From: Escherichia coli O157:H7
GTDB taxonomy: Bacteria; Pseudomonadota; Gammaproteobacteria; Enterobacterales; Enterobacteriaceae
Length of the DNA stretch: 64,000 nucleotides
Strand: one strand, 5' to 3'
Assembly (NCBI RefSeq): GCF_013167455.1
Contig: NZ_CP038328.1
In this document: piece after piece, positions 1 through 64,000 of the stretch
Layout: the number at the start of each line of letters is the position of its first letter
How positions within the stretch are numbered: the first letter of the stretch is position 1
Made by a program: the position numbers and the translations under genes
The notes under the pieces: generated by a model
Told to the model about the DNA's origin: nothing
Databases searched by the model: none
The model's input: the letters and a program-made list of their open reading frames with translations, nothing else

Positions 1-7715: not shown

Positions 7716-8378
7716 TCAAACAAAACCAGCCGCCTTCCGGCGCTCGTATTCCTGTTTCAGTAATTCAATTGGCGTTGGCCCTTGCGGGCACTTCGGCGAT
7801 GCGAGTTGTCTCCGGATCGGGGGAATACTCATCCCGTTACCAACTTGCTTTGCCCATTTCGTCAGTTGCCGTTCTGCAAGTCGTTTTAACTCACCTTCCG
7901 TCATCTGCCGCTCAATCCCTCTGTCACGCATCTCGAGGCAAATGTGGTACAGCACCGGCTGTGGCCACGGGTATTTATCACTCCCGTCGTACCGCCAGGA
8001 TTCATTCCTCCAGCGACGGTACTCCTCCATCACGGCATCCACCGTCAGGCCAAATGGATTTGCCCCGCTCTCCGAAATCAACGCCACAAACTCAGCCAGG
8101 TCCGGAGGCCACGTTTCACCCGCCCGGCAGCGGTCCATGCACTGACGGCAGACCTGCCGGATTTGCTGTTCAGTCATCGCGCCAATCTGAGCAATCCAGA
8201 GCTTCGACGGCGCAGCCCCGTTCTTCTGGGTCCAGCGGTTCGAATACACCTCCCCCATAAGTTCCCACAGCTTCCAGGCCGTTTCCGTTGCTGATAAATC
8301 CGTTTTCACGTTCCCACTGTTCACGTGCTGCCCGAATTTCCTGAACTGCCCGTGATGCGGTGCCACCTGGTGCTGCAT
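7716..8378 (-). CDS. Replication protein P-like (lambda P family helicase loader); start uncertain (8378, 8258 or 8177)
   Basis: Aligns by eye to recalled lambda P: ETWPPDLAEFVALI vs PFLPSPGQFVAWC; YPWPQPVLYHICLEMRDRG vs YPWKSNAHYWLVTNLYQNMR; TEGELKRLAERQL vs TDAELRRKAADEL. Confidence 0.6.
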   Translation of the reverse strand: MQHQVAPHHGQFRKFGQHVNSGNVKTDLSATETAWKLWELMGEVYSNRWTQKNGAAPSKLWIAQIGAMTEQQIRQVCRQCMDRCRAGETWPPDLAEFVALISESGANPFGLTVDAVMEEYRRWRNESWRYDGSDKYPWPQPVLYHICLEMRDRGIERQMTEGELKRLAERQLTKWAKQVGNGMSIPPIRRQLASPKCPQGPTPIELLKQEYERRKAAGFV

Positions 8379-9213
8379 GGCTTACCCCCTTGCTGACTGG
8401 TTTTACCTGTGCCCTGACGTGCTGCACGTGACGGGCAAATTTCTGCTCCCACTGAACCTGCGTGAAAACCTTCCCCTCCGCCATCCAGTAATCCCGGAAT
8501 GCGGCAAGCTCAGCAGGTGTAAACTCAGGCTCAGGCAGAGCCATACCCCACAATGCAGCCCGCTGTCGAAAATCCAGCGACGGCCGCCAGACACCAGTCA
8601 TCGGAAATTTCCCGATCGGTTCGCTCAGGCCATCCGGGTATTCAGGTTCTGCTGTCTGCAACGGCGCGCCATTCGACTCACTGGCTGGAGCACTCTCGCG
8701 CATGCGCGCGTTATGTGTGGGGTTTAATTCTTTATCTGTATCTGTATCTGTCGTGACTTGTCGTGACATATGCGTGACGCGTCGTGACTCATCGTGACAA
8801 TCAGTGTTCTGCTCCCGCAGTCTTTCCCGCTCCCGCTGCGCTCTCTTGCGCTCTGCCGGGGATTTTGCGGTTTGCGAAACATTACCGTTATCCTCCTTCA
8901 TCACCTGGCGTTTTTCCCATCCGGAAATAAGATCGCCATCCAGAACTCGCCCCTGCATTGCATGCAAAATTGAATCAATCACGTCTTCCGTCACATCAAG
9001 CGCACTTGCTAAATCTTCCGTCGTGACATCAATGTGACCACGTAGTGACTCGCCGTGACATTTCGTGACATTTCGTGACGCACTCACCAGAAGGTGGATA
9101 TACACCGCCATCACTGTTGCGATTGGCTGTCCTGAGACCCTGGCAATGGTTCGCCATTTGGGATCATTTGGCATGTCATGCCACAATCTGAGCCAGGCAT
9201 TAGCCATACTCAC
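8170..9213 (-). CDS. Replication initiator / replisome organizer (O-like; DnaT-like C-terminal region)
   Basis: 347 aa; N-terminal WLRLWHDMPNDPKWRTIARVSGQP...ISGWEKRQ resembles the phage replisome-organizer N-domain; contains two iteron clusters. Confidence 0.6.
   Translation of the reverse strand: MSMANAWLRLWHDMPNDPKWRTIARVSGQPIATVMAVYIHLLVSASRNVTKCHGESLRGHIDVTTEDLASALDVTEDVIDSILHAMQGRVLDGDLISGWEKRQVMKEDNGNVSQTAKSPAERKRAQRERERLREQNTDCHDESRRVTHMSRQVTTDTDTDKELNPTHNARMRESAPASESNGAPLQTAEPEYPDGLSEPIGKFPMTGVWRPSLDFRQRAALWGMALPEPEFTPAELAAFRDYWMAEGKVFTQVQWEQKFARHVQHVRAQVKPVSKGVSHAAPGGTASRAVQEIRAAREQWERENGFISNGNGLEAVGTYGGGVFEPLDPEERGCAVEALDCSDWRDD
8751..8797. repeat. Iteron cluster A: 5 copies of (T)CGTGAC, preceded by TCTGTA repeats (putative origin inside O-like gene)
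   Basis: TCGTGACttgTCGTGACatatgCGTGACgcgTCGTGACtcaTCGTGAC read directly. Confidence 0.6.
9019..9080. repeat. Iteron cluster B: 6 GTGAC-containing repeats
   Basis: TCGTGACatcaaTGTGACcacgtaGTGACtcgcCGTGACatttCGTGACatttCGTGAC read directly. Confidence 0.55.
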
Positions 9214-9275
9214 CTCATCTGATACCGAACTTTACCCTCGAACATCCGGAAGAAATCCGGCATGAATATTGTTGG

Positions 9276-9701
9276 TCAATGCACGACAACAGCATTACCA
9301 GGCTGACCCCCACTGTTAGTCAGGGTGCCCCAGGCGATCGCCGCTGCGACAAAATCATCCACATCTTTCACCAGCCGATCCCTCCGTTCGACGATCTCAC
9401 GGTAATATTCAGAGCTGTGACTGCGCATACGGGCCACCAGCAGAGGCGGCATTGCCTTTTCGATCGCCGGTAACAGAGCCTGCATTTTTTCAACAGCATC
9501 AGGGGTGTCTTTATCCAGCCAACGGAAAATTTTCTGGGTATTACGAGCCAGGGCTTCCGGATGGCTGTCGTCGTACAGTTCCGGGAACGTCATCCCCAGT
9601 TCGAAATAAGTCCGGGCTATTTCAGCTGCAGGAACTTTCTCACCATCAGGATATGCCCAGGCATTCATCGCCATGCGGATGTGCTCATGTTTGATTTTCA
9701 T
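9276..9701 (-). CDS. YdaT-like protein (CII-like regulator position)
   Basis: 141 aa beginning MKIKHEHI, as recalled for Rac YdaT; follows the Cro-like gene. Confidence 0.55.
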   Translation of the reverse strand: MKIKHEHIRMAMNAWAYPDGEKVPAAEIARTYFELGMTFPELYDDSHPEALARNTQKIFRWLDKDTPDAVEKMQALLPAIEKAMPPLLVARMRSHSSEYYREIVERRDRLVKDVDDFVAAAIAWGTLTNSGGQPGNAVVVH

Positions 9702-10008
9702 GAATCATTTGCCTCTTGATGCTTCGGGTATGATCGTTTTCGTCATTTGGTTGCTTCATCGACATATTCTGCGAATAACATGACGAGCGTCGTAAGTATG
9801 TCCAATCAACATCAGGACGAAGTTCTTCACACAGGACACCACCTTTTGTTGCTCGTTCAATCGCAGGACATCTCTCAGCAGGCAACTGACGTACACCTTT
9901 GATCCATTGATTTACGCTTGGAGGAGATACACCTAAAAGCCTAGCCATTGCTGATTGCCCACCGACAACAGCACAAGCTCGTTTGAATGAATAGTTATCT
10001 TTTTTCAT
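9685..10008 (-). CDS. Cro-like HTH regulator (YdaS-like)
   Basis: MKKDNYSFKRACAVVGGQSAMARLLGVSPPSVNQWIKGVRQLPAERCPAIERATKGGVLCEELRPD; divergent from the repressor gene. Confidence 0.7.
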   Translation of the reverse strand: MKKDNYSFKRACAVVGGQSAMARLLGVSPPSVNQWIKGVRQLPAERCPAIERATKGGVLCEELRPDVDWTYLRRSSCYSQNMSMKQPNDENDHTRSIKRQMIHENQT

Positions 10009-10038
10009 CGAATGAACTCCAAAAAACACACAATAATA

Positions 10039-10104
10039 TTAGGCTTAGCCTAATGCAATTGTCAATAGGCTATGCCTAACGCTTCGAGAGTAGGTATTGC
10101 CTAA
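10039..10104. promoter_or_regulatory. Right operator region: three TTAGGC-N3-GCCTAA-type dyads between divergent cro-like and repressor genes
   Basis: TTAGGCttaGCCTAA (10039-10053), ATAGGCtatGCCTAA (10065-10079), TAGGTattGCCTAA (10090-10104). Confidence 0.6.
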
Positions 10105-10132
10105 TGCGATGCGCATAGGAGACTATTAAGCA

Positions 10133-10609
10133 ATGCTTAGTGGTAAAGACTTAGGCCGAGCGATAGAGCAGGCCATTAACAAAAAAATTGCATCAGGAGC
10201 CGTCAAATCAAAGGCGGAAATCGCACGTCATTTCAAAGTCCAACCACCATCAATCCATGACTGGATTAAGAAAGGTTCGATAAGTAAAGACAAACTTCCA
10301 GAACTATGGCGTTTCTTTTCTGATGTGGTTGGTCCAGAGCATTGGGGGCTTAACGAATACCCCATACCAACCCCATCCACTTCAGATACAAAAAGTGAAC
10401 TTTTAGACATAAACAGCCTTTATCAAGCCGCCTCTGATGAAAAAAGAGCAATTGTGGCTTTCCTCTTATCTGGAAATGCTACGGAGCCTAGTTGGGTTGA
10501 TCATGACGTTCGTGCCTACATTGCCGCAATGGAAATGAAGGTAGCTAACTATCTGAAAAATCAAGAATCAAAACGGAAAAGCCAGAACATCACCAAGACA
10601 GGAACTTAA
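10133..10609 (+). CDS. Prophage repressor, RacR-like (N-terminal XRE-type HTH, no S24 peptidase domain)
   Basis: 158 aa; HTH segment SKAEIARHFKVQPPSIHDWIKKG; same length and divergent arrangement as Rac RacR with ydaS/ydaT. Confidence 0.65.
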   Translation: MLSGKDLGRAIEQAINKKIASGAVKSKAEIARHFKVQPPSIHDWIKKGSISKDKLPELWRFFSDVVGPEHWGLNEYPIPTPSTSDTKSELLDINSLYQAASDEKRAIVAFLLSGNATEPSWVDHDVRAYIAAMEMKVANYLKNQESKRKSQNITKTGT

Positions 10610-10682
10610 ACTTATATGGTCCGACGGGAAATTCCTAGTTCCCGTTAGTTAACTCCTACTACCTCTCCCACAAACCATCACC

Positions 10683-10745
10683 TATTAGGTCGCACCCAAA
10701 TCATTAGGCGTAGCCTATTGACAAGCAATTAGGCATTTCCTATAG
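10683..10745 (+). promoter_or_regulatory. Left operator / pL-like promoter (TTGACA, 17 nt, TATAGT) overlapped by operator half-sites
   Basis: TTGACA at 10716-10721 and TATAGT at 10739-10744 with 17-nt spacer; dyads TTAGGCgtaGCCTAT (10702-10716) and TTAGGCattTCCTAT (10727-10741). Confidence 0.6.
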
Positions 10746-10846
10746 TTTTCCCATACCAACCCATCCCGTCCCACACAATACAGGGCAATACCTAGAGTTA
10801 CCCGGCAGTGGTCAGGGATTAAGTAGCCAGCCCGAGGCGTAAGAAC

Positions 10847-11077
10847 ATGACGGCAGGGTTCAACTTTAACTATGCAGCAGGTTTTTGTTCCGCTACCCCG
10901 GCGTTAAGGGGATATGAGGTCAGCATGGATACTCTTGATCTTGGCAACAACGAATCTCTGGTGTGCGGCGTGTTTCCCAACCAGGACGGCACGTTCACCG
11001 CGATGACGTATACCAAAAGCAAAACGTTTAAAACCGAATCTGGCGCGCGTCGCTGGTTAGCAAGAAACTCTGACTAA
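10847..11077 (+). CDS. Small early-left operon protein (YdaF/YdaG-like?; start may be 10925)
   Basis: ORF-track frame; GAGG-type ribosome-binding sites precede both candidate starts; first gene downstream of the pL-like promoter. Confidence 0.45.
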   Translation: MTAGFNFNYAAGFCSATPALRGYEVSMDTLDLGNNESLVCGVFPNQDGTFTAMTYTKSKTFKTESGARRWLARNSD

Positions 11078-11191
11078 TGAAATCTGGTAATTAAGGAATC
11101 CTCCACGGGGGGAGAGTGGTGCACACGCGCCGGACACAAGCAAGCATCCGGCATGCTCTTTAACAATCTGGATATCCATAACAGTAAAAAT

Positions 11192-11683
11192 CTACAGATT
11201 GCCGTTCAGTTTTCTGGCCAACTCTTCAATAGATGGAGGTGATACGTAATCCGGATTTTTATTCATAAGAAACTGATTTTCACAGTACAGGCACCTGCTT
11301 TTATGAAAAAATTCATATTCTCTAACCGGGAATGGCTGAAGTATCGATACTATCTTTTGTCCAAAACATTTTGGACAAAGATGCATGATTATGCTGCCGC
11401 CGTTCACGGTTACCTCCTTCGAGTACACAAAAGTTCCCGACTCAAGTTGGCTAAGGATATAACCTTCCGTCTGAGCCTCAAAGTTTTCAAATTCTGCAAT
11501 TTTAGCTTTGAGAGAAGCATTTATTTCTTGATAAGTGCCCACCAGCTCAACGAGAGACACGCATTCGCGCTGAATAGATGCAAGCTTTGAGTTCAGTTCA
11601 CCAATAGCCGCATTTACTTCAGCTTGAGTTTTTGCCTCGTTCATTAGTTTTGCAATCTGGGCGGTTTCACGAATAGCCGTCAT
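11192..11683 (-). CDS. Unknown 163-aa protein: N-terminal coiled coil, C-terminal CxxC...CxxC zinc-ribbon-like motif; counter-oriented within early-left operon
   Basis: MTAIRETAQIAKLMNEAKTQAEVNAAIGELNSKLASIQRE...HLCPKCFGQKIV...HKSRCLYCENQF...; start at 11683 avoids overlap with the exonuclease gene; flanked by 13-bp inverted repeats. Confidence 0.5.
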   Translation of the reverse strand: MTAIRETAQIAKLMNEAKTQAEVNAAIGELNSKLASIQRECVSLVELVGTYQEINASLKAKIAEFENFEAQTEGYILSQLESGTFVYSKEVTVNGGSIIMHLCPKCFGQKIVSILQPFPVREYEFFHKSRCLYCENQFLMNKNPDYVSPPSIEELARKLNGNL

Positions 11684-11884
11684 TGCTGCCGTTAATTCAG
11701 CGATCACATTCAATACTCTTATTGTTGTTGGGGATATCCAGATTAACAAGATCCTTGTTGTTGGGGAATAACGGGGACCACCTCGCCTGACGTGGTAAAA
11801 AGCAGGCACACAACACGAAAGCACACGGCGAGGGACACCATTAAATGGTGGCTTAAGCAATCACGCGAAGCGCAATCTGCCATT

Positions 11885-12229
11885 ATGACCGATGAAATCC
11901 CGTTAGATGATGCACTGTTACAATTGCGGGAATTTATCGACGAAAACTCCGGTGAATTTTTTGTTCAGGTCTGGGGAAATGGAGCCAACTTCGACAACAC
12001 GATTTTGCGCCGTTCATACGAACGGCAGGGGATCCCCTGCCCGTGGCGTTACTACAACGATCGCGATGTACGCACAATCGTTGAGCTGGGGAAAGCCATA
12101 GACTTCGATGCCAGAACGGCTATTCCATTCGAAGGTGAGCGCCATAATGCACTTGATGACGCCCGTTACCAGGCAAAATACGTTTCAGTTATCTGGCAAA
12201 AACTGATCCCGAGTCAGGCTGATTTTTAA
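11885..12229 (+). CDS. DEDDh (DnaQ-like) 3'-5' exonuclease
   Basis: VWGNGANFDNTILRR...GERHNALDDARYQAKY resembles DEDD-family exonuclease motifs; start taken at MTDEIPLDD. Confidence 0.6.
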   Translation: MTDEIPLDDALLQLREFIDENSGEFFVQVWGNGANFDNTILRRSYERQGIPCPWRYYNDRDVRTIVELGKAIDFDARTAIPFEGERHNALDDARYQAKYVSVIWQKLIPSQADF

Positions 12230-12290
12230 TGTTCAACCGTCGCCAGTTGTCGTTGATATTCTGCAACTGGCGCGTTCCGGAGTGATAGCC

Positions 12291-12560
12291 ATGAGCGAAC
12301 AGTACCTGATAACGCTCGACGAGTGGAAACCAAAACGGTTCAGTCTCCCAATAACAAACACTACCCTGGTGAAATACGGAAAACTAGGATACATCGTTCC
12401 AAGACCACAAAAAATTCGTGGGCGTTGGCTGATAGATCGCCGAGCAGTATTTGTTGGGCCTGGTGAAACGGGAATTGCGCCGGAAATTCATACTGGCGAT
12501 GATGATGCACTGAAGGAGATTTTAACTCATGTCACCGAGGCCACGAAAAAACAGCACTGA
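12291..12560 (+). CDS. xis: Excisionase (lambda Xis-like)
   Basis: MSEQYLITLDEWKPKRFS...PRPQKIRGRWLIDRRAV parallels recalled lambda Xis (MYLTLQEWNARQRRPRS...); overlaps int start. Confidence 0.7.
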   Translation: MSEQYLITLDEWKPKRFSLPITNTTLVKYGKLGYIVPRPQKIRGRWLIDRRAVFVGPGETGIAPEIHTGDDDALKEILTHVTEATKKQH

Positions 12561-13647
12561 CGTAGCCGGTCTTTACGAAAAGTTTGATCGCAGAACTGGC
12601 AGAGTTTACTACCAGTATAAAAATCCTGTGACTGGAAAATTTCACGGACTCGGAACAGACAAAGGTAAGGCAGAAAAAATCGCTTCCACAGCCAATCAGC
12701 GAATAGCTGCAGCAGAAGCTGAATATTTCATGCGCAAAATTGATGAAAGTCCGTCAGCAACAAAACGTCGGGGTATCAGATTAAAGGCATGGGTTGATCG
12801 ATATCTGAAAATACAGGACACGCGACTGAAAAATGGAGATATTGCAGCTACAACTCACAAAGAAAAAACTCGAATGGCTGCATACCTGGTTTCCCGTCTG
12901 GGAAACCACCCATTGAAAGAACTGGAAGTAAGAGACTTTGCATTAATACTGGATGAGTGGCTGGATAAAGACATGGTCAGTACAGCGAGAGTAAATCGTG
13001 GATTATGGGTTGATATTTATAAAGAAGCACAGCATGCAGGGGAAGTTCCTCCTGGATGGAATCCTCCGGAGGCTACCCGTAAACCGATCCCTAAAGTAAC
13101 CAGAGCCAGGCTCACCATGGAAGACTGGCAAAAAATTTACAATGCAACGCCTGAAAAACACTTTATCCGTAACGCAATGCTTCTTGCGATTGTTACTGGT
13201 CAGCGCCGTGATGACATTTGCCACATGCGTTTTTCAGATGTGTGGAACGAACACTTGCATATCACCCAGGGAAAAACCGGAATGCGTCTGGCGTTACCGC
13301 TTACACTACGCTGTGATGCCATTGGGATAACGTTAAAAGAAGTTATTGATGGGTGCCGAGACAGAATATTAAGTCCATATCTAATCCATAGTCGGCACCA
13401 GAAACAACCGAAGCCGATGAGTAAAGACAACCTGAGCGACTACTTTGCCAAAGCACGGGATCTGGCTGGGGTAATTCCACCAGCAGGAAAAACTCCGCCA
13501 ACATTTCATGAACAACGCTCTCTATCAGAACGGCTGTACCGTGCACAGGGTATCGATACAAAAACATTACTAGGACATAAAGTCCAGGCAACCACCGATC
13601 GCTATAACGATACTCGAGGTCAGGAATGGGTTAAGTTGGTTATTTGA
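12529..13647 (+). CDS. int: Tyrosine integrase (lambda Int family)
   Basis: 372 aa; N-terminal GRVYYQYKNPVTGKFHGLG vs recalled lambda GYYCYRDPRTGKEFGLG; catalytic-region TGQRRDDICHMRFSD, LLGHK, DRYNDTRGQEW. Confidence 0.9.
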   Translation: MSPRPRKNSTDVAGLYEKFDRRTGRVYYQYKNPVTGKFHGLGTDKGKAEKIASTANQRIAAAEAEYFMRKIDESPSATKRRGIRLKAWVDRYLKIQDTRLKNGDIAATTHKEKTRMAAYLVSRLGNHPLKELEVRDFALILDEWLDKDMVSTARVNRGLWVDIYKEAQHAGEVPPGWNPPEATRKPIPKVTRARLTMEDWQKIYNATPEKHFIRNAMLLAIVTGQRRDDICHMRFSDVWNEHLHITQGKTGMRLALPLTLRCDAIGITLKEVIDGCRDRILSPYLIHSRHQKQPKPMSKDNLSDYFAKARDLAGVIPPAGKTPPTFHEQRSLSERLYRAQGIDTKTLLGHKVQATTDRYNDTRGQEWVKLVI

Positions 13648-13697
13648 CAAACACCATATGGAATATCCGTCACCATCTCAGGAAAAAAGTGTTGTAA

Positions 13698-13817
13698 AAT
13701 GCGTGGCCTAGTTTTGGGGAAACGTTTTGGAGAGATTTTGGAGAAAGGAAAAAATTGAATAAATTCAAAATCCTGAAAGTGTCCCGCCTTATGAATAAAA
13801 AGGTGGAACTCGAATGA
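13698..13817 (+). other. Prophage-host junction: arm-type direct repeats TTTTGGAGA x2 and probable att core reconstituting the potB 3' end (stop overlaps potC ATG)
   Basis: Open frame ends TGA overlapping ATG of potC at 13814; TTTTGGAGAgaTTTTGGAGAaa at 13725-13748; no full potB upstream. Confidence 0.4.
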
Positions 13818-14608
13818 TCGGTCGACTGCTTCGCGGCGGTTTTATGACCGCTATCTACGCGTACCTGTATATCCCAATCATTATTTTGATTGTGAACTCC
13901 TTTAACAGCTCGCGCTTTGGCATCAACTGGCAGGGTTTTACCACCAAATGGTATAGCCTGCTGATGAACAACGACAGCCTGTTACAGGCAGCGCAGCATT
14001 CACTAACAATGGCGGTGTTTTCGGCGACGTTTGCTACGCTTATCGGTTCACTGACGGCAGTTGCGCTGTACCGTTATCGCTTTCGTGGTAAGCCGTTCGT
14101 TAGCGGAATGCTGTTTGTGGTGATGATGTCACCAGATATCGTGATGGCGATTTCGCTGCTGGTGCTGTTTATGCTGCTGGGTATTCAGCTTGGCTTCTGG
14201 TCGCTGCTGTTCTCGCATATCACCTTCTGCCTGCCATTTGTGGTGGTGACGGTGTATTCGCGCCTGAAAGGTTTTGACGTGCGGATGCTGGAAGCGGCGA
14301 AAGATCTCGGTGCCAGCGAATTTACCATTCTGCGAAAAATCATTCTGCCACTGGCAATGCCAGCGGTGGCGGCAGGCTGGGTGTTAAGCTTTACCCTGTC
14401 GATGGACGATGTGGTGGTTTCTTCGTTCGTCACCGGGCCGAGTTATGAAATTCTGCCGTTAAAAATTTATTCGATGGTCAAAGTCGGCGTATCGCCGGAA
14501 GTTAACGCGCTGGCAACCATATTACTGGTGCTGTCGCTGGTGATGGTTATTGCCAGCCAGCTTATTGCTCGTGATAAAACGAAAGGTAACACAGGGGACG
14601 TTAAATGA
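13814..14608 (+). CDS. potC: Spermidine/putrescine ABC transporter permease PotC
   Basis: 264-aa polytopic membrane protein; recognised as PotC. Confidence 0.95.
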   Translation: MIGRLLRGGFMTAIYAYLYIPIIILIVNSFNSSRFGINWQGFTTKWYSLLMNNDSLLQAAQHSLTMAVFSATFATLIGSLTAVALYRYRFRGKPFVSGMLFVVMMSPDIVMAISLLVLFMLLGIQLGFWSLLFSHITFCLPFVVVTVYSRLKGFDVRMLEAAKDLGASEFTILRKIILPLAMPAVAAGWVLSFTLSMDDVVVSSFVTGPSYEILPLKIYSMVKVGVSPEVNALATILLVLSLVMVIASQLIARDKTKGNTGDVK

Positions 14609-15651
14609 AAAAATGGTCACGCCACCTGCTCGCGGCGGGTGCTCTGGCACTGGGCATGAGCGCCGCTCACGCCGATGACAACAACACGCTGTATTTCTAC
14701 AACTGGACCGAGTACGTGCCGCCAGGACTGCTTGAACAGTTCACCAAAGAAACCGGTATTAAGGTTATCTATTCGACTTACGAGTCGAACGAAACCATGT
14801 ATGCCAAGCTGAAAACGTACAAAGACGGTGCCTATGACCTGGTGGTTCCTTCAACCTATTACGTCGATAAAATGCGTAAAGAAGGGATGATCCAGAAGAT
14901 CGACAAGTCGAAGTTAACGAACTTCAGCAATCTCGATCCAGACATGCTCAATAAGCCGTTTGACCCGAATAACGATTACTCCATTCCGTATATCTGGGGT
15001 GCGACGGCGATTGGCGTTAACGGTGATGCGGTGGATCCGAAATCTGTCACCAGCTGGGCCGATTTGTGGAAGCCTGAGTACAAAGGCAGCCTGCTGCTGA
15101 CCGACGATGCCCGTGAAGTGTTCCAGATGGCGCTACGTAAGCTGGGCTACTCCGGTAACACCACCGATCCGAAAGAGATTGAAGCTGCATATAACGAGCT
15201 GAAAAAACTGATGCCAAACGTCGCAGCGTTTAACTCCGATAACCCGGCTAACCCGTACATGGAAGGCGAAGTTAACCTCGGCATGATCTGGAACGGTTCT
15301 GCTTTCGTTGCACGCCAGGCGGGTACGCCTATTGACGTGGTGTGGCCGAAAGAAGGCGGCATATTCTGGATGGACAGCCTGGCGATCCCGGCAAATGCCA
15401 AAAACAAAGAAGGCGCGCTGAAATTGATCAACTTCCTGCTGCGCCCGGATGTGGCAAAACAGGTTGCTGAAACTATCGGTTATCCAACGCCAAACCTTGC
15501 GGCGCGTAAGCTGTTAAGTCCAGAAGTGGCGAACGATAAGACGCTCTCCCCGGATGCTGAAACCATTAAAAATGGCGAATGGCAGAATGACGTTGGCGCA
15601 GCCAGCAGCATTTATGAAGAGTATTATCAGAAGCTGAAAGCAGGACGTTAA
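14605..15651 (+). CDS. potD: Spermidine/putrescine periplasmic binding protein PotD
   Basis: 348 aa with signal peptide; recognised as PotD. Confidence 0.95.
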   Translation: MKKWSRHLLAAGALALGMSAAHADDNNTLYFYNWTEYVPPGLLEQFTKETGIKVIYSTYESNETMYAKLKTYKDGAYDLVVPSTYYVDKMRKEGMIQKIDKSKLTNFSNLDPDMLNKPFDPNNDYSIPYIWGATAIGVNGDAVDPKSVTSWADLWKPEYKGSLLLTDDAREVFQMALRKLGYSGNTTDPKEIEAAYNELKKLMPNVAAFNSDNPANPYMEGEVNLGMIWNGSAFVARQAGTPIDVVWPKEGGIFWMDSLAIPANAKNKEGALKLINFLLRPDVAKQVAETIGYPTPNLAARKLLSPEVANDKTLSPDAETIKNGEWQNDVGAASSIYEEYYQKLKAGR

Positions 15652-15660
15652 TTCAGCAAG

Positions 15661-15692
15661 CGGGCGGTGGTATTACCGCCCGTTTTTTAGTT
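15661..15692 (+). terminator. potD intrinsic terminator
   Basis: GCGGGCGGTGGTATTACCGCCCG followed by TTTTTT. Confidence 0.7.
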
Positions 15693-15751
15693 AGCAAGGA
15701 TGTGGCTAATGAGTCAGGACAGTAAAGTTTTATCCCGCTCTTTCGTCGGTA

Positions 15752-15800
15752 TTGTGGTCCGCTTGTAGGCCTGATAAGCGTAGCGCATCAGGCAATGCTT
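15752..15800. repeat. REP element
   Basis: GCCTGATAAGCGTAGCGCATCAGGC palindromic unit. Confidence 0.7.
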
Positions 15801-15806
15801 CCTGCT

Positions 15807-16628
15807 TTATAATCCCTTCAGCAACTTTTCAACAAATTCTGGCACCACCTGGCTTGCCGGGCCGTAATATTTCTCGGCAAATTCATTACCGACCTGACTT
15901 GGTTCAAGATTCAGCTCCACGGTGTGCGCGCCATGCAGTTTCGCTTCGTGAACAAACCCAGCCGCCGGATAAACATGCCCGGAAGTACCAATGGCAATGA
16001 AAATATCGGCCATCGACAACGCCATATAAATTTCATCCATGCCGAGTGGCATTTCGCCAAACCATACTACGTGTGGGCGCAAGGGGGCCGGGAACTGGCA
16101 GCAATGGCATTTATCTTCTGGGGTAACGTCTCCGGTCCAGTCGAGAACCTGACCACTTTGTGAACAACGAACTTTCAGCAGTTCCCCATGCATATGAATC
16201 ACATTGGTATTACCTGCGCGTTCATGCAGGTTGTCTATATTCTGCGTCACCAGCAAAAAGCGATCGCCGAGAGCATCTTGCAGTTTAGCCAGCGCAAGAT
16301 GCGCGGCGTTAGGCTGAATTTCTGGCTGCTGCAGCTGTCGACGACGGGCGTTATAAAACGCTTGCACCAGTTCAGGATCGCGATCGAAACCTTCCGGCGT
16401 TGCCACATCTTCAACCCGATGTTCTTCCCACAGGCCATCTGCGGCGCGAAAGGTACGAATACCTGATTCCGCAGAAATTCCTGCCCCTGTCAGTACGAGT
16501 ACTCTTGGTTTTTCCATTGCTTCCGGCACCACTTTATCTCTGAAAAAAATACGCTGACGCAAACGCTCGCGCAGGCGGCGTTTATTTTTACGAAAACGAC
16601 TTAACCGATGACCCCGACGCGACAGCAT
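15807..16628 (-). CDS. cobB: NAD-dependent protein deacylase CobB (sirtuin)
   Basis: 273 aa; Sir2 motifs [14 protein letters not shown]; ends ...EKLLKGL, about 6 residues shorter than the K-12 protein as I recall it. Confidence 0.9.
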
Positions 16629-16643
16629 AGCAACCTCTGTTGT

Positions 16644-17555
16644 TTAATCGGTTAGATGTAGGAAGGCCGCACCACGCATTCCTCCCGCATCACCGTGGCG
16701 CGCGCGTTCAATGCGCGGAACACGAGCTACAGGTAAGAGATGACGAGGCAGCCTGTCCGCCAGTTGCGTTGTGATTGCCGGGAAATTCGATAAGCCACCA
16801 CCAATGACGACCAGGTCAGGGTCAACAATGGTCAGGATATTTCCCAGACAAACCGCTAATAAATCCAGATAACGCTCAACGTGCGCCCTTGCCTGCTCAT
16901 CGCCTTGATCATAAAGCGCAATAATTTCGGGAGCCGGCAACGGTTGATGATAATAGTGTTGATACAGCCACGCAAAACCGCGACCAGACAGATAATTTTC
17001 AATGCAGCCATGCTGACCACAGCCGCAGCGGCGTAACGGGAAATCCAGCCCCATCATGGTTAACGCATCAACCGGCAGACGCATATGGCCAAACTCGCCG
17101 GTAATGTAGCTTTTCCCGGTAATCGGTTTGCCGTTGAAAATCAGCCCGCCGCCAACGCCGGTGCCGAGAATCAACCCCATCACCAACGGATATTGCGTAA
17201 ATTCGTCATCCCAGGCTTCTGAAAGGGCAAAACAGTTGGCATCGTTATCAAGGCGTACATCGCGATCAAGACGTGCGCTCAGGTCGGCACGCAGCGGTTT
17301 ACCGCTGGCAGCAGGGACATTGGCGGCATACAGCGTACCATCTTCTGTTTCCGGCATTCCCGGAATACCGATGCCGACAGAGCCTTTACAGCCAAAACGT
17401 TGATCAGCTTCGGCTACCAGCTCGCACACTGCATCTAAAAATGCGTCATAGCTGTCACGCGGTGTCGGCACCCGCTTTTCCCACTGCAACTGCCGACCGC
17501 TATCAAACACGCCAAGCGCAATTTTTGTTCCACCAATATCAAACCCGTAATACAT
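16644..17555 (-). CDS. nagK: N-acetyl-D-glucosamine kinase NagK
   Basis: ROK-family kinase; start taken at [18 protein letters not shown]. Confidence 0.9.
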
Positions 17556-17583
17556 TGCCGCTCCTTGTTTTAATGTACTGCCT

Positions 17584-20832
<3,249 letters not shown>

Positions 20833-20982
20833 TCAATCGGCTAAATTGCCATGTTTTATCATCAATCTTGCCGCCTGATCTTAATCTGAAAAATCATCCA
20901 ATACAGACAGATACCCATTACACCTCGGGTCATAACCCGCAGGATCAACCGCATGTAAATTAAAAAAGAGCGTGTTGTCCTG

Positions 20983-22056
20983 ATGAAACAAAAAGAGCTA
21001 TGGATTAACCAGATCAAAGGGTTATGTATTTGTCTGGTGGTGATTTATCACTCGGTCATTACCTTTTATCCGCATATGACCACTTTTCAGCATCCGTTAT
21101 CGGAAGTCCTGAGCAAATGCTGGATCTATTTCAATCTTTACCTTGCACCCTTTCGTATGCCGGTTTTTTTCTTTATATCCGGCTATTTGATTCGCCGCTA
21201 TATCGACAGCGTACCGTGGGGAAATTGTCTCGATAAACGGATCTGGAACATCTTCTGGGTGCTGGCGCTTTGGGGCGTGGTGCAGTGGCTGGCGTTAAGT
21301 GCGCTGAACCAGTGGCTGGCACCTGAGCGCGATTTAAGCAATGCCTCCAATGCCGCGTATGCCGATTCCACCGGTGAGTTCCTGCACGGGATGATCACCG
21401 CCAGCACCAGCTTGTGGTATCTGTATGCGTTAATTGTCTATTTCGTGGTATGTAAAATTTTTAGCCGTCTGGCGCTGCCACTATTCGCCTTGTTTGTACT
21501 GCTGAGTGTGGCGGTTAATTTCGTTCCCACGCCGTGGTGGGGAATGAACAGTGTGATCCGCAATTTGCCTTATTACAGCCTTGGTGCATGGTTTGGCGCA
21601 ACAATAATGACCTGTGTTAAAGAGGTGCCGTTGCGCCGCCATCTGCTGATGGCTTCTTTGCTGGCTGCTCTGGCGGTCGGTGCCTGGTTGTTTACTATCT
21701 CGCTGCTGTTGTCGCTGGTGTCGATTGTGGTGATCATGAAGTTGTTTTATCAGTATGAACAACGTTTTGGCATGCGTTCCACCAGTCTGCTGAATGTGAT
21801 TGGCTCCAACACTATTGCTATCTACACTACCCATAGAATTCTGGTAGAGATATTCAGCTTAACTCTGCTTGCGCAAATGAACGCAGCACGCTGGTCGCCG
21901 CAAGTCGAACTGACACTCCTGCTGGTTTACCCCTTTGTTAGTTTGTTCATCTGTACTGTTGCGGGCTTGCTGGTAAGAAAACTTTCACAGCGAGCATTCA
22001 GCGATCTGTTGTTCTCCCCGCCTTCACTGCCCGTTGCCGTCAGTTACTCCCGCTAA
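20983..22056 (+). CDS. ycfT: Inner membrane acyltransferase-family protein YcfT
   Basis: 357-aa polytopic membrane protein; recognised as YcfT. Confidence 0.85.
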   Translation: MKQKELWINQIKGLCICLVVIYHSVITFYPHMTTFQHPLSEVLSKCWIYFNLYLAPFRMPVFFFISGYLIRRYIDSVPWGNCLDKRIWNIFWVLALWGVVQWLALSALNQWLAPERDLSNASNAAYADSTGEFLHGMITASTSLWYLYALIVYFVVCKIFSRLALPLFALFVLLSVAVNFVPTPWWGMNSVIRNLPYYSLGAWFGATIMTCVKEVPLRRHLLMASLLAALAVGAWLFTISLLLSLVSIVVIMKLFYQYEQRFGMRSTSLLNVIGSNTIAIYTTHRILVEIFSLTLLAQMNAARWSPQVELTLLLVYPFVSLFICTVAGLLVRKLSQRAFSDLLFSPPSLPVAVSYSR

Positions 22057-22183
22057 GCCATCGCCCCAGCCGGGGCGATTCAATTTGCTAAACCATGTCG
22101 ATTACGGATAATGAACAGCATTGCTTATCAGAGATATGCCCCCATATGTTGAGGCATATCCTAACGAGAATCTGACAACCGTT

Positions 22184-25100
22184 ATGCCTGAACAATATCG
22201 TTATACGCTGCCCGTCAAAGCGGGTGAGCAGCGTCTGCTGGGCGAGTTAACCGGCGCTGCCTGCGCGACGCTGGTAGCGGAAATTGCCGAACGTCACGCC
22301 GGACCGGTGGTGCTTATTGCGCCAGATATGCAAAATGCCCTGCGTTTGCATGATGAAATTAGCCAGTTTACCGACCAGATGGTGATGAATCTGGCGGACT
22401 GGGAAACCCTCCCTTACGACAGTTTTTCGCCTCATCAGGACATTATCTCCTCGCGCCTTTCCACCCTTTACCAGCTACCGACAATGCAGCGTGGCGTACT
22501 GATTGTTCCGGTGAATACACTTATGCAGCGCGTTTGCCCGCACAGTTTTCTCCACGGTCATGCGCTGGTGATGGAAAAAGGTCAGCGCCTGTCACGAGAT
22601 GCATTACGAACCCAACTGGATAGCGCCGGTTATCGCCATGTTGACCAGGTGATGGAGCACGGCGAATACGCCACGCGCGGCGCGTTGCTGGATCTCTTCC
22701 CGATGGGGAGTGAGTTGCCTTATCGTCTTGATTTCTTTGATGATGAAATCGACAGTCTGCGGGTGTTTGACGTCGACAGTCAGCGCACGCTGGAGGAAGT
22801 AGAAGCGATCAACCTGCTGCCTGCGCACGAATTTCCGACCGATAAAGCGGCGATTGAACTGTTCCGCAGCCAGTGGCGCGATACCTTCGAAGTGAAGCGC
22901 GATCCGGAACATATTTACCAGCAAGTGAGTAAAGGCACATTACCTGCCGGGATCGAGTACTGGCAGCCATTGTTCTTCAGCGAACCACTGCCGCCGCTGT
23001 TCAGTTATTTCCCTGCCAATACCTTGCTGGTGAATACTGGCGATCTGGAAAACAGTGCCGAACGTTTCCAGGCTGACACGCTGGCGCGTTTTGAGAATCG
23101 CGGCGTCGATCCGATGCGCCCACTGTTGCCACCACAATCGCTCTGGCTGCGGGTGGACGAGCTCTTCTCAGAGCTGAAAAACTGGCCCCGAGTGCAGCTA
23201 AAAACTGAACATTTACCGACAAAAGCCGCGAATGCCAATTTAGGTTTCCAGAAACTGCCAGACCTGGCCGTTCAGGCACAACAAAAAGCGCCGCTGGATG
23301 CGCTGCGTAAGTTCCTCGAGTCTTTCGACGGTCCGGTGGTGTTCTCGGTAGAAAGTGAAGGCCGCCGTGAAGCGCTGGGTGAACTGCTCGCGCGAATTAA
23401 AATTGCTCCGCAACGCATTATGCGTCTTGATGAAGCCAGCGACCGTGGGCGTTATCTGATGATTGGCGCTGCAGAGCATGGTTTTGTCGATACGGTACGT
23501 AATCTGGCGCTGATTTGCGAAAGCGATCTGCTCGGTGAACGCGTTGCCCGTCGTCGTCAGGATTCTCGCCGCACCATCAACCCCGATACACTGATCCGTA
23601 ACCTCGCGGAACTGCATATTGGTCAGCCGGTGGTCCATCTGGAGCACGGCGTCGGGCGCTATGCCGGAATGACCACGCTGGAAGCAGGCGGCATTACCGG
23701 CGAGTATCTGATGCTCACCTATGCCAACGACGCCAAATTGTATGTTCCGGTGTCGTCGCTGCATCTGATTAGCCGTTACGCGGGTGGTGCGGAAGAAAAT
23801 GCCCCGCTGCATAAACTTGGCGGCGATGCGTGGTCACGCGCGCGGCAGAAAGCGGCGGAAAAAGTGCGTGATGTGGCGGCGGAATTGCTGGATATCTACG
23901 CGCAACGCGCCGCCAAAGAGGGCTTCGCGTTTAAACACGATCGTGAGCAGTATCAGTTGTTCTGCGACAGCTTCCCGTTTGAAACCACGCCGGATCAGGC
24001 GCAGGCCATTAATGCGGTACTTAGCGACATGTGTCAGCCGCTGGCAATGGATCGTCTGGTGTGCGGCGATGTTGGCTTTGGTAAAACAGAAGTGGCGATG
24101 CGCGCCGCTTTCCTGGCAGTAGATAACCACAAGCAGGTGGCGGTGCTGGTGCCTACCACCCTTCTCGCGCAGCAGCATTACGACAACTTCCGCGACCGTT
24201 TCGCCAACTGGCCGGTACGTATCGAAATGCTCTCCCGTTTCCGCAGCGCCAAAGAGCAGACGCAAATCCTTGCGGAAGTGGCGGAAGGGAAAATCGATAT
24301 TCTGATCGGTACGCACAAACTGCTGCAAAGTGACGTCAAGTTTAAAGATTTAGGCCTGCTGATTGTCGATGAAGAACACCGCTTCGGGGTGCGTCATAAA
24401 GAGCGCATTAAAGCGATGCGCGCGAACGTGGATATTCTGACGCTTACTGCAACGCCGATCCCACGTACGCTGAATATGGCAATGAGCGGAATGCGTGACC
24501 TATCGATTATCGCCACGCCGCCCGCCCGTCGTCTGGCAGTTAAAACCTTTGTCCGTGAGTATGACAGCCTGGTGGTCCGCGAGGCGATCCTGCGTGAAAT
24601 TTTGCGCGGAGGACAGGTTTATTATCTCTACAATGATGTGGAAAACATTCAGAAAGCCGCCGAACGGCTGGCAGAACTGGTGCCAGAAGCGCGGATCGCC
24701 ATCGGTCACGGGCAGATGCGCGAGCGCGAACTGGAACGGGTGATGAATGATTTCCATCATCAACGTTTCAACGTGCTGGTTTGTACAACCATTATCGAAA
24801 CCGGGATCGACATCCCGACAGCCAACACCATTATCATTGAACGCGCGGATCACTTCGGTCTGGCGCAACTGCACCAGTTACGCGGTCGCGTCGGACGTTC
24901 GCATCATCAGGCATATGCATGGCTGCTGACGCCGCATCCAAAAGCGATGACTACCGATGCACAAAAACGTCTTGAAGCGATTGCCTCGCTGGAAGATCTC
25001 GGGGCAGGTTTTGCGCTGGCAACGCACGATCTGGAGATTCGCGGCGCGGGTGAACTGCTTGGCGAAGAACAAAGCGGCTCAATGGAAACCATCGGTTTCT

Positions 25101-25630
25101 CGCTGTATATGGAGTTGCTGGAAAACGCCGTCGATGCACTGAAAGCCGGACGCGAGCCGTCGCTGGAAGATCTCACCAGCCAGCAAACAGAAGTCGAGCT
25201 GCGGATGCCGTCGCTATTGCCAGATGATTTCATTCCTGACGTGAATACGCGTCTGTCGTTCTATAAACGTATTGCCAGCGCCAAAACGGAAAACGAACTG
25301 GAAGAGATCAAAGTCGAGCTTATCGATCGCTTCGGCCTGCTGCCGGATCCGGCGCGTACCCTGCTGGATATTGCCCGTCTACGCCAGCAAGCGCAGAAAC
25401 TGGGGATCAGGAAGCTGGAAGGTAATGAGAAAGGCGGCGTGATCGAATTTGCCGAGAAGAATCACGTTAATCCGGCCTGGTTGATTGGTTTGCTGCAAAA
25501 ACAGCCGCAGCATTACCGCCTTGATGGTCCGACGCGCCTGAAATTTATTCAGGATTTGAGTGAGCGGAAAACGCGTATCGAATGGGTACGCCAGTTTATG
25601 CGTGAACTGGAAGAAAACGCGATCGCTTAA
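22184..25630 (+). CDS. mfd: Transcription-repair coupling factor Mfd
   Basis: Start at MPEQYRYTLP gives 1148 aa; helicase motifs GDVGFGKTEVA, DEEHRFG. Confidence 0.95.
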   Translation: MPEQYRYTLPVKAGEQRLLGELTGAACATLVAEIAERHAGPVVLIAPDMQNALRLHDEISQFTDQMVMNLADWETLPYDSFSPHQDIISSRLSTLYQLPTMQRGVLIVPVNTLMQRVCPHSFLHGHALVMEKGQRLSRDALRTQLDSAGYRHVDQVMEHGEYATRGALLDLFPMGSELPYRLDFFDDEIDSLRVFDVDSQRTLEEVEAINLLPAHEFPTDKAAIELFRSQWRDTFEVKRDPEHIYQQVSKGTLPAGIEYWQPLFFSEPLPPLFSYFPANTLLVNTGDLENSAERFQADTLARFENRGVDPMRPLLPPQSLWLRVDELFSELKNWPRVQLKTEHLPTKAANANLGFQKLPDLAVQAQQKAPLDALRKFLESFDGPVVFSVESEGRREALGELLARIKIAPQRIMRLDEASDRGRYLMIGAAEHGFVDTVRNLALICESDLLGERVARRRQDSRRTINPDTLIRNLAELHIGQPVVHLEHGVGRYAGMTTLEAGGITGEYLMLTYANDAKLYVPVSSLHLISRYAGGAEENAPLHKLGGDAWSRARQKAAEKVRDVAAELLDIYAQRAAKEGFAFKHDREQYQLFCDSFPFETTPDQAQAINAVLSDMCQPLAMDRLVCGDVGFGKTEVAMRAAFLAVDNHKQVAVLVPTTLLAQQHYDNFRDRFANWPVRIEMLSRFRSAKEQTQILAEVAEGKIDILIGTHKLLQSDVKFKDLGLLIVDEEHRFGVRHKERIKAMRANVDILTLTATPIPRTLNMAMSGMRDLSIIATPPARRLAVKTFVREYDSLVVREAILREILRGGQVYYLYNDVENIQKAAERLAELVPEARIAIGHGQMRERELERVMNDFHHQRFNVLVCTTIIETGIDIPTANTIIIERADHFGLAQLHQLRGRVGRSHHQAYAWLLTPHPKAMTTDAQKRLEAIASLEDLGAGFALATHDLEIRGAGELLGEEQSGSMETIGFSLYMELLENAVDALKAGREPSLEDLTSQQTEVELRMPSLLPDDFIPDVNTRLSFYKRIASAKTENELEEIKVELIDRFGLLPDPARTLLDIARLRQQAQKLGIRKLEGNEKGGVIEFAEKNHVNPAWLIGLLQKQPQHYRLDGPTRLKFIQDLSERKTRIEWVRQFMRELEENAIA

Positions 25631-25770
25631 TGGTAAATCGGGGGCGTTTCTGCGCCCCCATCTGCAACATTTACAAATTCTTTGCACTTCCCTGCACTAT
25701 CCGACACTGTCACCATCCATAATTCAGGCTTATCTGTTTATTACAATAACCTTATATTTATTATGGATTT

Positions 25771-26736
25771 TTGGTGATGATCAAAACGCGTTTTTCTCGC
25801 TGGCTAACGTTTTTTACGTTCGCCGCTGCCGTGGCGCTGGCGCTACCGGCAAAAGCCAACACCTGGCCGCTGCCGCCAGCGGGCAGTCGTCTGGTTGGCG
25901 AAAACAAATTTCATGTGGTGGAAAATGACGGTGGTTCTCTGGAAGCCATCGCCAAAAAATATAACGTCGGCTTTCTCGCTCTATTACAGGCTAACCCCGG
26001 CGTTGATCCTTACGTACCGCGCGCGGGCAGCGTGTTAACGATCCCGTTGCAAACCCTACTTCCAGACGCGCCGCGCGAAGGCATTGTGATCAACATTGCG
26101 GAGCTTCGTCTCTATTACTACCCGCCGGGTAAAAATTCGGTAACCGTGTATCCAATAGGTATTGGTCAGTTAGGTGGTGACACGCTGACACCGACAATGG
26201 TGACCACCGTTTCTGACAAGCGTGCAAACCCAACCTGGACGCCAACGGCAAACATTCGCGCGCGGTATAAGGCACAAGGAATTGAGTTGCCTGCGGTAGT
26301 GCCGGCTGGACCGGATAATCCAATGGGCCATCATGCGATTCGTCTGGCGGCCTATGGCGGCGTTTATTTGCTTCACGGTACGAACGCCGATTTCGGCATT
26401 GGCATGCGGGTAAGTTCTGGCTGTATTCGTCTGCGGGATGACGATATCAAAACACTCTTTAGCCAGGTCACCCCAGGCACCAAAGTGAATATCATCAACA
26501 CTCCGATAAAAGTCTCTGCCGAACCAAACGGTGCGCGTCTGGTTGAAGTACATCAGCCGCTGTCAGAGAAGATTGATGACGATCCGCAGCTGCTGCCAAT
26601 TACGCTGAATAGCGCAATGCAATCATTTAAAGATGCAGCACAAACTGACGCTGAAGTGATGCAACATGTGATGGATGTCCGTTCCGGGATGCCGGTGGAT
26701 GTCCGCCGTCATCAAGTGAGCCCACAAACGCTGTAA
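25771..26736 (+). CDS. ldtC: L,D-transpeptidase LdtC (YcfS)
   Basis: Signal peptide, LysM-like segment, YkuD catalytic HGT...SSGCIRL. Confidence 0.9.
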   Translation: MVMIKTRFSRWLTFFTFAAAVALALPAKANTWPLPPAGSRLVGENKFHVVENDGGSLEAIAKKYNVGFLALLQANPGVDPYVPRAGSVLTIPLQTLLPDAPREGIVINIAELRLYYYPPGKNSVTVYPIGIGQLGGDTLTPTMVTTVSDKRANPTWTPTANIRARYKAQGIELPAVVPAGPDNPMGHHAIRLAAYGGVYLLHGTNADFGIGMRVSSGCIRLRDDDIKTLFSQVTPGTKVNIINTPIKVSAEPNGARLVEVHQPLSEKIDDDPQLLPITLNSAMQSFKDAAQTDAEVMQHVMDVRSGMPVDVRRHQVSPQTL

Positions 26737-26747
26737 ATCCTGGATAA

Positions 26748-26790
26748 AAAAAATCCCCGCGACACGGCATGTCGCGGGGAAAAAATCAGC
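26748..26790 (-). terminator. Intrinsic terminator between ldtC and bhsA (strongest on minus strand)
   Basis: CCCCGCGACACGGCATGTCGCGGGG palindrome flanked by A/T runs. Confidence 0.7.
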
Positions 26791-26818
26791 AGTAGCAGGC
26801 ATTAATGAGGGTTAATGC

Positions 26819-27076
26819 TTATTTATAAATTACTGCTGTTCCATGGAGGGTATTCGGACCGGTTACAGAAGTAATACGGAAAGATTTTGCGCCCATCTCA
26901 TCCGCTTTTTGCGCCAGCTGCTCTTCCAGCGATCCCAGATTTGTCCCCGCGTTAGCACTGATTGTACCGACTTTTTGTTGGCCTTCTGGCGTTGACTGAA
27001 CTTCGACAGCCGCAAAGCTGGCAAATGACATGGAGCTTAAAATCGCCGCAGCGATGAGGGTTTTTACGTTTTTCAT
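26819..27076 (-). CDS. bhsA: Multiple stress resistance protein BhsA (YcfR)
   Basis: 85 aa with signal peptide; recognised as BhsA. Confidence 0.9.
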   Translation of the reverse strand: MKNVKTLIAAAILSSMSFASFAAVEVQSTPEGQQKVGTISANAGTNLGSLEEQLAQKADEMGAKSFRITSVTGPNTLHGTAVIYK

Positions 27077-27316
27077 AATAGTGGCCTTATGCAGATGAAT
27101 GACGTCGCAAGCAATTACTTAACGATCGATAACTAAATGATAGATGTGATCTGGATCACATACAAGATATTTTTTATAACAATCATTAATTAATTTAAAA
27201 ATCTTTAAATTTCAGTTAAATAGAAAGCAATTATTTTTATGGGATCTGGACTGGTGAACGGAGGTGATTATTTTTATAATAACCTTTCATTCACAGTCAC
27301 CAGGTACAACGGCATC

Positions 27317-27949
27317 ATGGCAACTGACTCAACACAATGTGTAAAAAAAAGCCGTGGCCGCCCAAAAGTGTTCGACAGGGATGCCGCGCTTGATAAGGCC
27401 ATGAAATTGTTCTGGCAACACGGTTATGAAGCGACTTCTCTTGCGGACCTCGTCGAAGCGACCGGAGCCAAAGCGCCCACGCTATACGCGGAATTTACCA
27501 ACAAAGAGGGGTTATTTCGTGCCGTTCTCGACCGCTATATCGATCGTTTTGCCGCTAAGCATGAAGCACAGCTGTTTTGTGAAGAGAAAAGCGTGGAGTC
27601 TGCGCTGGCTGACTATTTTGCTGCCATCGCCAACTGCTTTACCGGCAAAGACACCCCGGCAGGCTGCTTCATGATCAACAACTGCACCACCCTCTCCCCA
27701 GATTCAGGAGATATCGCCAATACGTTGAAATCACGCCATGCGATGCAAGAGCGCACTTTGCAGCAGTTTTTATGTCAACGACAAGCGCGCGGGGAAATCC
27801 CGACCCACTGTGACGTGACACATCTGGCAGAATTCCTTAATTGTATTATTCAGGGGATGTCGATCAGCGCACGCGAAGGTGCATCGTTGGAAAAACTGAT
27901 GCAGATTGCCGGAACGACTTTGCGTTTATGGCCCGAACTGGTGAAATAA
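27317..27949 (+). CDS. comR: TetR-family repressor ComR (YcfQ)
   Basis: Start at MATDSTQCVKKSRGRPK gives 210 aa; TetR HTH. Confidence 0.9.
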   Translation: MATDSTQCVKKSRGRPKVFDRDAALDKAMKLFWQHGYEATSLADLVEATGAKAPTLYAEFTNKEGLFRAVLDRYIDRFAAKHEAQLFCEEKSVESALADYFAAIANCFTGKDTPAGCFMINNCTTLSPDSGDIANTLKSRHAMQERTLQQFLCQRQARGEIPTHCDVTHLAEFLNCIIQGMSISAREGASLEKLMQIAGTTLRLWPELVK

Positions 27950-27957
27950 GTCGCAAA

Positions 27958-27995
27958 AAAAGCCCCTCAGCCTGAGCGAATGAGGGGCCAAATTG
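27958..27995 (-). terminator. Intrinsic terminator downstream of ycfJ
   Basis: GCCCCTCAGCCTGAGCGAATGAGGGGC hairpin with T7 run on minus strand. Confidence 0.65.
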
Positions 27996-28010
27996 CAGAG
28001 TACAGCCTTG

Positions 28011-28550
28011 TTATACTTTGTTATTCAAAATCAGTTGCCCGTTACTATCTAGCGGGATCTGCGTACCCGGATCGCGGTCCATGCGGATTTTGCCCTGCTG
28101 ATCGCCAATCTTATAGGTCACATCATAACCGAGCATTTTTTCTGACTTGTCATACACCGTTTTACAACGCTGTTGCGTAGTCGTGTAAGTATCGCTTTCC
28201 TGGAGAGAGCCCTGGATCTGGTTACCGGCATATCCACCACCCAGCGCCCCCACAACAGTGGCGACATCTTTACCACGACCACCACCAAACTGATGCCCTA
28301 TCACGCCGCCAGCAACAGCGCCGAGCACCGACCCGGTAATGCGATGTTCATCCTGCACCGGTCGACGATGGGTCACTGTGACGTTGCGACACTCCTGACG
28401 CGGTGTTTTAACCGTTTCCTTGATTGGGGTTGCAGAAACAACCTGAGCGTATTGCGGGCCACGTTCAAACACGTTCAGACTGGCCACTGCCGCTACGCCA
28501 AGCGCAGCTGCGACACCAATCCCGATACCCGCCAACATTGATTTATTCAC
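28011..28550 (-). CDS. ycfJ: Glycine-zipper surface protein YcfJ
   Basis: Start at MNKSMLAGIGIGVAAALG gives 179 aa. Confidence 0.85.
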   Translation of the reverse strand: MNKSMLAGIGIGVAAALGVAAVASLNVFERGPQYAQVVSATPIKETVKTPRQECRNVTVTHRRPVQDEHRITGSVLGAVAGGVIGHQFGGGRGKDVATVVGALGGGYAGNQIQGSLQESDTYTTTQQRCKTVYDKSEKMLGYDVTYKIGDQQGKIRMDRDPGTQIPLDSNGQLILNNKV

Positions 28551-28659
28551 GGGAATACCTCCTTCTTTGCAGTTATGCCAATCATGCAAGCGAAGGAGAA
28601 AAGCAGCTATCAGACAGAAGATGAAAAGCGCGGGAATGGCTGGAAATACTTAAGGATTC

Positions 28660-28765
28660 GGAGGAGTCTGAAGGAATGCCTGATGCGACGCTTAACGCGT
28701 CTTATCAGGCCTACCGCTCGTACCATTTGTCCAGGGCGGATGAGGCGTTTATGCCACATCCGCCA
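28660..28765. repeat. REP elements (BIME)
   Basis: GCCTGATGCGACGCTTAACGCGTCTTATCAGGCCTAC and a second unit. Confidence 0.65.
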
Positions 28766-28776
28766 GTGTACGTCGA

Positions 28777-30081
28777 TTAATGCAACTTCAAACGCGGACG
28801 GATAACGCGGTTAATACTCCCCACCAGCATCATTAATCCGGTTTTAAAGTAACCATGCAGCGCAATCTGATGCATTCGGTATAGCGAGATATATACAAAG
28901 CGCGCAATTCGTCCTTCAATCATCATTGAGCCGCGCGTCAGGTTACCCATCAGGCTACCAACGGTGGAGAAGTTCGACAGCGATACCAGCGAACCATGAT
29001 CTTTATACTGATAATTTTTCAGCAGCTTACCGTTCATCTGCGCCAGAATGTTGTTCATTGCGCAAGTCGCCATCTGGTGTGCAGCCTGAGCACGCGGCGG
29101 AACAAAGCCCCCTTCCGGACGCGGGCATGACGCGCAGTCGCCAATAGCGTAAATGTCTGGATCGCGGGTGGTTTGCAGCGTCAGTTCCACCACCAGCTGG
29201 TTGATACGGTTAGTTTCAAGACCACCGATATCTTTCAGGAAGTCTGGCGCTTTGATCCCGGCTGCCCATACCATCAGATCAGCCTCAATATATTCGCCAT
29301 CTTTAGTGTGCAGGCCGCCTTCATCAGCACTGGTGACCATGGTTTGCGTCAGAACGCGAACGCCAAGTTTCGTTAGCTCGTTGTGGGCCGCAGCAGAGAT
29401 ACGTGGCGGTAATGCAGGCAAAATACGTTCTCCCGCTTCTACCAGCGTTACGTTCAGGGCTTCGTTGGTCAGGCCTTTGTAACCGTAGCTGTGCAGTTGC
29501 TTGACCGCGTTGTGCAATTCAGCGGAGAGTTCTACACCCGTCGCGCCGCCGCCGACAATCGCAATGTTCACTTTGCCATTTGCGCCCAGGTTGGCGGAGT
29601 ATTTCAGGAAGAGATTCAGCATCTCCTGGTGAAAGCGACGCGCCTGGTGCGGGTTATCGAGGAAAATGCAGTTCTCTTTGACACCTGGTGTATTGAAATC
29701 GTTAGAGGTGCTACCCAGCGCCATTACCAGGGTGTCATAGGCGATTTTACGTTCCGGAACCAGCAGTTCACCTTTCTCATCGCGCAGTTCTGCAATAGTG
29801 ATTGTTTTCGCGTCACGATCAATATCAATGACGGAACCCAGCTGGAACTGGAAACCATGATTGCGCGCATGGGCCAGATAGCTCAACGCATCGACGCCTT
29901 CATCAAGCGAGCCAGTCGCTACTTCGTGCAGCAGCGGTTTCCACAGGTGGCTGTGGTTACGATCGACCAGCGTAATTTTGGCTTTTTTCTTGCGTCCCAG
30001 CTTATGCCCCAGCTGTGTTGCCATTTCCAGCCCACCAGCACCGCCGCCGACAATCACAATTTTTTTCAATGGCGTAGTCAA
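28777..30081 (-). CDS. ndh: NADH:quinone oxidoreductase II (NDH-2)
   Basis: 434 aa if started at the TTG codon encoding the L of ...[24 protein letters not shown] Rossmann motifs. Confidence 0.9.
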
Positions 30082-30339
30082 CGTGACCCCCTTAAATTTA
30101 TTAACCAATTGTTAATTAATGGTTATTAACATAGCTCTTAATTAACAACAGGTTACAGCAATGAAAATGTTCTTCGCTATTGAGAATAACATGAATGGTG
30201 CATTGGTCATACCAAAATTGATGTTAATCAAGTTTTGTTGCTGAAAAGATAGGCGACTTTACCGGGTGAGATCAAAAAACAGAGTTTATTGTTTATTATT
30301 TGAGCGAATTTGTGAGAGTGATATAGCGTGAGGGGTGTA

Positions 30340-30465
<126 letters not shown>

Positions 30466-30480
30466 ATGCGACGAGGGCAT

Positions 30481-31023
30481 TTACCCGAGGGTTTTGAACG
30501 CTTTAATGCGCTGCAAATGCGGGGAGATATTCTTGAATTTGTGCGTCTGCTCTTCGTCCCAGACAATCTCGTAATAATGATGCAACTCTTCAGATGTCCG
30601 CTGGCTGTTAAGCGCTTCATCATTACGCGACAAAATCACCAGGCAACGATCGCGATTCTTCTCGCGGAAGTTGGTCACACACTTAGTGGCAATATCGGCA
30701 TACTCTTCCGGGCGATCAATCTTGCCTTCCATGTTCTCATAAGGGAACAAATTAGGGTTGAAGATCACCTGGCGGATATCGCAAAGAAAACCAATCCGTT
30801 CCGCCCAGTATCCGCCCAGACCAACGCCGCAAATCAGGGGACGCTCGTCGACGTTCAGTTGCAACATTTTGTCCACTTCTTTGAGCAGATGCTGCATATC
30901 ATGTTTCGGATGCCGCGTACTGTAGCTTATCAAGCGTACATCCGGGTCAATAAACTGCAATTGTAAGACTTTCTCGTGGTTACCCGGACTGTTAGAGTCA
31001 AAACCGTGTAAATAGATAATCAT
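30481..31023 (-). CDS. ycfP: Alpha/beta-hydrolase-fold protein YcfP
   Basis: Start at [18 protein letters not shown] gives 180 aa. Confidence 0.85.
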
Positions 31024-31045
31024 CGCTTCCTCACATAAGCCAGGG

Positions 31046-32886
<1,841 letters not shown>

Positions 32887-32906
<20 letters not shown>

Positions 32907-33528
32907 CTTTACCTGACCAGATAATTTCGCCCGTCTGCACCAGCATCAGCTGCATTTGTAGGGTCGGAGCGTTAACGTTGCCAGAGGCGCTGGAGTACAG
33001 CACGTAATGAGCGCCGACATTGCGGGCAATGCCTATGGCTTTACTACGGGTGCCTAAACTATCCTGCGGCGACAAACCTAACTGTTGCTTAGCCATCGAC
33101 AGCTGCTGGGCGGAAACCAGGGTAAATTTCCCGTTATTAGCCAGCGCATTTCGCAGCGTTTCGGTCGCTTCTGCGGCATTCAGCGAACCGTTAGTACGGT
33201 TGTTAACGCTATCAACCAGCAGGACGCTACCCGCAGTCACCCCGTCAGCCCCAAGCATCTTACTGACCATCGGCTGCATTGCGCCATTCCAGTCATAATG
33301 GCGAATATGCGGCGCAGGCGGTGCAGTTTGATCTTCGTGCTCAATTGGGCCTGGCTGCTGCGGGATCGTCGGCACCGAGGGCACTGTGGGGACAGGCTGT
33401 TGTGGCTCGGCTGGTTGTTCCGGCGCTGGTTTCACTTCTTCTACCGGTGCAGGTTCACGTTGCCCCACACACCCGGCGAGAAACATCGCCAGCGCGGTAA
33501 TCAAGGCGTAGCGACTCATTTTTGTCAT
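32887..33528 (-). CDS. lpoB: Penicillin-binding protein activator LpoB
   Basis: Lipoprotein signal (LAGC) and proline-rich linker; start at MTKMSRY. Confidence 0.9.
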
Positions 33529-33541
33529 CAAGATTCACCCC

Positions 33542-33919
33542 TTACAAATATAGATAAAGTCTGACTTTGTGCGCCCCCAGAAAATTGGCGCTGCCGTACA
33601 GCGTTACCGCCGAATGTGCGGGAATGGTAACGCTGCGTGGCCTTTCCAGAGGATGCATCTCCAGCCCTCTGGCGTCATACCAGTAAAAACGATAATGAAC
33701 GGTAACGGGTTCTTGCCTTTCGTTATAAAGCGTTGAGGATGCTGAAGGTTGAATATCAGACGTCGAAAGGACGGGCTTTTCTGCACTGATGCCCGCAGCC
33801 AATAAAGATGACTCCATCACCAGCGATTGCTCATCATTCACCGGAATTTCCGGATGTGAACGACAGCCCACCAGCAGTAACAACGCCAGAGACACCAGCC
33901 CAAAGCATCCTTTTCTCAT
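33542..33919 (-). CDS. ycfL: Lipoprotein YcfL
   Basis: 125 aa with lipobox LLVGC. Confidence 0.85.
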   Translation of the reverse strand: MRKGCFGLVSLALLLLVGCRSHPEIPVNDEQSLVMESSLLAAGISAEKPVLSTSDIQPSASSTLYNERQEPVTVHYRFYWYDARGLEMHPLERPRSVTIPAHSAVTLYGSANFLGAHKVRLYLYL

Positions 33920-33921
33920 CG

Positions 33922-34281
33922 TTACAGACCTTTATGCGCCAGCATTGGTCCCAGCGGACGGCCACCCAACAAGTGCATATGGATGTGGTAAACCTCTTGT
34001 CCGCCATGGCGGTTGGTGTTCATGATCAGACGATAGCCATCTTCGGCAATACCTTCTTGCTCAGCAATTTTTGCCGCTACGGTGATCATGCGTCCCAGCG
34101 CCTGCTCATGCTCAGCTGAGACGTCGTTCACAGTCGGAATGAGGATATTCGGAATGATCAGAATATGCGTTGGCGCTTGCGGCGAAATATCGCGAAACGC
34201 CGTTACCAGATCATCCTGGTAGACGATATCGGAGGGGATCTCACGACGAATAATTTTGCTGAATATAGTTTCTTCTGCCAC
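33922..34281 (-). CDS. hinT: Purine nucleoside phosphoramidase HinT (HIT family)
   Basis: HIT motif HIHMHLLGG; start at V(M)[13 protein letters not shown]. Confidence 0.9.
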
Positions 34282-34514
34282 GACATTTTCCTTTTTCAAA
34301 TAGCCATGCGTTGCGCCATGCTACGCCGCGCCACACTGCGAGTATAGAGTATGGTCGAGTTAAACCTGCTCTTTCAACCTTAACTCACGATTTCTTAAGC
34401 AAAAAATCGTTTTGCTGCCGTATATATCTCCATTATTCCCATTTCTGCCTGCGAATGCGCTGAAAAGACATTCTCTGTTTGGTTTACACGACAAATATGA
34501 ATGCGTATATTTCT

Positions 34515-34538
34515 CATTTGCATTTGCATTTGCATTTG
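34515..34538. repeat. Tandem hexamer (CATTTG)x4 in fhuE promoter region
   Basis: CATTTGCATTTGCATTTGCATTTG read directly, about 90-110 bp upstream of the fhuE ATG. Confidence 0.8.
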
Positions 34539-34626
34539 CAAGCAAAATTATTCGCACACTAAATATAACCGCTCATCACCCTCCTCCGGCATGAGCCTGA
34601 CGACAACATAAACCAAGAGATTTCAA

Positions 34627-36816
34627 ATGCTTTCAACACAATTTAACAGGGATAATCAATATCAAGCCATCACCAAACCGTCACTACTTGCCGGTTGCAT
34701 AGCACTGGCACTATTACCTTCTGCCGCTTTTGCTGCACCAGCCACTGAAGAAACGGTGATTGTTGAGGGTTCAGCCACAGCTCCAGATGATGGCGAAAAT
34801 GATTACAGCGTAACGTCTACCTCTGCGGGTACCAAAATGCAGATGACTCAACGTGATATTCCTCAGTCGGTCACTATTGTTAGCCAGCAGCGGATGGAAG
34901 ATCAGCAGTTACAAACGCTGGGCGAAGTGATGGAAAACACGCTGGGGATCAGCAAAAGTCAGGCGGATTCCGATCGTGCTCTTTATTATTCCCGCGGATT
35001 CCAGATCGATAACTATATGGTTGATGGTATCCCCACCTATTTTGAATCGCGCTGGAATCTGGGCGACGCACTTTCTGATATGGCACTGTTTGAACGCGTA
35101 GAAGTAGTGCGTGGCGCGACAGGACTCATGACCGGGACGGGTAATCCATCTGCGGCAATTAATATGGTTCGAAAACACGCGACCAGTCGTGAATTTAAAG
35201 GCGATGTCTCGGCGGAATACGGTAGCTGGAACAAAGAACGGTATGTGGCGGATTTACAAAGCCCACTCACCGAAGACGGTAAAATCCGCGCGCGAATTGT
35301 CGGCGGCTACCAGAATAACGACTCATGGCTGGACCGCTACAATAGTGAAAAGACCTTCTTCTCCGGCATTGTCGATGCTGATTTAGGCGATCTTACGACG
35401 CTTTCAGCCGGTTACGAATATCAGCGCATTGATGTTAATAGCCCAACCTGGGGCGGTTTACCGCGCTGGAATACTGATGGCAGCAGCAACAGTTACGATC
35501 GCGCACGCAGTACCGCACCTGACTGGGCGTACAACGATAAAGAGATCAACAAGGTCTTTATGACCCTGAAGCAGCGGTTTGCTGATACCTGGCAAGCGAC
35601 ACTGAATGCCACCCACTCTGAAGTCGAATTTGACAGCAAAATGATGTATGTCGATGCCTATGTAAACAAAGCGGATGGTATGCTGGTTGGGCCATACAGT
35701 AATTATGGACCTGGCTTTGATTATGTCGGCGGCACCGGTTGGAACAGTGGCAAACGTAAAGTTGATGCGCTGGATTTGTTCGCTGACGGTAGTTATGAAT
35801 TGTTTGGTCGTCAGCACAATCTAATGTTTGGTGGCAGTTACAGCAAACAAAACAATCGTTACTTCAGTTCATGGGCCAACATCTTCCCGGATGAAATTGG
35901 CAGTTTCTACAACTTTAATGGCAATTTCCCACAAACCGACTGGTCACCACAGAGCCTGGCGCAGGACGATACCACACATATGAAATCGTTATATGCTGCC
36001 ACTCGTGTCACCCTTGCCGATCCGCTGCATCTGATCCTCGGCGCACGTTATACCAACTGGCGGGTTGATACGCTGACTTACAGCATGGAGAAAAACCACA
36101 CCACGCCTTACGCTGGTCTGGTGTTTGACATCAATGACAACTGGTCGACCTACGCCAGCTATACCTCTATTTTCCAGCCGCAAAATGATCGTGACAGTTC
36201 AGGCAAATATCTGGCTCCAATCACCGGTAACAACTACGAGCTGGGTCTGAAATCGGACTGGATGAATAGCCGTCTGACCACCACGTTAGCCATCTTCCGT
36301 ATTGAGCAGGATAATGTCGCTCAGTCCACCGGTACACCTATCCCCGGCAGCAACGGCGAAACCGCCTATAAAGCGGTGGATGGGACAGTCAGTAAAGGGG
36401 TGGAATTTGAACTCAACGGCGCAATTACCGACAACTGGCAGCTGACATTTGGCGCAACGCGCTATATTGCAGAGGATAACGAAGGAAACGCCGTTAATCC
36501 TAATCTGCCACGCACCACGGTTAAAATGTTCACCAGCTATCGGTTGCCTGTCATGCCAGAGTTGACAGTCGGCGGTGGTGTTAACTGGCAAAATCGCGTG
36601 TATACCGACACCGTGACACCGTATGGCACCTTCCGCGCCGAGCAAGGTAGCTACGCGTTGGTGGATCTCTTCACCCGCTACCAGGTGACGAAAAACTTCT
36701 CGTTACAGGGGAACGTCAATAACCTGTTCGACAAAACCTACGATACCAACGTGGAAGGTTCTATCGTCTACGGCGCACCGCGTAATTTCAGCATTACCGG
36801 CACGTATCAATTCTGA
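34627..36816 (+). CDS. fhuE: TonB-dependent ferric coprogen / rhodotorulic acid receptor FhuE
   Basis: 729 aa; signal peptide, TonB box, C-terminal aromatic residue. Confidence 0.95.
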   Translation: MLSTQFNRDNQYQAITKPSLLAGCIALALLPSAAFAAPATEETVIVEGSATAPDDGENDYSVTSTSAGTKMQMTQRDIPQSVTIVSQQRMEDQQLQTLGEVMENTLGISKSQADSDRALYYSRGFQIDNYMVDGIPTYFESRWNLGDALSDMALFERVEVVRGATGLMTGTGNPSAAINMVRKHATSREFKGDVSAEYGSWNKERYVADLQSPLTEDGKIRARIVGGYQNNDSWLDRYNSEKTFFSGIVDADLGDLTTLSAGYEYQRIDVNSPTWGGLPRWNTDGSSNSYDRARSTAPDWAYNDKEINKVFMTLKQRFADTWQATLNATHSEVEFDSKMMYVDAYVNKADGMLVGPYSNYGPGFDYVGGTGWNSGKRKVDALDLFADGSYELFGRQHNLMFGGSYSKQNNRYFSSWANIFPDEIGSFYNFNGNFPQTDWSPQSLAQDDTTHMKSLYAATRVTLADPLHLILGARYTNWRVDTLTYSMEKNHTTPYAGLVFDINDNWSTYASYTSIFQPQNDRDSSGKYLAPITGNNYELGLKSDWMNSRLTTTLAIFRIEQDNVAQSTGTPIPGSNGETAYKAVDGTVSKGVEFELNGAITDNWQLTFGATRYIAEDNEGNAVNPNLPRTTVKMFTSYRLPVMPELTVGGGVNWQNRVYTDTVTPYGTFRAEQGSYALVDLFTRYQVTKNFSLQGNVNNLFDKTYDTNVEGSIVYGAPRNFSITGTYQF

Positions 36817-36822
36817 ATAACA

Positions 36823-36850
36823 CCTGTAAAAAAGGCAGCCATCTGGCTGC
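36823..36850 (-). terminator. Terminator between convergent fhuE and ptsG (strongest on minus strand)
   Basis: GGCAGCCATCTGGCTGCC hairpin with T6 run on minus strand. Confidence 0.7.
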
Positions 36851-36875
36851 CTTAGTCTCCCCAACGTCTTACGGA

Positions 36876-38309
36876 TTAGTGGTTACGGATGTACTCATCC
36901 ATCTCGGTTTTCAGGTTATCGGATTTAGTACCGAAAATCGCCTGAACACCAGAACCAGCAACCACTACGCCCGCTGCGCCCAGTTTCTTCAGGCCAGCCT
37001 GATCCACTTTAGACACATCAGCAACGCTGACGCGCAGACGGGTAATACATGCGTCGAGGTTAGTAATGTTTTCTTTACCACCAAATGCAGCAACCAGAGC
37101 CGGTGCCATTTCGCTGGTACCTGTCGCTTTTGCATCTTCAGTCGCGTCTTCACGACCCGGCGTTTTCAGATCCAGTGCTTTAATCAGCACGCGGAAGATG
37201 GTGTAGTAAACAATCGCATAACCGATACCGACGATCGGGAACAGCCACAGTTTGCTGCTGTTACCAGACAGAACGATGAAGTCGATCAGACCGTGCGAAA
37301 ACGACGTACCGTCACGCATCCCCAGAAGAATACAGATTGGGAATGCCAGGCCTGCCAGAATCGCGTGGATGATGTACAGGATCGGCGCAACGAACATGAA
37401 GGAGAACTCGATCGGCTCGGTGATACCGGTCAGGAACGAGGTCAGCGCCGCGGAGATCATAATACCGCCCACTTTCGCGCGGTTTTCTGGTTTAGCAGAG
37501 TGCCAGATAGCAATTGCGGCAGCTGGCAGACCGTACATTTTGAACAGGAAGCCACCAGACAGTTTACCCGCAGTCGGGTCACCCGCCATATAACGCGGAA
37601 TGTCGCCGTGGAAAACCTGACCTGCTGCGTTGGTGTATTCACCAATCTGCATCTGGAAAGGTACGTTCCAGATGTGGTGCAGACCAAACGGTACCAGGCA
37701 ACGTTCGATGAAACCGTAAATGCCAAACGCAACTACCGGGTTCTGGTAAGCAGCCCACTGAGAGAAGGTCTGGATTGCAGAACCAATCGGCGGCCAAATG
37801 AAGGACAGCACAACGCCAGTAAAGATGGCAGCCAGGCCAGAAATGATCGGCACAAAGCGTTTACCGGCAAAGAAGCCAAGATACTCAGGCAGCTTAATAC
37901 GGTAGAAACGGTTAAACATGTACGCTGCGATCGCACCGGAGATAATCCCTCCGAGTACGCCAGTATCCGCCAGGTGTTTAGAGGCGATTTCTTCAGCAGG
38001 TAAATGCAGTACCAGTGGCGCAACCACGGCCATGGTTTTAACCATGATGCCATAGGCAACAACTGCAGCCAGCGCGGATACGCCATCGTTATTGGTAAAG
38101 CCGAGGGCGACACCGATCGCAAAAATCAGTGGCATGTTTGCAAAGACGGAACCGCCTGCTTCTGCCATAACATGCGATACAACGGCGGGCAGCCAGCTGA
38201 AATTCGCGGAACCGACGCCCAGCAGAATACCTGCGATAGGCAGTACGGATACCGGCAGCATCAGCGATTTACCGACCTTTTGCAGGTTAGCAAATGCATT
38301 CTTAAACAT
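36876..38309 (-). CDS. ptsG: PTS glucose-specific EIICB component PtsG
   Basis: 477 aa; recognised as PtsG. Confidence 0.95.
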
Positions 38310-38603
38310 AATTGAGAGTGCTCCTGAGTATGGGTGCTTTTTTTACGTTCTCACGCGTGGCAAGGGGGGAGAGCCTCGCCGTGTACAGGGCATCTAAGCG
38401 CCCTTTATTTATTACACAGAGTAAAATAATTCAGTGCCAATTTGTTTGACGGCTATCACGTTTCAACTTCAGATCATTGGAGAAGTTGCACATTTTGACA
38501 AAACATATGTCACAATATTTCAAACGTGGTTATTCACCGCCCAATTTTCGGCGGTGAACTTTACTCGTTTTAGTCATTAATTACGAGCTTTAAAAAAACT
38601 CAT

Positions 38604-39401
38604 TCAACGGATGGATTGAAGGCGGGAAGCGTCGATGTGAAACAGACGGGCGAAGTTATCGGTGGTTACCTGCGCCAGTTCTTCAACGGCAACACCTTTC
38701 AACACAGCCATGTATTCTGCAACGTCACGAACCATCGCAGGTTGATTCTCTTTTCCTCGATGCGGCACCGGCGCAAGGTAAGGTGAGTCAGTTTCCACCA
38801 GTAACCGATCCAGGGGGACATAACGCGCAGCATCGCGCAGTTGCTCCGCATTACGGAAGGTCACAATGCCGGAAAAGGAGATGTAAAATCCGAGATCCAG
38901 TAATTTGCCCGCCGTTTCTCTGTCCTCTGTAAAACAGTGTAGTACGCCACCGCAATCCGTCACTTTTTCTTCGCGCAGAATTGCCAGCGTATCGGCGCGG
39001 GCGTCACGGGTATGGACGATAACCGGCTTGTTCAGTTCACGACCAATCTGGATATGATGGATGAAGGACTCTTGCTGACGTACTTTAGTTTCCGGTGTGT
39101 AATAATAATCCAGCCCGGTTTCACCCAGCGCTACAACACCCTCTTCTGCCGCCAGACGGCGTAAATCTTCTACATCGTAGGGATCATTCTGGTTGAGTGG
39201 ATGCACGCCACAAGAAAATACGACGTTGTCACGTTCGCCTACCAGATCCCGCATGTGTAAATAACCCGGTAATGTTGTGGCGACTGCCAGACAAAATTTC
39301 ACATCGCGTGCGGCGGCTTTCGCCAGAACGTCATCCACGTCCTTATGCAAAGATTCATAATCCAGACCATCGAGATGGCAGTGTGAGTCGACTAAAAACA
39401 T
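38604..39401 (-). CDS. ycfH: TatD-family metal-dependent hydrolase YcfH
   Basis: Start at [11 protein letters not shown] gives 265 aa. Confidence 0.9.
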
Positions 39402-39411
39402 GATGTCTCTC

Positions 39412-40416
39412 TTAAAGATGAGGAACCGGTAGCACAACGCCCGGTTGCAGGTAATGCTCAATACGCAGTAAAAGATCGGTGATGAGAAGCTCGCGGTTGA
39501 TGCCTGTGACAGACATTAACTGTTCACGAATGTGGCAAACATCCCCCAGTATAGCCTGCAGGCGCGAGGGAGAAAGATGGTTTGCCAGTTCGGCGACCAG
39601 GCCCGGCACATCAACATTGGTCACCTGCGCAGCGCCATGATGGCGTTTTAGCGCATCCATCAGCAACGTTGCCAGCCAGTGTAAACGCGCCGGAGCTTGT
39701 TCATGATTAAGGGCCGCCAGCAGCGAATACCAGTCGCCCGATGGCACGCTATATGCCAACGCCTGACACAATGTTTCACGAGCCTGCCAGTTATCTCCCT
39801 GAAACAACGCCAGTGCCGCGCCAGGCGAACCGGCGCTTAAGCGCAATGCGGCAAGTAATGCATCCTGTGACATTGTCACTTCGCGTGAAAGCCAGGTCAC
39901 GGCGTACTGTTCCGGCGGCGGCGCAAGGTAATGTAACCGACAACGACTACGTAACGTTGCCAGTAAACGTTCAGGCTCGCGGGTAGCCAGGAAAAACCAG
40001 GTTTCTGCTGGTGGCTCTTCAAGCGTTTTCAGCAATGCGTTAGCCGCGGCGTCGGTCAGTAAGGCAGCATCGGTTACCCAGACAACTTTCGCACCACCTA
40101 AGCGTGCGTGCTCATTCAGCTTTTCGGTGACCTCACGTACCGCATCAATGCCCAGCGTATTTTTCCCTTTTTCGGGAGCCAGGGTGTAGTAATCGGGATG
40201 CGTGCCAGCCTGCATCAACTGACATCCACGACAGTGACCGCAACTTTTGTGGCCCTGCGGTTGTTGGCAGAGTAAATAACGGCTCAGGGCGTAGATTAAA
40301 GCATCATCGCCCATGCCCGGTAACGCCTGAATGAGTAGCGCATGGTGACCTCTTCCGGCCTGATAGCTGGCTACCAGTTTTTCGAAATCAGGTCGTAACC
40401 ATGGATACCATCTCAT
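39412..40416 (-). CDS. holB: DNA polymerase III delta-prime subunit HolB
   Basis: 334 aa; recognised as HolB. Confidence 0.95.
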
Positions 40417-41054
40417 GCGTCCAACTCCTTCACCCAGCGGGTCACGGTAGTGCGGATTGCATCCATCACGGCCTCCAGCGGCTGGGTGGCATCAATGGTA
40501 TGAATACTTTTATCTTGTGCAGCCAGTTCCAGATAGCGGGCGCGGGTGCGATTAAAGAAATCGAAAGACTCTTGCTCAATACGATCCAGCTCGCCGCGCG
40601 CACGCGCGCGTTTTAAGCCAACTTCCGGGGTAACATCGAGATAGAGCGTTAAGTCGGGGCGAAAATCCCCGAGAACAGCATCACGCAGTGTTGCCAGCAT
40701 ATGTTGGTCAATACCACGTCCTCCGCCCTGATACGCCTGAGTGGAGAGATCGTGGCGATCGCCAATAACCCAGGTGCCGTTAGCCAGCGCAGGTTTGATG
40801 ACCGTTTCTACCAGTTGAACGCGCGCGGCATAAAACATCAGAACTTCGGCTTTATCGGTAATGATTTCATCGCCTACCGATTTGATATCCAGCACCAGGC
40901 TTCTTAACTTTTCGGCAAGTTGCGTACCACCAGGTTCCCGAGTGAAAACCATGTCGCGGATACCCAGTTGCTCGAGCGTCTCAACCACCACATTACGCGC
41001 GGTAGTTTTGCCTGCGCCTTCCAGCCCCTCAATGACGATATACTTACTGCGCAT
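40413..41054 (-). CDS. tmk: Thymidylate kinase
   Basis: 213 aa; P-loop GLEGAGKTT. Confidence 0.95.
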
Positions 41055-42066
41055 TTTTTTCCTTAAGCACTTTCAGATAATCCTGCACAGACTTGTTATG
41101 ACTGGCAAGATTGGTATTAAACGTGTGACCACCTTTACCATCGGCCACAAAATAGAGATACGGCGTTTTTGCCGGATGCGCAGCAGCCTTCAGCGAATCC
41201 GCCCCCGGCGTAGCTATCGCACCCGGCGGCAAACCGGTAATGGTATAGGTGTTATACGCTGTCGGCGTTTCCAGGTCTGCACGAGAAAGTTTGCCATTAT
41301 AACGCTCTCCCATCCCGTAAATCACGGTTGGGTCGGTCTGCAGGCGCATACCAATGCGTAAACGGTTGATAAATACCGAGGCAACCTGATCGCGTTCACT
41401 GGCAATGGCGGTTTCTTTTTCGATAATTGATGCCATCGTCACCAGCTGATTTTTATCTTTATAAGGCAGACCGTCCGCACGCCCTTCCCAGGCGCTATCG
41501 ACCGCTTTCACCATTTTCTTGTGCGCTCGCTTGAGTAACGCGACATCGGTGGTATTGGCGGTATACATCCAGGTGTCTGGCCAGAACCAACCTTCAATCC
41601 ACTCCGGGTTTTCCAGTTCAAGTGCCTGCGCTACGGTGATGTACTTATCATCGCTCAGCGTGTGCTTGATATACGGGGCCTCACGCAATTGCTTGAGGTA
41701 GTCGCTCAGACGCATCCCTTCTACCAGTCGCAGAGGGAACTGTGCTTCTTTACCGCTTTCCAACAATTTCAGCATCTCGCGCACGGTCATCTGCGGTGTA
41801 AAGCGGTAAGTCCCGGCTTTAAAGTGAGAAAGATCCGGTTCGATACGCAGCAACCATTGAAAAACCCGTGGGCGATTGATGATCTTATCGGCATAAAGCT
41901 GTTCACCAAGCGCCAGACGTCCGGTCCCTGGCTTCAGGGTAAATATCGTCTCTTCTTTGATAAGCAATTTGCTGTCGGCAAGATAGCGAACCTTCCAGAC
42001 GCCCACACCAGCGGCGATACCCAGTACCACCAGCAATAACAAGATTATCAATAACACTTTTTTCAT
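41044..42066 (-). CDS. mltG: Endolytic murein transglycosylase MltG (YceG)
   Basis: 340 aa; N-terminal transmembrane helix, YceG domain. Confidence 0.9.
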
Positions 42067-42068
42067 GA

Positions 42069-42878
42069 CTAATTCGGGCGCTCACAAAGTGGGGCTAAAT
42101 ATTCATATAACGTTGCTGACGAAAAGGAGACATCGCCACAGGCACGTACGGGCATCACTGGCATTAACGCATTACAAATAACCATCTCATCTGCCTGCAA
42201 CGCCTCTTCCAGAGAGGCTTGCACTTCGACAAGCTGATAAGAGGATTGTGCCAGCAAACGGATACAGAATTGTCGCATAATGCCGTTAACACCTGCCTGA
42301 TCCAGTCGCGGCGTATAAACTACGTTGCCCTTCCGCCAGAACAAATTAGCTGCACAGCATTCCGTAACCCCCCCTTCGCTGTCAAGGACCAGCGCCTCAT
42401 CAGCGTTTGTCTGCTCAAGATGAGAGCGGATCAATACTTGCTCAAGCCGATTAAGATGTTTAATACCTGCAAGATGAGGATTGCGCCCCAGCCGCACCGG
42501 GCTTAGCGCCAACGTGATCCCTTCGTTACGCAAACGGTCGTAATGTGCAGGATAAGCCGTAACGGAGAGAATCCGCGTTGCCGGTCCACTGTTCAATGTG
42601 CTGTACCCTCGCCCGCCACTACCGCGACTGATCACGACTTTCAGTACACCATTTTGCTGTTCTGCTGCCAGCGTTTTCATCTCTTGTTCAAGCTGAGGCC
42701 AGAAGTCACAGGAAATCATCAACCGCTGACAAGCATCCTGTAGTCGCTGGATATGCGCCGATAACAAACTGACTTTACCGTCGATAACTCTGGCGGTGGT
42801 AAAACAACCATCACCAAACTGCGTTGCCCGATCGCTTACTGACAGCGATTCCTGCTTATAACCGTTAATTAAGAACAT
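42069..42878 (-). CDS. pabC: Aminodeoxychorismate lyase PabC
   Basis: 269 aa; recognised as PabC. Confidence 0.9.
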
Positions 42879-42997
42879 ACCGGCTCCTTATCAGAGAATT
42901 GTTAGTGTGGCAGCATGTTCACTACGGAACAAGTCGGAATAAAAGCTAAGAAAAAAGGCCCGCAAGCGGACCTTTTATATGGGTGGAAAATGACAAC

Positions 42998-44269
<1,272 letters not shown>

Positions 44270-44282
44270 CTAGTGGGACAAA

Positions 44283-44320
44283 AAGATAAAACTCAGGCGG
44301 TCGAACGACCGCCTGGAGAT
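44283..44320 (-). terminator. acpP intrinsic terminator
   Basis: CCAGGCGGTCGTTCGACCGCCTG hairpin followed by a T-rich tract on minus strand. Confidence 0.7.
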
Positions 44321-44326
44321 GTTCAC

Positions 44327-44563
44327 TTACGCCTGGTGGCCGTTGATGTAATCAATGGCAGCCTGAACGGTGGTGATTTTCTCAGCTTCTTCGTCCGGAA
44401 TCTCAGTATCAAACTCTTCTTCCAGAGCCATTACCAGCTCAACGGTGTCAAGAGAATCCGCGCCTAGGTCTTCAACGAAAGAAGCATTGTTGGTAACTTC
44501 TTCCTGCTTAACGCCCAGCTGTTCGCCGATAATTTTCTTAACGCGTTCTTCGATAGTGCTCAT
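44327..44563 (-). CDS. acpP: Acyl carrier protein
   Basis: [18 protein letters not shown]...[16 protein letters not shown]. Confidence 0.97.
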
Positions 44564-44773
44564 ACTCTTAAATTTCCTATCAAAACTCGCTTTCGCGATG
44601 GTTTTCGTAGTGTATAAAATGTTGAAAAATTTGCAACTAAATCCCGGCAGGTCTTACCACGATTTTACGTTATTTTGAGGCCTTACCCCCCAATAACGCA
44701 AATCATTTTGCACTAATTATTACTCATAACCACGCAGACTGCGCGCAACATGAGCATTTTGTGCAAATCGCGG

Positions 44774-45508
44774 TCAGACCATGTACATCCCGCCGTTCAC
44801 ATGCAAAGTTTCACCCGTGATGTAAGCTGCTTCGTCGGATGCCAGGAATGCAACCGCGTTGGCGATTTCCTGTGCGCCGCCGAGGCGACCCGCAGGAACC
44901 TGCACCAGGATACCCGCACGCTGGTCATCGCTCAGCGCACGTGTCATGTCCGTTTCAATAAAGCCCGGAGCAACAACGTTTACAGTAATACCGCGTGACG
45001 CAACTTCGCGCGCCAGTGATTTACTGAAGCCGATCAAGCCCGCTTTCGCCGCAGCGTAGTTGGCCTGACCGCCATTTCCCATGGTACCAACCACAGAACC
45101 GATAGTGATAATACGACCATGACGCTTTTTCATCATAGCGCGCATTACCGCTTTTGACAGACGGAAAACAGATGAAAGGTTGGTTTCGATAATATCGTTC
45201 CACTCTTCATCTTTCATTCGCATTAACAGGTTATCACGAGTGATACCGGCATTATTGACCAGGATATCCACTTCACCAAATTCTGCGCGAATTTTTTCCA
45301 GAACAGATTCGATAGATGCCGGGTCGGTCACATTCAACATCAGACCTTTGCCGTTAGCACCTAAATAATCACTGATCGCCTGAGCGCCATTTTCACTGGT
45401 CGCAGTGCCAATAACTTTCGCGCCACGGGCTGCGAGCGTTTCAGCAATTGCGCGGCCAATTCCGCGGCTTGCACCGGTTACCAGTGCGATTTTTCCTTCA
45501 AAATTCAT
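44774..45508 (-). CDS. fabG: 3-oxoacyl-ACP reductase FabG
   Basis: 244-aa SDR enzyme; recognised as FabG. Confidence 0.95.
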   Translation of the reverse strand: MNFEGKIALVTGASRGIGRAIAETLAARGAKVIGTATSENGAQAISDYLGANGKGLMLNVTDPASIESVLEKIRAEFGEVDILVNNAGITRDNLLMRMKDEEWNDIIETNLSSVFRLSKAVMRAMMKKRHGRIITIGSVVGTMGNGGQANYAAAKAGLIGFSKSLAREVASRGITVNVVAPGFIETDMTRALSDDQRAGILVQVPAGRLGGAQEIANAVAFLASDEAAYITGETLHVNGGMYMV

Positions 45509-45520
45509 GATGTTCCTCTT

Positions 45521-46450
45521 TTAAAGCTCGAGCGCCGCTGCCATCGCTGAAGGTTCGTTCAGCGCCGAGGCGGTCAGGGTGTCGACAATGCGTTTCGTCA
45601 GGCCAGTAAGCACTTTGCCCGGGCCGACTTCATAGAGATGTTCTACGCCTTGCGCTGCCATGTACTCAACAGACTTCGTCCACTGAACCGGGTTATACAA
45701 CTGACGTACCAGTGCGTCACGAATGGCATCACCATTGGTTTCGCATTTCACATCAACGTTATTCACAACAGGAACTGTTGGTGCGTTAAAGGTGATTTTC
45801 GCTAATTCTACTGCCAGTTTGTCGGCTGCTGGTTTCATCAGCGCACAGTGAGACGGTACGCTCACTGGTAACGGCAGAGCGCGTTTTGCGCCCGCAGCTT
45901 TACAGGCAGCGCCAGCACGCTCAACCGCTTCTTTATGACCGGCAATAACCACCTGTCCCGGAGAGTTAAAGTTTACCGGAGAAACGACCTGACCTTCTGC
46001 AGCTTCTTCACACGCTTTTCCAATAGACGCATCATCCAGACCGATGATTGCCGCCATAGCGCCCGTTCCTTCCGGTACGGCTTCTTGCATGAACTTGCCG
46101 CGCATCTCAACCAGACGCACCGCATCAGCGAAATCAATCACACCAGCGCAAACCAGCGCGGAGTATTCCCCCAGGCTGTGACCGGCCATCATTGCCGGTG
46201 CTTTACCGCCATGCTGCTGCCATACGCGGTACAGCGCAACAGAGGCAGTCAACAGCGCTGGCTGGGTTTGCCAGGTTTTATTCAGTTCTTCAGCTGGCCC
46301 CTGCTGGGTCAGCGCCCACAGGTCGTAGCCCAGCGCCGCAGAAGCTTCAGCAAACGTTTCTTCGACAATTGGATAGCTCGCCGCCATATCAGCCAGCATT
46401 CCAACGGTTTGAGAACCCTGTCCAGGGAACACAAATGCAAATTGCGTCAT
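45521..46450 (-). CDS. fabD: Malonyl-CoA:ACP transacylase FabD
   Basis: 309 aa; GHSLGEY motif. Confidence 0.95.
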   Translation of the reverse strand: MTQFAFVFPGQGSQTVGMLADMAASYPIVEETFAEASAALGYDLWALTQQGPAEELNKTWQTQPALLTASVALYRVWQQHGGKAPAMMAGHSLGEYSALVCAGVIDFADAVRLVEMRGKFMQEAVPEGTGAMAAIIGLDDASIGKACEEAAEGQVVSPVNFNSPGQVVIAGHKEAVERAGAACKAAGAKRALPLPVSVPSHCALMKPAADKLAVELAKITFNAPTVPVVNNVDVKCETNGDAIRDALVRQLYNPVQWTKSVEYMAAQGVEHLYEVGPGKVLTGLTKRIVDTLTASALNEPSAMAAALEL

Positions 46451-46465
46451 GTTTTAATCCTTATC

Positions 46466-47419
46466 CTAGAAACGAACCAGCGCGGAGCCCCAGGTGAATC
46501 CACCGCCAAAGGCTTCAAGCAGAACCAACTGCCCCGGCTTGATGCGCCCGTCGCGTACAGCTTCATCCAGCGCGCACGGGACAGAGGCCGCAGAGGTATT
46601 ACCGTGGCGATCCAGCGTCACCACGACATTGTCCATAGACATACCGAGTTTTTTCGCCGTTGCACTGATAATACGCAGGTTAGCCTGATGCGGAACCAGC
46701 CAGTCCAGTTGAGAACGGTCAAGATTATTCGCCGCCAGCGTCTCATCAACGATGTGCGCCAGTTCCGTTACCGCAACCTTGAAGACTTCGTTGCCCGCCA
46801 TCGTCAGATGAATTGAATTCTCTGGATTCACGCGGTCGGCGTTTGGCAGCGTCAGCAATTCACCATAACTACCGTCGGCATGCAGATGGGTGGAAATGAT
46901 TCCCGGCTCTTCAGAGGCAGCCAGCACCGCAGCGCCCGCGCCATCGCCAAAAATAATAATAGTCCCACGATCTGTTGGATCGCAGGTGCGCGCCAGTACA
47001 TCGGAACCGACGACCAGAGCATACTTCACTGCCCCAGATTTCACGTATTGATCGGCTACGCTTAATGCATAGGTGAAACCTGCGCAGGCTGCTGCAACGT
47101 CAAATGCCGGGCAACCTTTAATGCCCAACATGCTTTGAATCTGACAAGCTGCGCTCGGGAAAGCGTGCGTAGCAGAAGTCGTTGCCACAACGATCAGGCC
47201 AATCTGGTCTTTCTCAATGCCCGCCATCTCAATTGCGCGTGTCGCCGCTTCAAAGCCCATGGTTGAAACGGTTTCGTTTGGCGCGGCAATGTGGCGTTCG
47301 CGGATACCGGTACGAGTGACAATCCACTCGTCAGAGGTGTCCACCATTTTTTCCAAATCGGCGTTTGTCCGCACTTGTTCGGGCAGATAGCTGCCAGTAC
47401 CAATAATCTTCGTATACAT
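46466..47419 (-). CDS. fabH: 3-oxoacyl-ACP synthase III FabH
   Basis: 317 aa; recognised as FabH. Confidence 0.95.
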
Positions 47420-47486
47420 GTACGCTCAGTCACTTTTCGGTTATATACCGTCACTTGCAAACTGCGAGTTCGCTGGCAGCGTCCTG

Positions 47487-48557
47487 CTACCGCAGAGTTC
47501 CGCTTTTGCCACCGTCCAGCAGCTCAAAACCAGCTGGGTATACAGATTCCAGGCGAGCGGCAATTCGCTGAGGAACTTGTCGCTGCACCGCCTGCACTGC
47601 CTGTTCAATCGCGACCGCAAAAGCTCGCTGATTGGCTGCACCATGACTTTTTATCACCGTGCCGCGCAATCCTAACAGACAGGCGCCGTTATACTGGTCG
47701 GGGTTGAGGTGACTGAATCGCCTCGTCAGGCTCTTTTGTAGCCAACGCTTTAATAACAGTAGCCACCACGACCGTTTTTTCCCTTCACCCTGAGATTTCA
47801 GCAGAGAAAGGAACATCCTGACAACACCTTCCATCGTCTTTAATGTGACATTTCCTGTAAAGCCGTCACAAACCAGCACATCTGTCTTGCCAGTTAACAA
47901 CTCATTGGCTTCAAGATAGCCGATATAATTGATAGAAGGGATTGTTTTAAGCACCGCTGAGGCATCCCGAATACTATCGAGACCCTTTACTTCTTCTTCA
48001 CCAATATTGAGCAACGCCACGCGAGGATTGGGAATTTCCACCACCTCTTCAGCCAGGACTGAGCCCATAATGGCAAATTGCACCAACATTGTGCTGTCAC
48101 AATCGACGTTGGCCCCTAAGTCAAGGACCACCGTTTTGCCCTTTTGCTGATGTGGTAATACCGTCACCAGCGCCGGACGCTCAATCCCCTCCAGGGGCTT
48201 GAGTAATAATTTTGCCAGCCCCATCAGTGCCCCGGTATTACCGGCACTGACACAGGCTTGCGCTCGACCTTCTTTCACCAGCTCCAGGGCCACGCGCATT
48301 GAACTCCCACGACTGGCGCGGATAGCTTGCGAAGGCCGGGCATCACTGGCGATAACTGACTGCGCAGGAATAATCTGCAGACGCGAACGTTGTTCAAAGT
48401 CAGCTTTAGCAAGTAATGGCGTGATGGCGTCGGGATTGCCGACTAAAAGAAGAGTGAGTTGCGAATTAGAATTCAGTGCCTGCAATGCTGCAGGCACTGT
48501 CACGGAAGGACCAAAATCCCCTCCCATGACATCTAACGCCAGGGTTAGACGTGTCAA
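47487..48557 (-). CDS. plsX: Phosphate acyltransferase PlsX
   Basis: 356 aa; recognised as PlsX. Confidence 0.9.
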
Positions 48558-48640
48558 GGTATCGTCGCCGCCCGGTTTGGTCTTTCCCCAGTTGCCTGGG
48601 GAAAATCCTCACTAAGCTTCATCACGCAGACGCGTGATTA

Positions 48641-48823
<183 letters not shown>

Positions 48824-48862
48824 TCAATTACGGTTTATCCCCGATCCAACGGGGAGCACCAA

Positions 48863-49396
<534 letters not shown>

Positions 49397-49417
49397 TTAA
49401 CTTTGTAACGTCATAGA

Positions 49418-49543
49418 GTCAAAGAAAAAGGCAGCCTGTGGTTGCCTTTTGCCAATAATTCGCACACATTGCGGGTTACTGCTTTATTTTCGTTCAGTGC
49501 TGATAACGAACATCAACCTGCAAAACGAAGCGCATAGTTTAAA
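49418..49543 (-). ncRNA. sraB: Possible small RNA in yceF-yceD intergenic region (SraB locus in K-12); bounds approximate
   Basis: Hairpin AGGCA-N9-TGCCT followed by T-rich tract on minus strand at about 49420-49448; assignment by genomic context and memory only. Confidence 0.25.
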
Positions 49544-50167
49544 ATGGCTATCATCAATACGCTATATCTGATGGAAAAAAATATGCCTAAACTTATTTTA
49601 GCCTCCACCTCGCCCTGGCGTCGCGCTCTTCTGGAAAAACTGCAAATCTCTTTTGAATGTGCAGCACCCGAGGTCGACGAAACTCCACACAGCGACGAAT
49701 CACCGCGACAGTTGGTGCTTCGACTGGCACAAGAAAAAGCGCAATCTCTGGCGTCACGTTATCCGGATCATTTAATTATTGGTTCAGACCAGGTATGTGT
49801 TCTTGATGGCGAAATCACCGGTAAACCGTTAACGGAAGAAAATGCCCGTCTGCAATTACGCAAAGCCAGCGGCAATATCGTCACTTTCTATACTGGACTG
49901 GCGTTGTTTAATTCGGCGAATGGGCATCTGCAAACAGAAGTGGAGCCTTTTGACGTCCATTTCCGTCACCTGAGCGAGGCGGAGATTGATAATTACGTGC
50001 GTAAAGAGCATCCCCTGCACTGCGCGGGTAGCTTTAAGAGTGAAGGATTTGGCATTACTCTGTTTGAGCGTTTAGAGGGGCGTGATCCTAACACGCTGGT
50101 TGGTTTACCGCTAATCGCGCTGTGTCAGATGTTACGTCGGGAAGGGAAAAACCCGCTGATGGGATAG
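49544..50167 (+). CDS. yceF: Maf-like nucleotide pyrophosphatase YceF (alternative start 49583)
   Basis: Maf-family protein; downstream start would be [14 protein letters not shown]. Confidence 0.9.
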
Positions 50168-50169
50168 TT

Positions 50170-50255
50170 TTTTGCGCCGGATGCGGTTACGTCGCATCCG
50201 GCAATCGGTGCTGGCGGCCTGATGCGGCGTAAACGCCTTATCCCATTATCATGCT
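50170..50255. repeat. REP elements between yceF and rluC
   Basis: GCCGGATGCGGTTACGTCGCATCCGGC and GCCTGATGCGGCGTAAACGCCTTATCC units. Confidence 0.7.
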
Positions 50256-50267
50256 TATATGCTCGTA

Positions 50268-51227
50268 TTAGCGCGCGTTACGCAGCTTTTGCAAACAACG
50301 CTTCAAACCATCATCCATCGGCGCTTCGATACGCATCACCTCACCGGTCCCCGGATGGGTAAACTTCAACGCTGCGGCGTGCAGGAACAGACGATTTAAT
50401 CCCGTGCCTGCTTCAGTGAGCTGTCTGTCAAATTCACGGTCACCGTAGCGATCGTCAAAGGCAATCGGATGACCTGCATACTGTGTATGCACACGGATCT
50501 GATGAGTGCGCCCTGTTACCGGACTACAACGCACCAGGGTGGCAAATGCATAGCGTTCTTCCACTTTAAAGCGTGTTTCCGACGGTTTGCCTTCCTGACT
50601 CACACGCACGATACGTTCGCCGCTTTGCAGAATATTTTTCAATAACGGCGCCTGAACGCTCTTCACATGCGACTGCCACTGACCGCGCACCAGCGCCAGG
50701 TAATCTTTTTGCATCCCTTTTTCACGTAATTGCTCATGCAGAGAACGCAACGCCGAGCGTTTTTTCGCTACCAGCAACACACCTGAGGTGTCCCGGTCAA
50801 GACGATGAACCAGTTCAAGGAACCGCGCTTCCGGGCGCAACGCCCGCAAACCTTCAATAACGCCGAAGCTTAAACCACTGCCGCCATGTACCGCCGTACC
50901 GGAAGGTTTATTCAGCACCAGGATGTGATCATCTTCATATAAGATGACGTCCGCCAGCGCCGCCACCTTTTGCAGATGTGGCGAAACCGCCTCTTCTTCC
51001 CGCTCAGCAACGCGAACCGGTGGAATACGCACCTCATCACCCGCTTCGAGTTTATATTCAGGCTTAATACGTTTTTTGTTCACCCGCACTTCGCCTTTAC
51101 GCAAAATACGGTAAATCATACTTTTTGGTACGCCTTTCAATTGGGTACGCAAAAAGTTGTCGATACGTTGCCCCGCTTCGTCGGCGGTGATAGCAACAAT
51201 TTTTACGGATGGAGTCTCTGTTTTCAT
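50268..51227 (-). CDS. rluC: 23S rRNA pseudouridine synthase RluC
   Basis: 319 aa; S4 domain plus RluA-family catalytic core. Confidence 0.95.
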   Translation of the reverse strand: MKTETPSVKIVAITADEAGQRIDNFLRTQLKGVPKSMIYRILRKGEVRVNKKRIKPEYKLEAGDEVRIPPVRVAEREEEAVSPHLQKVAALADVILYEDDHILVLNKPSGTAVHGGSGLSFGVIEGLRALRPEARFLELVHRLDRDTSGVLLVAKKRSALRSLHEQLREKGMQKDYLALVRGQWQSHVKSVQAPLLKNILQSGERIVRVSQEGKPSETRFKVEERYAFATLVRCSPVTGRTHQIRVHTQYAGHPIAFDDRYGDREFDRQLTEAGTGLNRLFLHAAALKFTHPGTGEVMRIEAPMDDGLKRCLQKLRNAR

Positions 51228-51438
51228 GGTGGGCGATTCTAATTAGCCAACAGGATTCGCGCCACTCATTTTTCTATGCTTATATTTAGTTTTGCACCTT
51301 ATTACTTCACTACGTGATCACTTTATTGATGGTTATTAAACCAATCACCAGCAAGAAGTGAAAAAACTGTGAGTAAGCGGGTGATAAATGGTAAAAGTCA
51401 TCTTGCTATAACAAGGCTTGCAGTGGAATAATGAGGCC

Positions 51439-51799
51439 GTTTCCGTGTCCATCCTTGTTAAAACAAGAAATTTTACGGAATAACCCATTTTGCCCGACCG
51501 ATCATCCACGCAGCAATGGCGTAAGACGTATTGATCTTTCAGGCAGTTAGCGGGCTGCGGGTTGCAGTCCTTACCGGTAGATGGAAATATTTCTGGAGAG
51601 TAATACCCAGTCTGTTTCTTTGATAATTGCGCTGTTTTTCCGCATGAAAAACGGGCAACCGACACTCTGCGCCTCTTTGAGCTGACGATAACCGTGAGGT
51701 TGGCGACGCGACTAGACACGAGGCCATCGGTTCACACCCGGAAAGGCGTTACTTTGCCCGCAGCTTAGTCGTCAATGTAAGAATAATGAGTAAGTTACG
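51439..51799 (+). promoter_or_regulatory. rne long 5' leader (autoregulatory UTR); bounds approximate
   Basis: About 570 bp non-coding upstream of rne with multiple hairpins; leader length from memory. Confidence 0.4.
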
Positions 51800-54700
51800 A
51801 TGAAAAGAATGTTAATCAACGCAACTCAGCAGGAAGAGTTGCGCGTTGCCCTTGTAGATGGGCAGCGTCTGTATGACCTGGATATCGAAAGTCCAGGGCA
51901 CGAGCAGAAAAAGGCAAACATCTACAAAGGTAAAATCACCCGCATTGAACCGAGTCTGGAAGCTGCTTTTGTTGATTACGGCGCTGAACGTCACGGTTTC
52001 CTCCCACTAAAAGAAATTGCCCGCGAATATTTCCCTGCTAACTACAGTACTCATGGTCGTCCCAACATTAAAGATGTGTTGCGTGAAGGTCAGGAAGTCA
52101 TTGTTCAGATCGATAAAGAAGAGCGCGGCAACAAAGGCGCGGCATTAACCACCTTTATCAGTCTGGCGGGTAGCTATCTGGTTCTGATGCCGAACAACCC
52201 GCGCGCGGGTGGCATTTCTCGCCGTATCGAAGGCGACGACCGTACCGAATTAAAAGAAGCACTGGCAAGCCTTGAACTGCCGGAAGGCATGGGGCTTATC
52301 GTGCGCACCGCTGGCGTCGGCAAATCTGCTGAGGCGCTGCAATGGGATTTAAGCTTCCGTCTGAAACACTGGGAAGCCATCAAAAAAGCCGCTGAAAGCC
52401 GCCCGGCCCCGTTCCTGATTCATCAGGAGAGCAACGTAATCGTTCGCGCATTCCGCGATTACTTACGTCAGGACATCGGCGAAATCCTTATCGATAACCC
52501 GAAAGTGCTCGAACTGGCACGTCAGCATATCGCTGCATTAGGTCGCCCGGATTTCAGCAGCAAAATCAAACTGTACACCGGCGAGATCCCGCTGTTCAGC
52601 CACTACCAGATCGAGTCGCAGATCGAGTCCGCCTTCCAGCGTGAAGTCCGTCTGCCATCCGGTGGTTCGATTGTTATCGACAGCACCGAAGCGTTAACGG
52701 CCATCGACATCAACTCCGCACGCGCGACCCGCGGCGGCGATATCGAAGAAACCGCGTTTAACACTAACCTCGAAGCTGCCGATGAGATTGCTCGTCAGCT
52801 GCGCCTGCGTGACCTCGGCGGCCTGATTGTTATCGACTTCATCGACATGACGCCAGTACGCCACCAGCGTGCGGTAGAAAACCGTCTGCGTGAAGCGGTG
52901 CGTCAGGACCGTGCGCGTATTCAAATCAGCCATATTTCTCGCTTTGGCCTGCTGGAAATGTCCCGCCAGCGCCTGAGCCCATCACTGGGTGAATCCAGTC
53001 ATCACGTTTGTCCGCGTTGTTCTGGTACTGGCACCGTGCGTGACAACGAATCGCTGTCGCTCTCTATTCTGCGTCTGATCGAAGAAGAAGCGCTGAAAGA
53101 GAACACCCAGGAAGTTCACGCCATTGTTCCTGTGCCAATCGCTTCTTACCTGCTGAATGAAAAACGTTCTGCGGTAAATGCCATTGAAACTCGTCAGGAC
53201 GGTGTGCGCTGTGTAATTGTGCCAAACGATCAGATGGAAACCCCGCACTACCACGTGCTGCGCGTGCGTAAAGGGGAAGAAACCCCAACCTTAAGCTACA
53301 TGCTGCCGAAGCTGCATGAAGAAGCGATGGCGCTGCCGTCTGAAGAAGAGTTCGCTGAACGTAAGCGTCCGGAACAACCTGCGCTGGCAACCTTTGCCAT
53401 GCCGGATGTGCCGCCAGCGCCAACGCCAGCTGAACCTGCCGCGCCTGTTGTAGCCCCAGCACCGAAAGCTGCACCGGCAACACCAGCAACTCCTGCACAA
53501 CCTGGGCTGTTGAGCCGCTTCTTCGGCGCACTGAAAGCGCTGTTCAGCGGTGGTGAAGAAACCAAACCGACCGAGCAACCAGCACCGAAAGCAGAAGCGA
53601 AACCGGAACGTCAACAGGATCGTCGCAAGCCTCGTCAGAACAACCGCCGTGACCGTAATGAGCGCCGCGACACCCGTAGTGAACGTACTGAAGGCAGCGA
53701 TAATCGCGAAGAAAACCGTCGTAATCGTCGCCAAGCACAGCAGCAGACTGCCGAGACGCGTGAGGGCCGTCAGCAGGCTGAGGTAACGGAAAAAGCGCGT
53801 ACCGCCGACGAGCAGCAAGCGCCGCGTCGTGAACGTAGCCGCCGCCGTAACGATGATAAACGTCAGGCGCAACAAGAAGCGAAGGCGCTGAATGTTGAAG
53901 AGCAATCTGTTCAGGAAACCGAACAGGAAGAACGTGTACGTCCGGTTCAGCCGCGTCGTAAACAGCGTCAGCTCAATCAGAAAGTGCGTTACGAGCAAAG
54001 CGTAGCCGAAGAAACGGTAGTCGCACCGGTAGCTGAAGAAACTGTCGCTGCCGAACCAATTGTTCAGGAAGCGCCAGCTCCACGCACAGAACTGGTGAAA
54101 GTCCCGCTGCCAGTCGTAGCGCAAACTGCACCAGAACAGCAAGAAGAGAACAATGCTGATAACCGTGACAACGGTGGCATGCCGCGTCGTTCTCGCCGCT
54201 CGCCTCGTCACCTGCGCGTGAGTGGTCAGCGTCGTCGTCGCTATCGTGACGAGCGTTATCCAACCCAATCGCCAATGCCGTTGACCGTAGCGTGCGCGTC
54301 TCCGGAACTGGCCTCTGGCAAAGTCTGGATCCGCTATCCGATTGTACGTCCACAAGATGTACAGGTTGAAGAGCAGCGCGAACAGGAAGAAGTGCAAGTG
54401 CAGCCGATGGTGACTGAGGTCCCTGTCGCCGCCGCTGTCGAACCGGTTGTTAGCGCGCCAGTTGTTGAAGAAATGGCTGAAGTCGTAGAAGCCCCCGTAC
54501 CGGTTGCCGAACCGCAACCGGAAGTGGTTGAAACGACGCATCCTGAAGTGATTGCCGCCGCGGTAACTGAACAGCCGCAGGTGATTACCGAGTCTGATGT
54601 TGCCGTAGCCCAGGAAGTTGCAGAACACGCAGAACCGGTGGTTGAACCGCAGGAAGAGACGGCAGATATTGAAGAAGTTGCCGAAACTGCTGAGGTTGTG

Positions 54701-54985
54701 GTTGCTGAACCTGAAGTTGTTGCTCAACCTGCCGCGCCAGTCGTCGCTGAAGTCGCAGCAGAAGTTGAAACGGTAACCGCGGTTAAACCAGAGATCACCG
54801 TTGAGCATAACCACGCTACCGCGCCAATGACGCGCGCTCCGGCACCGGAATATGTTCCGGAGGCACCGCGTCACAGTGACTGGCAGCGCCCTACTTTTGC
54901 CTTCGAAGGTAAAGGTGCCGCAGGTGGTCATACGGCAACGCATCATGCCTCTGCCGCTCCTGCGCGTCCGCAACCTGTTGAGTAA
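51800..54985 (+). CDS. rne: Ribonuclease E
   Basis: 1061 aa; N-terminal catalytic domain, Arg-rich segment, acidic C-terminal scaffold. Confidence 0.97.
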
Positions 54986-55002
54986 TAATTAGCTCAAGTA
55001 AT

Positions 55003-55036
55003 CAAGCCCTGGTAACTGCCAGGGCTTTTTTATTTC
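55003..55036 (+). terminator. rne intrinsic terminator
   Basis: GCCCTGGTAACTGCCAGGGC followed by TTTTTTAT. Confidence 0.75.
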
Positions 55037-55106
55037 ATCTTTGAATCAACATATTAAAATTCATCGAATGGCATCCTTGCTAACCAACAATGCAAAATAG
55101 GCAAAA

Positions 55107-55140
55107 AAATGCCCGCCCCGGCGATCCCTGAGCGGGCAGA
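55107..55140 (-). terminator. flgL intrinsic terminator
   Basis: GCCCGCTCAGGGATCGCCGGGGCGGGC hairpin followed by T7 run on minus strand. Confidence 0.65.
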
Positions 55141-55179
55141 CAAAACATACCCAGTTTCATGATATGTTTTAAAGCGAGC

Positions 55180-56133
55180 TTATTTGTTGAGCTGGAAGAG
55201 CGACAATCCCTGCATATCGGTAAATGCTTTATACGATGCCTGCAATGCCGTTTGCTGCATGATGTAAGATGAAATAGTTGCATTCCAGTCCACATCAACC
55301 AGATCGCTCATCTGCTGCGTTTGCCCTAATGCGCGATCGCTACCTAATGAATCCAGCGACTCCAGTTCGTTCAGCTGCGTGCCTAATTCCGCGCGAACGG
55401 TCAGGACATTGTTCAGCGAGTTTTTCAGTCCGCGGTTGGTTTTATCTAACGCCGCAGCGGCGGTTTCTTTATCCGCTTCGCTATCCGCGACCGGCGTTTT
55501 CAGGGCTGCGATGGCGCTATCCAGCATGGCAAAAAGATTGGTTTCAGAAGCGCTACCGTCTGGTTCCGCTACCGCGTTACTGGTAATACTGTCGAAAATT
55601 TTGTCGCCCGTATGTCCTATCACCATCGAACGCGAAGCATCGACCTGTTGCTTAATACTTTCTGTTCCGCCGACATAATCACCGTTAACCTCACTAAACG
55701 GCGCAGTCTCTGTTTTATAACCGGCAAAAATGTAGCGCCCGTTACCGTCAGTGGTGTTCGCCAGATTCAGCAACTGGTCACGAAGCCCCTGAATATCCGT
55801 AGCCAGCGAGGCCCGGTCATTGTCACTCAAGGTGCCATTGCTGGCGTAGACAATTTTTTCCTGAGCATTCTGGATAGCGGTGGTGACCTGGCTAAGTACA
55901 CTCTCTTCCAGTGACACTTTTTGAGTGGCGAAAGTACGTGCCAGCGTGTACTGGCTGTTTTGCGCCTGTGCCTGGGAGAGAACAACAGCTTGTGATGCAG
56001 CAATGGGATCGTCTGAAGGGTTAACGACTCGCTTACCCGTCGACATCTGCTCGCCGTACTTCATCCATTCTGCCTGAGAATTGGTGATGCCGCGCATGTT
56101 TTGCTGGTACATCATCTGGGTACTGAAACGCAT
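55180..56133 (-). CDS. flgL: Flagellar hook-associated protein 3 FlgL
   Basis: 317 aa; recognised as FlgL. Confidence 0.95.
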   Translation of the reverse strand: MRFSTQMMYQQNMRGITNSQAEWMKYGEQMSTGKRVVNPSDDPIAASQAVVLSQAQAQNSQYTLARTFATQKVSLEESVLSQVTTAIQNAQEKIVYASNGTLSDNDRASLATDIQGLRDQLLNLANTTDGNGRYIFAGYKTETAPFSEVNGDYVGGTESIKQQVDASRSMVIGHTGDKIFDSITSNAVAEPDGSASETNLFAMLDSAIAALKTPVADSEADKETAAAALDKTNRGLKNSLNNVLTVRAELGTQLNELESLDSLGSDRALGQTQQMSDLVDVDWNATISSYIMQQTALQASYKAFTDMQGLSLFQLNK

Positions 56134-56144
56134 TTTATCTCCCC

Positions 56145-57788
56145 TTAGCGAATGTTAATCAGCGCATCAAAAATCGCGTTTGCCGTCTGCAGAACCTGCG
56201 CATTCGCCAGGTAATACTGCTGAAAACGTTGCAGATTTCCGTACTCCTCATCGAGATTGACACCGGAAATCGACTGCTGCTGATTGGAAAGCTGCGTCAC
56301 CACATTACCTTGCGTGGTGCTACTGGTTTTCAACGTCGCGGTTTTATTACCGATATCACTCACTAACGAGGCATAAGCGTCGTTAAAGGATTTCGCTCCG
56401 CCCACCGTTTTACTGTTGCTTTGCAGATCCAGCAGGGCCTGACCGTTGCGGTTGTCGCTATCACCCGCATCTTCTTCGCTCGCCATCGCTATTTTCGCTT
56501 CGTCGGTGATTAATACATCCATGTTGACGATGGCGTCACTTACTGGTTTCAGCGTGAAGCTGTCGTTAACGGCAGGCGTTCCTGTAAACGTCAACTCCAG
56601 ACCATCAAATGCCACTTTACCGTTGGCATCTGGCGTCACCGTAAAAGTGGTATTGCTGGCAAGGCGGGTGACCTGCCACTGATTATTATCGAACGAGATT
56701 TTGTAATCTGTCGCCAGTACCGCGGAGGCATCAGTTACCGTGGCACCGATCGCAACGTTACCGTTGTTTTTAGTGTTTTGCAGAACCGCGGGCTTACCGA
56801 TAGCAAAGAAATCTTCACCCTCATCGCCGTTGGCATCAAATCCGGCTTTGTGTTGGCTGTTGAAAGCCTCAGCAAATGCCAGCGCCAGTTGTCCAAGCGT
56901 ATTACGCGTCTGGTCCAGATCCTGAGAACGGAATGTCAGAATGCCGCCCAGCGACCCGGTATTCAGTAATTTCTCCGGGATCTCAATATTGCCTGCCGTC
57001 CCATCAACATAAGCGACAGTCGTACGAGAAGGGTCGGCGCTGGAAGGAACTGCCGCCAGTTGCTGCGCCGTACTTCCCTGAACCAGTGAGTAACCATTGG
57101 CCATCGTGATGTTATAAGTGCCGCCATCCTGAACGCTGACTTCTACACCAACAATCTGGTTTAATTCGCTCACCAGTTGATCGCGTTGATCCAGCAGATT
57201 GTTAGGTGACGCCCCTGCCCCCACGCCTGTCAGGCGGGAGATTTGATCGTTCAGGCTGGCGATTTGTTTAGCGTAATTGTTGATCTGATCAACGCTGGCA
57301 CCTATCGCGATATTGACCTGTTTGTCCTGGTCGCGAAGATACTGATCGGTGGTTTTAAACTGATTCACCAACCCTTCTGATTTCCCAATCAGCGCCTGGC
57401 GCGCTGCCGGGTCTTCCGCGTTACTCACCAGCGTTTGCAGGCTGGTGAAGAAATCCTGCATCTGTGTTGCCAGCGAAGAGGTACTGGTGGAGAGCATATT
57501 GTCGATTTTCGACATCTGCTCATAGCGGGCAGTCAGGCCGCTACTTTGCGTCTGCGCCGCACGTAACTGGTTGGTAATAAACGCATCATACTCACGCTGC
57601 ACACCAGAAACGTAGACACCATTACCAACCCAGCCGCCAGCGCCCAACGTGCTATTGGCCTGCGCCATAATAGTGGTTTGGCGGGTATATCCGGCAACGT
57701 TATAGCTGGAGATATTATTACTTGCCGTATTTAACGCCGCCTGGGCCGCGTTCAGTCCGCTCATGGCGTTATTGATCAAGCTGGACAT
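56145..57788 (-). CDS. flgK: Flagellar hook-associated protein 1 FlgK
   Basis: 547 aa; recognised as FlgK. Confidence 0.95.
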   Translation of the reverse strand: MSSLINNAMSGLNAAQAALNTASNNISSYNVAGYTRQTTIMAQANSTLGAGGWVGNGVYVSGVQREYDAFITNQLRAAQTQSSGLTARYEQMSKIDNMLSTSTSSLATQMQDFFTSLQTLVSNAEDPAARQALIGKSEGLVNQFKTTDQYLRDQDKQVNIAIGASVDQINNYAKQIASLNDQISRLTGVGAGASPNNLLDQRDQLVSELNQIVGVEVSVQDGGTYNITMANGYSLVQGSTAQQLAAVPSSADPSRTTVAYVDGTAGNIEIPEKLLNTGSLGGILTFRSQDLDQTRNTLGQLALAFAEAFNSQHKAGFDANGDEGEDFFAIGKPAVLQNTKNNGNVAIGATVTDASAVLATDYKISFDNNQWQVTRLASNTTFTVTPDANGKVAFDGLELTFTGTPAVNDSFTLKPVSDAIVNMDVLITDEAKIAMASEEDAGDSDNRNGQALLDLQSNSKTVGGAKSFNDAYASLVSDIGNKTATLKTSSTTQGNVVTQLSNQQQSISGVNLDEEYGNLQRFQQYYLANAQVLQTANAIFDALINIR

Positions 57789-57794
57789 GGAGGT

Positions 57795-57835
57795 TCCTTA
57801 TAAGCCTTCAATTACAGAGTATTATCGGCAGCGAC
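57795..57835 (-). promoter_or_regulatory. Putative sigma-28 (FliA) class 3 promoter for flgKL
   Basis: Minus strand TCAAGT-N14-GCCGATAA, close to the recalled FliA consensus TAAAGTTT-N11-GCCGATAA. Confidence 0.5.
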
Positions 57836-57853
57836 CCGCCGGACTTGAGTTAT

Positions 57854-58795
57854 TCAGAACAGATTATCAATGTTCATGCTGTAGGTTTTGCTCACCTTGT
57901 CGCTTATCGATTTCATCTGCTGAATCATGTTGGTGAGTTTACGGGCATAGTGAGGATCGGTGGCATAGCCCGCGTCCTGTAGGGCCTGCGCCCCCTGCTC
58001 CGCACTCGCGGCGGTCGTCACGGCGGCGTAGCGCGGGTTACGTGTTAACAGCCCAACGTAATCCGACAATGCTTCCAGATACGAGCTGTAGACCCGAAAC
58101 TTCGCTTTTACTTTCTTCGCTTCGCCATTTTCATATTCAGTCGTGGTGATTTCAGTGACTGGCCCTTTCCAGTTGCCAGAGGCTTTGACACCAAACAGGT
58201 TATAGCTCGGCTCGCCGTTTTCGCGGCGGATTTGCCGTTGCCCCCAGCCAGATTCCAGCGCCGCCTGAGCGAGGATCAAATGATGTGGCACACCGCTTTG
58301 CTGGCTTGCCAGTTGGGCGGGCAGCGAGAGTTGCGCGAGGAATGCTTTACTGTCACCTGGCAGCGAATCATCGTAGTTACGTGGCACGGCCTTTTGCACC
58401 AGCTGCGAAAGCGCCTGATTTTGATAACGCACCACGGTTTCGAGCGGGAATTTCATCGGTGCTGCTGGCGTGGACTCCTCTGGCAATGGTTGTTCTGGCG
58501 TCATCTGCTTAACCATCATCTCTGCAAGCCCCAGACCTTTGCCCGTCGTCATCTGTTGGGCAATCTGCTGGTCATACATACTGGTATACAGGCGAGTGTG
58601 CTCGCTGCTGAACAGGCCATCTTTTGGTAACGCGTCGCGCATGCTTTTCAACATCATCTGCACGAACATCCCTTCCACCTGACGGGCCACCGGACGGATA
58701 TTTGCCGCCGGATCTTCGCTCGCTTTCGCCTTTAGTTCGTTGAGTGATTGCGCATCCCAGGCCGCACTTGCCAGTAGTTTGCTGTCGCTGATCAT
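57854..58795 (-). CDS. flgJ: Flagellar rod assembly protein / muramidase FlgJ
   Basis: Start at [14 protein letters not shown] gives 313 aa. Confidence 0.95.
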   Translation of the reverse strand: MISDSKLLASAAWDAQSLNELKAKASEDPAANIRPVARQVEGMFVQMMLKSMRDALPKDGLFSSEHTRLYTSMYDQQIAQQMTTGKGLGLAEMMVKQMTPEQPLPEESTPAAPMKFPLETVVRYQNQALSQLVQKAVPRNYDDSLPGDSKAFLAQLSLPAQLASQQSGVPHHLILAQAALESGWGQRQIRRENGEPSYNLFGVKASGNWKGPVTEITTTEYENGEAKKVKAKFRVYSSYLEALSDYVGLLTRNPRYAAVTTAASAEQGAQALQDAGYATDPHYARKLTNMIQQMKSISDKVSKTYSMNIDNLF

Positions 58796-59892
58796 CAGAT
58801 GATTTCCAGTTTTGCCCGCAGACATCCCGCACTTTGCATTGATTGCAAAATAGACATCAGATCCATCGGCGTAGCGCCCAGCGCATTGAGCGCGCGCACC
58901 ACGTTATTGAGGCTGGCGCTGGAACGTACGCTTTGCAGCGAACCGCCGCTCTGGCGTAAGTCGATCTGCGTTTGTGGCGTTACCACGGTCTGTCCGCCAC
59001 CAAACGGTGTATCTGGTTGGCTGACATTGGCCTGACGATTGACTGTTACTGAGAGATTTCCCTGCGCTATCGCGCAGCTGTCGAGAGTCACTTCGCGATT
59101 CATCACCACCGAACCGGTGCGCGAGTTAATCACTACTTTAGCGTCCTGCGGGGTGACATTAACCTGCATATTCTGGATATCGGCAAGGAAACGGACCTGG
59201 GAACTGTTGCCACTCGGTACGCGCACCTGAATAGTCCGCGCATCCAACGCGGTGGCGCTGCCATATCCACGCACGCGGTTGATGGTGTCAGCGATTTGCT
59301 GCGCCATGCTGAAATCTTCGTCGTTAAGTTGCAAATTAAGGGTATTCCCGACGCCAAACTGGCTGGGTAATTCACGTTCAATAACTGCACCATTGGTGAT
59401 CCGTCCACCGTTCAGTTGGTTCACCTGAACACTGCTACCGCCAGCGGAGGCTCCTGCGCCGCCAACCAGAATATTGCCCTGCGCCAGCGCATACACCTGA
59501 CTGTCAACGCCCTTAAGCGGAGTCATCAACAATGTGCCGCCACGCAGGCTTTTGGCATTTCCCATGGAAGAAACCACCACGTCAATGGTTTGCCCCTGAC
59601 GTCCAAACGGTGGAAGTGACGCCGTCACCATTACCGCAGCAACGTTTTTTAGCTGCATATTGGTGCCCGTCGGAACGGTAATTCCCAGCTGTGAGAGCAT
59701 GTTATTAAGCGTTTGTGTGGTAAACGGCGTCTGGGTTGTCTGGTCACCGGTGCCATCCAGCCCCACCACCAGACCATAGCCAATCAGTGAGTTTTGCCTT
59801 ACCCCCTGAACACTGGTGAGATCGCGAATACGCTCAGCCTGAGCCGCCGTCGTAACCAGTAGAAGAATTAATGCAGAGAGAAATTTAATCAC
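58795..59892 (-). CDS. flgI: Flagellar P-ring protein FlgI
   Basis: About 365 aa with signal peptide; recognised as FlgI. Confidence 0.95.
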
Positions 59893-59903
59893 CACAGCCT
59901 CAC

Positions 59904-60602
59904 TTACATTGGCGACAGGTTAAGGAAGAAACGCTGCAACCAGCCCATATTTTGCGCTTCGTTAATGTAGCCATTGCCTACGTATTCAATGCGCGCATCC
60001 GCCACCTGAGTAGACGGTACGGTATTGCTGCCGCTGATAGTGCGTGGATTAACCACGCCAGAGAAGCGAATAAATTCGGTACCCTGATTAATGGCAATCT
60101 GTTTTTCACCCACCACATGCAGGTTGCCGTTGACCAGTACCTGGTCAACCGTCACCGTCAACGTGCCGCTAAAGGTATTACTGGCATTGGCCCCGCCTTT
60201 TCCGTTGAACGTGTTACCACCGGAGGCTTCGACATCGGCACGAGCGTTACCAAACAGCCCCTGCAAATAGCGCGGCACAGTATCAAAGCCAAAATTAGTT
60301 TTACCGTCACGGCTGGCATTCGCAGAGGAGCTTTTGCTGGCGCTAACGTTCTCCTGCAACACGATGGTCAGCGTATCGCCAATATTGCGTGGTCGACGAT
60401 CTTCAAACAGCGGTTGATAGCCATAGTTAATCGGCTGAGCAGACTGGAAAATAGAACCGTTGGCGACGGGCGTCGGACCGGGAACCGGTTGTGCACTGGT
60501 CGCCCCCTGCACCAGCGGCGTGGAGGGTATCCAGGCGCAGCCGGTTAGTGAAAGCACCAACAAGCTGGAAATGGCATAAGTATGCGCAGCGTTTTTTTGC
60601 AT
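59904..60602 (-). CDS. flgH: Flagellar L-ring lipoprotein FlgH
   Basis: Start at [22 protein letters not shown] gives 232 aa. Confidence 0.95.
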
Positions 60603-60654
60603 GGCTATCATCTTCAAAAATCAATAAACCGGTGAACCTGCCACCGGTTATGCC

Positions 60655-61500
<846 letters not shown>

Positions 61501-61574
61501 TCACCCTAACCCTCTCCCCAAAGGGGCGAGGGAACAGTCCGCTCGCTTTTATTGCAATGTCATCAATCGTTCAA

Positions 61575-62330
61575 TTAACTCATCGACAGCAGTTGGTTGG
61601 CACGGCCTGCGTTATCATCGACGCTGCTGATCACCTTCATCTGCATTTCAAAACGCCGCGCGCTGGCAATCATGTCGCTCATTGCCGCAACGGCATTGAC
61701 GTTACTGCCTTCCAGAACCCCCGACATCACACGCAAGGTTGGATCTGCCTGCAGTACCGGTCCACGCGTGGCCTGGGTTTCTGCGCTTAAACGAAAAATG
61801 CCGTCGTCACCGCGCTGCACTTCGCTGCCCGTGGCTTTCACCAGTTTCAGACGCCCCACTGGCGCAACCGTATTTGCCGGATCGCCCGGATTCAGCGCCG
61901 AGATTGTTCCATCGGCAGCTATCGTGATTTCCGCCCCTTCCGGCACAGCAATTGGCCCCGCCTCGCCTATCACCGGATGCCCCTGAATTGTCAGTTGCCC
62001 GGTGGGATCAACCTGAATGCTGCCATTACGCGTATACCCTTCGCTGCCGTCAGCGGTCTGCACGGCCAACCAGCCATCCTGCTGCAACGCAACGTCCAGC
62101 GGGCGCGAGGTGTAATCCATCTTGCCGGGCGTTATGTCTGCACCCGGTGTTGACGCCGTTACCAGCGTGCGCGTGGGCAGTGAAAGCCCTTCCACCGGCA
62201 CTGCGCGCAAGGCGTTTAACTGCGCGCGAAAACCGGGCGTAGAGGCATTGGCCAGATTACTGGCGGTTACCGCCTGTTGATTCAGCGTCTGGCTGGCTGC
62301 TCCCATCGCGGTATAAATTGCGTGATCCAT
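61575..62330 (-). CDS. flgF: Flagellar proximal rod protein FlgF
   Basis: 251 aa; recognised as FlgF. Confidence 0.95.
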   Translation of the reverse strand: MDHAIYTAMGAASQTLNQQAVTASNLANASTPGFRAQLNALRAVPVEGLSLPTRTLVTASTPGADITPGKMDYTSRPLDVALQQDGWLAVQTADGSEGYTRNGSIQVDPTGQLTIQGHPVIGEAGPIAVPEGAEITIAADGTISALNPGDPANTVAPVGRLKLVKATGSEVQRGDDGIFRLSAETQATRGPVLQADPTLRVMSGVLEGSNVNAVAAMSDMIASARRFEMQMKVISSVDDNAGRANQLLSMS

Positions 62331-62349
62331 TGAGCTATCCCGTCAGCGA

Positions 62350-63555
62350 TTAGCGTAAGTTAACCAGCGTGTTGAGGATCTGGTCCTGGGTTTTGATGGT
62401 CTGGGCGTTAGACTGATAGTTACGCTGGGCAACGATCATATTGACCAGTTCTTTACTGAGATCGACGTTGGACGCTTCCAACGCACCGTTGGTCAGGGTG
62501 CCAAAGTTGCCCGTCCCGGCTGTCCCCAACAGCGCCACGCCAGAAGATTGCGTCGCAGACCAGACGTTGTCGCCTTCGGATGCCAGACCTTCGTTGTTGG
62601 CAAAGTTCGCCAGTACAATCTGCCCCAGCAGTTGGGTTTGTTCGTTGGAATAGTTGCCGACAACCGTACCGTCATCATTGATTTGATAACTCACCAGATC
62701 GCCCGGTTTGTAGCCATTCTGGGTGGTTGCCACAATGTTGTTAGCGCCGGTATTTTGCTGCATGGAGTTGAGGAAGCTCAGGCTAAACGTGGCGGGTTCT
62801 GCGCCGTTAATTGCGCCGGTGGTAATATTCTCTGTTGGATTTGAGGTCAGAACGCCATTGGCATTAAACACCAGCTTCATTGCAGGCTCGGCTGTACCTG
62901 TTGGATCACTGCTATCCTGGGTGTAGACCTGCCAGTTATTATCCCCGGTCTTCACAAAGTAGACGCTCATGTCATGAGCATTACCCTGACTGTCGAAAAC
63001 AGTCACCGAACCTTTTTTGTTATAGCTATCCGCATTGCTGGCATCAAATGCGTTAACAGAGGGAAGCGGATCGCTGGAATTCAGGTTGATCTGCATCGAC
63101 GCCGTGGTGGTAGTTTTCGCTGCCATCAGGGTATTCGGGATCGAAATGTTAGTCGGATTCGCCCCTTGCTGAATAGTCGGCGGCGTACCGGTTGCCGGGT
63201 AACCCGTCAGCTGTAAACCTTGCATATTCACCAGGTTACGATTTTCATCCAGCTTAAATTGTCCGTTACGGCTGTAGAACACCGAACCGTTGCTATCTAC
63301 CAGACGGAAAAAACCGTTCTGGCTGATAGCAACGTCCAGACCACGCCCGGTGTTGGTGGTCGTGCCATCGGTAAAGTCCTGAGTGATACCGGCAACTTTT
63401 ACCCCCAGTCCCACTTTCGAACCGGCAAACATATCGGCAAAAGAGGCCGTGCCTGATTTAAAGCCGTAGGTGGCGGAGTTGGCGATATTGTTGCCAATAA
63501 CATCGAGGTTGGTGGCGGCAGCGTTTAATCCGCTAACCGCTTGAGAAAAGGCCAT
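62350..63555 (-). CDS. flgE: Flagellar hook protein FlgE
   Basis: 401 aa; recognised as FlgE. Confidence 0.95.
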   Translation of the reverse strand: MAFSQAVSGLNAAATNLDVIGNNIANSATYGFKSGTASFADMFAGSKVGLGVKVAGITQDFTDGTTTNTGRGLDVAISQNGFFRLVDSNGSVFYSRNGQFKLDENRNLVNMQGLQLTGYPATGTPPTIQQGANPTNISIPNTLMAAKTTTTASMQINLNSSDPLPSVNAFDASNADSYNKKGSVTVFDSQGNAHDMSVYFVKTGDNNWQVYTQDSSDPTGTAEPAMKLVFNANGVLTSNPTENITTGAINGAEPATFSLSFLNSMQQNTGANNIVATTQNGYKPGDLVSYQINDDGTVVGNYSNEQTQLLGQIVLANFANNEGLASEGDNVWSATQSSGVALLGTAGTGNFGTLTNGALEASNVDLSKELVNMIVAQRNYQSNAQTIKTQDQILNTLVNLR

Positions 63556-63579
63556 GACTGACTCCTGAAATGTGAAGGC

Positions 63580-64000
63580 TTAAATTATCTGCCGTACTTC
63601 GTCGAGGGTGGTGGTGCCGTAAGTGCCGAGATCCAGCGTATTACCGTTGTTGCCGCGGATCACACCCTGCACCAGAGCAAACTGCAGCGGCTGGGCAACC
63701 AGTTGTGTACCACCGTTACTGGCGCTAATCGCTACGTTGTAAGAACCGTTCGGCGCAGTGCTGCCGTCAGTCAACGTACCGTCCCAGGTGAAACTGTGAA
63801 CTCCGGCGGTCAGTTCACCAATATCAATGGTGCGCACAACCGCGCCATTTTTATCGGTGATGGTGGCCGTAACTTTGTCTGCCGCCTGTTGCAGCTCAAC
63901 ACCAAACGGCGTGGTCGTGGTCACAGCCCCTTCTTCACTGCCGGTTCCCGCAAGAACAGTGGTGCCGGGGATCATCACGCCGTGACCGATCAGGTTACTG
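63580..64000 (-). CDS. flgD: Flagellar hook capping protein FlgD (partial; N-terminus beyond window end)
   Basis: C-terminal FlgD sequence ending DEVRQII; frame open to the window edge. Confidence 0.9.
   Translation of the reverse strand, partial: SNLIGHGVMIPGTTVLAGTGSEEGAVTTTTPFGVELQQAADKVTATITDKNGAVVRTIDIGELTAGVHSFTWDGTLTDGSTAPNGSYNVAISASNGGTQLVAQPLQFALVQGVIRGNNGNTLDLGTYGTTTLDEVRQII

Follow-up and report, generated by a model that had tools for sequence, protein, structure and literature searches.

In phage lambda, as in phi80 and HK225 (genes 15-14), a repressor/cro region is followed by an initiator gene with internal iterons and then by a helicase-loader gene of family PF06992. The lambda O and P genes (387-1286 and 1283-1984 in locus L007) overlap by 4 nt, and the O stop and P start of HK225 likewise overlap by 4 nt. 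The C-terminal part of lambda O interacts with the N-terminal part of lambda P. A comparable order is found in phage vB_EcoP_PAS61 (Uetakevirus), where a DnaT-containing 'primosomal protein I' precedes a P-family 'replication protein P' of 261 aa; the PAS61 initiator consists of HTH_36 and DnaT, has no long tail and overlaps the start of P by 4 nt. Out-of-frame overprinting of phage genes is known from phiX174 (D/E and A/B/K) and from lambda Rz/Rz1. In these pairs, one segment of one strand is read in two frames and one partner is weakly constrained or disordered at positions that are constrained in the other, and long overlaps are a known phage feature.

The window analyzed here is a 64,000-nt stretch of Escherichia coli O157:H7 (contig NZ_CP038328.1); a search matched it with 100% identity to chromosomes of this serotype. 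In this window, a RacR-like repressor gene (10133-10609, plus strand) is followed, on the minus strand, by a cro-like HTH gene, a ydaT-family gene (9276-9701), an O-like initiator gene (8170-9207), a P-like helicase-loader gene (7716-8378) and a DUF1627 gene. Translated from the ATG at 9207, the start used by PGAP, the O-like protein comprises 345 aa; an alternative GTG start at 9213 gives 347 aa. GTCACGA iterons are clustered at 8751-8798 and 9021-9079, inside the O-like gene, and the P-like gene is located directly downstream of this origin-binding initiator gene (early right operon), as in the family. Judged by the iteron clusters and the gene order, the two genes form a lambda-style pair, in which the initiator gene contains the origin and its partner encodes the helicase loader.

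Unlike in lambda, the initiator is not a homologue of lambda O. The only family detected by Pfam was the DnaT DNA-binding domain PF17948 (residues 203-269, 62 bits), so no lambda O domain was found; NCBIfam returned a sub-threshold DnaT match, and neither collection placed the protein in the lambda O family. PHROG families annotated as 'replication initiation protein' did match. The DnaT domain is followed by a C-terminal tail of approximately 80 aa. The name 'O-like', given to the gene in an initial annotation made from the DNA alone, is valid for role and position only, the functional assignment holding and the family assignment not.

The P-like protein belongs to the lambda P family above the curated threshold. 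PF06992 matched residues 55-187 with 60.9 bits (cut-off 26, E = 1.6e-16), PHROG 109 'P-like helicase loader' matched residues 18-219 (E = 1.7e-63), and the family profile matched the lambda P chains 8v9t_V and 8v9s_A; in NCBIfam there was no model for this protein. As in lambda, the homology covers the N-terminal domain and continues into the DnaB-binding C-terminal part; identity to lambda P is about 15-26%. The exact 220-aa product is present in databases (AAG55878.1 / Q8X5H2) as 'unknown protein encoded by prophage CP-933N' of strain EDL933, and the long ORF has been known since the annotation of that strain. Of 5,426 complete E. coli genomes, 1,808 matched the O/P replication region.

Read on the minus strand, the P frame has a TAA at 8384-8382, is open from 8381, and contains its first ATG (ATG1) at 8378-8376. 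From this codon to the stop at 7718-7716 it encodes 220 aa, which is proposed here as the true coding sequence. The O-like ORF ends with a TGA at 8172-8170. The initial annotation had reported an out-of-frame overlap of about 200 bp, with P starting at 8378 and O ending at 8170; all these coordinates were confirmed and the overlap (8170-8378) is exactly 209 nt. It encodes residues 279-347 of O (69 aa) and residues 1-70 of P, position 1 of each P codon coinciding with position 2 of an O codon (P in the +1 frame relative to O). The arrangement thus differs from the 4-nt junctions of lambda and HK225, and it differs from phiX174 and lambda Rz/Rz1 in being a partial terminal overlap of adjacent, functionally coupled genes, not a nested one. 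In a single sequence, the chance of 68 stop-free codons is about 0.04, using the stop rate of 0.045 per codon observed in the same relative frame of the O-only part, and this DNA stretch by itself could therefore not settle the overlap. Based on the comparison with homologues described below, we consider it very likely that the two genes truly overlap, that the 220-aa P starts at 8378 from its own ribosome-binding site and that the 209 nt encode both proteins.

Homologous loci were collected by scanning one genome per species, which yielded 24 loci, and 15 diverse intact loci were compared. The latter represent at least 12 genera (Escherichia, Citrobacter, Klebsiella, Pluralibacter, Phytobacter, Kluyvera, Prodigiosinella, Pectobacterium, Erwinia, Samsonia and others). 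In these loci, the overlap measured 182-224 nt, and in all 15 the P frame was stop-free for 61-75 codons within O. Protein searches similarly returned P homologues of 214-232 aa across genera, those of 214-223 aa covering 88-100% of the long ORF; long homologues were found in Enterobacter, Klebsiella, Salmonella, Raoultella, Symbiopectobacterium and others. The chance of an open P frame over the 40 codons before Met41 is 0.157 per lineage and at most 1.5e-5 for six independent lineages, the loci being phylogenetically related and combined probabilities being upper bounds on significance. In the Leclercia locus L021, the P frame is broken in an A-run.

Alignment with intact homologues was one of the checks named in the initial annotation. 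It revealed a P frame that is open upstream in every intact homologue examined and conserved from approximately residue 28, together with an invariant ATG1. Invariant residues of P are Met1, Trp38, Met41, Arg48, Trp49, Lys52, Asn53, Gly54, Pro57 and Trp61, and Trp35 is nearly invariant. The pattern that was to speak against the overlap, a conserved ATG at 8177 with nothing conserved upstream in the P frame, was the opposite of what was found, residue 68 being variable and the upstream P frame conserved. Given this comparison, the suggestion that the overlap may be real is supported.

Overlaps of 134-245 nt were also present in seven distant loci; in four distant relatives, located on short contigs, the upstream gene is visible only as an ORF that runs off the contig end. 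The individual overlaps were 227 nt (L033, 34% identity), 197 nt (L032), 149 nt (L038), 134 nt (L039), 212 nt (L040), 245 nt (L041) and 212 nt in Vibrio phage D72 (OZ195827; O at 753-1613 and the P-like ORF at 1402-2061).

The start signals of P are conserved inside the O gene. ATG1 (8376-8378, minus strand) lies across the O codons His279-Ala280 (CAT GCA) and is preceded at a distance of 6 nt by the Shine-Dalgarno sequence AAGGGGG (8385-8391, minus strand). The ATG was present in 15/15 diverse loci, and in the distant loci the start was ATG in six of seven and GTG in the remaining one. The O residue encoded over ATG1 varies among H, N, D and Y, its codon always being xAT followed by Gxx. Variation restricted to xAT codons is what would be expected if selection acted on the ATG itself and not on the O amino acid. 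GGAGG, GAGG or AGGGGG was found 5-9 nt before ATG1 in each of the 15 diverse loci, with GGAGG in most other genera. The duplex energy with the anti-Shine-Dalgarno sequence was -11.8 kcal/mol in the E. coli O157:H7 locus and on average -9.2 kcal/mol in the 15 loci, compared to a mean of -2.6 kcal/mol for a background of 232 ATGs inside O genes (p = 2e-9, Mann-Whitney). The RNA fold around the P start showed no significant structure (z = 0.33). Sequestration of the Shine-Dalgarno site until O is translated was considered as well and was unsupported by this local fold.

Pairwise diversity by codon phase was measured in ungapped blocks to determine which frame is under selection. In the O-only region, diversity followed the O frame (O positions 1, 2 and 3: 0.22, 0.21 and 0.53). 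The same was seen in the part of the overlap that encodes P residues 9-24, where O position 1 (P position 3) amounted to 0.33, O position 2 (P position 1) to 0.21 and O position 3 (P position 2) to 0.54. Over P residues 25-40 the pattern was mixed, with P position 3 highest (0.45, versus 0.32 and 0.30 for P positions 1 and 2). From Met41 to the O stop, diversity followed P (P position 3, 0.38; position 1, 0.08; position 2, 0.10), as it did in the P-only region (0.50, 0.16 and 0.11, respectively). The wider 15-locus set agreed (P positions 1, 2 and 3: 0.28, 0.22 and 0.51). The stretch from Met41 to the O stop (8258-8173) had an overall diversity of 0.188, the lowest among the zones compared. 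From this pattern it follows that, partway through the overlap, selection on O gives way to selection on P; purifying selection on the P frame extends from about P residue 25 to the O stop. Such a switch of the dominant constraint within the overlap distinguishes the present case from phiX174 and lambda Rz/Rz1. Over P residues 9-24, O-frame periodicity alone was seen, and judging from these diversities the P leader sequence is barely selected.

Maintenance of the O frame was evaluated by keeping P fixed and randomizing synonymous codons. Per locus, about 10% of the randomized sequences lacked a stop in the final 45 codons of O, whereas the real O frame is open over these codons in all loci. 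The O frame is thus kept open beyond chance, and the segment is therefore dual-coding instead of representing P plus an accidental read-through of O. P position 3 was somewhat less diverse inside the overlap than outside. Across the diverged homologues, both frames are open beyond chance.

The N-terminal part of P was analyzed using profile methods, since pairwise BLASTP against lambda P aligns only residues 85-192 and similarity upstream of this needs profiles. A full-length P profile was searched against 1.8 billion representative proteins and returned 461 relatives. Among the full-length ones, many have alignments that begin at profile positions 9-30 (for instance P0125, P0128, P0199, P0203, P0216, P0219 and P0222), that of the lambda-like relative P0203 at position 27. 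Many shorter proteins match profile positions of about 12-105 only, and the N-terminal domain is therefore an evolutionary unit. Its members have the motif LWxxMxEIYxxRWxxxxGxxPSxxW...LTxxQI...WPPxLxEF in common, and each carries a variable leader of about 25-55 residues before it. The domain, with Trp35, Trp38 and the helices after them, is shared by relatives without a long overlap, namely lambda, HK225/phi80 and PAS61 (4-nt overlaps) and the metagenomic locus L034 (288-nt gap), so its conservation is not a by-product of O coding. Similarity to lambda P upstream of the ATG at 8177, as suggested in the initial annotation, holds at the profile level (PF06992 from residue 55, PHROG 109 from residue 18). 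The specific residue pairing given there does not, as MAFFT aligns lambda IRRQWVLAF with PSKLWIAQI instead.

Structure was predicted for P using AF2 and a 56-sequence alignment, resulting in a mean pLDDT of 86. Residues 1-27 were predicted to be disordered (pLDDT below 50), and helices were predicted at 28-45, 47-53, 59-66, 70-85 and 94-103 with pLDDT 90-97, reaching 96-97 for residues 31-60. The last 85 residues of O were modeled together with P, connected by a flexible linker. In this model, residues 288-303 of O form a helix (pLDDT 71-87) and the O tail beyond it is predicted to be disordered (pLDDT below 50). With a paired 20-sequence alignment, the linked model had a mean pLDDT of 66 and a disordered tail, and it yielded no confident evidence for O-P contact. 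Projected on the DNA, the O-dominated part of the overlap (8305-8352, minus strand) carries the O helix RAVQEIRAAREQWERE (O 288-303) over P residues 10-25, approximately, and the P-dominated part (8173-8297, minus strand) carries helices 28-45, 47-53 and 59-66 of P over the acidic tail of O, which comprises its last 42 aa or so. In the models, the structured part of each protein thus lies over the predicted disordered part of the other, in an interleaved manner that agrees with the codon-phase data.

Lambda P loses its replication function when residues 9-86 are deleted in frame (PMC3640518). A complete N-terminal domain, corresponding to these lambda residues, is contained in the 220-aa reading only.

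The shorter readings of P were weighed against these data. A start at Met41 (ATG 8256-8258, minus strand) would yield 180 aa and an overlap of 89 nt, the upstream frame being untranslated or incidental. It is the start annotated by PGAP for homologues of 180-181 aa in Citrobacter, Klebsiella, Brenneria, Pectobacterium and others; Met41 is invariant across the P alignment, the weakly Shine-Dalgarno-like TGGGA(A/G) upstream of it (mean -4.6 kcal/mol, p = 7e-4 versus background) could serve initiation, and the 27 residues preceding the first P helix are poorly conserved and predicted to be disordered. The codon falls, however, in the middle of predicted helix 28-45 (pLDDT 96), which initiation there would cut. 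Upstream of it, Trp38 is invariant and Trp35 nearly so, the LW motif recurs in distant relatives that lack the overlap, and P-frame periodicity begins before residue 41. The Shine-Dalgarno-like signal follows from conserved Trp-Glu codons, and the Shine-Dalgarno sequence and ATG located 40 codons upstream in every locus, with the open frame that follows them, would be left unexplained. As the sole start of P, Met41 is thus considered unlikely. An additional, shorter form of 180 aa may be made from this secondary start. Peptides from the P stretch MQHQVAPHHGQFR...ETAWK would mark the 220-aa form.

A start at residue 68 (ATG 8175-8177, minus strand), as in the RefSeq model, would give 153 aa and an 8-nt overlap resembling the short overlap at the lambda O stop and P start, and would make the upstream open frame a chance product of O coding. 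PGAP and GenBank annotate identical as well as related DNA in this way, and in one sequence an open frame with p of about 0.04 is compatible with it. In the homologues, however, residue 68 is frequently Leu, its codon being CTG or TTG in 3/15 loci, and the mean anti-Shine-Dalgarno energy of -2.6 kcal/mol equals that of the background and is not significant. The region 8258-8173, which this start would leave outside P, is periodic in the P frame and less diverse than any other zone compared. Initiation at residue 68 would furthermore delete three confidently predicted helices and 40 positions of the Pfam domain. The RefSeq start is therefore judged incorrect, and we regard this reading as very improbable. 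Of the internal start raised in the initial annotation, 8177 was discarded for its variable codon without Shine-Dalgarno sequence, and Met41 is kept as a possible additional start.

Equally improbable is a frameshift, either as a mutation or sequencing error in this strain or as a programmed event producing an O-P fusion: although PHROG 15931 is matched by both O (columns 1-347) and P (columns 279-482), and some phage records seem to carry a fused ORF of O(1-278) and P with its junction at ATG1, the same use of two frames, with distinct stop and start signals, is seen in more than 20 loci, which excludes the lesion proposed in the initial annotation; passage from O to P needs a +1 shift in an O frame without a stop at the junction to pause ribosomes; no programmed site was recognized among slippery heptamers, judged by reading the sequence, or in the RNA structure around it (z = 0.33); and the conserved Shine-Dalgarno sequence and ATG already account for P expression. 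Two candidate fusions were rejected, P0099 because an internal deletion has joined the middle of O to the middle of P, and P0030 because it is a DUF1627-P fusion produced by rearrangement.

The preferred reading is thus that of two overlapping genes with a 220-aa P. From the comparison of homologous sequences, it was shown that both frames are maintained, that the start signals are conserved, that the phase signature switches within the overlap and that the N-terminal domain has homologues. This reading has consequences for public annotation. On identical DNA, RefSeq/PGAP places the start of P at ATG 8177 (153 aa, 8-nt overlap), and the corresponding codon is chosen in other records; depending on the public record, this DNA is given as encoding 220, 180, 153 or 140 aa, the latter in one phage record. 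The P proteins assigned by the NCBI pipeline have 153 aa in E. coli, those of other genera 180-181 aa, and the 153-aa RefSeq model is found on at least 1,000 contigs. In Vibrio phage D72, the deposited annotation starts the downstream gene too late, at 1735, and some gene callers omit one overlap partner entirely. The 153-aa model is devoid of helices 28-45, 47-53 and 59-66. RefSeq thus probably misses 67 N-terminal amino acids of P, and its E. coli model probably lacks the N-terminal domain that is essential in lambda P. Any structure prediction, interaction study or cloning that takes the 153-aa model as its basis would be working with a truncated protein.

The following mechanism is proposed. 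P would be translated from its own site, AAGGGGG followed by the ATG at 8378, 209 nt upstream of the end of the O stop, and O would be read through to 8170, the 209 nt thus serving both proteins. Within the 5′ third of the overlap, the structured element would be the conserved O helix (288-303), opposite the disordered P leader (1-27) in the other frame; across the remaining 3′ two-thirds it would be helices one to three of the P N-terminal domain (28-66), opposite the acidic O tail, which is weakly constrained and predicted to be disordered. Both products would actually be made, with P initiated independently at 8378 while O-translating ribosomes pass, and these ribosomes might modulate P initiation. 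By analogy with lambda, the co-encoded O tail and P N-terminal domain may contact each other. The overlap could in addition keep a matched initiator/loader pair linked during mosaic prophage recombination.

Vibrio phage D72 shares with the E. coli O157:H7 locus the homologous O tail (SRV...EERGG...DLDNGDW), the homologous P N-terminal domain, a long overlap and an ATG in the same GTAAACCATG context. It differs in its initiator body, which is HTH_36/DnaD_N-like without DnaT, and in the C-terminal half of the downstream protein, which is unrelated to PF06992. Initiator bodies carrying the tail comprise an unclassified N-terminal domain with DnaT (E. coli O157:H7 locus), DUF1376 with DnaT, and HTH_36 without DnaT (Vibrio phage). 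PAS61, on the other hand, has DnaT without the tail and the overlap, and the DnaT domain can thus occur apart from the tail and overlap cassette. Given these differing bodies and the PAS61 case, the overlap cassette is a module in its own right. An LDxxxDW motif ends the O proteins of lambda and phi80. These ends hint that non-overlapped modules could derive by duplication and un-overlapping. We tentatively suggest, as a possibility on which we place limited confidence, that the segment of approximately 210 nt acts as a portable 'interface cassette' of O C-terminal tail and P N-terminal domain, which would be the parts by which initiator and loader have to recognize one another, the overlap blocking their separation by recombination. 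If true, this would explain why the same segment occurs on unrelated initiator bodies and with different loader C-termini.

In the searchable literature, no description was found of a conserved O/P dual-coding cassette, of ydaU/ydaV-type modules or of a systematic truncation of P. What appears to be new here is the conserved O/P dual-coding cassette as a well-supported case of overlapping phage genes, with the annotation corrected as argued from sequence comparison. The replication module concerned is very common in prophages of Enterobacterales and is also found in Vibrio phages. With its frame switch and its interleaved order and disorder, it offers a clear natural example in which to examine how overlapping genes divide constraint between them, and the overlap may bear on how the specificities of initiator and loader are linked in mosaic phage genomes.

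Public records annotate the same DNA of P, the gene of the lambda-P-like helicase loader (minus strand, 7716-8378 for the favoured ATG at 8378), with different lengths: 220 aa on 121 contigs, including EDL933 (AAG55878.1) and UniProt Q8X5H2; and 180 aa, from the ATG at 8258, and 153 aa, from the position-68 ATG at 8177, each on at least 1,000 contigs. A homologous P gene in the Stx2a phage record LC567818 (approximately 86% identical DNA) was given a 140-aa model. The overlap of P with the O-like initiator gene (minus strand, 8170-9207 or 9213) is poorly handled by annotation elsewhere too. In Vibrio phage D72 (OZ195827), annotation places the start of the downstream gene at 1735, although the ORF carrying the P N-terminal domain (1402-2061) begins within the O-like gene; in the metagenomic contig L033 (1681-2727), the gene caller retained P and omitted the 348-aa O-like ORF altogether.

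In Leclercia adecarboxylata NCTC13032, the P frame is disrupted at approximately 2686-2704 by an A-run, ACTGAAAAAGCAAATC, where relatives carry ACTGAACAGCAAATC. The break, directly past the position-68 ATG, is due to an assembly error in the homopolymer or else marks a pseudogene. On the plus strand of the window, two long ORFs (199 aa, 7546-8145; 208 aa, 7634-8260) are antisense to P and to the last part of O; they are probably by-products of the codon bias of the coding strand.

The O proteins of the window (8170-8200), Vibrio phage D72 and L032, a distant relative, end in ALDCSDWRDD, DLDNGDWSSK and IDLESSDWRAE, respectively, each followed by the stop codon. The corresponding ends are KLDLTNTDWIYGVDL for lambda O and DLDFNNTDWAYGVIR for HK225/phi80 O, also directly before the stop. 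The former three resemble the latter two in a short terminal motif of possible significance; in lambda and HK225/phi80 the O/P overlap measures only 4 nt.

In the PHROG family phrog_15931 (482 positions), columns 1-347 match O and columns 279-482 match P residues 1-220; with both proteins matching, some phage records therefore seem to hold an ORF in which O(1-278) is fused to P, with the junction exactly at the P start codon. Such an ORF could result from sequencing error, mutation or a real fusion. Of two chimeric proteins, P0099 joins a DUF1376-type O, from the middle of the DnaT domain, in frame to P residue 104 through an internal deletion, and P0030 is a DUF1627-P fusion. Both look like products of rearranged defective prophages.

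Iteron-like GTCACGA repeats form two clusters within the O-like gene (minus strand, 8751-8798 and 9021-9079), one with four exact copies spaced by approximately 10 nt and the other with three exact copies plus variants; these account for 7 of the 15 matches in the window. The clusters probably constitute the prophage replication origin, which, like that of lambda, would lie within the gene of the initiator. In E. coli prophages that encode an initiator with a DUF1376 N-terminal domain (matches H28, H29 and H36), similarity to the window starts at approximately 8747 (7600-8747 versus 8747-9213). This indicates that the origin-binding N-terminal half of O is exchanged together with its iterons as a single module, and that the DnaT domain, the O tail and P move as one block.

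Follow-up and report, generated by a model that had tools for sequence, protein, structure and literature searches.

Where would a prophage whose initiator bears no sequence resemblance to lambda O begin to replicate its DNA, and could two clusters of short repeats within that initiator's own gene be the place? The question is raised by a window of 64,000 nucleotides (the whole stretch of DNA analysed here) that matches E. coli O157:H7 chromosomes at 100% identity and in which the repeats sit among the early genes of a lambdoid prophage inserted next to potC, the 'potC' prophage of PMC10925052. In this article, I will argue that the repeats, which read GTCACG on the gene strand, together with the AT-rich tract adjoining one of their two arrays, are very probably where this prophage starts to replicate, an origin lying within its own initiator gene. 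The original prediction, drawn from the sequence by itself, had put forward just such a putative origin in a replication gene on the lambda plan, and the proposal is now supported by selection at the level of the DNA, by a conserved layout, by a repeat word that switches with the protein clade and by the AT-rich tract. Since the potC prophage may be defective in this strain, its origin may not fire here.

On the minus strand the gene order runs from a sigma-70-like promoter through a cro-like HTH gene and a cII/YdaT-like gene to the initiator and a lambda-P-like loader, and a RacR-type repressor gene lies divergent from this operon. The parts that concern us are the following.

10036-10065, minus strand: predicted sigma-70-like promoter, TTGACA-18-TAATAT, found by consensus scan only
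8170-9207, minus strand: replication initiator gene, 345 aa from the ATG at 9207
7716-8378, minus strand: lambda-P-like helicase loader gene, a long ORF of 220 aa

The initiator ORF as called mechanically opens at a GTG at 9213, as against the ATG at 9207. RefSeq has the loader gene only as 7716-8177 (153 aa), under the name 'replication protein P'; aa 18-219 of the long ORF match PHROG 109 'P-like helicase loader' (E = 1.7e-63), and BLASTP against lambda P itself returns E = 6e-7, a distant homologue. From its position upstream of the cro-like/cII/initiator/P operon, the predicted promoter would drive transcription through both of the arrays listed here.

9022-9079, minus strand: iteron array 1, the promoter-proximal one, with GTCAC(G) six times in direct orientation at spacings of 10, 10, 10, 11 and 11 bp
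8752-8798, minus strand: iteron array 2, promoter-distal and the proposed core of the origin, with GTCACG five times in direct orientation at spacings of 10, 10, 11 and 10 bp
8990-8995, plus strand: an isolated iteron in inverted orientation, GTCACA (gene strand TGTGAC), some 30 bp past array 1 in the direction of transcription

Read on the plus strand, the arrays hold 11 copies of GTGAC, starting at 8753, 8763, 8774, 8784 and 8794 and at 9023, 9034, 9045, 9055, 9065 and 9075, all of them direct and on one strand, and 9 of the 11 with the core CGTGAC (GTCACG on the gene strand). These are the five and six copies that the original prediction had located, both sets inside the initiator gene. Its repeat unit of 7 bp has to be revised to one of 10-11 bp with a conserved core of 6-7 bp, and its 'first cluster' at 8751-8797, real as it is, is promoter-distal because the initiator gene is on the minus strand and so does not come first in transcription; for the same cluster, the TCTGTA repeats said to precede it do adjoin it, but follow it in the direction of transcription. 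About 230 bp separate the two arrays.

GTGAC is the most clustered 5-mer of the whole window, and three or more copies of GTGAC or GTCAC per 70 nt are found only at the two arrays in all 64 kb; 7 of the 15 copies of TCGTGAC lie within 8751-9079. The observed maxima of 5 and 6 GTGAC per 70 nt compare with 2 (91 runs) or 3 (9 runs) in 100 Markov-1 simulated windows, and chance clustering is rejected by these simulations and by shuffles. TRF finds repeats of period 10 at 8749-8798 and 9054-9079, and at 8729-8751 a run of TCTGTA in 3.8 copies. One other candidate, a DnaA box just upstream of array 1 (TATATCCAC on the gene strand, the complement of GTGGATATA at 9095-9103 on the plus strand), was discarded, as it matches at 7/9 and is not conserved in a Pseudomonas relative.

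The same arrangement extends well beyond this prophage. The starts of homologous genes were gathered from 195 loci in phage records and viral contigs and reduced to 109 distinct sequences, in each of which an unsupervised search picked the 5-mer repeated most often at a spacing of 9-12 bp. The same word appears in both arrays in 101 of these 109 gene starts, which come from E. coli, Pseudomonas, Aeromonas, Ralstonia and uncultured phages, with array 1 at gene nt ~129-181 (3-6 copies), array 2 at ~380-460 (3-8 copies), and a spacing within arrays of 10 bp (192 cases) or 11 bp (65 cases). Relatives differ in the number of copies, array 1 holding either 4 or, as in the window, 6, a difference of 21 bp or 7 codons. 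In the distant homologues ctOK67, Cy-LDV1 and MACPNOA1 array 2 is present and array 1 is not clear, and Mwe-JY25, also distant, has no clear repeats in the place of either array, so array 1 is not universal.

Two further elements follow array 2 in the direction of transcription.

8723-8751, minus strand: AT-rich, purine-biased tract, the proposed DNA-unwinding element, ACAGATACAGATACAGATAAAGAATTAAA, directly after array 2
8697-8708, no strand assigned: perfect 12-bp GC palindrome, CGCGCATGCGCG, just past the AT-rich tract

Between 8720 and 8759 the GC content is 0.35, compared with ~0.55-0.65 in the flanks, and the tract in the window is short (~29 bp), its minimum of 0.35 being far less extreme than in many unwinding elements. 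In 105 relatives, AT makes up 67% and purine 71% of the 40 nt that follow array 2, where the gene body has 46% and 54%; a tract of this kind comes after array 2 in every clade, and runs of GATAAA/GATACA or GAGAAG-type hexamers follow array 2 in nearly all of them, whichever iteron word they carry. The 12 codons after array 2 have a GC3 of 0.18 versus 0.64 in the first 100 codons, and the drop has the same direction in 50 of 50 representatives sharing less than 90% identity (Wilcoxon p = 3.8e-10). This choice of AT-ending codons exactly after array 2, even in GC-rich phages, is what one would expect of an unwinding element.

Array 2 thus bears the full classical signature of an origin, iterons and then a selected AT-rich tract, placed as in lambda O, and this weighs against an alternative under which the initiator does bind the arrays but one or both are mainly control sites, and replication could start elsewhere. 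Such sites could act through autoregulation, a block to transcription, titration of the initiator or 'handcuffing' of the arrays, and it speaks for them that there are two separated arrays with an AT-rich tract at only one, that both lie in the path of early transcription (from the promoter predicted by consensus scan), and that the distances between arrays differ across the family in steps of ~10 bp (R = 0.72-0.81), which is compatible with pairing on one face of the helix. The fit of these steps to face-of-helix pairing is suggestive, and the phasing is confounded, since units are gained and lost at the ends of the arrays and the sequences have ancestry in common; moreover, the word clusters nowhere else in the window, and phage Evi, whose genome of 40 kb is complete, has its arrays in the initiator gene only. 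I consider a mainly regulatory role improbable, and return to the origin reading by way of the protein that would act on it.

The initiator is made up of a predicted winged helix (aa 1-~100), a basic helix (117-138), a disordered linker (139-175) and a DnaT-like ssDNA-binding domain (~192-269). The first three parts were modelled with AlphaFold (AF2) over aa 1-175 from a 34-sequence alignment, with a mean pLDDT of 75 and values >90 in the helical core; the model has helices at 16-25, 29-45, 63-70 and 74-84, a loop at 46-62 and, after helix 74-84, short beta strands at about aa 85-95, which give a predicted winged helix, and then the basic helix 117-138 and a disordered tail. The predicted fold of the N-domain resembles DnaD-NTD, and the domain may be of that type. 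Array 1 codes for aa 43-62, which finish helix 2 and form the loop ahead of the helix-turn-helix, a loop that tolerates indels (the window protein has an insertion of 7 residues, from six copies versus four) and whose residues vary with the iteron word (SRNVTRGH, TQCNADATRGN, NASANATERG and NVTHGDARVTRGD). Array 2 codes for aa 137-153, with a pLDDT <50 over this stretch, and together with the AT-rich tract it encodes the disordered linker; since the arrays encode a loop and a disordered linker, they occupy the stretches in which the protein is most tolerant of an imposed sequence.

As to its relationships, the sole Pfam match of the initiator is to the DnaT ssDNA-binding domain (aa 203-269, E = 1e-16). 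Positions 80-156 of the NCBIfam DnaT model NF002770 match aa 192-269 with 91.8 bits, below the curated cut-off of 201, and with the match confined to the C-terminal ssDNA-binding domain the protein was rejected as a DnaT orthologue. A lambda O homologue was rejected too, as BLASTP against lambda O gives E = 3.3, Pfam Phage_rep_O has no match and DnaT is the only Pfam family found; the 'O-like' of the original prediction is therefore apt for position and for the P-like partner and does not extend to sequence. Pfam Rep gives no match to the initiator, and Phage_rep_org_N (PF09681) matches 1 of 34 family members at E = 0.044 and the window protein not at all. The protein falls in PHROGs 'replication initiation protein' families, with weak matches to PHROG 4880 'replisome organizer' (E = 3e-4) and PHROG 10469 'DnaD-like helicase loader' (E = 2.4e-8), and NCBI labels fragments of it 'phage replisome organizer'. 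The DNA-binding part of this initiator type has no Pfam family.

A further property of the repeats is that their word changes. GTCACG is the word of E. coli, Pseudomonas and Aeromonas phages with 53-100% identity to the window protein; the clade of the Ralstonia phages Hennie and Firinga uses GCAACG, the ct2G2228 clade CGAACGC, and further clades TGACG and AACGC. At 31-45% protein identity the layout persists with a different word. Within one genome both arrays always carry the identical word, and the word switches with the clade of the N-terminal domain. Even the isolated inverted copy changes along with it: most GTCACG-clade relatives have CGTGAC at nt 193, and Hennie has, at nt 195, CGTTGC, which is GCAACG inverted. 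One word per genome and another word per clade is the classical signature of an initiator co-evolving with its sites, and it is this co-variation that points to binding of the arrays by the initiator.

The gene is also built from exchangeable modules. Its C-terminal half (8170 to ~8749) is 86-93% identical in DNA to genes with two other N-terminal types, the DUF1376/YdaU type of Rac-type prophages and an unrelated HTH type, and the break in identity at ~8749 coincides with the boundary between iterons and AT-rich tract; each N-terminal type has its own repeats just upstream of a common sequence, TTAAACCCCACACATAAC. The 12-bp palindrome belongs to the shared C-terminal module, and at the same place in ydaU of Rac-SA53 there is a diverged, imperfect version, CGCGCGTGCGCG, with two further relatives more degenerate still. 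Conversely, the N-terminal module and its two arrays are found combined with other C-termini and other helicase/loader genes in Evi and in Pseudomonas, Aeromonas and Ralstonia phages. This swapping indicates that specificity (N-domain and iterons) and helicase recruitment (C-domain and loader) are separate exchangeable units, as they are in lambdoid O genes.

These observations also bear on the possibility that the repeats bind another protein, such as a host factor or a partition/centromere or packaging protein, and have nothing to do with the initiator. Direct repeats of 10-11 bp in two blocks also typify plasmid centromeres, R1 parC being an example. Yet the word follows the clade of the initiator N-domain while the hosts and the remainder of the phage differ, the arrays keep to their N-terminal module through exchanges of the C-terminal one, and there are no partition genes among the neighbouring genes, which together make such a role very unlikely. 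Matches to a plasmid database were mostly prophages in large replicons, and two 50.9 kb circular P. aeruginosa 'plasmids' among them are phage genomes with the same initiator type and no typed plasmid replicon; I take these matches as a weak sign of autonomous replication.

Could the repeats simply be a by-product of the protein they encode? GTCACG is translated in all three frames (as SR, VT and (C/G)H), and with a period of 10-11 bp that is not a multiple of three, the arrays are not amino-acid repeats. At third codon positions, compared over conserved, degenerate codons in 26 four-copy GTCACG-clade representatives less than 90% identical, the major nucleotide has a mean frequency of 0.995 inside the iterons (8 sites) and 0.549 outside (34 sites; Mann-Whitney p = 1.3e-5). 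The three-frame reading and this test rule out an amino-acid repeat or a codon effect, and mRNA structure was rejected because neither array folds better than its shuffled controls (z = +1.2 and -0.7). Invariant third positions without an excess of RNA folding mean that selection acts on the DNA word itself. Repeats without any function at the DNA level, arising by slippage, coding or codon constraint or mRNA structure, are accordingly scarcely credible, for all that copy number varies between relatives as slippage-prone repeats would, given a word read in three frames whose synonymous positions are near invariant against ~55% elsewhere, RNA folding at the level of the shuffled controls and a layout kept with another word in proteins of 31-45% identity.

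If the arrays and the tract are indeed the origin, its working can be pictured as follows. On derepression, the early promoter would transcribe the cro-like, cII/YdaT-like, initiator and P-like genes, running through the origin as it does so. The winged-helix N-domain of the initiator would then bind the 6-bp GTCACG cores, and since direct repeats recur once per helical turn, the bound proteins would be aligned head to tail on one face of the DNA, with five sites to be occupied in array 2 and six, plus the one inverted copy, in array 1. Oligomerisation of the initiator would distort the DNA and may bridge the two arrays across their ~230 bp, and the distortion would melt the AT-rich, purine-biased tract beside array 2; array 2 would thus be the core of the origin and array 1 an auxiliary element, by which assembly on array 2 is helped or controlled. 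The DnaT-like C-domain would hold the exposed single strand, and the P-like loader would bring the host DnaB.

A more elaborate version of this origin can be imagined, although I hold it to be rather unlikely in its entirety: a bipartite origin that combines a loop formed by pairing of the arrays, a tract recognised sequence-specifically as a single strand, and nucleotides in which protein and site co-evolve. Initiator filaments on the two arrays would pair over ~230 bp, with helical phase preserved, into a small closed loop, and this loop would either drive melting of the tract or license and limit firing, amounting to plasmid-style iteron control within a phage gene. The GATAAA/GATACA hexamers may, by analogy with DnaA-trios and with the binding of Rep to one strand of plasmid unwinding elements, constitute a sequence-specific single-strand element held by the initiator. 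Finally, as the domain that would read array 1 has one of its own loops encoded there, a DNA-binding protein and its site would be co-evolving in the same nucleotides.

What is to be gained from recognising this element? The initiator type is present in 1260 of 5426 complete E. coli genomes (with >=80% of the gene in 657), in prophages of O157:H7 and in temperate phages of Pseudomonas, Aeromonas, Ralstonia and cyanobacteria. I found no published origin for it, with coverage incomplete for subscription journals; a literature search for GTCACGAAATGTCACG or its complement returned no paper, most subscription journals lying outside its coverage, and such an origin is not described in the work published on Rac oriJ, on the Pf-5 prophage, on Francisella KIRK or on cyanophage Cr-LKS3 that was consulted. 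Origins in this initiator family could now be annotated from sequence alone, a known origin allows ori plasmids and incompatibility tools to be built for these prophages, and the iteron word enables one to predict competition for initiators, or their sharing, among co-resident prophages. In addition, the family is a clean natural experiment in the switching of specificity, with at least four words on one architecture and the sites lying within the initiator's own codons; should the bipartite, co-evolving version be true, it would comprise at least four specificity switches, and should the origin prove ordinary, it is still a textbook-style origin that current annotation has missed.

Among known systems, lambda is the closest in plan. 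There too several repeated initiator sites lie inside the initiator's own ORF, in the linker between a DNA-binding N-part and a loader-facing C-part; the lambda record has four annotated iterons at O nt 349-433, followed on the coding strand by ACACAAAAGACACTATTACAAAAGAAAAAAGAAAAGATTATT, so the order of an iteron array and then an AT-rich tract, purine-rich on the coding strand, is the same as that of the putative sites in ORF 8170-9207, where an AT-rich, strand-asymmetric tract comes right after the iterons in the direction of transcription. In both, a P-type loader gene is directly downstream and the element lies in an early rightward-type transcript. Stx phages with six iterons in place of four gain amino acids in the protein (PMC7466680), just as six copies instead of four in array 1 add 7 residues here. 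The differences are equally clear: lambda iterons are 18-19 bp palindromes spaced ~20-24 bp in one array, whereas the window has no such inverted-repeat sites in a single array and instead 6-bp direct cores at 10-11 bp in two arrays, and, unlike in lambda, the initiator is unrelated to O and ends in a DnaT-like domain, one array lies in the coding region of the DNA-binding domain, and there is an isolated inverted copy.

The Bacillus phage SPP1 offers a second parallel, since its oriL is situated inside gene 38 and has short boxes bound by the organizer G38P beside an AT-rich unwinding element, G38P being, like the protein here, an initiator without an AAA+ domain (PMC5737612). The window shares with oriL a putative origin inside the initiator gene, the repeated boxes and the AT-rich element, with binding by the initiator presumed from co-variation. 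The second G38P-binding region, oriR, is far off in the SPP1 genome while the second array here lies within the one gene at a distance of ~230 bp, SPP1 has a different partner loader and a different helicase, and the SPP1-type domain Phage_rep_org_N has no significant Pfam match in the window protein. In the plasmids P1 (oriR/incA), F (oriS/incC) and R6K, a second iteron array controls initiation by pairing or looping, and these plasmids resemble the window in having two direct-repeat arrays near rep, one of which adjoins an AT-rich opening region; their iterons, however, are 17-22 bp, intergenic and read by RepA initiators with WH1-WH2 domains, as opposed to a 6-bp core in coding DNA and a protein whose model has one winged helix. 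E. coli DnaT (primosomal protein I) shares the ssDNA-binding domain found at aa 192-269 and has no origin-specific N-terminal domain of the kind seen here. The functional design would therefore seem to be that of oriλ and SPP1 oriL, with initiator sites and an unwinding element in the initiator gene, and what distinguishes this family is the set of two arrays in one gene, a 6-bp core at a spacing of one helical turn, an array within the coding region of the DNA-binding domain, and at least four iteron words on a constant scaffold.

The initiator, the minus-strand prophage replication gene under study, has its DnaT-like C-terminal half in common with genes that carry either of two other N-terminal modules, DUF1376/YdaU or an HTH type (loci L195, L196 and L197), and the recombination junction, at about 8749 in the window, coincides with the boundary that divides the iterons from the AT-rich tract. 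Both of these other modules bring their own repeats immediately upstream of the junction:

YdaU-type module, just upstream of the junction: repeats TGTTCAAACA...TGTTTGAACA
HTH-type module, just upstream of the junction: two copies of AAAGACACCCAAA and two of GGAACCCAAAG

These repeats may be the origins of the YdaU and HTH types, Rac oriJ included.

On the other side of the junction, the tract that follows array 2, the iteron array nearer the gene's 3' end, is more than simply AT-rich (window 8723-8751, with equivalents in the related loci L001-L194), as it has a 6-nt period of GATAAA/GATACA (or GAGAAG) that is kept across clades whose iteron words differ, a pattern that could reflect sequence-specific recognition, possibly of a single strand. 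In array 1, the other iteron array, some clades have one iteron fused with an inverted copy to give a 10-bp palindrome:

Pseudomonas clade (L003, L125-L132), gene nt 149-158: GTCACGTGAC
Ralstonia clade (L085/L092), gene nt 161-170: GCAACGTTGC

The window has no such fused palindrome, only an isolated inverted copy at 8990-8995.

Also near array 1 lies a sequence resembling a DnaA box:

9095-9103, 15 bp upstream of array 1: GTGGATATA on the plus strand

It matches TTATCCACA at 7 of 9 positions on the gene strand and is kept in the E. coli relatives and not in the Pseudomonas relative, and therefore it may merely reflect the codons for VYIH.

The far end of the initiator gene, its last ~209 nt, is overlapped in a different frame by the long ORF of the lambda-P-like helicase loader:

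8378 (ATG), minus strand: start of the P-like long ORF, 220 aa, overlapping the initiator at 8170-8378

RefSeq begins P only at 8177 (153 aa). The true start is probably upstream of this, because the PHROG 'P-like helicase loader' alignment begins at aa 18 of the 220-aa ORF, both frames of the overlap are open in four diverged relatives, and the substitutions there are mostly silent for P and alter the initiator tail.

The same initiator type is borne by two 50.9 kb circular 'plasmid' records from clinical P. aeruginosa (CP137943.1 and CP124671.1; locus L200). Both are complete temperate-phage genomes, neither contains a typed plasmid replicon, and they are probably circular phage forms that were captured and deposited as plasmids.

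Beyond the AT-rich tract is one further element:

8697-8708, 15 bp past the tract: perfect 12-bp palindrome CGCGCATGCGCG

Three relatives were compared at the corresponding place: Rac-SA53 ydaU retains a version that is diverged and imperfect, CGCGCGTGCGCG, and in the remaining two the sequence is more degenerate. In lambda, too, a palindrome lies to the right of the AT-rich region.

Follow-up and report, generated by a model that had tools for sequence, protein, structure and literature searches.

The stretch of DNA analysed here (64 kb in full, hereafter the window) corresponds to the Escherichia coli O157:H7 Sakai prophage Sp6, integrated at potC, and not to Rac. The locus is the immunity control region of this defective prophage, which maintains lysogeny and is built on the repressor RacR. 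The gene racR is divergent from a ydaS-ydaT pair, with inverted repeats of the published (T/A)TAGGC-n3-GCCTA(T/A) type in between (Table 1); the sites, promoters, conservation and domain content described here are read directly from the sequence. Against the NCBIfam RacR equivalog NF049929, the repressor scores 246.8 bits (E 8.8e-74, residues 1-145 covered), above the curated cut-off of 200 bits. It is 92% identical to K-12 RacR, and RefSeq annotates its gene as racR, which together bear out its description as "Rac-type" in a sequence-only reading of this DNA. All the features listed in that reading were found where it had placed them, and its interpretation is essentially correct, though most of it had been published before.

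Table 1. Genes, promoters and operator dyads of the Sp6 immunity region (window coordinates; mismatches are to TTAGGC-N3-GCCTAA unless stated).
Feature	Position	Strand	Description
ydaT-like gene, CII analogue	9276-9701	-	141 aa; Pfam YdaT_toxin PF06254, 3.5e-10; PHROG 163, CII-like transcriptional activator, 3e-47
YdaT box (predicted)	9691-9708	-	ATGATT-N6-AATCAA, spans ydaT start codon; 1 mismatch to TTGATT-N6-AATCAA
ydaS-like gene, Cro analogue	9685-10008	-	107 aa; Pfam YdaS_toxin PF15943, 5e-30; P22_Cro, 1.4e-8
PR-type promoter of ydaS-ydaT	10036-10065	-	TTGACA (10065-10060)-18-TAATAT (10041-10036), faces the cro-like gene
Operator O1	10039-10053		TTAGGCTTAGCCTAA, perfect dyad, 0 mismatches; in PR spacer, overlaps its -10; corresponds to a published K-12 operator (PMC9638921)
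Operator O2	10065-10079		ATAGGCTATGCCTAA, 1 mismatch; abuts PR -35; kept in all clades
Operator O3	10090-10104		GTAGGTATTGCCTAA, 2 mismatches; weaker extra dyad, Rac clade only
Operator over racR ATG	10126-10140		TTAAGCAATGCTTAG, 3 mismatches; is the operator published for K-12 at the racR start codon (PMC9638921)
racR	10133-10609	+	158-aa repressor; N-terminal HTH domain, non-peptidase helical C-terminal domain
Weak dyad	10151-10165		3 mismatches
Weak third downstream dyad	10685-10699		TTAGGTCGCACCCAA, 3 mismatches; 19 bp ahead of operator A
Downstream operator A (OL-type, predicted)	10704-10718		TTAGGCGTAGCCTAT, 1 mismatch; last base is first T of -35
PL-type promoter (predicted)	10718-10746	+	TTGACA (10718-10723)-17-TATAGT (10741-10746), directed away from racR
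Downstream operator B (predicted)	10729-10743		TTAGGCATTTCCTAT, 2 mismatches; in promoter spacer, overlaps -10
Candidate Rho-loading site	10750-10789	+	Start of leader; C-rich, G-poor (18 C, 4 G)
DUF1391/YdaF-like gene	10925-11077	+	First gene past promoter; 50 aa; RefSeq; PHROG 751, 2.5e-36
Opposite-strand gene	11192-11707	-	171 codons; between promoter and xis
Excisionase (xis)	12291-12560	+	RefSeq; PHROG excisionase, 4.6e-26
Integrase (int)	12529-13647	+	RefSeq; PHROG integrase, 1.5e-67; same strand as downstream promoter; followed by potC

The AlphaFold model of RacR, of moderate confidence (pLDDT 66), is all-helical, the C-terminal region included. A Foldseek comparison of this model with the PDB gave no significant match (best E 0.24), and its best superpositions, over about 70 residues, are with XRE/Cro-CI HTH domains including that of lambda cI, in weak agreement only. 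Searching solved structures with the RacR sequence returned no match, and PHROGs has no family for it.

The dyad motif TTAGGC-N3-GCCTAA was scanned through the window with up to 2 or 3 mismatches and compared with shuffled sequence. Six dyads have at most 2 mismatches, five of them inside 705 bp, against 2.1 per 64 kb in the shuffles; at this rate about 0.024 are expected per 720 bp, giving a Poisson P(≥5) of about 6e-11. The sixth, a lone 2-mismatch dyad at 22150, fits chance, and the remaining 45 kb of Sp6 contain no other dyad at this threshold. At 3 mismatches there is no overall enrichment (22 observed, 22 expected), so that only good matches are informative. Dyad-to-dyad spacings are 26, 25 and 25 bp. 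All three dyads that the earlier reading had placed between the divergent genes are present, but the 124-bp racR-ydaS intergenic region actually holds four (at 10039, 10065, 10090 and 10126), the weaker additional one lying over the racR ATG. Three weaker dyads with 3 mismatches each (10126-10140, 10151-10165 and 10685-10699) had been overlooked in that reading.

The individual upstream dyads differ in their conservation. O3 is missing at its position in KpF5-like clades, its left half-site varies among strains, and the copy in the window is one base off both K-12 and Sakai. The ATG-overlapping dyad keeps its -7 position in every other clade, Betaproteobacteria among them, and fits the motif better there, with 1-2 mismatches. 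The intergenic region aligns to K-12 nearly base for base, with few changes in the ydaS promoter region, and the experimentally mapped K-12 PydaST has hexamers and spacing identical to those of the Sp6 PR (PMC11879457). K-12 RacR binds the upstream dyads in EMSA and ChIP (PMC5700373) and in DNase I footprinting (PMC9638921), and represses ydaS, including in reporter assays (PMC5700373, PMC9638921). The proposal that the upstream dyads are repressor operators matches these data and the published consensus; by analogy with the K-12 orthologue, the sole one with experiments, RacR would be expected to bind them and repress ydaS in Sp6 as well.

The placing of the YdaS/YdaT-like pair in the cro/cII position is upheld by the profile matches of both proteins (Table 1). 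Sp6 YdaS is 85% identical to K-12 YdaS, but YdaT is of the CP-933P type, near-identical to the crystallised CP-933P protein (PDB 8bt1, E 8.7e-80) and only 31% identical to K-12 YdaT. YdaS and RacR have in common the HTH core AR..V.PPS..WIK (E 5e-6). The predicted YdaT box on the minus strand equals the K-12 reference box ATGATT-n6-AATCAA (PMC11879457) and is presumably functional in Sp6. Together with the CII-like PHROG match, this box points to the lambdoid arrangement of a CII-type activator with its own box downstream of cro; a divergent repressor/cro pair with operators over PR and the repressor promoter, likewise lambdoid, is present. The analogy with Cro is incomplete, since repression of racR by YdaS was reportedly not seen in K-12 (PMC9638921).

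RacR has no match to Pfam S24 (PF00717) and falls outside the autocleavable LexA/CI class, which is defined by a C-terminal S24 domain with a Ser-Lys dyad and an Ala-Gly cleavage site, though in the same profile run eight relatives sharing its N-terminal domain match Peptidase_S24 at E values of up to 4.4e-25. The earlier description of a repressor with an HTH and without S24 therefore stands. Because it has no S24 autopeptidase, RacR would not be inactivated by RecA-stimulated self-cleavage upon DNA damage. This expectation, also part of the sequence-only reading, agrees with published work on Sp6, in which the repressor lacks a peptidase domain, the prophage excises spontaneously and its circles are less abundant with mitomycin C than without, with no induction (PMC2669165).

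An indirect SOS route, through a LexA-controlled antirepressor that inactivates RacR, is highly improbable. Antirepressors are commonly paired with non-cleavable repressors, and in Gifsy-type and 186-type prophages a LexA-controlled antirepressor does inactivate the repressor. Sakai Sp6 indeed carries two "phage antirepressor" annotations (ECs_1533 and ECs_1557), both outside the window. However, neither the 20-mer LexA consensus with 3 mismatches nor the exact CTGT-N8-ACAG core occurs in the window, and the exact core is also missing from the 45 kb of Sp6 that were scanned. There, a search with relaxed criteria yielded only two weak one-mismatch matches in the effector region, far from the antirepressor genes, and the lower number of Sp6 circles after mitomycin C also argues against this route (PMC2669165).

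The only part of the switch that is apparently undescribed is a second operator-promoter unit downstream of racR; we found no description of it in the literature, although an older account of a Rac PL/OL could exist. As the earlier reading had noted, dyads at 10704 and 10729 overlap a near-consensus promoter here, TTGACA-17-TATAGT, which matches the consensus at 11 of 12 positions and is the sole promoter-like match in 10600-13800. The two dyads are 25 bp apart and mirror the ydaS promoter, with one dyad at -35 and one over -10. Both promoters are mirror-image copies of one cassette, in which one dyad abuts the -35 and another fills the spacer and overlaps the -10. The downstream dyads depart from the motif at 1 and 2 positions, and the promoter hexamers constrain their right half-sites; their affinity may therefore be low. 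The weak dyad at 10685-10699 has 2 mismatches in many Rac-clade relatives and is off the 25-bp register; its function is uncertain. Judged from its sequence, the unit is most likely the equivalent of PL/OL and probably controls the excision genes, a second operator set over an outward, same-strand promoter downstream of the repressor being a further lambdoid trait.

Comparative evidence for this downstream site, and with it for the OR/OL-like layout proposed earlier, is strong. A protein similarity search identified 124 RacR-family loci, and the module is present in all 117 that have sufficient downstream DNA, the seven without it being five truncated contigs and two Pseudomonas phages; in these phage relatives, no downstream pair is found under the TTAGGC-N3-GCCTAA motif. 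It begins anywhere between 61 bp and 5.1 kb past the stop codon, with flanks that are non-homologous between clades, and in the KpF5 clade it sits after an inserted gene and an intrinsic terminator. Across 54 distinct sequences, there is hardly any change in the half-sites, the -35 or the final T of the -10, whereas the 3-nt dyad centres and a 4-nt linker vary. Almost every locus has operators A and B 25 bp apart, a few betaproteobacterial loci having 24-26 bp. A search of the genomes of 100,044 species for the composite signature TTAGGC-N3-GCCTATTGACA gave just 16 stretches, 12 of which adjoin a RacR-type HTH repressor with the identical two-sided layout. In Betaproteobacteria, too, the module lies beside RacR-type HTH repressors, many of them with an S24 domain.

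This pattern of variation makes it scarcely credible that the palindromes are RNA or DNA hairpins, such as terminators or processing sites, instead of protein operators. A terminator scan did flag O1 on the minus strand (7-bp stem with a T-rich tail), with a similar match in KpF5. The half-sites are, however, invariant and without compensatory changes, only the 3-nt centre varying, and, with the predicted transcription starts lying past the dyads, each promoter would leave its own dyads largely untranscribed. Folded as RNA, the racR 3' flank (10600-10700) does not outperform shuffled sequence (z = -0.93), which also leaves no evidence that an intrinsic terminator separates racR from the downstream promoter. 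An Rfam search of 9000-13800 at a permissive threshold found no known RNA, and K-12 RacR binds these repeats.

In Sp6, ydaG, sieB, kilR and recET are absent or truncated, which leaves about 1.5 kb between the downstream promoter and xis-int. From 10746 to 12291, the plus strand has no predicted intrinsic terminator, and none of the ORFs from the promoter to xis was recognised as N-like. By C minus G, the C-rich start of the leader is among the highest 0.2% of 40-nt windows, and it is kept in K-12; this composition suggests a role in Rho loading. Given possible Rho-dependent termination and the 171-codon opposite-strand gene, transcripts from the promoter may not reach xis-int.

Expression data from K-12 bear on whether this promoter is active. 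When racR transcription is lowered, ydaG, ydaF, kilR, ydaE and racC rise 40-70-fold while racR mRNA falls (PMC6765115), a combination that calls for a separate promoter past racR, itself under RacR repression. The published account of kil silencing in Rac invokes no such promoter, but Rho/NusG termination of transcription through racR, with a Rho-dependent terminator inside racR and read-through when NusG is lowered (PMC4150792, PMC5793797). Extended to Sp6, where the leader is rut-like, this would mean that read-through from the racR promoters is the sole source of expression for the genes beyond racR and that the downstream "promoter" is a non-functional look-alike created by the operator sequence. 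We consider this very unlikely, since the K-12 changes are the opposite of what read-through predicts (PMC6765115) and the TTGACA and last T of the -10 are kept in every clade independently of the dyads, which argues against a look-alike. In the KpF5 clade, moreover, read-through would be halted by an intrinsic terminator just ahead of the module. Both models can hold at once, Rho then trimming the basal transcripts that start at the downstream promoter.

It is very likely, in our assessment, that the Sp6 switch works through RacR bound at both the upstream and the downstream dyads, shutting both outward promoters including that of xis-int. RacR dimers would bind (T/A)TAGGC-N3-GCCTA(T/A) dyads at two places flanking racR. 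O1 and O2 would occlude the strong ydaS-ydaT promoter, and O3 and the ATG dyad, lying over the racR promoters and start codon, would provide autoregulation of racR. The two dyads downstream would occlude the second strong outward promoter, which is predicted to transcribe a remnant early-left operon comprising the ydaF-like gene, an exonuclease remnant, xis and int. With mirrored cassettes on either side, a single repressor could shut both outward promoters from its own gene between them. YdaS may act as a Cro-like competitor at RacR sites, and YdaT as a CII-like activator at the box in the ydaS/ydaT junction, while derepression would be spontaneous or caused by some trigger other than DNA damage. 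Three steps are inferred: that RacR binds the downstream dyads, that it represses the promoter there and that it controls xis-int.

The downstream dyads could alternatively serve mainly YdaS, or competition between RacR and YdaS, and thereby time early-left transcription after derepression instead of maintaining lysogeny. This is a real possibility, although on balance a doubtful one. The HTH core common to the two proteins speaks for it, as do reports that K-12 RacR and YdaS compete for the same operators and that YdaS, not YdaT, promotes excision (PMC11014345), and that YdaS and the repressor PaaR2 of CP-933P footprint identical repeats (PMC8630535). However, use by YdaS is compatible with RacR binding at the same dyads, given that lambda CI and Cro both use OL. 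The downstream dyads also belong to the sequence class that RacR footprints upstream, and the module goes with the RacR-type N-terminal domain, also in proteins that have another C-terminal domain.

Sp6 is of ordinary lambdoid design, and the downstream unit is a modest addition to a known system. The closest relative is K-12 Rac, which has the orthologous repressor (92%), the same dyad consensus, O1-O3 and ATG sites, the TTGACA-18-TAATAT ydaS promoter and YdaS (85%), and which likewise has the dyad pair and promoter downstream (K-12 locus L002, 3630-3669). It differs in its location at ttcA instead of potC, in YdaT (31%) and in possessing ydaG, sieB, kilR and recET. The PaaR2/YdaS/YdaT region of CP-933P (EDL933) has the same gene layout and a near-identical YdaT, and PaaR2 also has no peptidase motif and is unresponsive to mitomycin C; its authors noted that a PL promoter with repeats follows the repressor operon (PMC8630535). 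In contrast to Sp6, its repressor belongs to another family and is associated with four 18-bp palindromes with the half-site consensus GTTTAGTAA, and a paaA2-parE2 toxin-antitoxin pair lies behind the repressor gene.

Lambda resembles Sp6 in its divergent repressor and cro, in dyads about 25 bp apart over PR and the repressor promoter, in a second operator set over an outward, same-strand promoter past the repressor leading to xis-int, and in a CII-type activator. Unlike in lambda, there are two strong downstream dyads instead of three, RacR has no S24 domain, no N/nut system was identified in Sp6 among the ORFs between the downstream promoter and xis or by Rfam in 9000-13800, and there is no significant sequence similarity, the match to the lambda cI N-terminal fold being weak (E about 1.6). 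The operator sets are 0.65 kb apart in Sp6 and 2.3 kb apart in lambda. Oligomerisation of RacR to an octamer is a further lambda-like trait (PMC11014345).

Work on RacR in K-12 has been intensive and has dealt with its essentiality, its role in excision and its cross-talk with the controllers of restriction-modification systems; the regulon continues to be called uncharacterised. A conserved RacR-controlled downstream promoter would offer a simple explanation for three observations: the rise of early-left genes (ydaG, ydaF, kilR and others) as RacR falls, the excision of Rac that loss of RacR drives (PMC11014345), and the octameric state of RacR, for which four upstream dyads would already supply eight subunits. 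O157:H7 Sp6 carries type III effector genes and is itself transferable to K-12, so that silencing of xis-int bears on the mobility of virulence genes.

More tentatively, and at somewhat less than an even chance, the RacR-type HTH, its TTAGGC-N3-GCCTAA operators and the two-sided promoter cassette may form an ancient portable module of temperate phages of Enterobacterales and Betaproteobacteria, in which the C-terminal domain has been swapped between an SOS-cleavable S24 peptidase and non-cleavable oligomerisation domains. In this proposal, the RacR octamer would bridge both sites, looping out the 0.65-kb gene, and the downstream promoter would be a direct route from RacR loss to xis-int excision. 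If true, it would explain the so far unexplained link between the two in Rac and Sp6. Repressors combining a RacR-type N-terminus with S24 are found in IMG/VR L124, the Pseudomonas phages D14H and VW-6S, and Achromobacter, Herbaspirillum and Azoarcus prophages. They have the same HTH domain, with P39, S40, W44, G48, K52 and K54 invariant, and the enterobacterial and betaproteobacterial members have the same dyads and two-sided cassette, whereas the Pseudomonas phages have diverged dyads and no detected downstream pair. Peptidase_S24 is present in 8 of 19 aligned members (best E 4.4e-25) and is unrelated to the helical C-terminal domain of RacR; these relatives are consequently expected to be SOS-cleavable. 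With one DNA-binding domain and its operators joined to cleavable or non-cleavable C-termini, the family offers a natural experiment on how the mode of induction evolves at fixed immunity specificity.

Many E. coli O157:H7 chromosomes carry the 2 kb around the switch at 100% identity, and RefSeq labels the genes there as racR, a YdaT-family gene, an HTH gene and a DUF1391 gene. The annotation surrounds the switch with an excisionase, an exonuclease remnant and replication genes, a lambdoid prophage context, and the integrase gene abuts potC. Bases 1-10413 of the window match the Sakai prophage Sp6 at 99.95%, and potC/potB is the insertion site of Sp6 (PMC8190617). The Sakai Sp6 counterparts of the three switch genes are ECs_1506 (phage repressor), ECs_1507 (ydaS) and ECs_1508.

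As the sequence-only reading had proposed, the repressor is of the Rac type: the 158-aa product clears the NCBIfam RacR equivalog (246.8 bits, cut-off 200) and is 92% identical to RacR of Rac, the cryptic prophage of K-12. The YdaS/YdaT-like pair that it had assigned to the cro and cII positions is likewise borne out. The cro-position product matches Pfam YdaS_toxin (5e-30) and P22_Cro (1.4e-8), is 85% identical to K-12 YdaS and has an HTH core in common with RacR, while the cII-position product matches YdaT_toxin and the PHROG family "CII-like transcriptional activator". This YdaT shares just 31% identity with that of K-12 but is nearly identical to YdaT of CP-933P, a prophage of O157:H7 EDL933; the CP-933P protein has been crystallised (PDB 8bt1). 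With RacR and YdaS of Rac type and YdaT of CP-933P type, the switch region (9276-10008) is thus mosaic; the recombination joint falls at the ydaS/ydaT overlap. The YdaT box of Sp6 agrees with the K-12 reference box (PMC11879457), and taken with a nearby TATGAT hexamer it is a candidate for a PRE-like promoter that YdaT would activate and that would read back across ydaS in the direction of racR.

Features of the RacR switch and its surroundings, in window positions
Feature	Position	Strand	Remark
YdaT box	9691-9708	-	ATGATT-N6-AATCAA; covers ydaT start codon
TATGAT hexamer	9729-9734	+	20 nt beyond YdaT box
ydaS-side promoter	10065-10036	-	TTGACA-18-TAATAT; faces cro-like gene
Dyad O1	10039-10053		perfect match to TTAGGC-N3-GCCTAA
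Dyad O2	10065-10079		1 mismatch
Dyad O3	10090-10104		2 mismatches
Weaker dyad	10126-10140		over racR ATG
Weaker dyad	10151-10165		inside racR
Weaker dyad	10685-10699		
Downstream dyad A	10704-10718		1 mismatch
Downstream dyad B	10729-10743		2 mismatches
Downstream promoter	10718-10746		TTGACA-17-TATAGT; 11/12 score
26-nt inverted repeat	10059-10084, 10699-10724		88%
13-nt direct repeat	10361-10373, 10750-10762		CCCATACCAACCC, exact; inside racR, start of predicted downstream leader
C-rich leader	10750-10789		~40 nt past downstream promoter; 18 C, 4 G
171-aa gene (PHROG 1244)	11192-11707	-	antisense inside predicted downstream operon
Integrase gene	12529-13647		abuts potC; annotation
potC	13814 onward		annotation
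Isolated dyad	22150-22164		TGAGGCATATCCTAA, 2 mismatches

Both operator groups claimed earlier, three dyads between the divergent genes and related dyads overlapping a near-consensus promoter downstream of the repressor gene, lie where they had been placed, and three weaker dyads had been overlooked. The dyads are spaced by 26, 25 and 25 bp. At up to two mismatches the whole window holds six dyads (2.1 expected per 64 kb), five of them at the switch, with no enrichment at three mismatches. The sixth, in the chromosomal part of the window and with no partner site, is consistent with chance, about two per 64 kb being expected. The downstream promoter is the only promoter-like match in a promoter scan of 10600-13800. 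A 26-nt inverted repeat connects the two sides of racR, so that each -35 element and its adjoining dyad mirrors the other. For the left half-site of O3 (10090-10095) the window has GTAGGT, Sakai has GTAGGC and most IMG/VR loci have GTAGGG. Its sixth base differs between O157 prophages that are nearly identical elsewhere and is the only operator position to drift, as might be expected of an autoregulatory site that is deliberately weak.

The upstream half of this arrangement is the orthologue of a characterised system. In K-12 Rac, three GCCTAA/TTAGGC repeats were described in the 123-bp racR-ydaS intergenic region, where RacR gave three EMSA complexes, ChIP enrichment and repression of a ydaS reporter (PMC5700373). 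DNase I footprints gave (T/A)TAGGC-n3-GCCTA(T/A) as the consensus and placed one operator across the start codon of racR (PMC9638921); a later summary counts four inverted repeats between the genes, and RacR was shown to be an octamer in purified form (PMC9638921, PMC11014345). The ydaS promoter has been mapped to TTGACA-18-TAATAT (PMC11879457), and the intergenic region of K-12 aligns with that of Sp6 at nearly every base. The core of the switch is orthologous to a system already in print; the prophage that carries it here is another one, itself annotated before.

For the downstream half, the RacR papers, the kilR papers and a motif search yielded no description of RacR sites or a promoter 3' of racR, the older literature being incompletely covered. 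The RacR regulon and the ydaFG operon have been stated to be uncharacterised (PMC11014345), and CP-933P offers a precedent for the layout, with a PL and repeats noted downstream of its repressor operon (PMC8630535). K-12 Rac likewise carries the two downstream dyads and the promoter. Among RacR-family loci, gathered solely through similarity of the protein (from the window, K-12, 120 IMG/VR contigs and four phages), 117 of 124 have the downstream pair; of the other seven, two belong to Pseudomonas phages, whose operators have diverged, and five are on contigs that stop short of where the pair would be expected. The pair follows the repressor stop codon at 95-97 bp in Rac-clade loci, at 108-157 bp in another clade of about 61% identity, at 787 bp in locus L124, at ~1.4 kb in the clade of Klebsiella phage KpF5 and at 2.6 kb in locus L115, and the flanks are unrelated from clade to clade. 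Between the repressor gene and the downstream operators the KpF5 clade has an inserted DUF450 gene and an intrinsic terminator (L083 2978-4372), in the slot of rexAB in lambda and of paaA2-parE2 in CP-933P; locus L115 has a larger insert there, of 2.6 kb.

The core conserved over 54 distinct sequences reads ATTAGGCnnnGCCTA-TTGACA-nnnn-ATTAGGCnnnnCCTAnnnT. Near-invariant in it are the half-sites, the -35 and the T that ends the -10; the dyad centers, linker and flanks vary. The same cassette forms the ydaS-side promoter in every clade. This pattern has the signature expected of a protein-bound promoter; it and an RNA fold control both contradict the alternative that the palindromes act as hairpins. 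Expression of the downstream genes purely by read-through from racR is contradicted by the conserved -35 and -10 and by the terminator that precedes the downstream module in KpF5. Moreover, when racR transcription was lowered in K-12, ydaG, ydaF, kilR, ydaE and racC rose 40-70-fold while racR mRNA fell (PMC6765115), opposite behavior that requires an independent, RacR-repressed promoter 3' of racR. The observation is real and its interpretation supported; the downstream cassette of operators and promoter, with its conservation, and the swapping of domains described below are modest additions that follow the lambdoid paradigm.

RacR dimers on O1 and O2 would occlude the ydaS-ydaT promoter, and O3 with the ATG dyad would autoregulate racR, both as shown for the K-12 orthologue; RacR on the two downstream dyads would similarly occlude the second promoter. 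YdaS presumably competes with RacR at both operator sets, and a role of the downstream dyads centred on YdaS would go together with RacR repression rather than exclude it. More speculatively, a RacR octamer could bridge the two sets, whose centers lie ~640-690 bp apart, by analogy with CI bridging OR and OL in lambda. Of the early-left operon, Sp6 keeps only a YdaF-like gene, a gene of unknown function on the opposite strand, the exonuclease remnant, xis and int, and no intrinsic terminator was predicted between the downstream promoter and xis-int. Derepression should hence feed straight into excision, consistent with the Rac excision caused by RacR loss (PMC11014345).

Silencing of kil has been ascribed to Rho/NusG termination of transcription through racR (PMC4150792, PMC5793797). 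The leader past the downstream promoter, in the top 0.2% of 40-nt windows for its C-rich composition, is a candidate Rho-loading site that could reconcile this promoter with such silencing; its composition is kept in K-12 (21 C, 7 G) and not in KpF5-like clades. The direct repeat shared by racR and this leader may be chance. The 171-aa gene, with CxxC...CxxC near its C terminus, sits where K-12 Rac has sieB; it may be a moron or exclusion gene and would transcribe convergently with the predicted downstream promoter.

Pfam finds no S24 match in RacR, in agreement with the earlier claim of a repressor without autopeptidase, and the repressors of Sp4, Sp6, Sp9 and Sp10 have been noted to lack a peptidase domain (Asadulghani et al., PMC2669165). 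An AlphaFold model (pLDDT 66) is free of beta structure: five helices make up the N-terminal part, residues 74-91 form a disordered linker, and three more helices follow at the C-terminal end. A fold search with the model gave no significant match. In a 19-member family alignment the N-terminal 73 residues are well conserved and eight members carry Peptidase_S24 (best E 4.4e-25), including L124, with the same operators on both sides, and Pseudomonas phage D14H; the RacR-type members lack it. Fusions of the RacR-type N-terminal HTH to Peptidase_S24 (L124, L128, L142, L134, L139, L127; L085, L086) come from an IMG/VR enterobacterial-type locus, several Betaproteobacteria and Pseudomonas phages, and in L138 (Burkholderia) and L135 the C-terminal domain is short and of another kind. 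Apart from the Pseudomonas phages, all retain TTAGGC-N3-GCCTAA operators, so that operator specificity is unusually conserved across bacterial classes.

The expectation that Sp6 is not SOS-induced by repressor self-cleavage accords with published data: Sp6 circles are seen uninduced and are fewer after mitomycin C, and Sp6 was classed as spontaneously inducible and is transferable to K-12 (PMC2669165). Sakai Sp6 has two "phage antirepressor" genes outside the window, ECs_1533 and ECs_1557 (14317-14886 and 31553-33208 of the Sp6 sequence, L126), the latter adjoining a divergent small regulator, ECs_1556. An antirepressor-mediated SOS route conflicts with the mitomycin results, and searches of the window and of Sp6 gave no canonical LexA box, and none near ECs_1533 or ECs_1557.

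The composite signature TTAGGC-N3-GCCTATTGACA, scanned in one genome per species, gave 16 matching stretches among 100,044 species; this sample was chosen by signature and so does not measure frequency, whereas association with the repressor domain was not selected for. Twelve adjoin a gene with a RacR-type N-terminal domain. Dyads precede that gene, in most cases with one covering the ATG at -7, and paired dyads with a promoter follow it at a distance of 61 bp to 5.1 kb. They include Erwinia, Mixta and Morganella and the Betaproteobacteria Achromobacter, Burkholderia, Herbaspirillum and Azoarcus. Two further stretches hold the dyad pair, the repressor gene not being within the stretch available, and two with single sites look like chance. 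Two short contigs (L133, L136) in metagenome bins labelled Candidatus Nanosynbacter and Lachnospiraceae, with racR regions 92% and 100% identical to E. coli, are almost certainly binning contamination by Escherichia prophage DNA.

Follow-up and report, generated by a model that had tools for sequence, protein, structure and literature searches.

Gene ECs_1504 of prophage Sp6 in Escherichia coli O157:H7, a probable Rip1-like anti-phage defence in the sieB position

What does a small gene set against the early-left operon of an Escherichia coli O157:H7 prophage encode, and do the short repeats on either side of it mark the ends of a mobile cassette? The gene, ECs_1504, lies in a stretch of 64,000 nucleotides that was analysed as a whole and is referred to below as the window. 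An original prediction, made from the sequence alone, had taken it for a single-gene anti-phage or exclusion determinant of no recognisable family, carried on a discrete cassette between perfect inverted repeats. The RefSeq label is 'hypothetical protein' in every record among the matches listed (12 of 737), and a literature search on ECs1504 and the neighbouring Z numbers returned only unrelated papers.

Position in Sp6 and coding sequence

The 2 kb around ECs_1504 are 100% identical to many E. coli O157:H7 chromosomes, that of strain Sakai included. By comparison with the O157:H7 chromosomes, this region of the window corresponds to the Sakai 'prophage Sp6; lambda-like phage', adjoining potC. 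The position of the gene is defined by the following features.

10133-10609, + strand, RacR-like repressor gene, from the gene order in Sp6
10718-10746, + strand, strong pL-like promoter, TTGACA-17-TATAGT (11/12 of the consensus), from a promoter scan
10847-11077, + strand, DUF1391 (ydaF/ydfA-like) gene, the first of the early-left operon, convergent with ECs_1504
11192-11707, - strand, ECs_1504, Rip1-family coding sequence of 171 aa with a GTG start, from the translated reading frame, the RefSeq start and homologues

On the + strand, ECs_1504 is followed by an 'exonuclease' gene, xis, int and potC in this order. The repressor, DUF1391, exonuclease, xis and int genes are all located on the + strand, in agreement with the predicted opposition of ECs_1504 to the early-left operon. 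In the Rac prophage of K-12, racR-ydaG-ydaF is followed first by sieB, on the opposite strand, and then by kilR. Comparison of the two gene orders places ECs_1504 in Sp6 as the exact counterpart of the sieB slot in Rac, and the exclusion-moron position proposed originally is thus the one that Rac fills with sieB. Transcripts from the pL-like promoter (10718-10746) would pass antisense across ECs_1504.

The minus-strand reading frame of the original prediction (11192-11683, 163 aa) and its translation with the CPKC and CLYC motifs were reproduced, but the start codon was probably misplaced. The true start is most likely the GTG at 11705-11707, giving 171 aa, and not the internal ATG at 11683. 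The GTG is the RefSeq start, the eight residues that it adds to the N-terminus (M/V-IAELTAAM) are kept in homologues, and the GTG with AAGAG before it is kept in 5/5 close relatives, so that the 163-aa version is probably shortened at the N-terminus. Comparison of ECs_1504 with its relatives gave dN/dS values of 0.14-0.27, indicating purifying selection. Among 5426 complete E. coli genomes, 645 (about 12%) carry the gene, including the whole of the O157:H7 lineage sampled, and 647 carry its leader (described below).

Inside the coding sequence, the codons of the zinc knuckle CPKCFGQK are covered by a perfect palindrome (11 bp, 2-nt loop, TTTGTCCAAAA TG TTTTGGACAAA; 11356-11379), which is paired in the predicted mRNA fold. 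Next to the gene, the Sp6 'exonuclease' ECs_1503 (11832-12229; junction 11831/11832) retains only the final ~130 codons of an exonuclease gene that has 2472 bp and is complete in other prophages, both those at potC and those elsewhere. Relative to strain SI-NP020, about 3 kb are missing from Sp6, namely the DicF RNA, dicB, a DUF1482 gene and about 690 exonuclease codons. In the Rfam search, DicF was detected in strain G6/7 and was absent from the 64-kb window. With this deletion of about 3 kb in the early-left region, right beside ECs_1504, the Sp6 prophage is therefore partly decayed.

Relationship to Rip1 and other known proteins

In searches of family databases, the ECs_1504 protein gave weak coiled-coil noise at most against Pfam, and no match against NCBIfam or PADLOC (2023). 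In PHROGs, it matched the unnamed family 1244 and no other. An exhaustive profile search yielded 3603 cluster representatives at E<=1e-3, and nearly all of the best 150 of these 3603 were 140-180 aa in length. A profile of 148 relatives was then compared with the sequences in PDB, and matched chain L of 9oox, 'ring interacting pore 1 (Rip1)', over its full length (positions 3-149) with E=3.4e-40. The single sequence of ECs_1504 matched the same Rip1 with E=3.6e-7, and BLASTP between the two proteins gave 27% identity over 150 aa (E=5e-13). The title of 9oox describes the cryo-EM structure of Escherichia phage HK446 Rip1 and Enterobacteria phage T6 small terminase; the entry contains 12 copies of the Rip1 chain, and its Rip1 sequence is 100% identical to gp37 of HK446 over the 149 residues rebuilt from the alignments.

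The fold points to the same protein. An AlphaFold2 model, built on the 148-sequence family alignment (pLDDT 94), begins with two long helices (residues 2-24 and 28-79), after which a domain of six strands bears both CxxC pairs. When this model was compared with PDB by Foldseek, the only significant matches were 9oox_L/M (probability 1.00, TM 0.78, rmsd 3.1 A over 120 columns), and nothing else was found below E=0.1, the next match being at E=0.1. Four cysteines (C111, C114, C139 and C142) are invariant in the 148 sequences, and Y83, G91, Y95 and L123 are each at least 90% conserved; the four cysteines and the Y/G/VY/ILQ motifs align with those of Rip1. Within the same 148 sequences, the N-terminal helices are conserved to the same degree as the sensor domain. 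Alleles differ strongly in the segment between the CxxC pairs and in the C-terminal tail.

Based on these matches, ECs_1504 can be assigned to the Rip1 family with high confidence. It is a divergent new member, with 27% identity to the prototype, of a known single-gene defence family. The profile and fold searches proposed with the original prediction have thereby been carried out, and have supplied the family that it could not name, the Rip1 family now having a solved structure (9oox, released 2026-02-04). Homology to a known structural or recombination protein, regarded at that time as a refutation, was not encountered; Rip1 was the only match of solved structure. For a family of more than 3600 cluster representatives without a Pfam, NCBIfam or PADLOC-2023 model, the name 'Rip1-like' closes an annotation gap.

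SieB of lambda, P22 and Rac shares the genomic position and orientation of ECs_1504, in Rac being located directly after ydaF on the opposite strand, but it is a membrane protein of PHROG 6399 and shows no similarity to the Sp6 protein. The hydropathy scan detected no classical membrane segment in the ECs_1504 protein (Kyte-Doolittle maximum 1.13, versus 2.19 for Rac SieB), and its N-terminus is amphipathic. Identity with SieB was ruled out on both grounds, the match to PHROG 1244 instead of 6399 and the lack of a membrane segment.

The likeness to HK446 extends from the protein to the gene. Both are single prophage genes counter-oriented in the early-left operon and of similar size (171 aa in Sp6, 164 aa in HK446), and the Sp6 protein has a predicted two-helix N-terminal hairpin followed by a beta-rich CxxC...CxxC domain. 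In HK446, rip1 (gp37) is counter-oriented between N and the ral-like and cIII genes, corresponding to the sieB position. The Sp6 protein differs in its N-terminus, which is charged and less Gly/Ala-rich and less hydrophobic, and in the presence of an additional C-terminal helix (residues 160-167) and tail. The backbone is also different, being Rac-like in Sp6 (DUF1391 to dicB/exonuclease), whereas the slot in HK446 lies between N and cIII. In the accessible part of its description, which includes a meeting report, the prototype is presented as a prophage defence that senses the small terminase, and a 2026 preprint counts Rip1 among the small-terminase-sensing systems (bioRxiv 10.64898/2026.04.30.721860).

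HkaP of phages HK620, HK629 and HK630 also belongs to PHROG 1244, and its gene is counter-oriented between cIII and hkaQ/N, but the identity to the Sp6 protein is 28%. The depositors labelled HkaP as 'putative superinfection exclusion protein'. No literature on HkaP function was found, and in the sole paper found naming hkaP, the flanking intergenic regions of HK620 served as insertion sites (PMC4506075).

More distant homologues were identified in Casadabanvirus (DMS3 gp25, D3112 orf25 and the JBD30 homologue), matching Rip1 with E=1e-19 and showing about 28-31% identity to the Sp6 protein.

L004 3438-3965, + strand, DMS3 gene 25, Rip1 homologue with orthologues in D3112, JBD30 and MP38

This is the sole counter-oriented gene in its stretch of the late region, and occupies the inter-terminase moron slot that is the place of tab in JBD26. 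In the paper on Tab, DMS3 gene 25 was used solely as a Southern probe (PMC10884400). Tab of JBD26 is a single small minus-strand prophage protein, expressed from the lysogen under its own promoter, that blocks a late step through a virion-assembly target, the tape-measure protein and tail assembly, and has the partner anti-Tab (PMC10884400). The Tab/anti-Tab system resembles the Rip1 homologues in the slot, held by Tab in JBD26 and by the Rip1 homologue in DMS3, but Tab is unrelated in sequence and 83 aa in length, and no partner gene is evident in Sp6.

In a Salmonella prophage, a Rip1-family gene is counter-oriented between cro and the replication genes. Taken together, counter-orientation was observed in 7/7 phage or prophage loci examined, and in all the socket loci (see below) with identifiable neighbours. 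In E. coli ETEC1701, a second Rip1-family allele (L017 2113-2568, - strand, 151 aa, 49% identical to the Sp6 protein) is located between ydfC and dicB, a position equivalent to that in Sp6, and the presence of 49%-identical alleles in equivalent positions suggests allelic diversification at one locus. In an unrelated metagenome-assembled genome or prophage (L020 3001-3483, + strand), a family member is reversed inside a cluster of tail genes (tape measure, DUF2460 and Phage_BR0599).

Proposed function and its alternatives

The original reading of a single-gene anti-phage determinant gains support from the homology to Rip1 (27% identity and the fold match). By analogy with the prototype, from which the mechanism is taken, we consider it quite probable that ECs_1504 provides Sp6 with a single-protein anti-phage defence of the Rip1 family, located as a moron in the sieB slot, and likely, to a very similar degree, that it acts as an abortive defence triggered by the small terminase.

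The lysogen would express ECs_1504 from its own leader, independently of the repressed early-left operon and convergent with it. The presumed trigger is the small terminase of an infecting phage, after its assembly into a ring. Rip1-like monomers would dock on this ring via the C-terminal four-cysteine zinc-ribbon/beta domain, and the terminase ring would serve as the template for a Rip1-like ring, on the model of the solved HK446/T6 complex, in which 12 Rip1 are placed on an 11-mer TerS. The N-terminal helices would then form a membrane pore, and the cell would die or be disabled before progeny release. Upon induction of Sp6, antisense transcription from pL could, more speculatively, silence ECs_1504. 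If the Sp6 protein follows the prototype in its phage-resistance phenotype, the Rip1-like assignment predicts, via the small terminase, which phages an O157 lysogen should resist, and such resistance is relevant to phage-based control of EHEC.

With an identity of only 27%, the trigger and the output could differ from those of the prototype. The Rip1 fold could be wired otherwise, sensing another ring (portal, another terminase class, or a replication or clamp ring) or sequestering the small terminase without a pore. In this direction point the low identity to HK446 Rip1 (27%), the strong differences among alleles in the segment between the CxxC pairs and in the C-terminal tail, and the presence of 49%-identical alleles at the same slot in different E. 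coli strains, as would be expected of diversifying specificity. The N-terminus is also less hydrophobic than that of the prototype, and other prophage defences hit the terminase without pores, according to the accessible part of one report (bioRxiv 10.1101/2025.02.27.640495). Against these points, the architecture, the length and all motif positions are conserved with the prototype from end to end, and the N-terminal helices match the sensor domain in conservation, which argues for a shared effector. We regard such different wiring as rather unlikely, and prefer the prototype-like defence.

A role in the cycle of its own prophage, either by tuning, via the prophage's terminase, the timing of packaging or lysis, or as a DksA/TraR-type zinc-finger regulator, is considered very improbable. 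A coiled-coil hairpin with a C4 zinc finger is also the architecture of DksA/TraR, which the Sp6 protein would fit, and the Casadabanvirus homologue lies directly between terminase genes. The protein and its 148 relatives gave, however, no Pfam match to any regulator family, and Rip1 is the sole structural match. In the seven loci and the socket loci with identified neighbours, moreover, the gene runs against the lytic operons without exception and is swapped with unrelated cargo, which is the pattern of an accessory gene and not of a core function. A DksA/TraR-type regulator as such was ruled out, as neither a Pfam match (for the protein and the 148 relatives) nor a PDB fold match was obtained.

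Repeats, leader and exchange of the gene

The repeats and the segments to which they belong are listed below.

11165-11177, left (3') arm of the inverted repeat, AATCTGGATATCC, 15-27 nt beyond the stop codon
11732-11744, right (5', gene-proximal) arm of the inverted repeat, GGATATCCAGATT, 25-37 nt upstream of the GTG
11722-11734, first copy of the direct repeat, TTGTTGTTGGGGA (CCCCAACAACAA on the gene strand), directly before the Shine-Dalgarno-like AAGAG
11755-11767, second copy of the direct repeat, TTGTTGTTGGGGA, from the repeat search
11722-11770, - strand, conserved leader core of about 48 nt, TATTCCCCAACAACAAGGATCTTGTTAATCTGGATATCCCCAACAACAA in gene orientation, at least 90% per column among 60 distinct leaders
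11156-11171, - strand, conserved trailer, CCAGATTGTTAAAGAG in gene orientation, found downstream of the stop codon in each of the three cargo families
11155-11815, - strand, portable module of leader, gene and trailer, from homology to phage PhiR49_1
11183-11722, - strand, variable cargo segment, the homology to strain G6/7 stopping at 11182 and resuming at 11723

The perfect 13-bp inverted repeat was confirmed at 11165-11177 and 11732-11744, and extends to 26 nt at 81%. The 13-bp direct repeat also exists; its copy at 11755-11767 was placed correctly in the original prediction, and the first copy is at 11722-11734, not at 11723-11735. Further copies of the inverted repeat, which would have weakened its meaning, were not found within the 64-kb window. 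A perfect 13-bp inverted repeat with arms 50-700 nt apart is expected by chance 0.55 times per 64-kb window and occurs at least once in 43% of shuffles, so that the inverted repeat has no significance by itself. The 13-bp direct repeat is rarer by chance (8% of shuffles). Both repeats are real by their conservation, as the arms and both direct copies accompany the gene in prophages of unrelated backbone. In a Salmonella relative with 70% protein identity, the inverted repeat is kept in an 11-nt form with unchanged offsets.

In phage PhiR49_1, a 661-bp module with 93.6% identity to the Sp6 module is located beside cI in an unrelated backbone, with the arms and the direct repeats intact, and is followed by a canonical intrinsic terminator. 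In strain G6/7, another counter-oriented gene (2-TM, PHROG 6315) lies between the same flanks, and both arms belong to the shared flanks. The segment between the repeats, for which a check of polymorphism among related prophages had been suggested, is thus variable, its cargo being swapped in G6/7 and the unit being shared with PhiR49_1. Of the features of a moron, an autonomous unit of promoter, gene and terminator, discreteness was observed, the unit being present in some related genomes and replaced in others. Of the discrete cassette predicted originally, the portable unit stands, with a length of 661 bp, but the inverted repeats are not its ends, the boundaries being located inside or outside the arms. 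The PHROG 6315 gene of G6/7 is at L005 3897-4343 (- strand) and encodes 148 aa.

It is hardly credible that the 13-bp arms are terminal repeats of a small MITE- or IS-like mobile cassette by which the gene was transposed into the prophage: the perfect arms do bracket the gene and the unit is found in unrelated backbones, but the PhiR49_1 module (11155-11815) ends 10 nt and 71 nt outside the arms, the boundaries of the cargo swap in G6/7 (11183 and 11722) lie inside them, the flanks (TTTAAC ... AACAAG) show no target-site duplication, no transposase gene is present, the arms persist around unrelated cargo with the 3' arm being degenerate in many loci, and a 13-bp repeat at such spacing is expected by chance at 0.55 per window. 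With the arms at neither the module ends (11155, 11815) nor the cargo ends (11183, 11722), a transposable cassette bounded by terminal inverted repeats was rejected. From the sequence comparison, the inverted and direct repeats do not form transposon ends but are parts of a leader and a trailer, each of them conserved.

The two direct repeats lie within the leader core (11722-11770), as does the 5' inverted-repeat arm, and a promoter and/or a 5'-UTR element is presumably located there as well. The trailer (11156-11171) overlaps the 3' arm and forms the 3' edge of the cargo socket described below. Among distant relatives, the 5' 112 nt are 82-86% conserved, compared with 75-78% for the coding sequence. 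Neither a consensus sigma-70 promoter nor an intrinsic terminator for ECs_1504 was found in the scan of the window, and no consensus promoter was found in three related loci. In leaders of the G6/7 and P0021 types, the 5' arm begins with a perfect TATAAT, and given these variants, transcription may start inside the arm. For a 621-nt transcript, both the minimum-free-energy fold and the centroid fold close the two arms (z=-5.4); such pairing in RNA matters only if transcription begins upstream of the 5' arm. The covariation of the arms was uninformative: a single pair was compensatory, single mismatches were numerous, and in 12 loci the inner 6 nt did not pair. Upstream of the leader core, a small stem-loop (ACCAC-N10-GTGGT, 11777-11796) is kept in all close relatives; with an A-run behind it on the + strand and, on the gene strand, a T-run ahead of it, it does not resemble a terminator in either direction.

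For a survey of the socket, IMG/VR was scanned for the leader and for the trailer, and a total of 93 distinct loci were obtained. Each has, between the 48-nt leader core and the trailer CCAGATTGTTAAAGAG, a cargo from one of three families that are unrelated to each other.

Rip1-like cargo, 41 distinct IMG/VR loci, 3' arm perfect in 28/41
PHROG 6315 (2-TM protein) cargo, 36 distinct IMG/VR loci, 3' arm perfect in 6/36
PHROG 5286 ('ECs1072 family') cargo, 16 distinct IMG/VR loci, 3' arm perfect in 0/16

All three cargo families were found in the cI-yfdP interval, and the Rip1-like and PHROG 6315 families in the DUF1391-dicB interval. The cargo is opposed to its neighbours in every socket locus with identified neighbour genes. 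As judged from these alignments, the repeats belong to a conserved 'socket' for expression and exchange. Proteins of the Rip1 kind became known in 2025-26, and what is less expected here is the socket with three cargo families, for which no description was found in the literature and which leads to two candidate defence genes.

A wider interpretation is tentative, namely that the leader (two CCCCAACAACAA repeats around AATCTGGATATCC) and the trailer (GGATATCCAGATTGTTAAAGAG) are a dedicated socket by which lambdoid and Rac-like prophages express and exchange single-gene defences, with functional arms and with PHROG 6315 and PHROG 5286 as new anti-phage genes. If so, both cargo families would add to the anti-phage genes, and the arms would serve either 5'-3' pairing of the transcript or pairing with the antisense pL transcript, or the pairing of DNA ends in cassette exchange.

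The PHROG 6315 protein (148-172 aa) has two membrane segments and a C-terminal helical region and matched nothing in PADLOC or PDB; its gene is a candidate for a role in exclusion or abortive infection. The PHROG 5286 proteins (144-151 aa, for example those of L145, L150 and L100) are soluble and also gave no PADLOC or PDB match. Their NCBI name, 'ECs1072 family phage-associated protein', is derived from another Sakai gene, ECs1072.

Elsewhere in the window, Rfam matches were obtained at 4097-4271 (- strand), 307-473 (- strand), 49421-49589 (- strand) and 51439-51775 (+ strand). The elements are a sok antitoxin RNA (of a hok/sok locus within the prophage), STnc100, SraB and the rne 5' UTR element, all being expected features with no bearing on ECs_1504. 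A second perfect 13-bp inverted repeat, TTGTCAATAGGCT, is present at 10059-10071 and 10712-10724, on either side of the RacR-like repressor gene. Its right arm (10712-10724) overlaps the -35 element of the pL-like promoter (10718-10746), and the pair looks like matched OR/OL operators.

Follow-up and report, generated by a model that had tools for sequence, protein, structure and literature searches.

In phage lambda, the int gene is transcribed towards the shorter arm of the attachment site, which holds three tandem sites (P'1-P'3), and the longer arm has a distal site (P1) together with an IHF-type bending site (H1). Phage 21 and e14 integrate inside the 3' end of icd and bring a replacement 3' end, which keeps the gene open. 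For the potABCD operon, potC is reported as an insertion site of Stx phages in LEE-negative STEC in the passage of PMC8065619 that cites Steyert et al. A prophage located between potC and potB in Escherichia coli O157:H7 matches the Sakai prophage Sp6 at 99-100% (PMC8190617), and Sp6 is also named PP_potB (PMC9997748). The int and xis genes of Sakai Sp6 are intact, the prophage undergoes spontaneous excision and circle formation, and a marked derivative transfers to K-12, where it integrates at the same potB/potC locus; the repressor, recombination, and morphogenesis genes of Sp6 are defective (PMC2669165). None of PMC2669165, PMC8190617, and PMC9997748 states where the crossover lies or describes core-type half-sites, arm repeats, or an altered PotB tail.

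We analyzed a stretch of 64,000 nucleotides of an E. coli O157:H7 chromosome (referred to here, at its full length, as the window) that includes one end of such a prophage. Nothing substantive distinguishes this element from Sp6/PP_potB, with which it shares the host lineage, the potB-potC insertion, a size of ~48 kb, and effector cargo at the far end (PMC2669165, PMC8190617, PMC9997748). It is a known prophage at a known site with ordinary lambda-type integration and has already been described; our modest additions are a base-level map of the att site and the exchange of the PotB tail, and no new element is reported. As in lambda, Int is heterobivalent, combining an N-terminal arm-binding domain with a core of the tyrosine-recombinase type (E = 5e-54 to lambda Int structures), and xis overlaps its gene. 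Also as in lambda, imperfect inverted 7-mers lie on either side of a 7-bp overlap, and int is transcribed towards the shorter arm, whose three tandem repeats face a distal repeat and an IHF-type site on the longer, opposite arm. Unlike lambda, which uses the intergenic gal-bio site, the target is the 3' end of potB; the predicted overlap (TGAATAA) and the candidate arm motif (TTTTGGRGA) also differ. The insertion resembles those of phage 21 and e14 in icd in that the 3' end of a protein-coding gene is used and a substitute is borne by the phage, whereas here the substitute is only ~7 codons long, the last residues are changed, two amino acids are added, and an operon is split (potAB / potCD). 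The Stx phages reported at potC have the same chromosomal insertion locus according to the cited passage, but they carry stx, whereas Sp6 has T3SS effectors and, in the part of it seen here, no stx.

Identity and extent of the prophage

According to the annotation, window positions 1-13791 contain early, regulatory, and replication genes, a Q antiterminator gene, xis, and int. Many E. coli O157:H7 chromosomes match positions 1-13800 with 100% identity. In one of these 100% matches over 13.8 kb, NZ_CP018250.1, a distance of 48,422 bp separates the core copies, which puts the far junction ~34.6 kb beyond window position 1. Starting from the junction described here, the order in NZ_CP018250.1 is early, lysis, head, and tail genes, then nleL, espN, and espK, then the 3' end of potB, with potA and pepT following. 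The non-LEE effector genes nleL, espN, and espK adjoin potB at the int-distal end of that prophage, and this effector end falls outside the window.

Annotation and genome comparison both place the prophage between potB and potC of O157:H7. The first-pass annotation had proposed a prophage at the 3' end of potB that directly abuts an intact potC and has its second junction outside the window, and the genome comparison, the gene annotation, and the published description (PMC8190617) bear this out. An uninterrupted potB upstream, which would contradict insertion, was looked for, and potB was not uninterrupted. Duplication of the core at the other prophage end, which had been anticipated, was found (TGAATAA is present at both junctions), and alignment to the prophage-free pot locus of K-12 located the att core. 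We conclude with high confidence that positions 13648-13817 are the integrase-proximal attachment junction (attL by the lambda convention) of the 48.4-kb lambdoid prophage Sp6, an identity that we infer from the 100% matches to many O157:H7 genomes and the 99-100% match reported in PMC8190617. The locations of the features are collected in Table 1.

Table 1. Features of the Sp6 attachment junction and its surroundings (window coordinates).
Feature	Position	Strand	Evidence
Integrase-proximal 13.8 kb of lambdoid prophage Sp6 (PP_potB)	1..13791	.	Identity to O157:H7 chromosomes and annotation
xis, excisionase WP_000003742.1, overlaps int start	12291..12560	+	Annotation; PHROG phrog_629 excisionase, E = 4.6e-26
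int, lambda-type tyrosine integrase, 372 aa	12529..13647	+	Pfam and lambda Int alignment
Conserved integrase-proximal arm, equivalent to lambda P'	13683..13791	+	Homology in relatives
Three tandem direct repeats TTTTGGRGA, candidate Int arm-type sites	13712-13720, 13725-13733, 13736-13744	+	Enrichment, conservation
Perfect palindrome TTGAATAAATTCAA in A/T-rich stretch between arm repeats and core	13755..13768	.	Read from sequence
Phage core-type half-site C (CGCCTTA), end of potB-like codons (..S R L M)	13785..13791	+	Imperfect inverted repeat in attP
TGAATAA, 7-bp crossover (overlap) region common to attP and attB	13792..13798	+	Allele comparison
Orphaned native 3' end of potB (..N K K V E L E stop)	13792..13817	+	Sole potB match in window
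potC Shine-Dalgarno-like AAGGTGG, 7 nt before ATG	13800..13806	+	Read from sequence; identical in empty site
potC, intact, 264 aa, WP_000580316.1	13814..14608	+	Same protein accession in K-12 and O157
potD, intact	14605..15651	+	Annotation

The junction sequence at 13735-13812 is present in 1617 of the 5426 complete E. coli genomes, and 3800 of the 5426 have an uninterrupted potB-potC site; the prophage family splits potABCD in ~30% of the complete E. coli genomes in RefSeq. The identification has little importance beyond correct annotation, that is, recognition that the window starts inside prophage Sp6.

A search of the phage collection gave only ON470612 and ON470619. These INPHARED 'phage' records (ON470612.1 and ON470619.1, loci L004 and L005, named vB_EcoS-640R1 and vB_EcoS-813R8) have untrimmed chromosomal flanks, and they were rejected as a source of attP, being mis-trimmed prophage predictions that retain host potC, potD, ymfA, and ycfZ.

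Integrase and excisionase

The int gene is transcribed towards the att site and potC, its stop codon occupies positions 13645-13647, and potC starts 166 nt past that codon; the gene end at 13647 and the full-length potC start at 13814 given in the first-pass annotation agree with the open reading frames and with the gene annotation. The product matches Pfam PF09003 (Arm-DNA-bind_1) over residues 1-64 (E = 7.3e-21) and PF00589 (Phage_integrase) over residues 194-363 (E = 8.8e-18), and residues 26-371 align to the lambda Int structure 1z1b (E = 5.4e-54). Conserved in this alignment are TGQR, KTG, FHExRS, LLGHK, and Y, which we take to be the motifs carrying the lambda Int catalytic residues (R-K-H-R-H-Y). 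An NCBIfam search gave no match for int, xis, or the short open frame ahead of potC and was uninformative, so Pfam, PHROGs, and the PDB were used.

In the O145:H28 strain RM12761 (locus L007, 505-1623), the orthologous integrase gene has an internal stop codon, and as a result the Sp6-like prophage of this strain is probably fixed at its site.

Position of the crossover

The crossover was located by comparing contiguous attP copies, the alleles of empty attB sites, and the two junctions. In the O157 lysogen, the int-proximal junction reads CGCCTTA-TGAATAA-AAAGGTGG, with phage sequence on the left and a bacterial A allele on the right, and the far junction reads CGTCTGC-TGAATAA-GAAGGCAA (also given as CGTCTGC-TGAATAA-GAAGGCAACAG), with bacterial sequence on the left and a phage G on the right. 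Seven contiguous attP copies were available, four from IMG/VR contigs that continue past int through both arms and three from P-O-P' sites in tandem arrays of complete genomes; most IMG/VR loci end immediately past the int stop codon and could not be used in the att analysis. All seven copies have ..CCTTA-TGAATAA-GAAGG... Among prophage-free genomes, the attB allele ..CTGC-TGAATAA-AAAGGTGG.. is common, for example in ATCC 8739 and E. coli C, and some have ..TGAACAA-AAAGG.. instead (a C+A allele); the A and C+A alleles are both synonymous in potB. A13799 is accordingly the bacterial attB allele at the int-proximal junction, with the phage G at the far junction. The attP and attB parents thus differ at the positions flanking TGAATAA on either side, and the comparison fixes the crossover in this 7-mer, 17-23 nt ahead of the potB stop codon. 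The precise cleavage positions within 13792-13798 are suggested by the allele patterns together with dyad symmetry, and the parental sites are predicted to have been ..CGCCTTA-TGAATAA-GAAGGCAACAG.. for attP and ..CGTCTGC-TGAATAA-AAAGGTGGAAC.. for attB.

The symmetry of the flanking 7-mers was scored in the same attP copies. The left 7-mer is CGCCTTA or CACCTTA and the right one GAAGGCA or GAAGGTG, which are imperfectly inverted with respect to each other; six copies have a dyad match of 5/7 or 6/7, and the seventh (L092) has one of 4/7. Across the window, 1.5% of positions reach at least 5/7 and 0.18% at least 6/7. The dyad symmetry of the bacterial attB half-sites is only 3/7.

A first three-way alignment had shown a common core of 12 bp, TGAATAA[A/G]AAGG, with an internal A/G difference, and the int-proximal junction has A where both K-12 attB and the far junction have G. 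These observations would suit a crossover placed further right, in the AAGG(TG) of the 12-14 bp that all sites share (TGAATAAGAAGG), with A13799 brought in by the phage. Against this, G is found in all seven contiguous attP copies and A in none, and the A and C+A alleles are common in prophage-free sites and silent in potB. With an Sp6-type attP, moreover, the stretch shared to the right is only 4 bp (AAGG), and no dyad symmetry is centred there. We regard the rightward placement as very unlikely, and the 12-bp core with A as the phage allele and exchange in AAGG was dropped once the attP copies and empty-site alleles had been compared. Exchange inside TGAATAA is the reading followed below.

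The lysogen L009 (NZ_AP022159.1) has TGAACAA at the int-proximal junction and TGAATAA at the far junction. Such an event would require either recombination across a one-base heterology within the proposed overlap or exchange confined to TGAA, and the C allele was evidently already present in the host clade of L009.

Contiguous P-O-P' sites were seen in 13 complete genomes, for example NZ_CP024618.1 (L090), NZ_CP027544.1 (L091), and NZ_CP027325.1 (L092), which indicates that prophages at the potB site can be arranged in tandem or be composite.

Arms of the attachment site

Diverse lysogens and free attP copies have nearly the same int-proximal arm. Positions 13648-13682, between the int stop codon and this arm, are a replaceable spacer: in relatives that have a DUF2335 gene pair after int, homology resumes at 13683. 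Within the arm, TTTTGGAGA occurs at 13725-13733 and again at 13736-13744, and a third copy of the motif, TTTTGGGGA, at 13712-13720. The first-pass annotation had noted a direct repeat in two copies at 13725-13748; both copies are present, the end is at 13744 (4 nt earlier than given), and the third copy had escaped notice. TTTTGGRGA occurs four times in the 64 kb against 0.97 expected, no shuffle reached four copies (0/100), and three of the four window copies are within 33 bp at 13712-13744. They lie 48-80 bp from the crossover with spacings of 13 and 11 bp, and they are largely kept in the 15 int-proximal arms examined, with some flanking bases varying and the first copy altered in L092.

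The far arm falls outside the window. It comes in at least two types, which are only partly alike, with homology ending ~170 bp from the core. Both types have a fourth copy of the repeat, TTTTGGAGA, exactly +131 nt from the crossover, and in the Sp6 type a perfect IHF consensus (AATCAAACAGTTG) adjoins it. When at most one mismatch was allowed, the IHF consensus was not found in the int-proximal arm, palindrome TTGAATAAATTCAA included; the palindrome could be a site for a bending protein.

Since the repeats are present on both arms in a layout like that of P'1-P'3 and P1/H1 of lambda, we consider it probable that they are arm-type sites for Int. An arm-type reading had been offered earlier for the two copies then recognized; it was plausible, and the third copy and the conserved fourth copy in the other arm strengthen it. 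Alternatively, the repeats might be bound by the excisionase or by a bending protein of the host, or might be plain A/T-rich repetitive DNA: tandem direct repeats spaced at about one helical turn also describe the Xis sites of lambda, and TTTTGGRGA is unlike the lambda arm-type consensus. We judge this clearly less probable, as the same 9-mer is kept at a conserved distance in both arms despite divergence of the far arm, Int has an arm-binding domain that needs such sites, and the arrangement of three int-adjacent sites with a distal site on the other arm is that of P'1-P'3 and P1. The repeats are accordingly listed as candidate Int arm-type sites in Table 1. The base-level map as a whole (the 7-bp crossover, half-sites, arm repeats, and attB alleles) may help insertion-site typing of STEC and engineering with the integrase.

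The module found in some relatives between the int stop codon and the arm consists of two genes (a DUF2335 protein and a hypothetical protein) on the opposite strand. It is located at positions 623-1271 of L090 and L091 and downstream of int in the IMG/VR loci L079-L088, and the arm is unchanged from the equivalent of position 13683 onwards.

In L003 (35394-35361, - strand), the far arm can fold at +65 to +98 from the crossover into a strong hairpin, GGCATGCT..AGCATGCC (-21.8 kcal/mol, z = -5.1), which directly follows the potB stop codon supplied by the phage. The hairpin might act as a sib/tI-like element on int transcripts of the free phage or as a terminator of potAB in the lysogen. The other far-arm type folds weakly (z = -0.8), and we do not claim a conserved sib-like element in the far arm.

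Replacement of the potB tail

The attP site mimics the 3' end of potB. It encodes SRLMNKK followed by ATEIDN-stop (Sp6 type) or VSELDD-stop (the other type), compared with ..SRLLNKKVELE-stop in the native gene. The substitute codons and stop are in frame, so potB stays open, and at the far junction, 48 kb away, the potB body is completed by phage codons (..NKK-ATEIDN-stop). The two phage tails are divergent, and both yield a PotB of 287 aa versus the native 285 aa; correspondingly, potB is annotated as 864 bp in lysogens versus 858 bp in K-12. PotB in lysogens therefore has a phage-encoded tail.

Ahead of potC, the situation is reversed. When K-12 potB was compared by BLAST with the whole window, only its last 26 nt (13792-13817) were matched, with one mismatch, in agreement with the earlier remark that no potB body precedes potC; potA had no BLAST match in the whole window. 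Also as first described, a short open frame ends in a TGA (13815-17) that overlaps the potC ATG (13814-16), and it is open back to a TAG at 13713-15. To the right of the crossover this frame reads A AAG GTG GAA CTC GAA TGA, that is, the third base of a Lys codon and then KVELE-stop. These codons are the original bacterial potB tail, now orphaned, and only the ..SRLM on the left is from the phage. The first-pass suggestion that the phage site restores the last potB codons thus holds at the far junction, where ATEIDN-stop is supplied, and fails for the frame ahead of potC, which ends in the native tail. The Shine-Dalgarno sequence of potC has been kept because it sits on the bacterial side of the crossover.

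We also considered whether the 34-codon frame at 13716-13817 is a real small gene, either a leader coupled into potC or a functional C-terminal fragment of PotB. It is an open frame that runs into the native ATGA overlap with potC, and it is unbroken in the lysogens inspected. It consists mostly of arm DNA, however, so that recombination sites explain its conservation, and ~22 extra open codons are not unusual. Furthermore, the frame has no family match in NCBIfam, the substitutions within it in L009 are not preferentially synonymous, and potC has a Shine-Dalgarno sequence of its own. A small gene here is very improbable, and the potB remnant ahead of potC should not be called a gene.

Proposed integration and expression of potCD

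In the mechanism that we propose, a lambda-type Int would have recombined attP with attB in the last codons of potB by an exchange within TGAATAA, with Xis helping excision. The sequence to the left of the 7-mer is of phage origin, including the CGCCTTA half-site, the A/T-rich spacer, and the three TTTTGGRGA repeats, to which the N-terminal domain of Int is expected to bind. To the right is the original chromosome, with the potB tail, the ribosome-binding site of potC, potC, and potD. Integration has in this way left the potB body ending in phage codons and the native tail orphaned ahead of potC. The potCD genes, severed from the potA promoter by 48 kb, would be transcribed by read-through from int.

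In nearly one-third of sequenced E. coli, a 48-kb prophage lies between potCD and its promoter, and the main biological question posed by this arrangement is how potCD is expressed. A scan of positions 12200-14000 revealed no + strand terminator and no sigma-70-like promoter between int and potC, and folding of 13648-13813 gave no unusual structure (z = -0.7). Read-through from int would account most simply for potCD expression and is regarded as putative. In a stronger version, potCD would be transcribed solely via int/xis read-through, spermidine uptake would be under prophage control, and the att site would have been shaped to keep the operon working. The lack of a terminator and of a recognisable promoter between int and potC makes this conceivable, and we consider it doubtful. 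If it were true, the shaping of the att site would be seen in the mimic of the potB tail and in the kept ribosome-binding site of potC. Were potCD dependent on read-through from int, the strains with the DUF2335 module would provide a natural test case.

Other features of the prophage and flank

Several further features were seen in the prophage. The gene for an ExoVIII-type exonuclease (11792-12229, +) is reduced to its last 145 codons, compared with ~2.4 kb in the related prophages L007-L009, and a hypothetical gene (11192-11860, -) abuts the remnant; the truncation fits the recombination module of Sp6 being defective as published. Positions 9276-10609 are an immunity region of the Rac type. 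Its RacR-like repressor gene (10133-10609), which has no PHROG match, diverges from an HTH gene (9685-10029) and a YdaT-family gene (9276-9701), and the repressor has no peptidase domain, in agreement with the failure of mitomycin C to induce Sp6. A hokD-type type I toxin gene (3947-4102, -) is present in the early-late region of the prophage.

On the other side of the junction, ymfA and ycfZ, which follow potD in K-12, are missing (15652-15806), and K-12 homology stops at 15731. The potD gene is followed here by a REP-like sequence, GTAGGCCTGATAAGCGTAGCGCATCAGGCA, and then by cobB on the opposite strand.

Follow-up and report, generated by a model that had tools for sequence, protein, structure and literature searches.

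A cobB stop codon in Escherichia coli O157:H7 that is very probably ancestral to the longer K-12 reading frame

Why cobB in a genome of Escherichia coli O157:H7 should end six codons short of its K-12 counterpart is the question raised by this locus. The gene lies in a stretch of 64,000 nucleotides (the window), and its 3' end is defined by three features.

15807..16628, minus strand: cobB coding sequence, 273 codons plus TAA, 822 nt, from the open reading frame list.
15807..15809, minus strand: TAA stop of cobB; the T at 15809 is the polymorphic base, absent in K-12-type alleles, as placed by alignment and allele counts.
15788..15806, minus strand: bases 3' of the cobB stop, untranslated in the window; the homologous bases of K-12-type alleles encode KAGSIA plus TGA (the TGA corresponding to window 15790-15788).

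How the two forms differ is simple. The window open reading frame translates to 273 amino acids ending ...EKLLKGL, followed by TAA, as the sequence-only reading had described, and the minus strand at the end of cobB (GGATTATAAAGCAGGAAGCATTGCCTGA) runs GAA AAG TTG CTG AAG GGA TTA TAA AGC AGG AAG CAT TGC CTG A. In K-12 (strain C3026), cobB is annotated as 840 nt encoding 279 amino acids (WP_000952737.1), and its end, GGATTA-AAAGCGGGAAGCATTGCC followed by TGA, gives ...KGLKAGSIA when aligned with the window. E. coli CobB chains in the PDB (6RXJ and relatives) have the same ending, and the K-12 C terminus given in the sequence-only reading was thus correct. In the alignment, K-12 is gapped by one base opposite the T of the window TAA (GGATTA[T]AAAGC, where T is window 15809), and removal of that one T does restore KAGSIA and then TGA, as had been proposed. 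Indeed, the exact window sequence minus the T occurs in four genomes, and the three of these that were examined all carry the 279-amino-acid WP_000952737.1. The window-minus-T 35-mer is found in only those four genomes because K-12 reads GCGGG rather than the GCAGG of the window just downstream, a K-12-specific single-nucleotide polymorphism (SNP) 5 nt 3' of the deletion.

Whether the shorter gene is damaged was addressed by comparison with annotation and protein families. The window protein is 100% identical to K-12 CobB residues 1-273 over 273 amino acids, and strain 2017C-4109 has identical DNA, annotated as cobB (WP_000952736.1) without a pseudogene flag. Moreover, the 822-nt gene carrying the T was annotated by PGAP as intact cobB in eight of eight records examined, its products being WP_000952736.1, WP_000952746.1, and WP_000952755.1, the first of which accounted for five of the eight, including the O157-type strain 2017C-4109. 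The NCBIfam equivalog NF001755 (cut-off, 318 bits) scores the 273-amino-acid form at 597.9 bits and the 279-amino-acid form at 599.8 bits, and residues 1-272 of window CobB fall on profile positions 1-272 of 278, so that the window protein belongs to the equivalog. The Pfam SIR2 domain (PF02146) is complete in both forms; in window CobB, the whole profile (positions 1-180 of 180) aligns with residues 48-221 (E = 4e-54). Residue Met38 (MEKPRVLVL...) inside window CobB corresponds to the start of the short isoform described for Salmonella and E. coli in PMC8603916. Judged by its sequence, window cobB is an intact Sir2-family NAD+-dependent protein deacylase gene encoding the long isoform.

How common the T is was determined in 5,426 complete E. 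coli genomes from RefSeq. Probes of 32 nt ending in ...AAAGC were used with exact 28-mer seeding, such that every 28-nt megablast seed had to span the indel. The first two probes left approximately 746 genomes unmatched. In the five of these that were sampled, Gly272 was encoded by GGC in place of GGA, a synonymous difference, and 702 of the unmatched genomes were then assigned with a third probe. Three alleles were thereby counted.

GGATTATAAAGC: 273 amino acids, 2,973 genomes.
GGCTTATAAAGC: synonymous Gly272 variant, 273 amino acids, 702 genomes.
GGATTAAAAGC: K-12 form, 279 amino acids, 1,707 genomes.

The T is therefore carried by 3,675 genomes (67.7%) and the K-12 form by 1,707 (31.5%), with 5,382 classified and 44 unclassified; these percentages are not population frequencies because complete RefSeq genomes are biased toward O157:H7 and toward K-12 and B laboratory derivatives, of which there are many. 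The spread of the alleles across phylogroups was read from strain names. The T is found in very different backgrounds (O157:H7, O55:H7, O104:H4, O111:H8, and ST131), and among the strains with the deletion are K-12 derivatives, HB101, MC4100, and BLR(DE3). Natural allelic variation, one of the two explanations that the sequence-only reading had offered, is thus what the genomes contain. Single-base indels beside runs of A are a common class of error, and the extra T might have been an artifact of sequencing or assembly. However, 1,852 independent complete genomes contain the exact window 35-mer, and several O157:H7-type assemblies match the 349-bp window region at 100%. Because many independent assemblies share the base, we consider an error practically excluded.

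Which of the two states is ancestral is a separate matter. Set against K-12 alone, the window is one base longer here and its reading frame is shorter, and the other explanation offered earlier was that the window lineage had gained a 1-nt insertion next to a REP element, creating a premature stop and a CobB short by six residues. To polarize the change, window CobB was searched against one genome per species (GTDB r220 representatives), and each of the best 80 loci, from Enterobacteriaceae, was translated from the start of the match to the first stop. CobB was exactly 273 amino acids in 68 of these 80 loci, and 74 of the 80 ended in ...KGL followed by a stop, which is to say that the C terminus of window CobB lies where that of its orthologs does. 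Reference CobB proteins ending at KGL had been named in advance as the observation that would count against an early stop, and such proteins proved to be numerous. Loci with this ending among the best 80 include Salmonella enterica subsp. arizonae and diarizonae and many from Citrobacter, Enterobacter, Kosakonia, Cedecea, and Trabulsiella. Closer relatives resemble the window more extensively still, as GGxTTA-TAA-A.. followed by the window-type REP was found in E. albertii, E. whittamii, and three more Escherichia representatives, and in E. albertii the sequence after the stop is exactly that of the window (AGCAGGAAGCATTGCCTGATGCGCTACGC).

An insertion in the window lineage accounts poorly for these observations. 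The same stop occurs at the same codon in every other Escherichia representative examined, nearly all of the best 80 Enterobacteriaceae loci end in ...KGL, and the orthology of the outgroup genes is backed by shared nagK-cobB-...-potD synteny. Moreover, 67.7% of E. coli genomes have the T, and the cobB haplotypes that carry it are very divergent; an insertion would have to have been repeated independently in all of them. Insertion of a T in the O157 lineage was rejected by the outgroup comparison, and we regard it as very improbable. The stop after Leu273 is found in related species and the same REP in Escherichia representatives; therefore, both predate E. coli. We conclude that the window very probably carries the ancestral, majority allele of cobB, encoding a complete 273-amino-acid CobB, and that the K-12 allele was derived from it by loss of the T. 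The earlier statement that cobB ends about six codons early was right as to length (273 versus 279 amino acids) but reversed as to polarity, as KGL-TAA is the ancestral and majority state, both in Escherichia and throughout Enterobacteriaceae, and K-12 lost a base where an insertion had been suggested, the outgroups carrying TAA after KGL. The window stop is at the consensus position of the orthologs and not upstream of it, as would be expected of a truncated gene or pseudogene. Thus, window cobB is normal and intact, and no annotation flag is needed.

How the K-12 tail arose can be reconstructed in three steps. Ancestrally, a TAA directly after Leu273 (...LLKGL) ended translation. In the K-12 lineage, the T of that TAA was lost, such that TTA-TAA-AGC became TTA-AAA-GC and the stop was destroyed. 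Ribosomes on K-12-type messages then read six codons of the former 3' untranslated region (UTR), KAGSIA, before reaching a TGA inside the REP stem. The last six residues of K-12 CobB are accordingly a recent addition taken from the former 3' UTR and the edge of the REP. To our knowledge, nearly every biochemical and crystallographic study of E. coli CobB has used the K-12 form. K-12 should not be taken as the ancestral reference, as K-12 is the mutant here.

The loss appears to have happened more than once. Strains SZQ1 and FCI51 carry the 279-amino-acid allele on the O111:H8 haplotype, from which they have one difference in 860 nt, namely, that T, whereas their cobB haplotype has 20 differences from K-12. 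Because the haplotype is otherwise identical to that of O111:H8 and 20 differences away from K-12, the T of the cobB stop was probably deleted at least twice, and independent loss is the simplest reading. Import of the deletion into SZQ1 and FCI51 by recombination from a K-12-type donor is unlikely, as both strains lack the K-12 SNP 5 nt downstream of the deletion and are of the O111:H8 type over the remainder of the 860-nt haplotype. AW1.7, by comparison, has the K-12-type haplotype and an extra SNP.

The REP element beside the cobB stop, which the sequence-only reading had mentioned, is real and multicopy.

15769..15793, minus strand: REP-type palindrome, GCCTGATGCGCTACGCTTATCAGGC, 25 nt, its stem starting 13 nt after the TAA; defined by exact location, hairpin, and copy number.

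A hairpin with an 8+2-bp stem forms at 15769-15793 in both the minimum free energy and the centroid structures, although the 76-nt fold was no more stable than those of shuffled sequences (z = -0.10, not significant). A 349-nt query containing the REP matched 4 to 33 places per E. coli genome (median, 13), and segment 15765-15796 was the source of the median of 13 matching places, including those in an unrelated record (H40). By contrast, 32- to 35-mers confined to cobB matched one place in all but one genome. Within the 64-kb window, the REP was found in one copy at three or fewer mismatches. The assignment to the REP type is made because the sequence is palindromic and repeated and not on account of the z-score. 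The element is extragenic in the window, beginning 13 nt past the stop, while in K-12 the stem shares bases with the last codon and the TGA. We note that Rfam naRNA4 gives a weak, subthreshold match to window 15768-15814 on the plus strand (19.1 bits versus a gathering threshold of 59.5; E = 0.68). A match of this kind over the REP would fit REP-like sequence rather than membership in naRNA4.

Whether the six-residue tail contributes to CobB function can be considered from structures. Window CobB residues 39-273 are identical to crystallized E. coli CobB. When K-12 CobB is aligned with archaeal Sir2 structures, the match runs no farther than residue 273, and in 1S5P, the first CobB crystal structure, the chain ends at residue 274. 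In Salmonella, both the 273-amino-acid long isoform of CobB and a 236-amino-acid isoform are reported to be active (Tucker and Escalante-Semerena 2010, as cited in PMC8603916). NAD+-dependent deacylase activity is expected of the 273-amino-acid E. coli form given its identity to K-12 CobB 1-273 and the active 273-amino-acid Salmonella isoform. The base difference, the frequency of the T, the polarity, and the identity of the remaining protein come directly from the comparisons made here. As to function, we infer that the tail has no catalytic role, that the two alleles are functionally equivalent, and that window CobB is fully functional. The cobB difference is real but ordinary, and it matters little.

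Alternatively, the indel might not be neutral. According to Liang, Rudd and Deutscher (2015), as cited in PMC12306157, terminating ribosomes stall where a REP lies no more than 15 nt from the stop codon, and translation is lowered; the interval between the window TAA (15807) and the start of the stem (15793) is 13 nt, inside the distance given in PMC12306157. In K-12, stop and stem overlap. A stop that lies within the REP stem instead of 13 nt ahead of it could change stalling and with it CobB abundance between K-12-type strains and others, or the KAGSIA tail could alter protein stability, and the same deletion did arise at least twice (SZQ1/FCI51). Two occurrences among thousands of genomes nevertheless fit neutral recurrent mutation, and both alleles lie inside the reported class of 15 nt or less, such that the effect on each may be equal. 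Because both are in the reported range, the hypothesis that CobB output differs is a weak one, and we think a nonneutral indel unlikely. There is, likewise, a small chance that K-12 CobB, with a lineage-specific tail that came from a lost stop and was read into a REP, owes to a deletion of at least two origins a change in REP-dependent stalling and in CobB abundance. If so, K-12-type strains would differ in their acetylome from most E. coli. Either way, the two cobB alleles are a natural pair for testing the effect of stop position relative to a REP hairpin on protein output.

The DNA beyond the REP also differs from that of K-12, and two further features lie there.

15709..15768, plus strand: 5' remnant of ymfA, ATG plus 18 codons and then TAG, from the sequence and blastn against the K-12 locus.
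15658..15685, plus strand: intrinsic terminator of potD in the cobB-potD spacer, from a terminator scan.

The potD open reading frame (14605..15651) is convergent with cobB across a spacer of 155 nt, whereas the annotated K-12 gene order is cobB-ycfZ-ymfA-potD. By blastn, a deletion of about 1.29 kb (1,291 bp) removed ycfZ and most of ymfA, with positions 1965-3255 of the K-12 locus (L004) missing from the window and a junction at about 15752-15757, just past the REP. The loss of ycfZ-ymfA is a secondary deletion, because the window keeps the start codon of ymfA (ATG at 15709) with about 15 of its codons. The window junction between cobB and potD is found in approximately 572 of 5,426 complete E. 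coli genomes and in the representative of Escherichia sp. E1V33. Elsewhere, cobB and potD are direct neighbors without ycfZ-ymfA in Citrobacter and Salmonella (loci L011-L034), and ycfZ and ymfA are each found in only 4 of the best 80 loci, all of them Escherichia representatives (compared with L005, L008, and L004). Because among the best 80 loci these genes occur only in Escherichia and are missing from Citrobacter and Salmonella, ycfZ-ymfA looks like an insertion in the Escherichia lineage, apparently lost again later in the O157 lineage.

Farther out, window positions 1-13792 depart from strain 2017C-4109, which has potB there. The window instead has the end of a prophage with an integrase (open reading frame 12529..13647, plus strand), an excisionase, and a 3'-5' exonuclease, next to potC, and O157:H7 strains such as 86-24, PA20, and FDAARGOS_293 share the junction between prophage and potC at 100% identity. 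The element is a lambdoid prophage, and it sits at the potB/potC boundary. Outside the window, the annotation table of 2017C-4109 lists a small integrase-bearing island next to roxA (L090 21353-30301) with Icd-like proteins, a RepA-family helicase, PerC, a major capsid protein, and a head decoration protein. That island, known from annotation alone, may resemble a P4-like or capsid-forming satellite.

How this locus compares with known systems differs with the system. Like the REPs near stop codons studied by Liang, Rudd and Deutscher (2015), as that class is summarized in PMC12306157, the window element is a multicopy palindrome placed 13 nt past a stop; the likeness is one of position only, and an effect on cobB translation is putative. 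REPs seldom overlap coding regions according to PMC12306157, and the REP in K-12, which is partly coding, is unusual in that respect. The long isoform of Salmonella enterica CobB is likewise 273 amino acids, and in subsp. diarizonae and arizonae it ends in ...LLKGL-stop at the same position. It differs from window CobB in having about 90% protein identity, a TAG stop, and no E. coli-type REP next to it. K-12 CobB (279 amino acids; WP_000952737.1; PDB 1S5P and 6RXJ-6RXS) is the closest comparison, with residues 1-273 that are 100% identical, the same flanking nagK, and the same REP downstream. Unlike the window, K-12 is without the T of TAA, has a KAGSIA tail that runs to a TGA inside the REP stem, and keeps ycfZ-ymfA between cobB and potD.

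Follow-up and report, generated by a model that had tools for sequence, protein, structure and literature searches.

The CATTTG array upstream of fhuE in Escherichia coli O157:H7 is a known variable-number tandem repeat (VNTR), the typing locus TR4, also named O157-25 and VNTR-25. We hold it highly probable that this VNTR has been expanded by slippage immediately past the -10 hexamer of the fhuE promoter, in the zone where Fur is cross-linked to the DNA, and that it is a largely neutral, clade-informative microsatellite and not an on/off switch. A link between the typing repeat and the fhuE promoter and Fur site appears to be absent from the literature that was searched. Throughout, the window is the whole stretch of DNA analysed (64,000 nt of contig NZ_CP038328.1), and positions are those of the window.

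The array and the fhuE promoter

Read directly from the window, positions 34515-34538 are CATTTGCATTTGCATTTGCATTTG, a perfect (CATTTG)4. Tandem Repeats Finder gives an extent of 34515-34540 (period 6, 4.3 copies, 100% matches) and a score of 52, which is the joint top score in the 64-kb window. We therefore list the feature, without strand, as a hexanucleotide VNTR of (CATTTG)4 plus CA at 34515-34540, on the basis of the sequence read, Tandem Repeats Finder, primer matches and polymorphism. A search tolerating up to three mismatches finds the pattern at a single place in the window, and none of 100 dinucleotide-preserving shuffles contains it. The array lies upstream of fhuE, 89-112 nt before its ATG, and the opposite strand reads (TGCAAA)n. 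An earlier note on this DNA had reported a perfect four-unit repeat some 90-110 bp upstream of the fhuE start, and both the repeat and its distance are borne out. Other short tandem repeats are clustered at 8729-8798 and 9054-9079: TCTGTA (3.8 copies), a 10-mer (4.9 copies) and CGTGACATTT (2.6 copies), the last being perfect and also scoring 52. This cluster would fall in prophage Sp6 if the window is collinear with strain Sakai.

According to the RefSeq annotation of identical records, fhuE (34627-36816, forward strand) is intact and encodes a 729 aa TonB-dependent outer-membrane receptor for ferric coprogen and rhodotorulic acid. Its divergent neighbour is hinT (33922-34281, reverse strand; same source), and the array is at least 234 nt upstream of the hinT start codon. 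A consensus scan predicts a sigma-70 promoter for fhuE at 34483-34511 on the forward strand (10/12 matches), made up of a -35 hexamer TTTACA (34483-34488), a 17-nt spacer and a -10 hexamer TATATT (34506-34511), and both hexamers are conserved in every strain compared. The array begins 4 nt past the predicted -10 hexamer and the same scan places the transcription start inside the first repeat unit, at about 34516-34520. Because the array is past the -10 hexamer, copy number alters the length of the 5'-UTR and operator and not the -35/-10 spacing. The 330-nt intergenic region of Sakai is identical to that of the window. In this whole region the sole differences of Sakai from BL21 and Crooks are a 12-nt expansion and three SNPs, at 34429, 34538 and 34542.

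Identity with TR4/O157-25/VNTR-25

The locus is reportedly the same under three names: TR4 (given by Noller in 2003), O157-25 (Keys, 2005) and VNTR-25 (PulseNet; Hyytia-Trees, 2006). TR4 has been equated with O157-25 in print (PMC3768571). The TR4 primers and the TR4 unit, TGCAAA, were taken from PMC2246123; primer GCCACACTGCGAGTATAGAG matches exactly at 34330-34349 on the forward strand and primer GGTGATGGCTTGATATTGA matches exactly at 34656-34674 on the reverse strand. The PulseNet VNTR-25 primers are printed in PMC8461963, and the published amplicon range is 122-192 bp. Here too the matches are exact, with the reverse primer at 34457-34492 (forward strand) and the forward primer at 34557-34590 (reverse strand). 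All four primers thus have 0 mismatches and one site each in the window, flanking the array. The VNTR-25 amplicon (34457-34590) is 134 bp at n=4, which is inside the published range, and amplicons of 122-192 bp correspond to about 2-13 copies, the range met in complete genomes. The units also agree, as the reverse complement of CATTTG is CAAATG, a rotation of TGCAAA. Primers, the 6 bp unit TGCAAA, amplicon range and clade-typical polymorphism all show that the array in the window is the same locus as TR4/O157-25/VNTR-25, and we found no difference between them.

In a literature search that excluded the original locus papers, no paper was found that ties fhuE to TR4/O157-25 or to O157 tandem repeats, and a search for the mutation rate of O157-25 gave nothing useful.

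Copy number among E. coli genomes

A 341-nt intergenic query matched 5,425 of 5,426 complete E. coli genomes, with matched lengths of 341, 347 and, mostly, 329 nt. The length differences in the alignment are whole hexamer units, all multiples of 6. Alleles were counted by BLAST against the complete genomes with synthetic queries made of the 60-nt flanks from the window and 2, 3, 4, 5 or 7 units. The identity bands obtained in this way are valid for differences of up to three units; larger differences split the match and inflate the band at or above 99%.

Alleles with 3 to 13 copies are present in approximately 300 of the 5,426 genomes. The census gave about 41-44 records with three units (including strain 86-24), 92 with four (including Sakai), 120 with five (including EDL933, TW14359, EC4115 and Xuzhou21), about 15 with six and 24 with seven (including PA20), where the counts for three, six and seven units are approximate and were cross-checked by record span lengths. 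Single records have nine units (C1-057) and thirteen units (strain 7409, for which the sequence was read directly), and four O157 records have two perfect units. Among the matches listed, carriers of 3-13 units are mostly labelled O157:H7 or have a comparably large genome. The earlier note had proposed that copy number be compared among strains; among O157:H7 it ranges between 2 and 13 and changes by whole 6-nt units, and invariance is refuted.

The flanks within the VNTR-25 amplicon are essentially constant among alleles, with the exception of position 34541, which is A or G. The 7- and 13-unit alleles (strain 7409; cattle strains 113-141) have CAGGC and not CAAGC directly after the array, and this flank SNP at 34541 marks a sublineage with long arrays.

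Published medians for O157-25 are 7, 4, 3, 5 and 4 in clades 2, 3, 7, 8 and 12, respectively (PMC10062581). Copy number is therefore clade-typical, which suggests that the locus changes slowly enough to track lineages and is not subject to rapid switching.

Some records in this survey stand apart. Five of the matches to the intergenic region are in plasmid-classed records, and a single genome among the 5,426 is without the region. The matched gene of strain Z1323HEC0393 (NZ_CP148357.1) bears no annotation beyond 'TonB-dependent receptor plug domain-containing protein' and is possibly a truncated fhuE. E. coli MSB1_4I, isolated from a human rectal sample, lacks about 56 bp of the common two-unit allele, at about 34488-34555 of the window. 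Lost with them are the predicted -10 hexamer, the repeat units and the flank downstream of these, and the fhuE ORF is still annotated.

Origin of the array

Seven non-O157 reference strains (MG1655, W3110, BL21, W, KO11FL, Crooks and CFT073) have CATTTG CATTTA at this position (CATTTGCATTTA). The same form is present in ATCC 25922 and others, and in nearly all genomes outside the set with 3-13 copies. O55:H7 strain CB9615 has two perfect units, CATTTG CATTTG CAAAC (CATTTGCATTTG), and O157:H7 strains have (CATTTG)n followed by CAAGC or CAGGC. The O55:H7 lineage of CB9615 is regarded as the progenitor of O157:H7. As O55:H7 has two perfect units, a single A>G change would have preceded the expansion: at 34538, in the O55:H7/O157:H7 lineage, it would have perfected the second unit. 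Expansion and contraction by whole units through replication slippage would then have given the 2 to 13 copies among O157:H7. One A>G change followed by gain and loss of whole units is the simplest history that the alleles suggest. That slippage is the mechanism we infer from alleles that differ by whole units, together with general knowledge of microsatellites; on this point the slipped-strand reading of the earlier note was right, and the variation itself was already known. A scan of genome contigs for the conserved flanks with a variable gap between them matched, among species, only the E. coli species representative.

Fur binding and Fur dependence of fhuE

A 12.4-bit Fur site has been predicted at fhuE at K-12 coordinate 1160880 (Chen et al., 2007; PMC2189734), which maps to the -10 hexamer. 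In the Fur pan-regulon study (PMC10164565) there is a ChIP-exo footprint for fhuE at 1160863-1160895 in MG1655 and there are 13-nt peaks in seven further strains. When Dataset 2 of that study is remapped onto the window, the region with Fur is 34494-34538 (no strand assigned). The fhuE start is at 1161551 in NC_000913.3. The MG1655 footprint was placed by an offset between versions.2 and.3 of NC_000913 that we take to be 777 nt. The footprint, AATATGAATGCGTATATTTCTCATTTGCATTTA, takes in the -10 hexamer and both ancestral units, and its counterpart in the window is 34494-34514 together with the two hexamer units of K-12. The peaks of W3110, BL21, W, KO11FL, Crooks and CFT073 could be mapped directly and have their centres 95-105 nt before the ATG. 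For the seven two-unit strains, MG1655 included, the mean peak centre is 101.7 nt before the ATG (sd 3.8); in these strains the Fur peak is over the -10 hexamer and first unit.

The Sakai peak coordinates in PMC10164565 refer to NC_002695.1. The offset to NC_002695.2 was derived from strong Fur boxes, the best ones under three other Sakai peaks (efeU, +130; ECs1374, +128; and yncE, +129). The iha site gave +146 from a weak box, and peak P50, in prophage Sp6, could not serve for calibration. The length of NC_002695.1 is presumably 5,498,450 nt, which gives a length difference of 128 nt between the versions and agrees with the calibrated offset. With the inferred offset of +128 to +130, the 13-nt peak of Sakai (n=4) is at 34524-34536, 91-103 nt before the ATG, and its centre (34528-34530, 97-99 nt before the ATG) is inside the array. 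This centre is about 4 sd away from where anchoring to the -10 hexamer would put it, and within about 1 sd of where a fixed distance to the downstream flank would.

Taken at face value as NC_002695.2 coordinates, the Sakai peak would be inside the fhuE coding region on a Fur-like box with 14/19 matches; this placement was dropped after correction for the NC_002695.1 offset. Within the 64-kb window the 19-bp Fur consensus is matched best by the box itself, AACAGGGATAATCAATATC at 34645-34663 (14/19), which lies within the fhuE coding region 18-36 nt past the ATG and overlaps the site of the TR4 reverse primer. Of the eight published ChIP-exo peaks, none has its centre there after coordinate correction. 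A separate observation concerns Sakai peak P50 (1574434-46), whose label gives an intergenic position, with ECs1554 and ECs1555 on either side. In NC_002695.2 (1574000-1575000 was examined) the peak is within ECs_1552, the Sp6 tape-measure gene, whichever plausible offset is applied, and some peak labels, or the mapping of reads in prophages, may be unreliable in the Fur ChIP-exo dataset.

Fur is listed as bound at fhuE in both iron-replete and iron-starved conditions ('R/S') in Sakai and in the replete condition only ('R') in the seven other strains (PMC10164565). In the same study fhuE is de-repressed 8- to 330-fold in fur deletion mutants. The log2 fold change of fhuE, fur deletion against wild type in iron-replete conditions, is 8.38 in Sakai, and in the seven two-unit strains it is 5.02, 6.15, 6.14, 3.89, 5.61, 5.29 and 3.02 (PMC10164565, Dataset 4); these values cover eight of the nine strains tested, none being reported for strain 042. 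Relative to the mean of fepA, cirA, fiu, entC and fes, the fhuE change is +2.0 in Sakai and -2.1 (sd 0.9) in the others. These data also show that repression by Fur is kept with the four-copy allele of Sakai.

The earlier note had expected the fhuE promoter to be Fur-regulated, and strong repression is indeed found in all eight strains with a reported value. It had also raised the question of overlap with promoter elements and proposed Fur footprinting: the array adjoins the predicted -10 hexamer, and the published ChIP-exo peaks, once remapped, are within or beside it. Taken together, the data suggest that the array would occupy the region of the transcription start and early 5'-UTR of fhuE, within the zone of Fur cross-linking in vivo.

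Possible effects of the array on fhuE

It is possible, if rather unlikely in our estimate, that longer arrays hold more Fur, or hold it more tightly, and so change the amplitude of fhuE repression and de-repression. Each CATTTG (GCAAAT on the opposite strand, 4/6 against the Fur hexamer GATAAT) would add, exactly in 6-bp register, to the weak Fur sites clustered over the -10 hexamer. The hexamer model of the Fur box is said to be due to Escolar et al. in 1998. The array shares with Fur-box hexamer arrays and clusters of this kind (also Chen et al., 2007; PMC2189734) a 6 bp periodicity, a register with Fur-like 19-mers over the -10 hexamer and in vivo occupancy by Fur at or beside the repeat, and Fur sites are known to cluster at exactly 3- or 6-base spacing (PMC2189734). 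It differs in that the fhuE units match GATAAT at only 4/6 positions and the 19-mers of the array match at only 10/19. We used a simple 19-bp consensus, GATAATGATAATCATTATC, and not a position weight matrix, and the matches are weak: around the array they reach at most 11/19 over the -10 region and 10/19 in the array itself. In every allele the in-phase 19-mers across the -10 region score 9, 11, 11 and 10 of 19. Each added unit brings one further in-phase 10/19 site, and off-phase 19-mers in the array reach only 3-7; a score of 10/19 or better is found in just 1.6% of the 19-mers of the window. The array could therefore extend the Fur-site cluster, to judge from these consensus matches. Consistent with this, Sakai has its peak centre in the array, some 4 sd from the -10-anchored position of the seven two-unit strains, is bound 'R/S' where they are bound 'R', has a log2 change of 8.38 against 3.0-6.1 elsewhere (relative change +2.0 against -2.1, sd 0.9) and differs in cis from BL21 and Crooks by little, the 12-nt expansion and three SNPs. 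These features are hints of an altered Fur operator, and they suggest that the array may not be neutral. However, the data for an expanded allele come from one strain in one study in which genetic background, the three linked SNPs and baseline counts are uncontrolled, and near-zero baseline counts can also yield a large fold change. A 10/19 consensus match is weak, the Sakai mapping hangs on an offset (+128 to +130) that was itself derived from three Fur sites elsewhere, and the constant distance of the peak from the downstream flank is fitted equally well by a fixed downstream site. Because each unit is weak against the Fur consensus, a role of the units themselves as regulatory sites is unproven. 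A quantitative effect of copy number on fhuE expression is likewise unproven. The reading given in the earlier note stands for a slipped-strand array in a Fur-regulated promoter; its suggestion of a regulatory-site array holds as far as overlap with the promoter and Fur peaks, and the units are weak Fur matches.

Three further explanations were considered. As the 5' end of the fhuE mRNA, the array would have TGCA palindromes at its unit junctions that could form a 5'-terminal hairpin growing with copy number, and this could alter mRNA stability or 5'-end-dependent decay independently of Fur. The predicted transcription start is in the first unit, the minimum-free-energy fold of the 5' UTR puts the array in a local hairpin with about 3.5 kcal/mol of predicted stability gained per extra unit, and the same hairpin is predicted in single-stranded DNA. 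We nevertheless consider this improbable: the fold of the whole 5' UTR does not surpass that of shuffled sequence (z = -0.88), the hairpins of the array do not outdo shuffles of equal composition, the accessibility of the Shine-Dalgarno/AUG region is predicted to be unchanged (0.68-0.71 for every allele), the transcription start is itself a prediction and there is no Rfam match in 34250-34700. A perfect simple-sequence repeat beside the promoter of a surface receptor gene is also the typical setting of a contingency locus, in which copy number would switch fhuE on and off at high frequency. Such repeats near the promoters of surface genes are typical of the contingency loci of Haemophilus and Neisseria, and the 7-bp repeats upstream of Haemophilus influenzae hmw1A and hmw2A and the TAAA repeats upstream of Neisseria nadA are examples of expression tuned by a repeat. 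As in these cases, the fhuE array is a short tandem repeat of a surface-protein gene that stands between or beside the promoter elements and the start codon, and it could in the same way grade expression, but its copy number is slow enough to be a clade marker. In a phase-variable contingency locus, changes of unit number would be expected to alter the -35/-10 spacing or the reading frame. The fhuE array is past the -10 hexamer and outside the -35/-10 spacer, it is outside the coding region and has a unit length that is a multiple of 3, its copy number is clade-typical and identical in many related isolates, and fhuE is still normally Fur-regulated in the four-copy strain. Gain or loss of units would thus leave both the promoter spacing and the fhuE reading frame intact, which argues that the array is not an on/off phase switch, and we regard switching as very improbable. 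Finally, RefSeq (PGAP) annotates a 60-aa 'hypothetical protein' with a TTG start at 34412-34594 on the forward strand, in which the array is read as (FA)n, and it is annotated in O157 genomes with at least four units, reaching 78 aa in strain 7409. That this is a real small protein is scarcely credible. The ORF is of low complexity, starts with TTG, has no predicted upstream promoter and overlaps the fhuE promoter. Additionally, its annotation is absent at two or three units among the records listed and the ORF is unannotated in K-12-type genomes. The appearance of the annotation only from four units upwards suggests a length-threshold artefact created by the VNTR, and the ORF is probably an annotation artefact.

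Significance of the locus

Our preferred reading remains that of a known, largely neutral VNTR that has expanded past the fhuE -10 hexamer. As a sequence feature alone the array is a confirmation, being one of the eight PulseNet MLVA loci for outbreak typing of O157:H7. What the analysis modestly adds is that a repeat in routine use for genotyping overlies the start region, bound by Fur, of a gene for a xenosiderophore receptor, and that Sakai, the sole O157 strain with both Fur ChIP-exo and fur-mutant RNA-seq data, differs at fhuE from the seven two-unit strains. We regard the position of the array over the Fur-bound start region, together with the atypical behaviour of Sakai, as a modest, testable lead and not as a finding. 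It is doubtful that VNTR-25 copy number is other than neutral and sets the length of the fhuE Fur operator and 5' leader, such that clades with 3, 4, 5 and at least 7 copies would differ heritably in the iron shut-off and induction of the coprogen/rhodotorulic-acid receptor. If the repeat does cause the difference seen in Sakai, the thousands of existing MLVA and genome records would be a ready genotype table for a regulatory polymorphism in iron acquisition.
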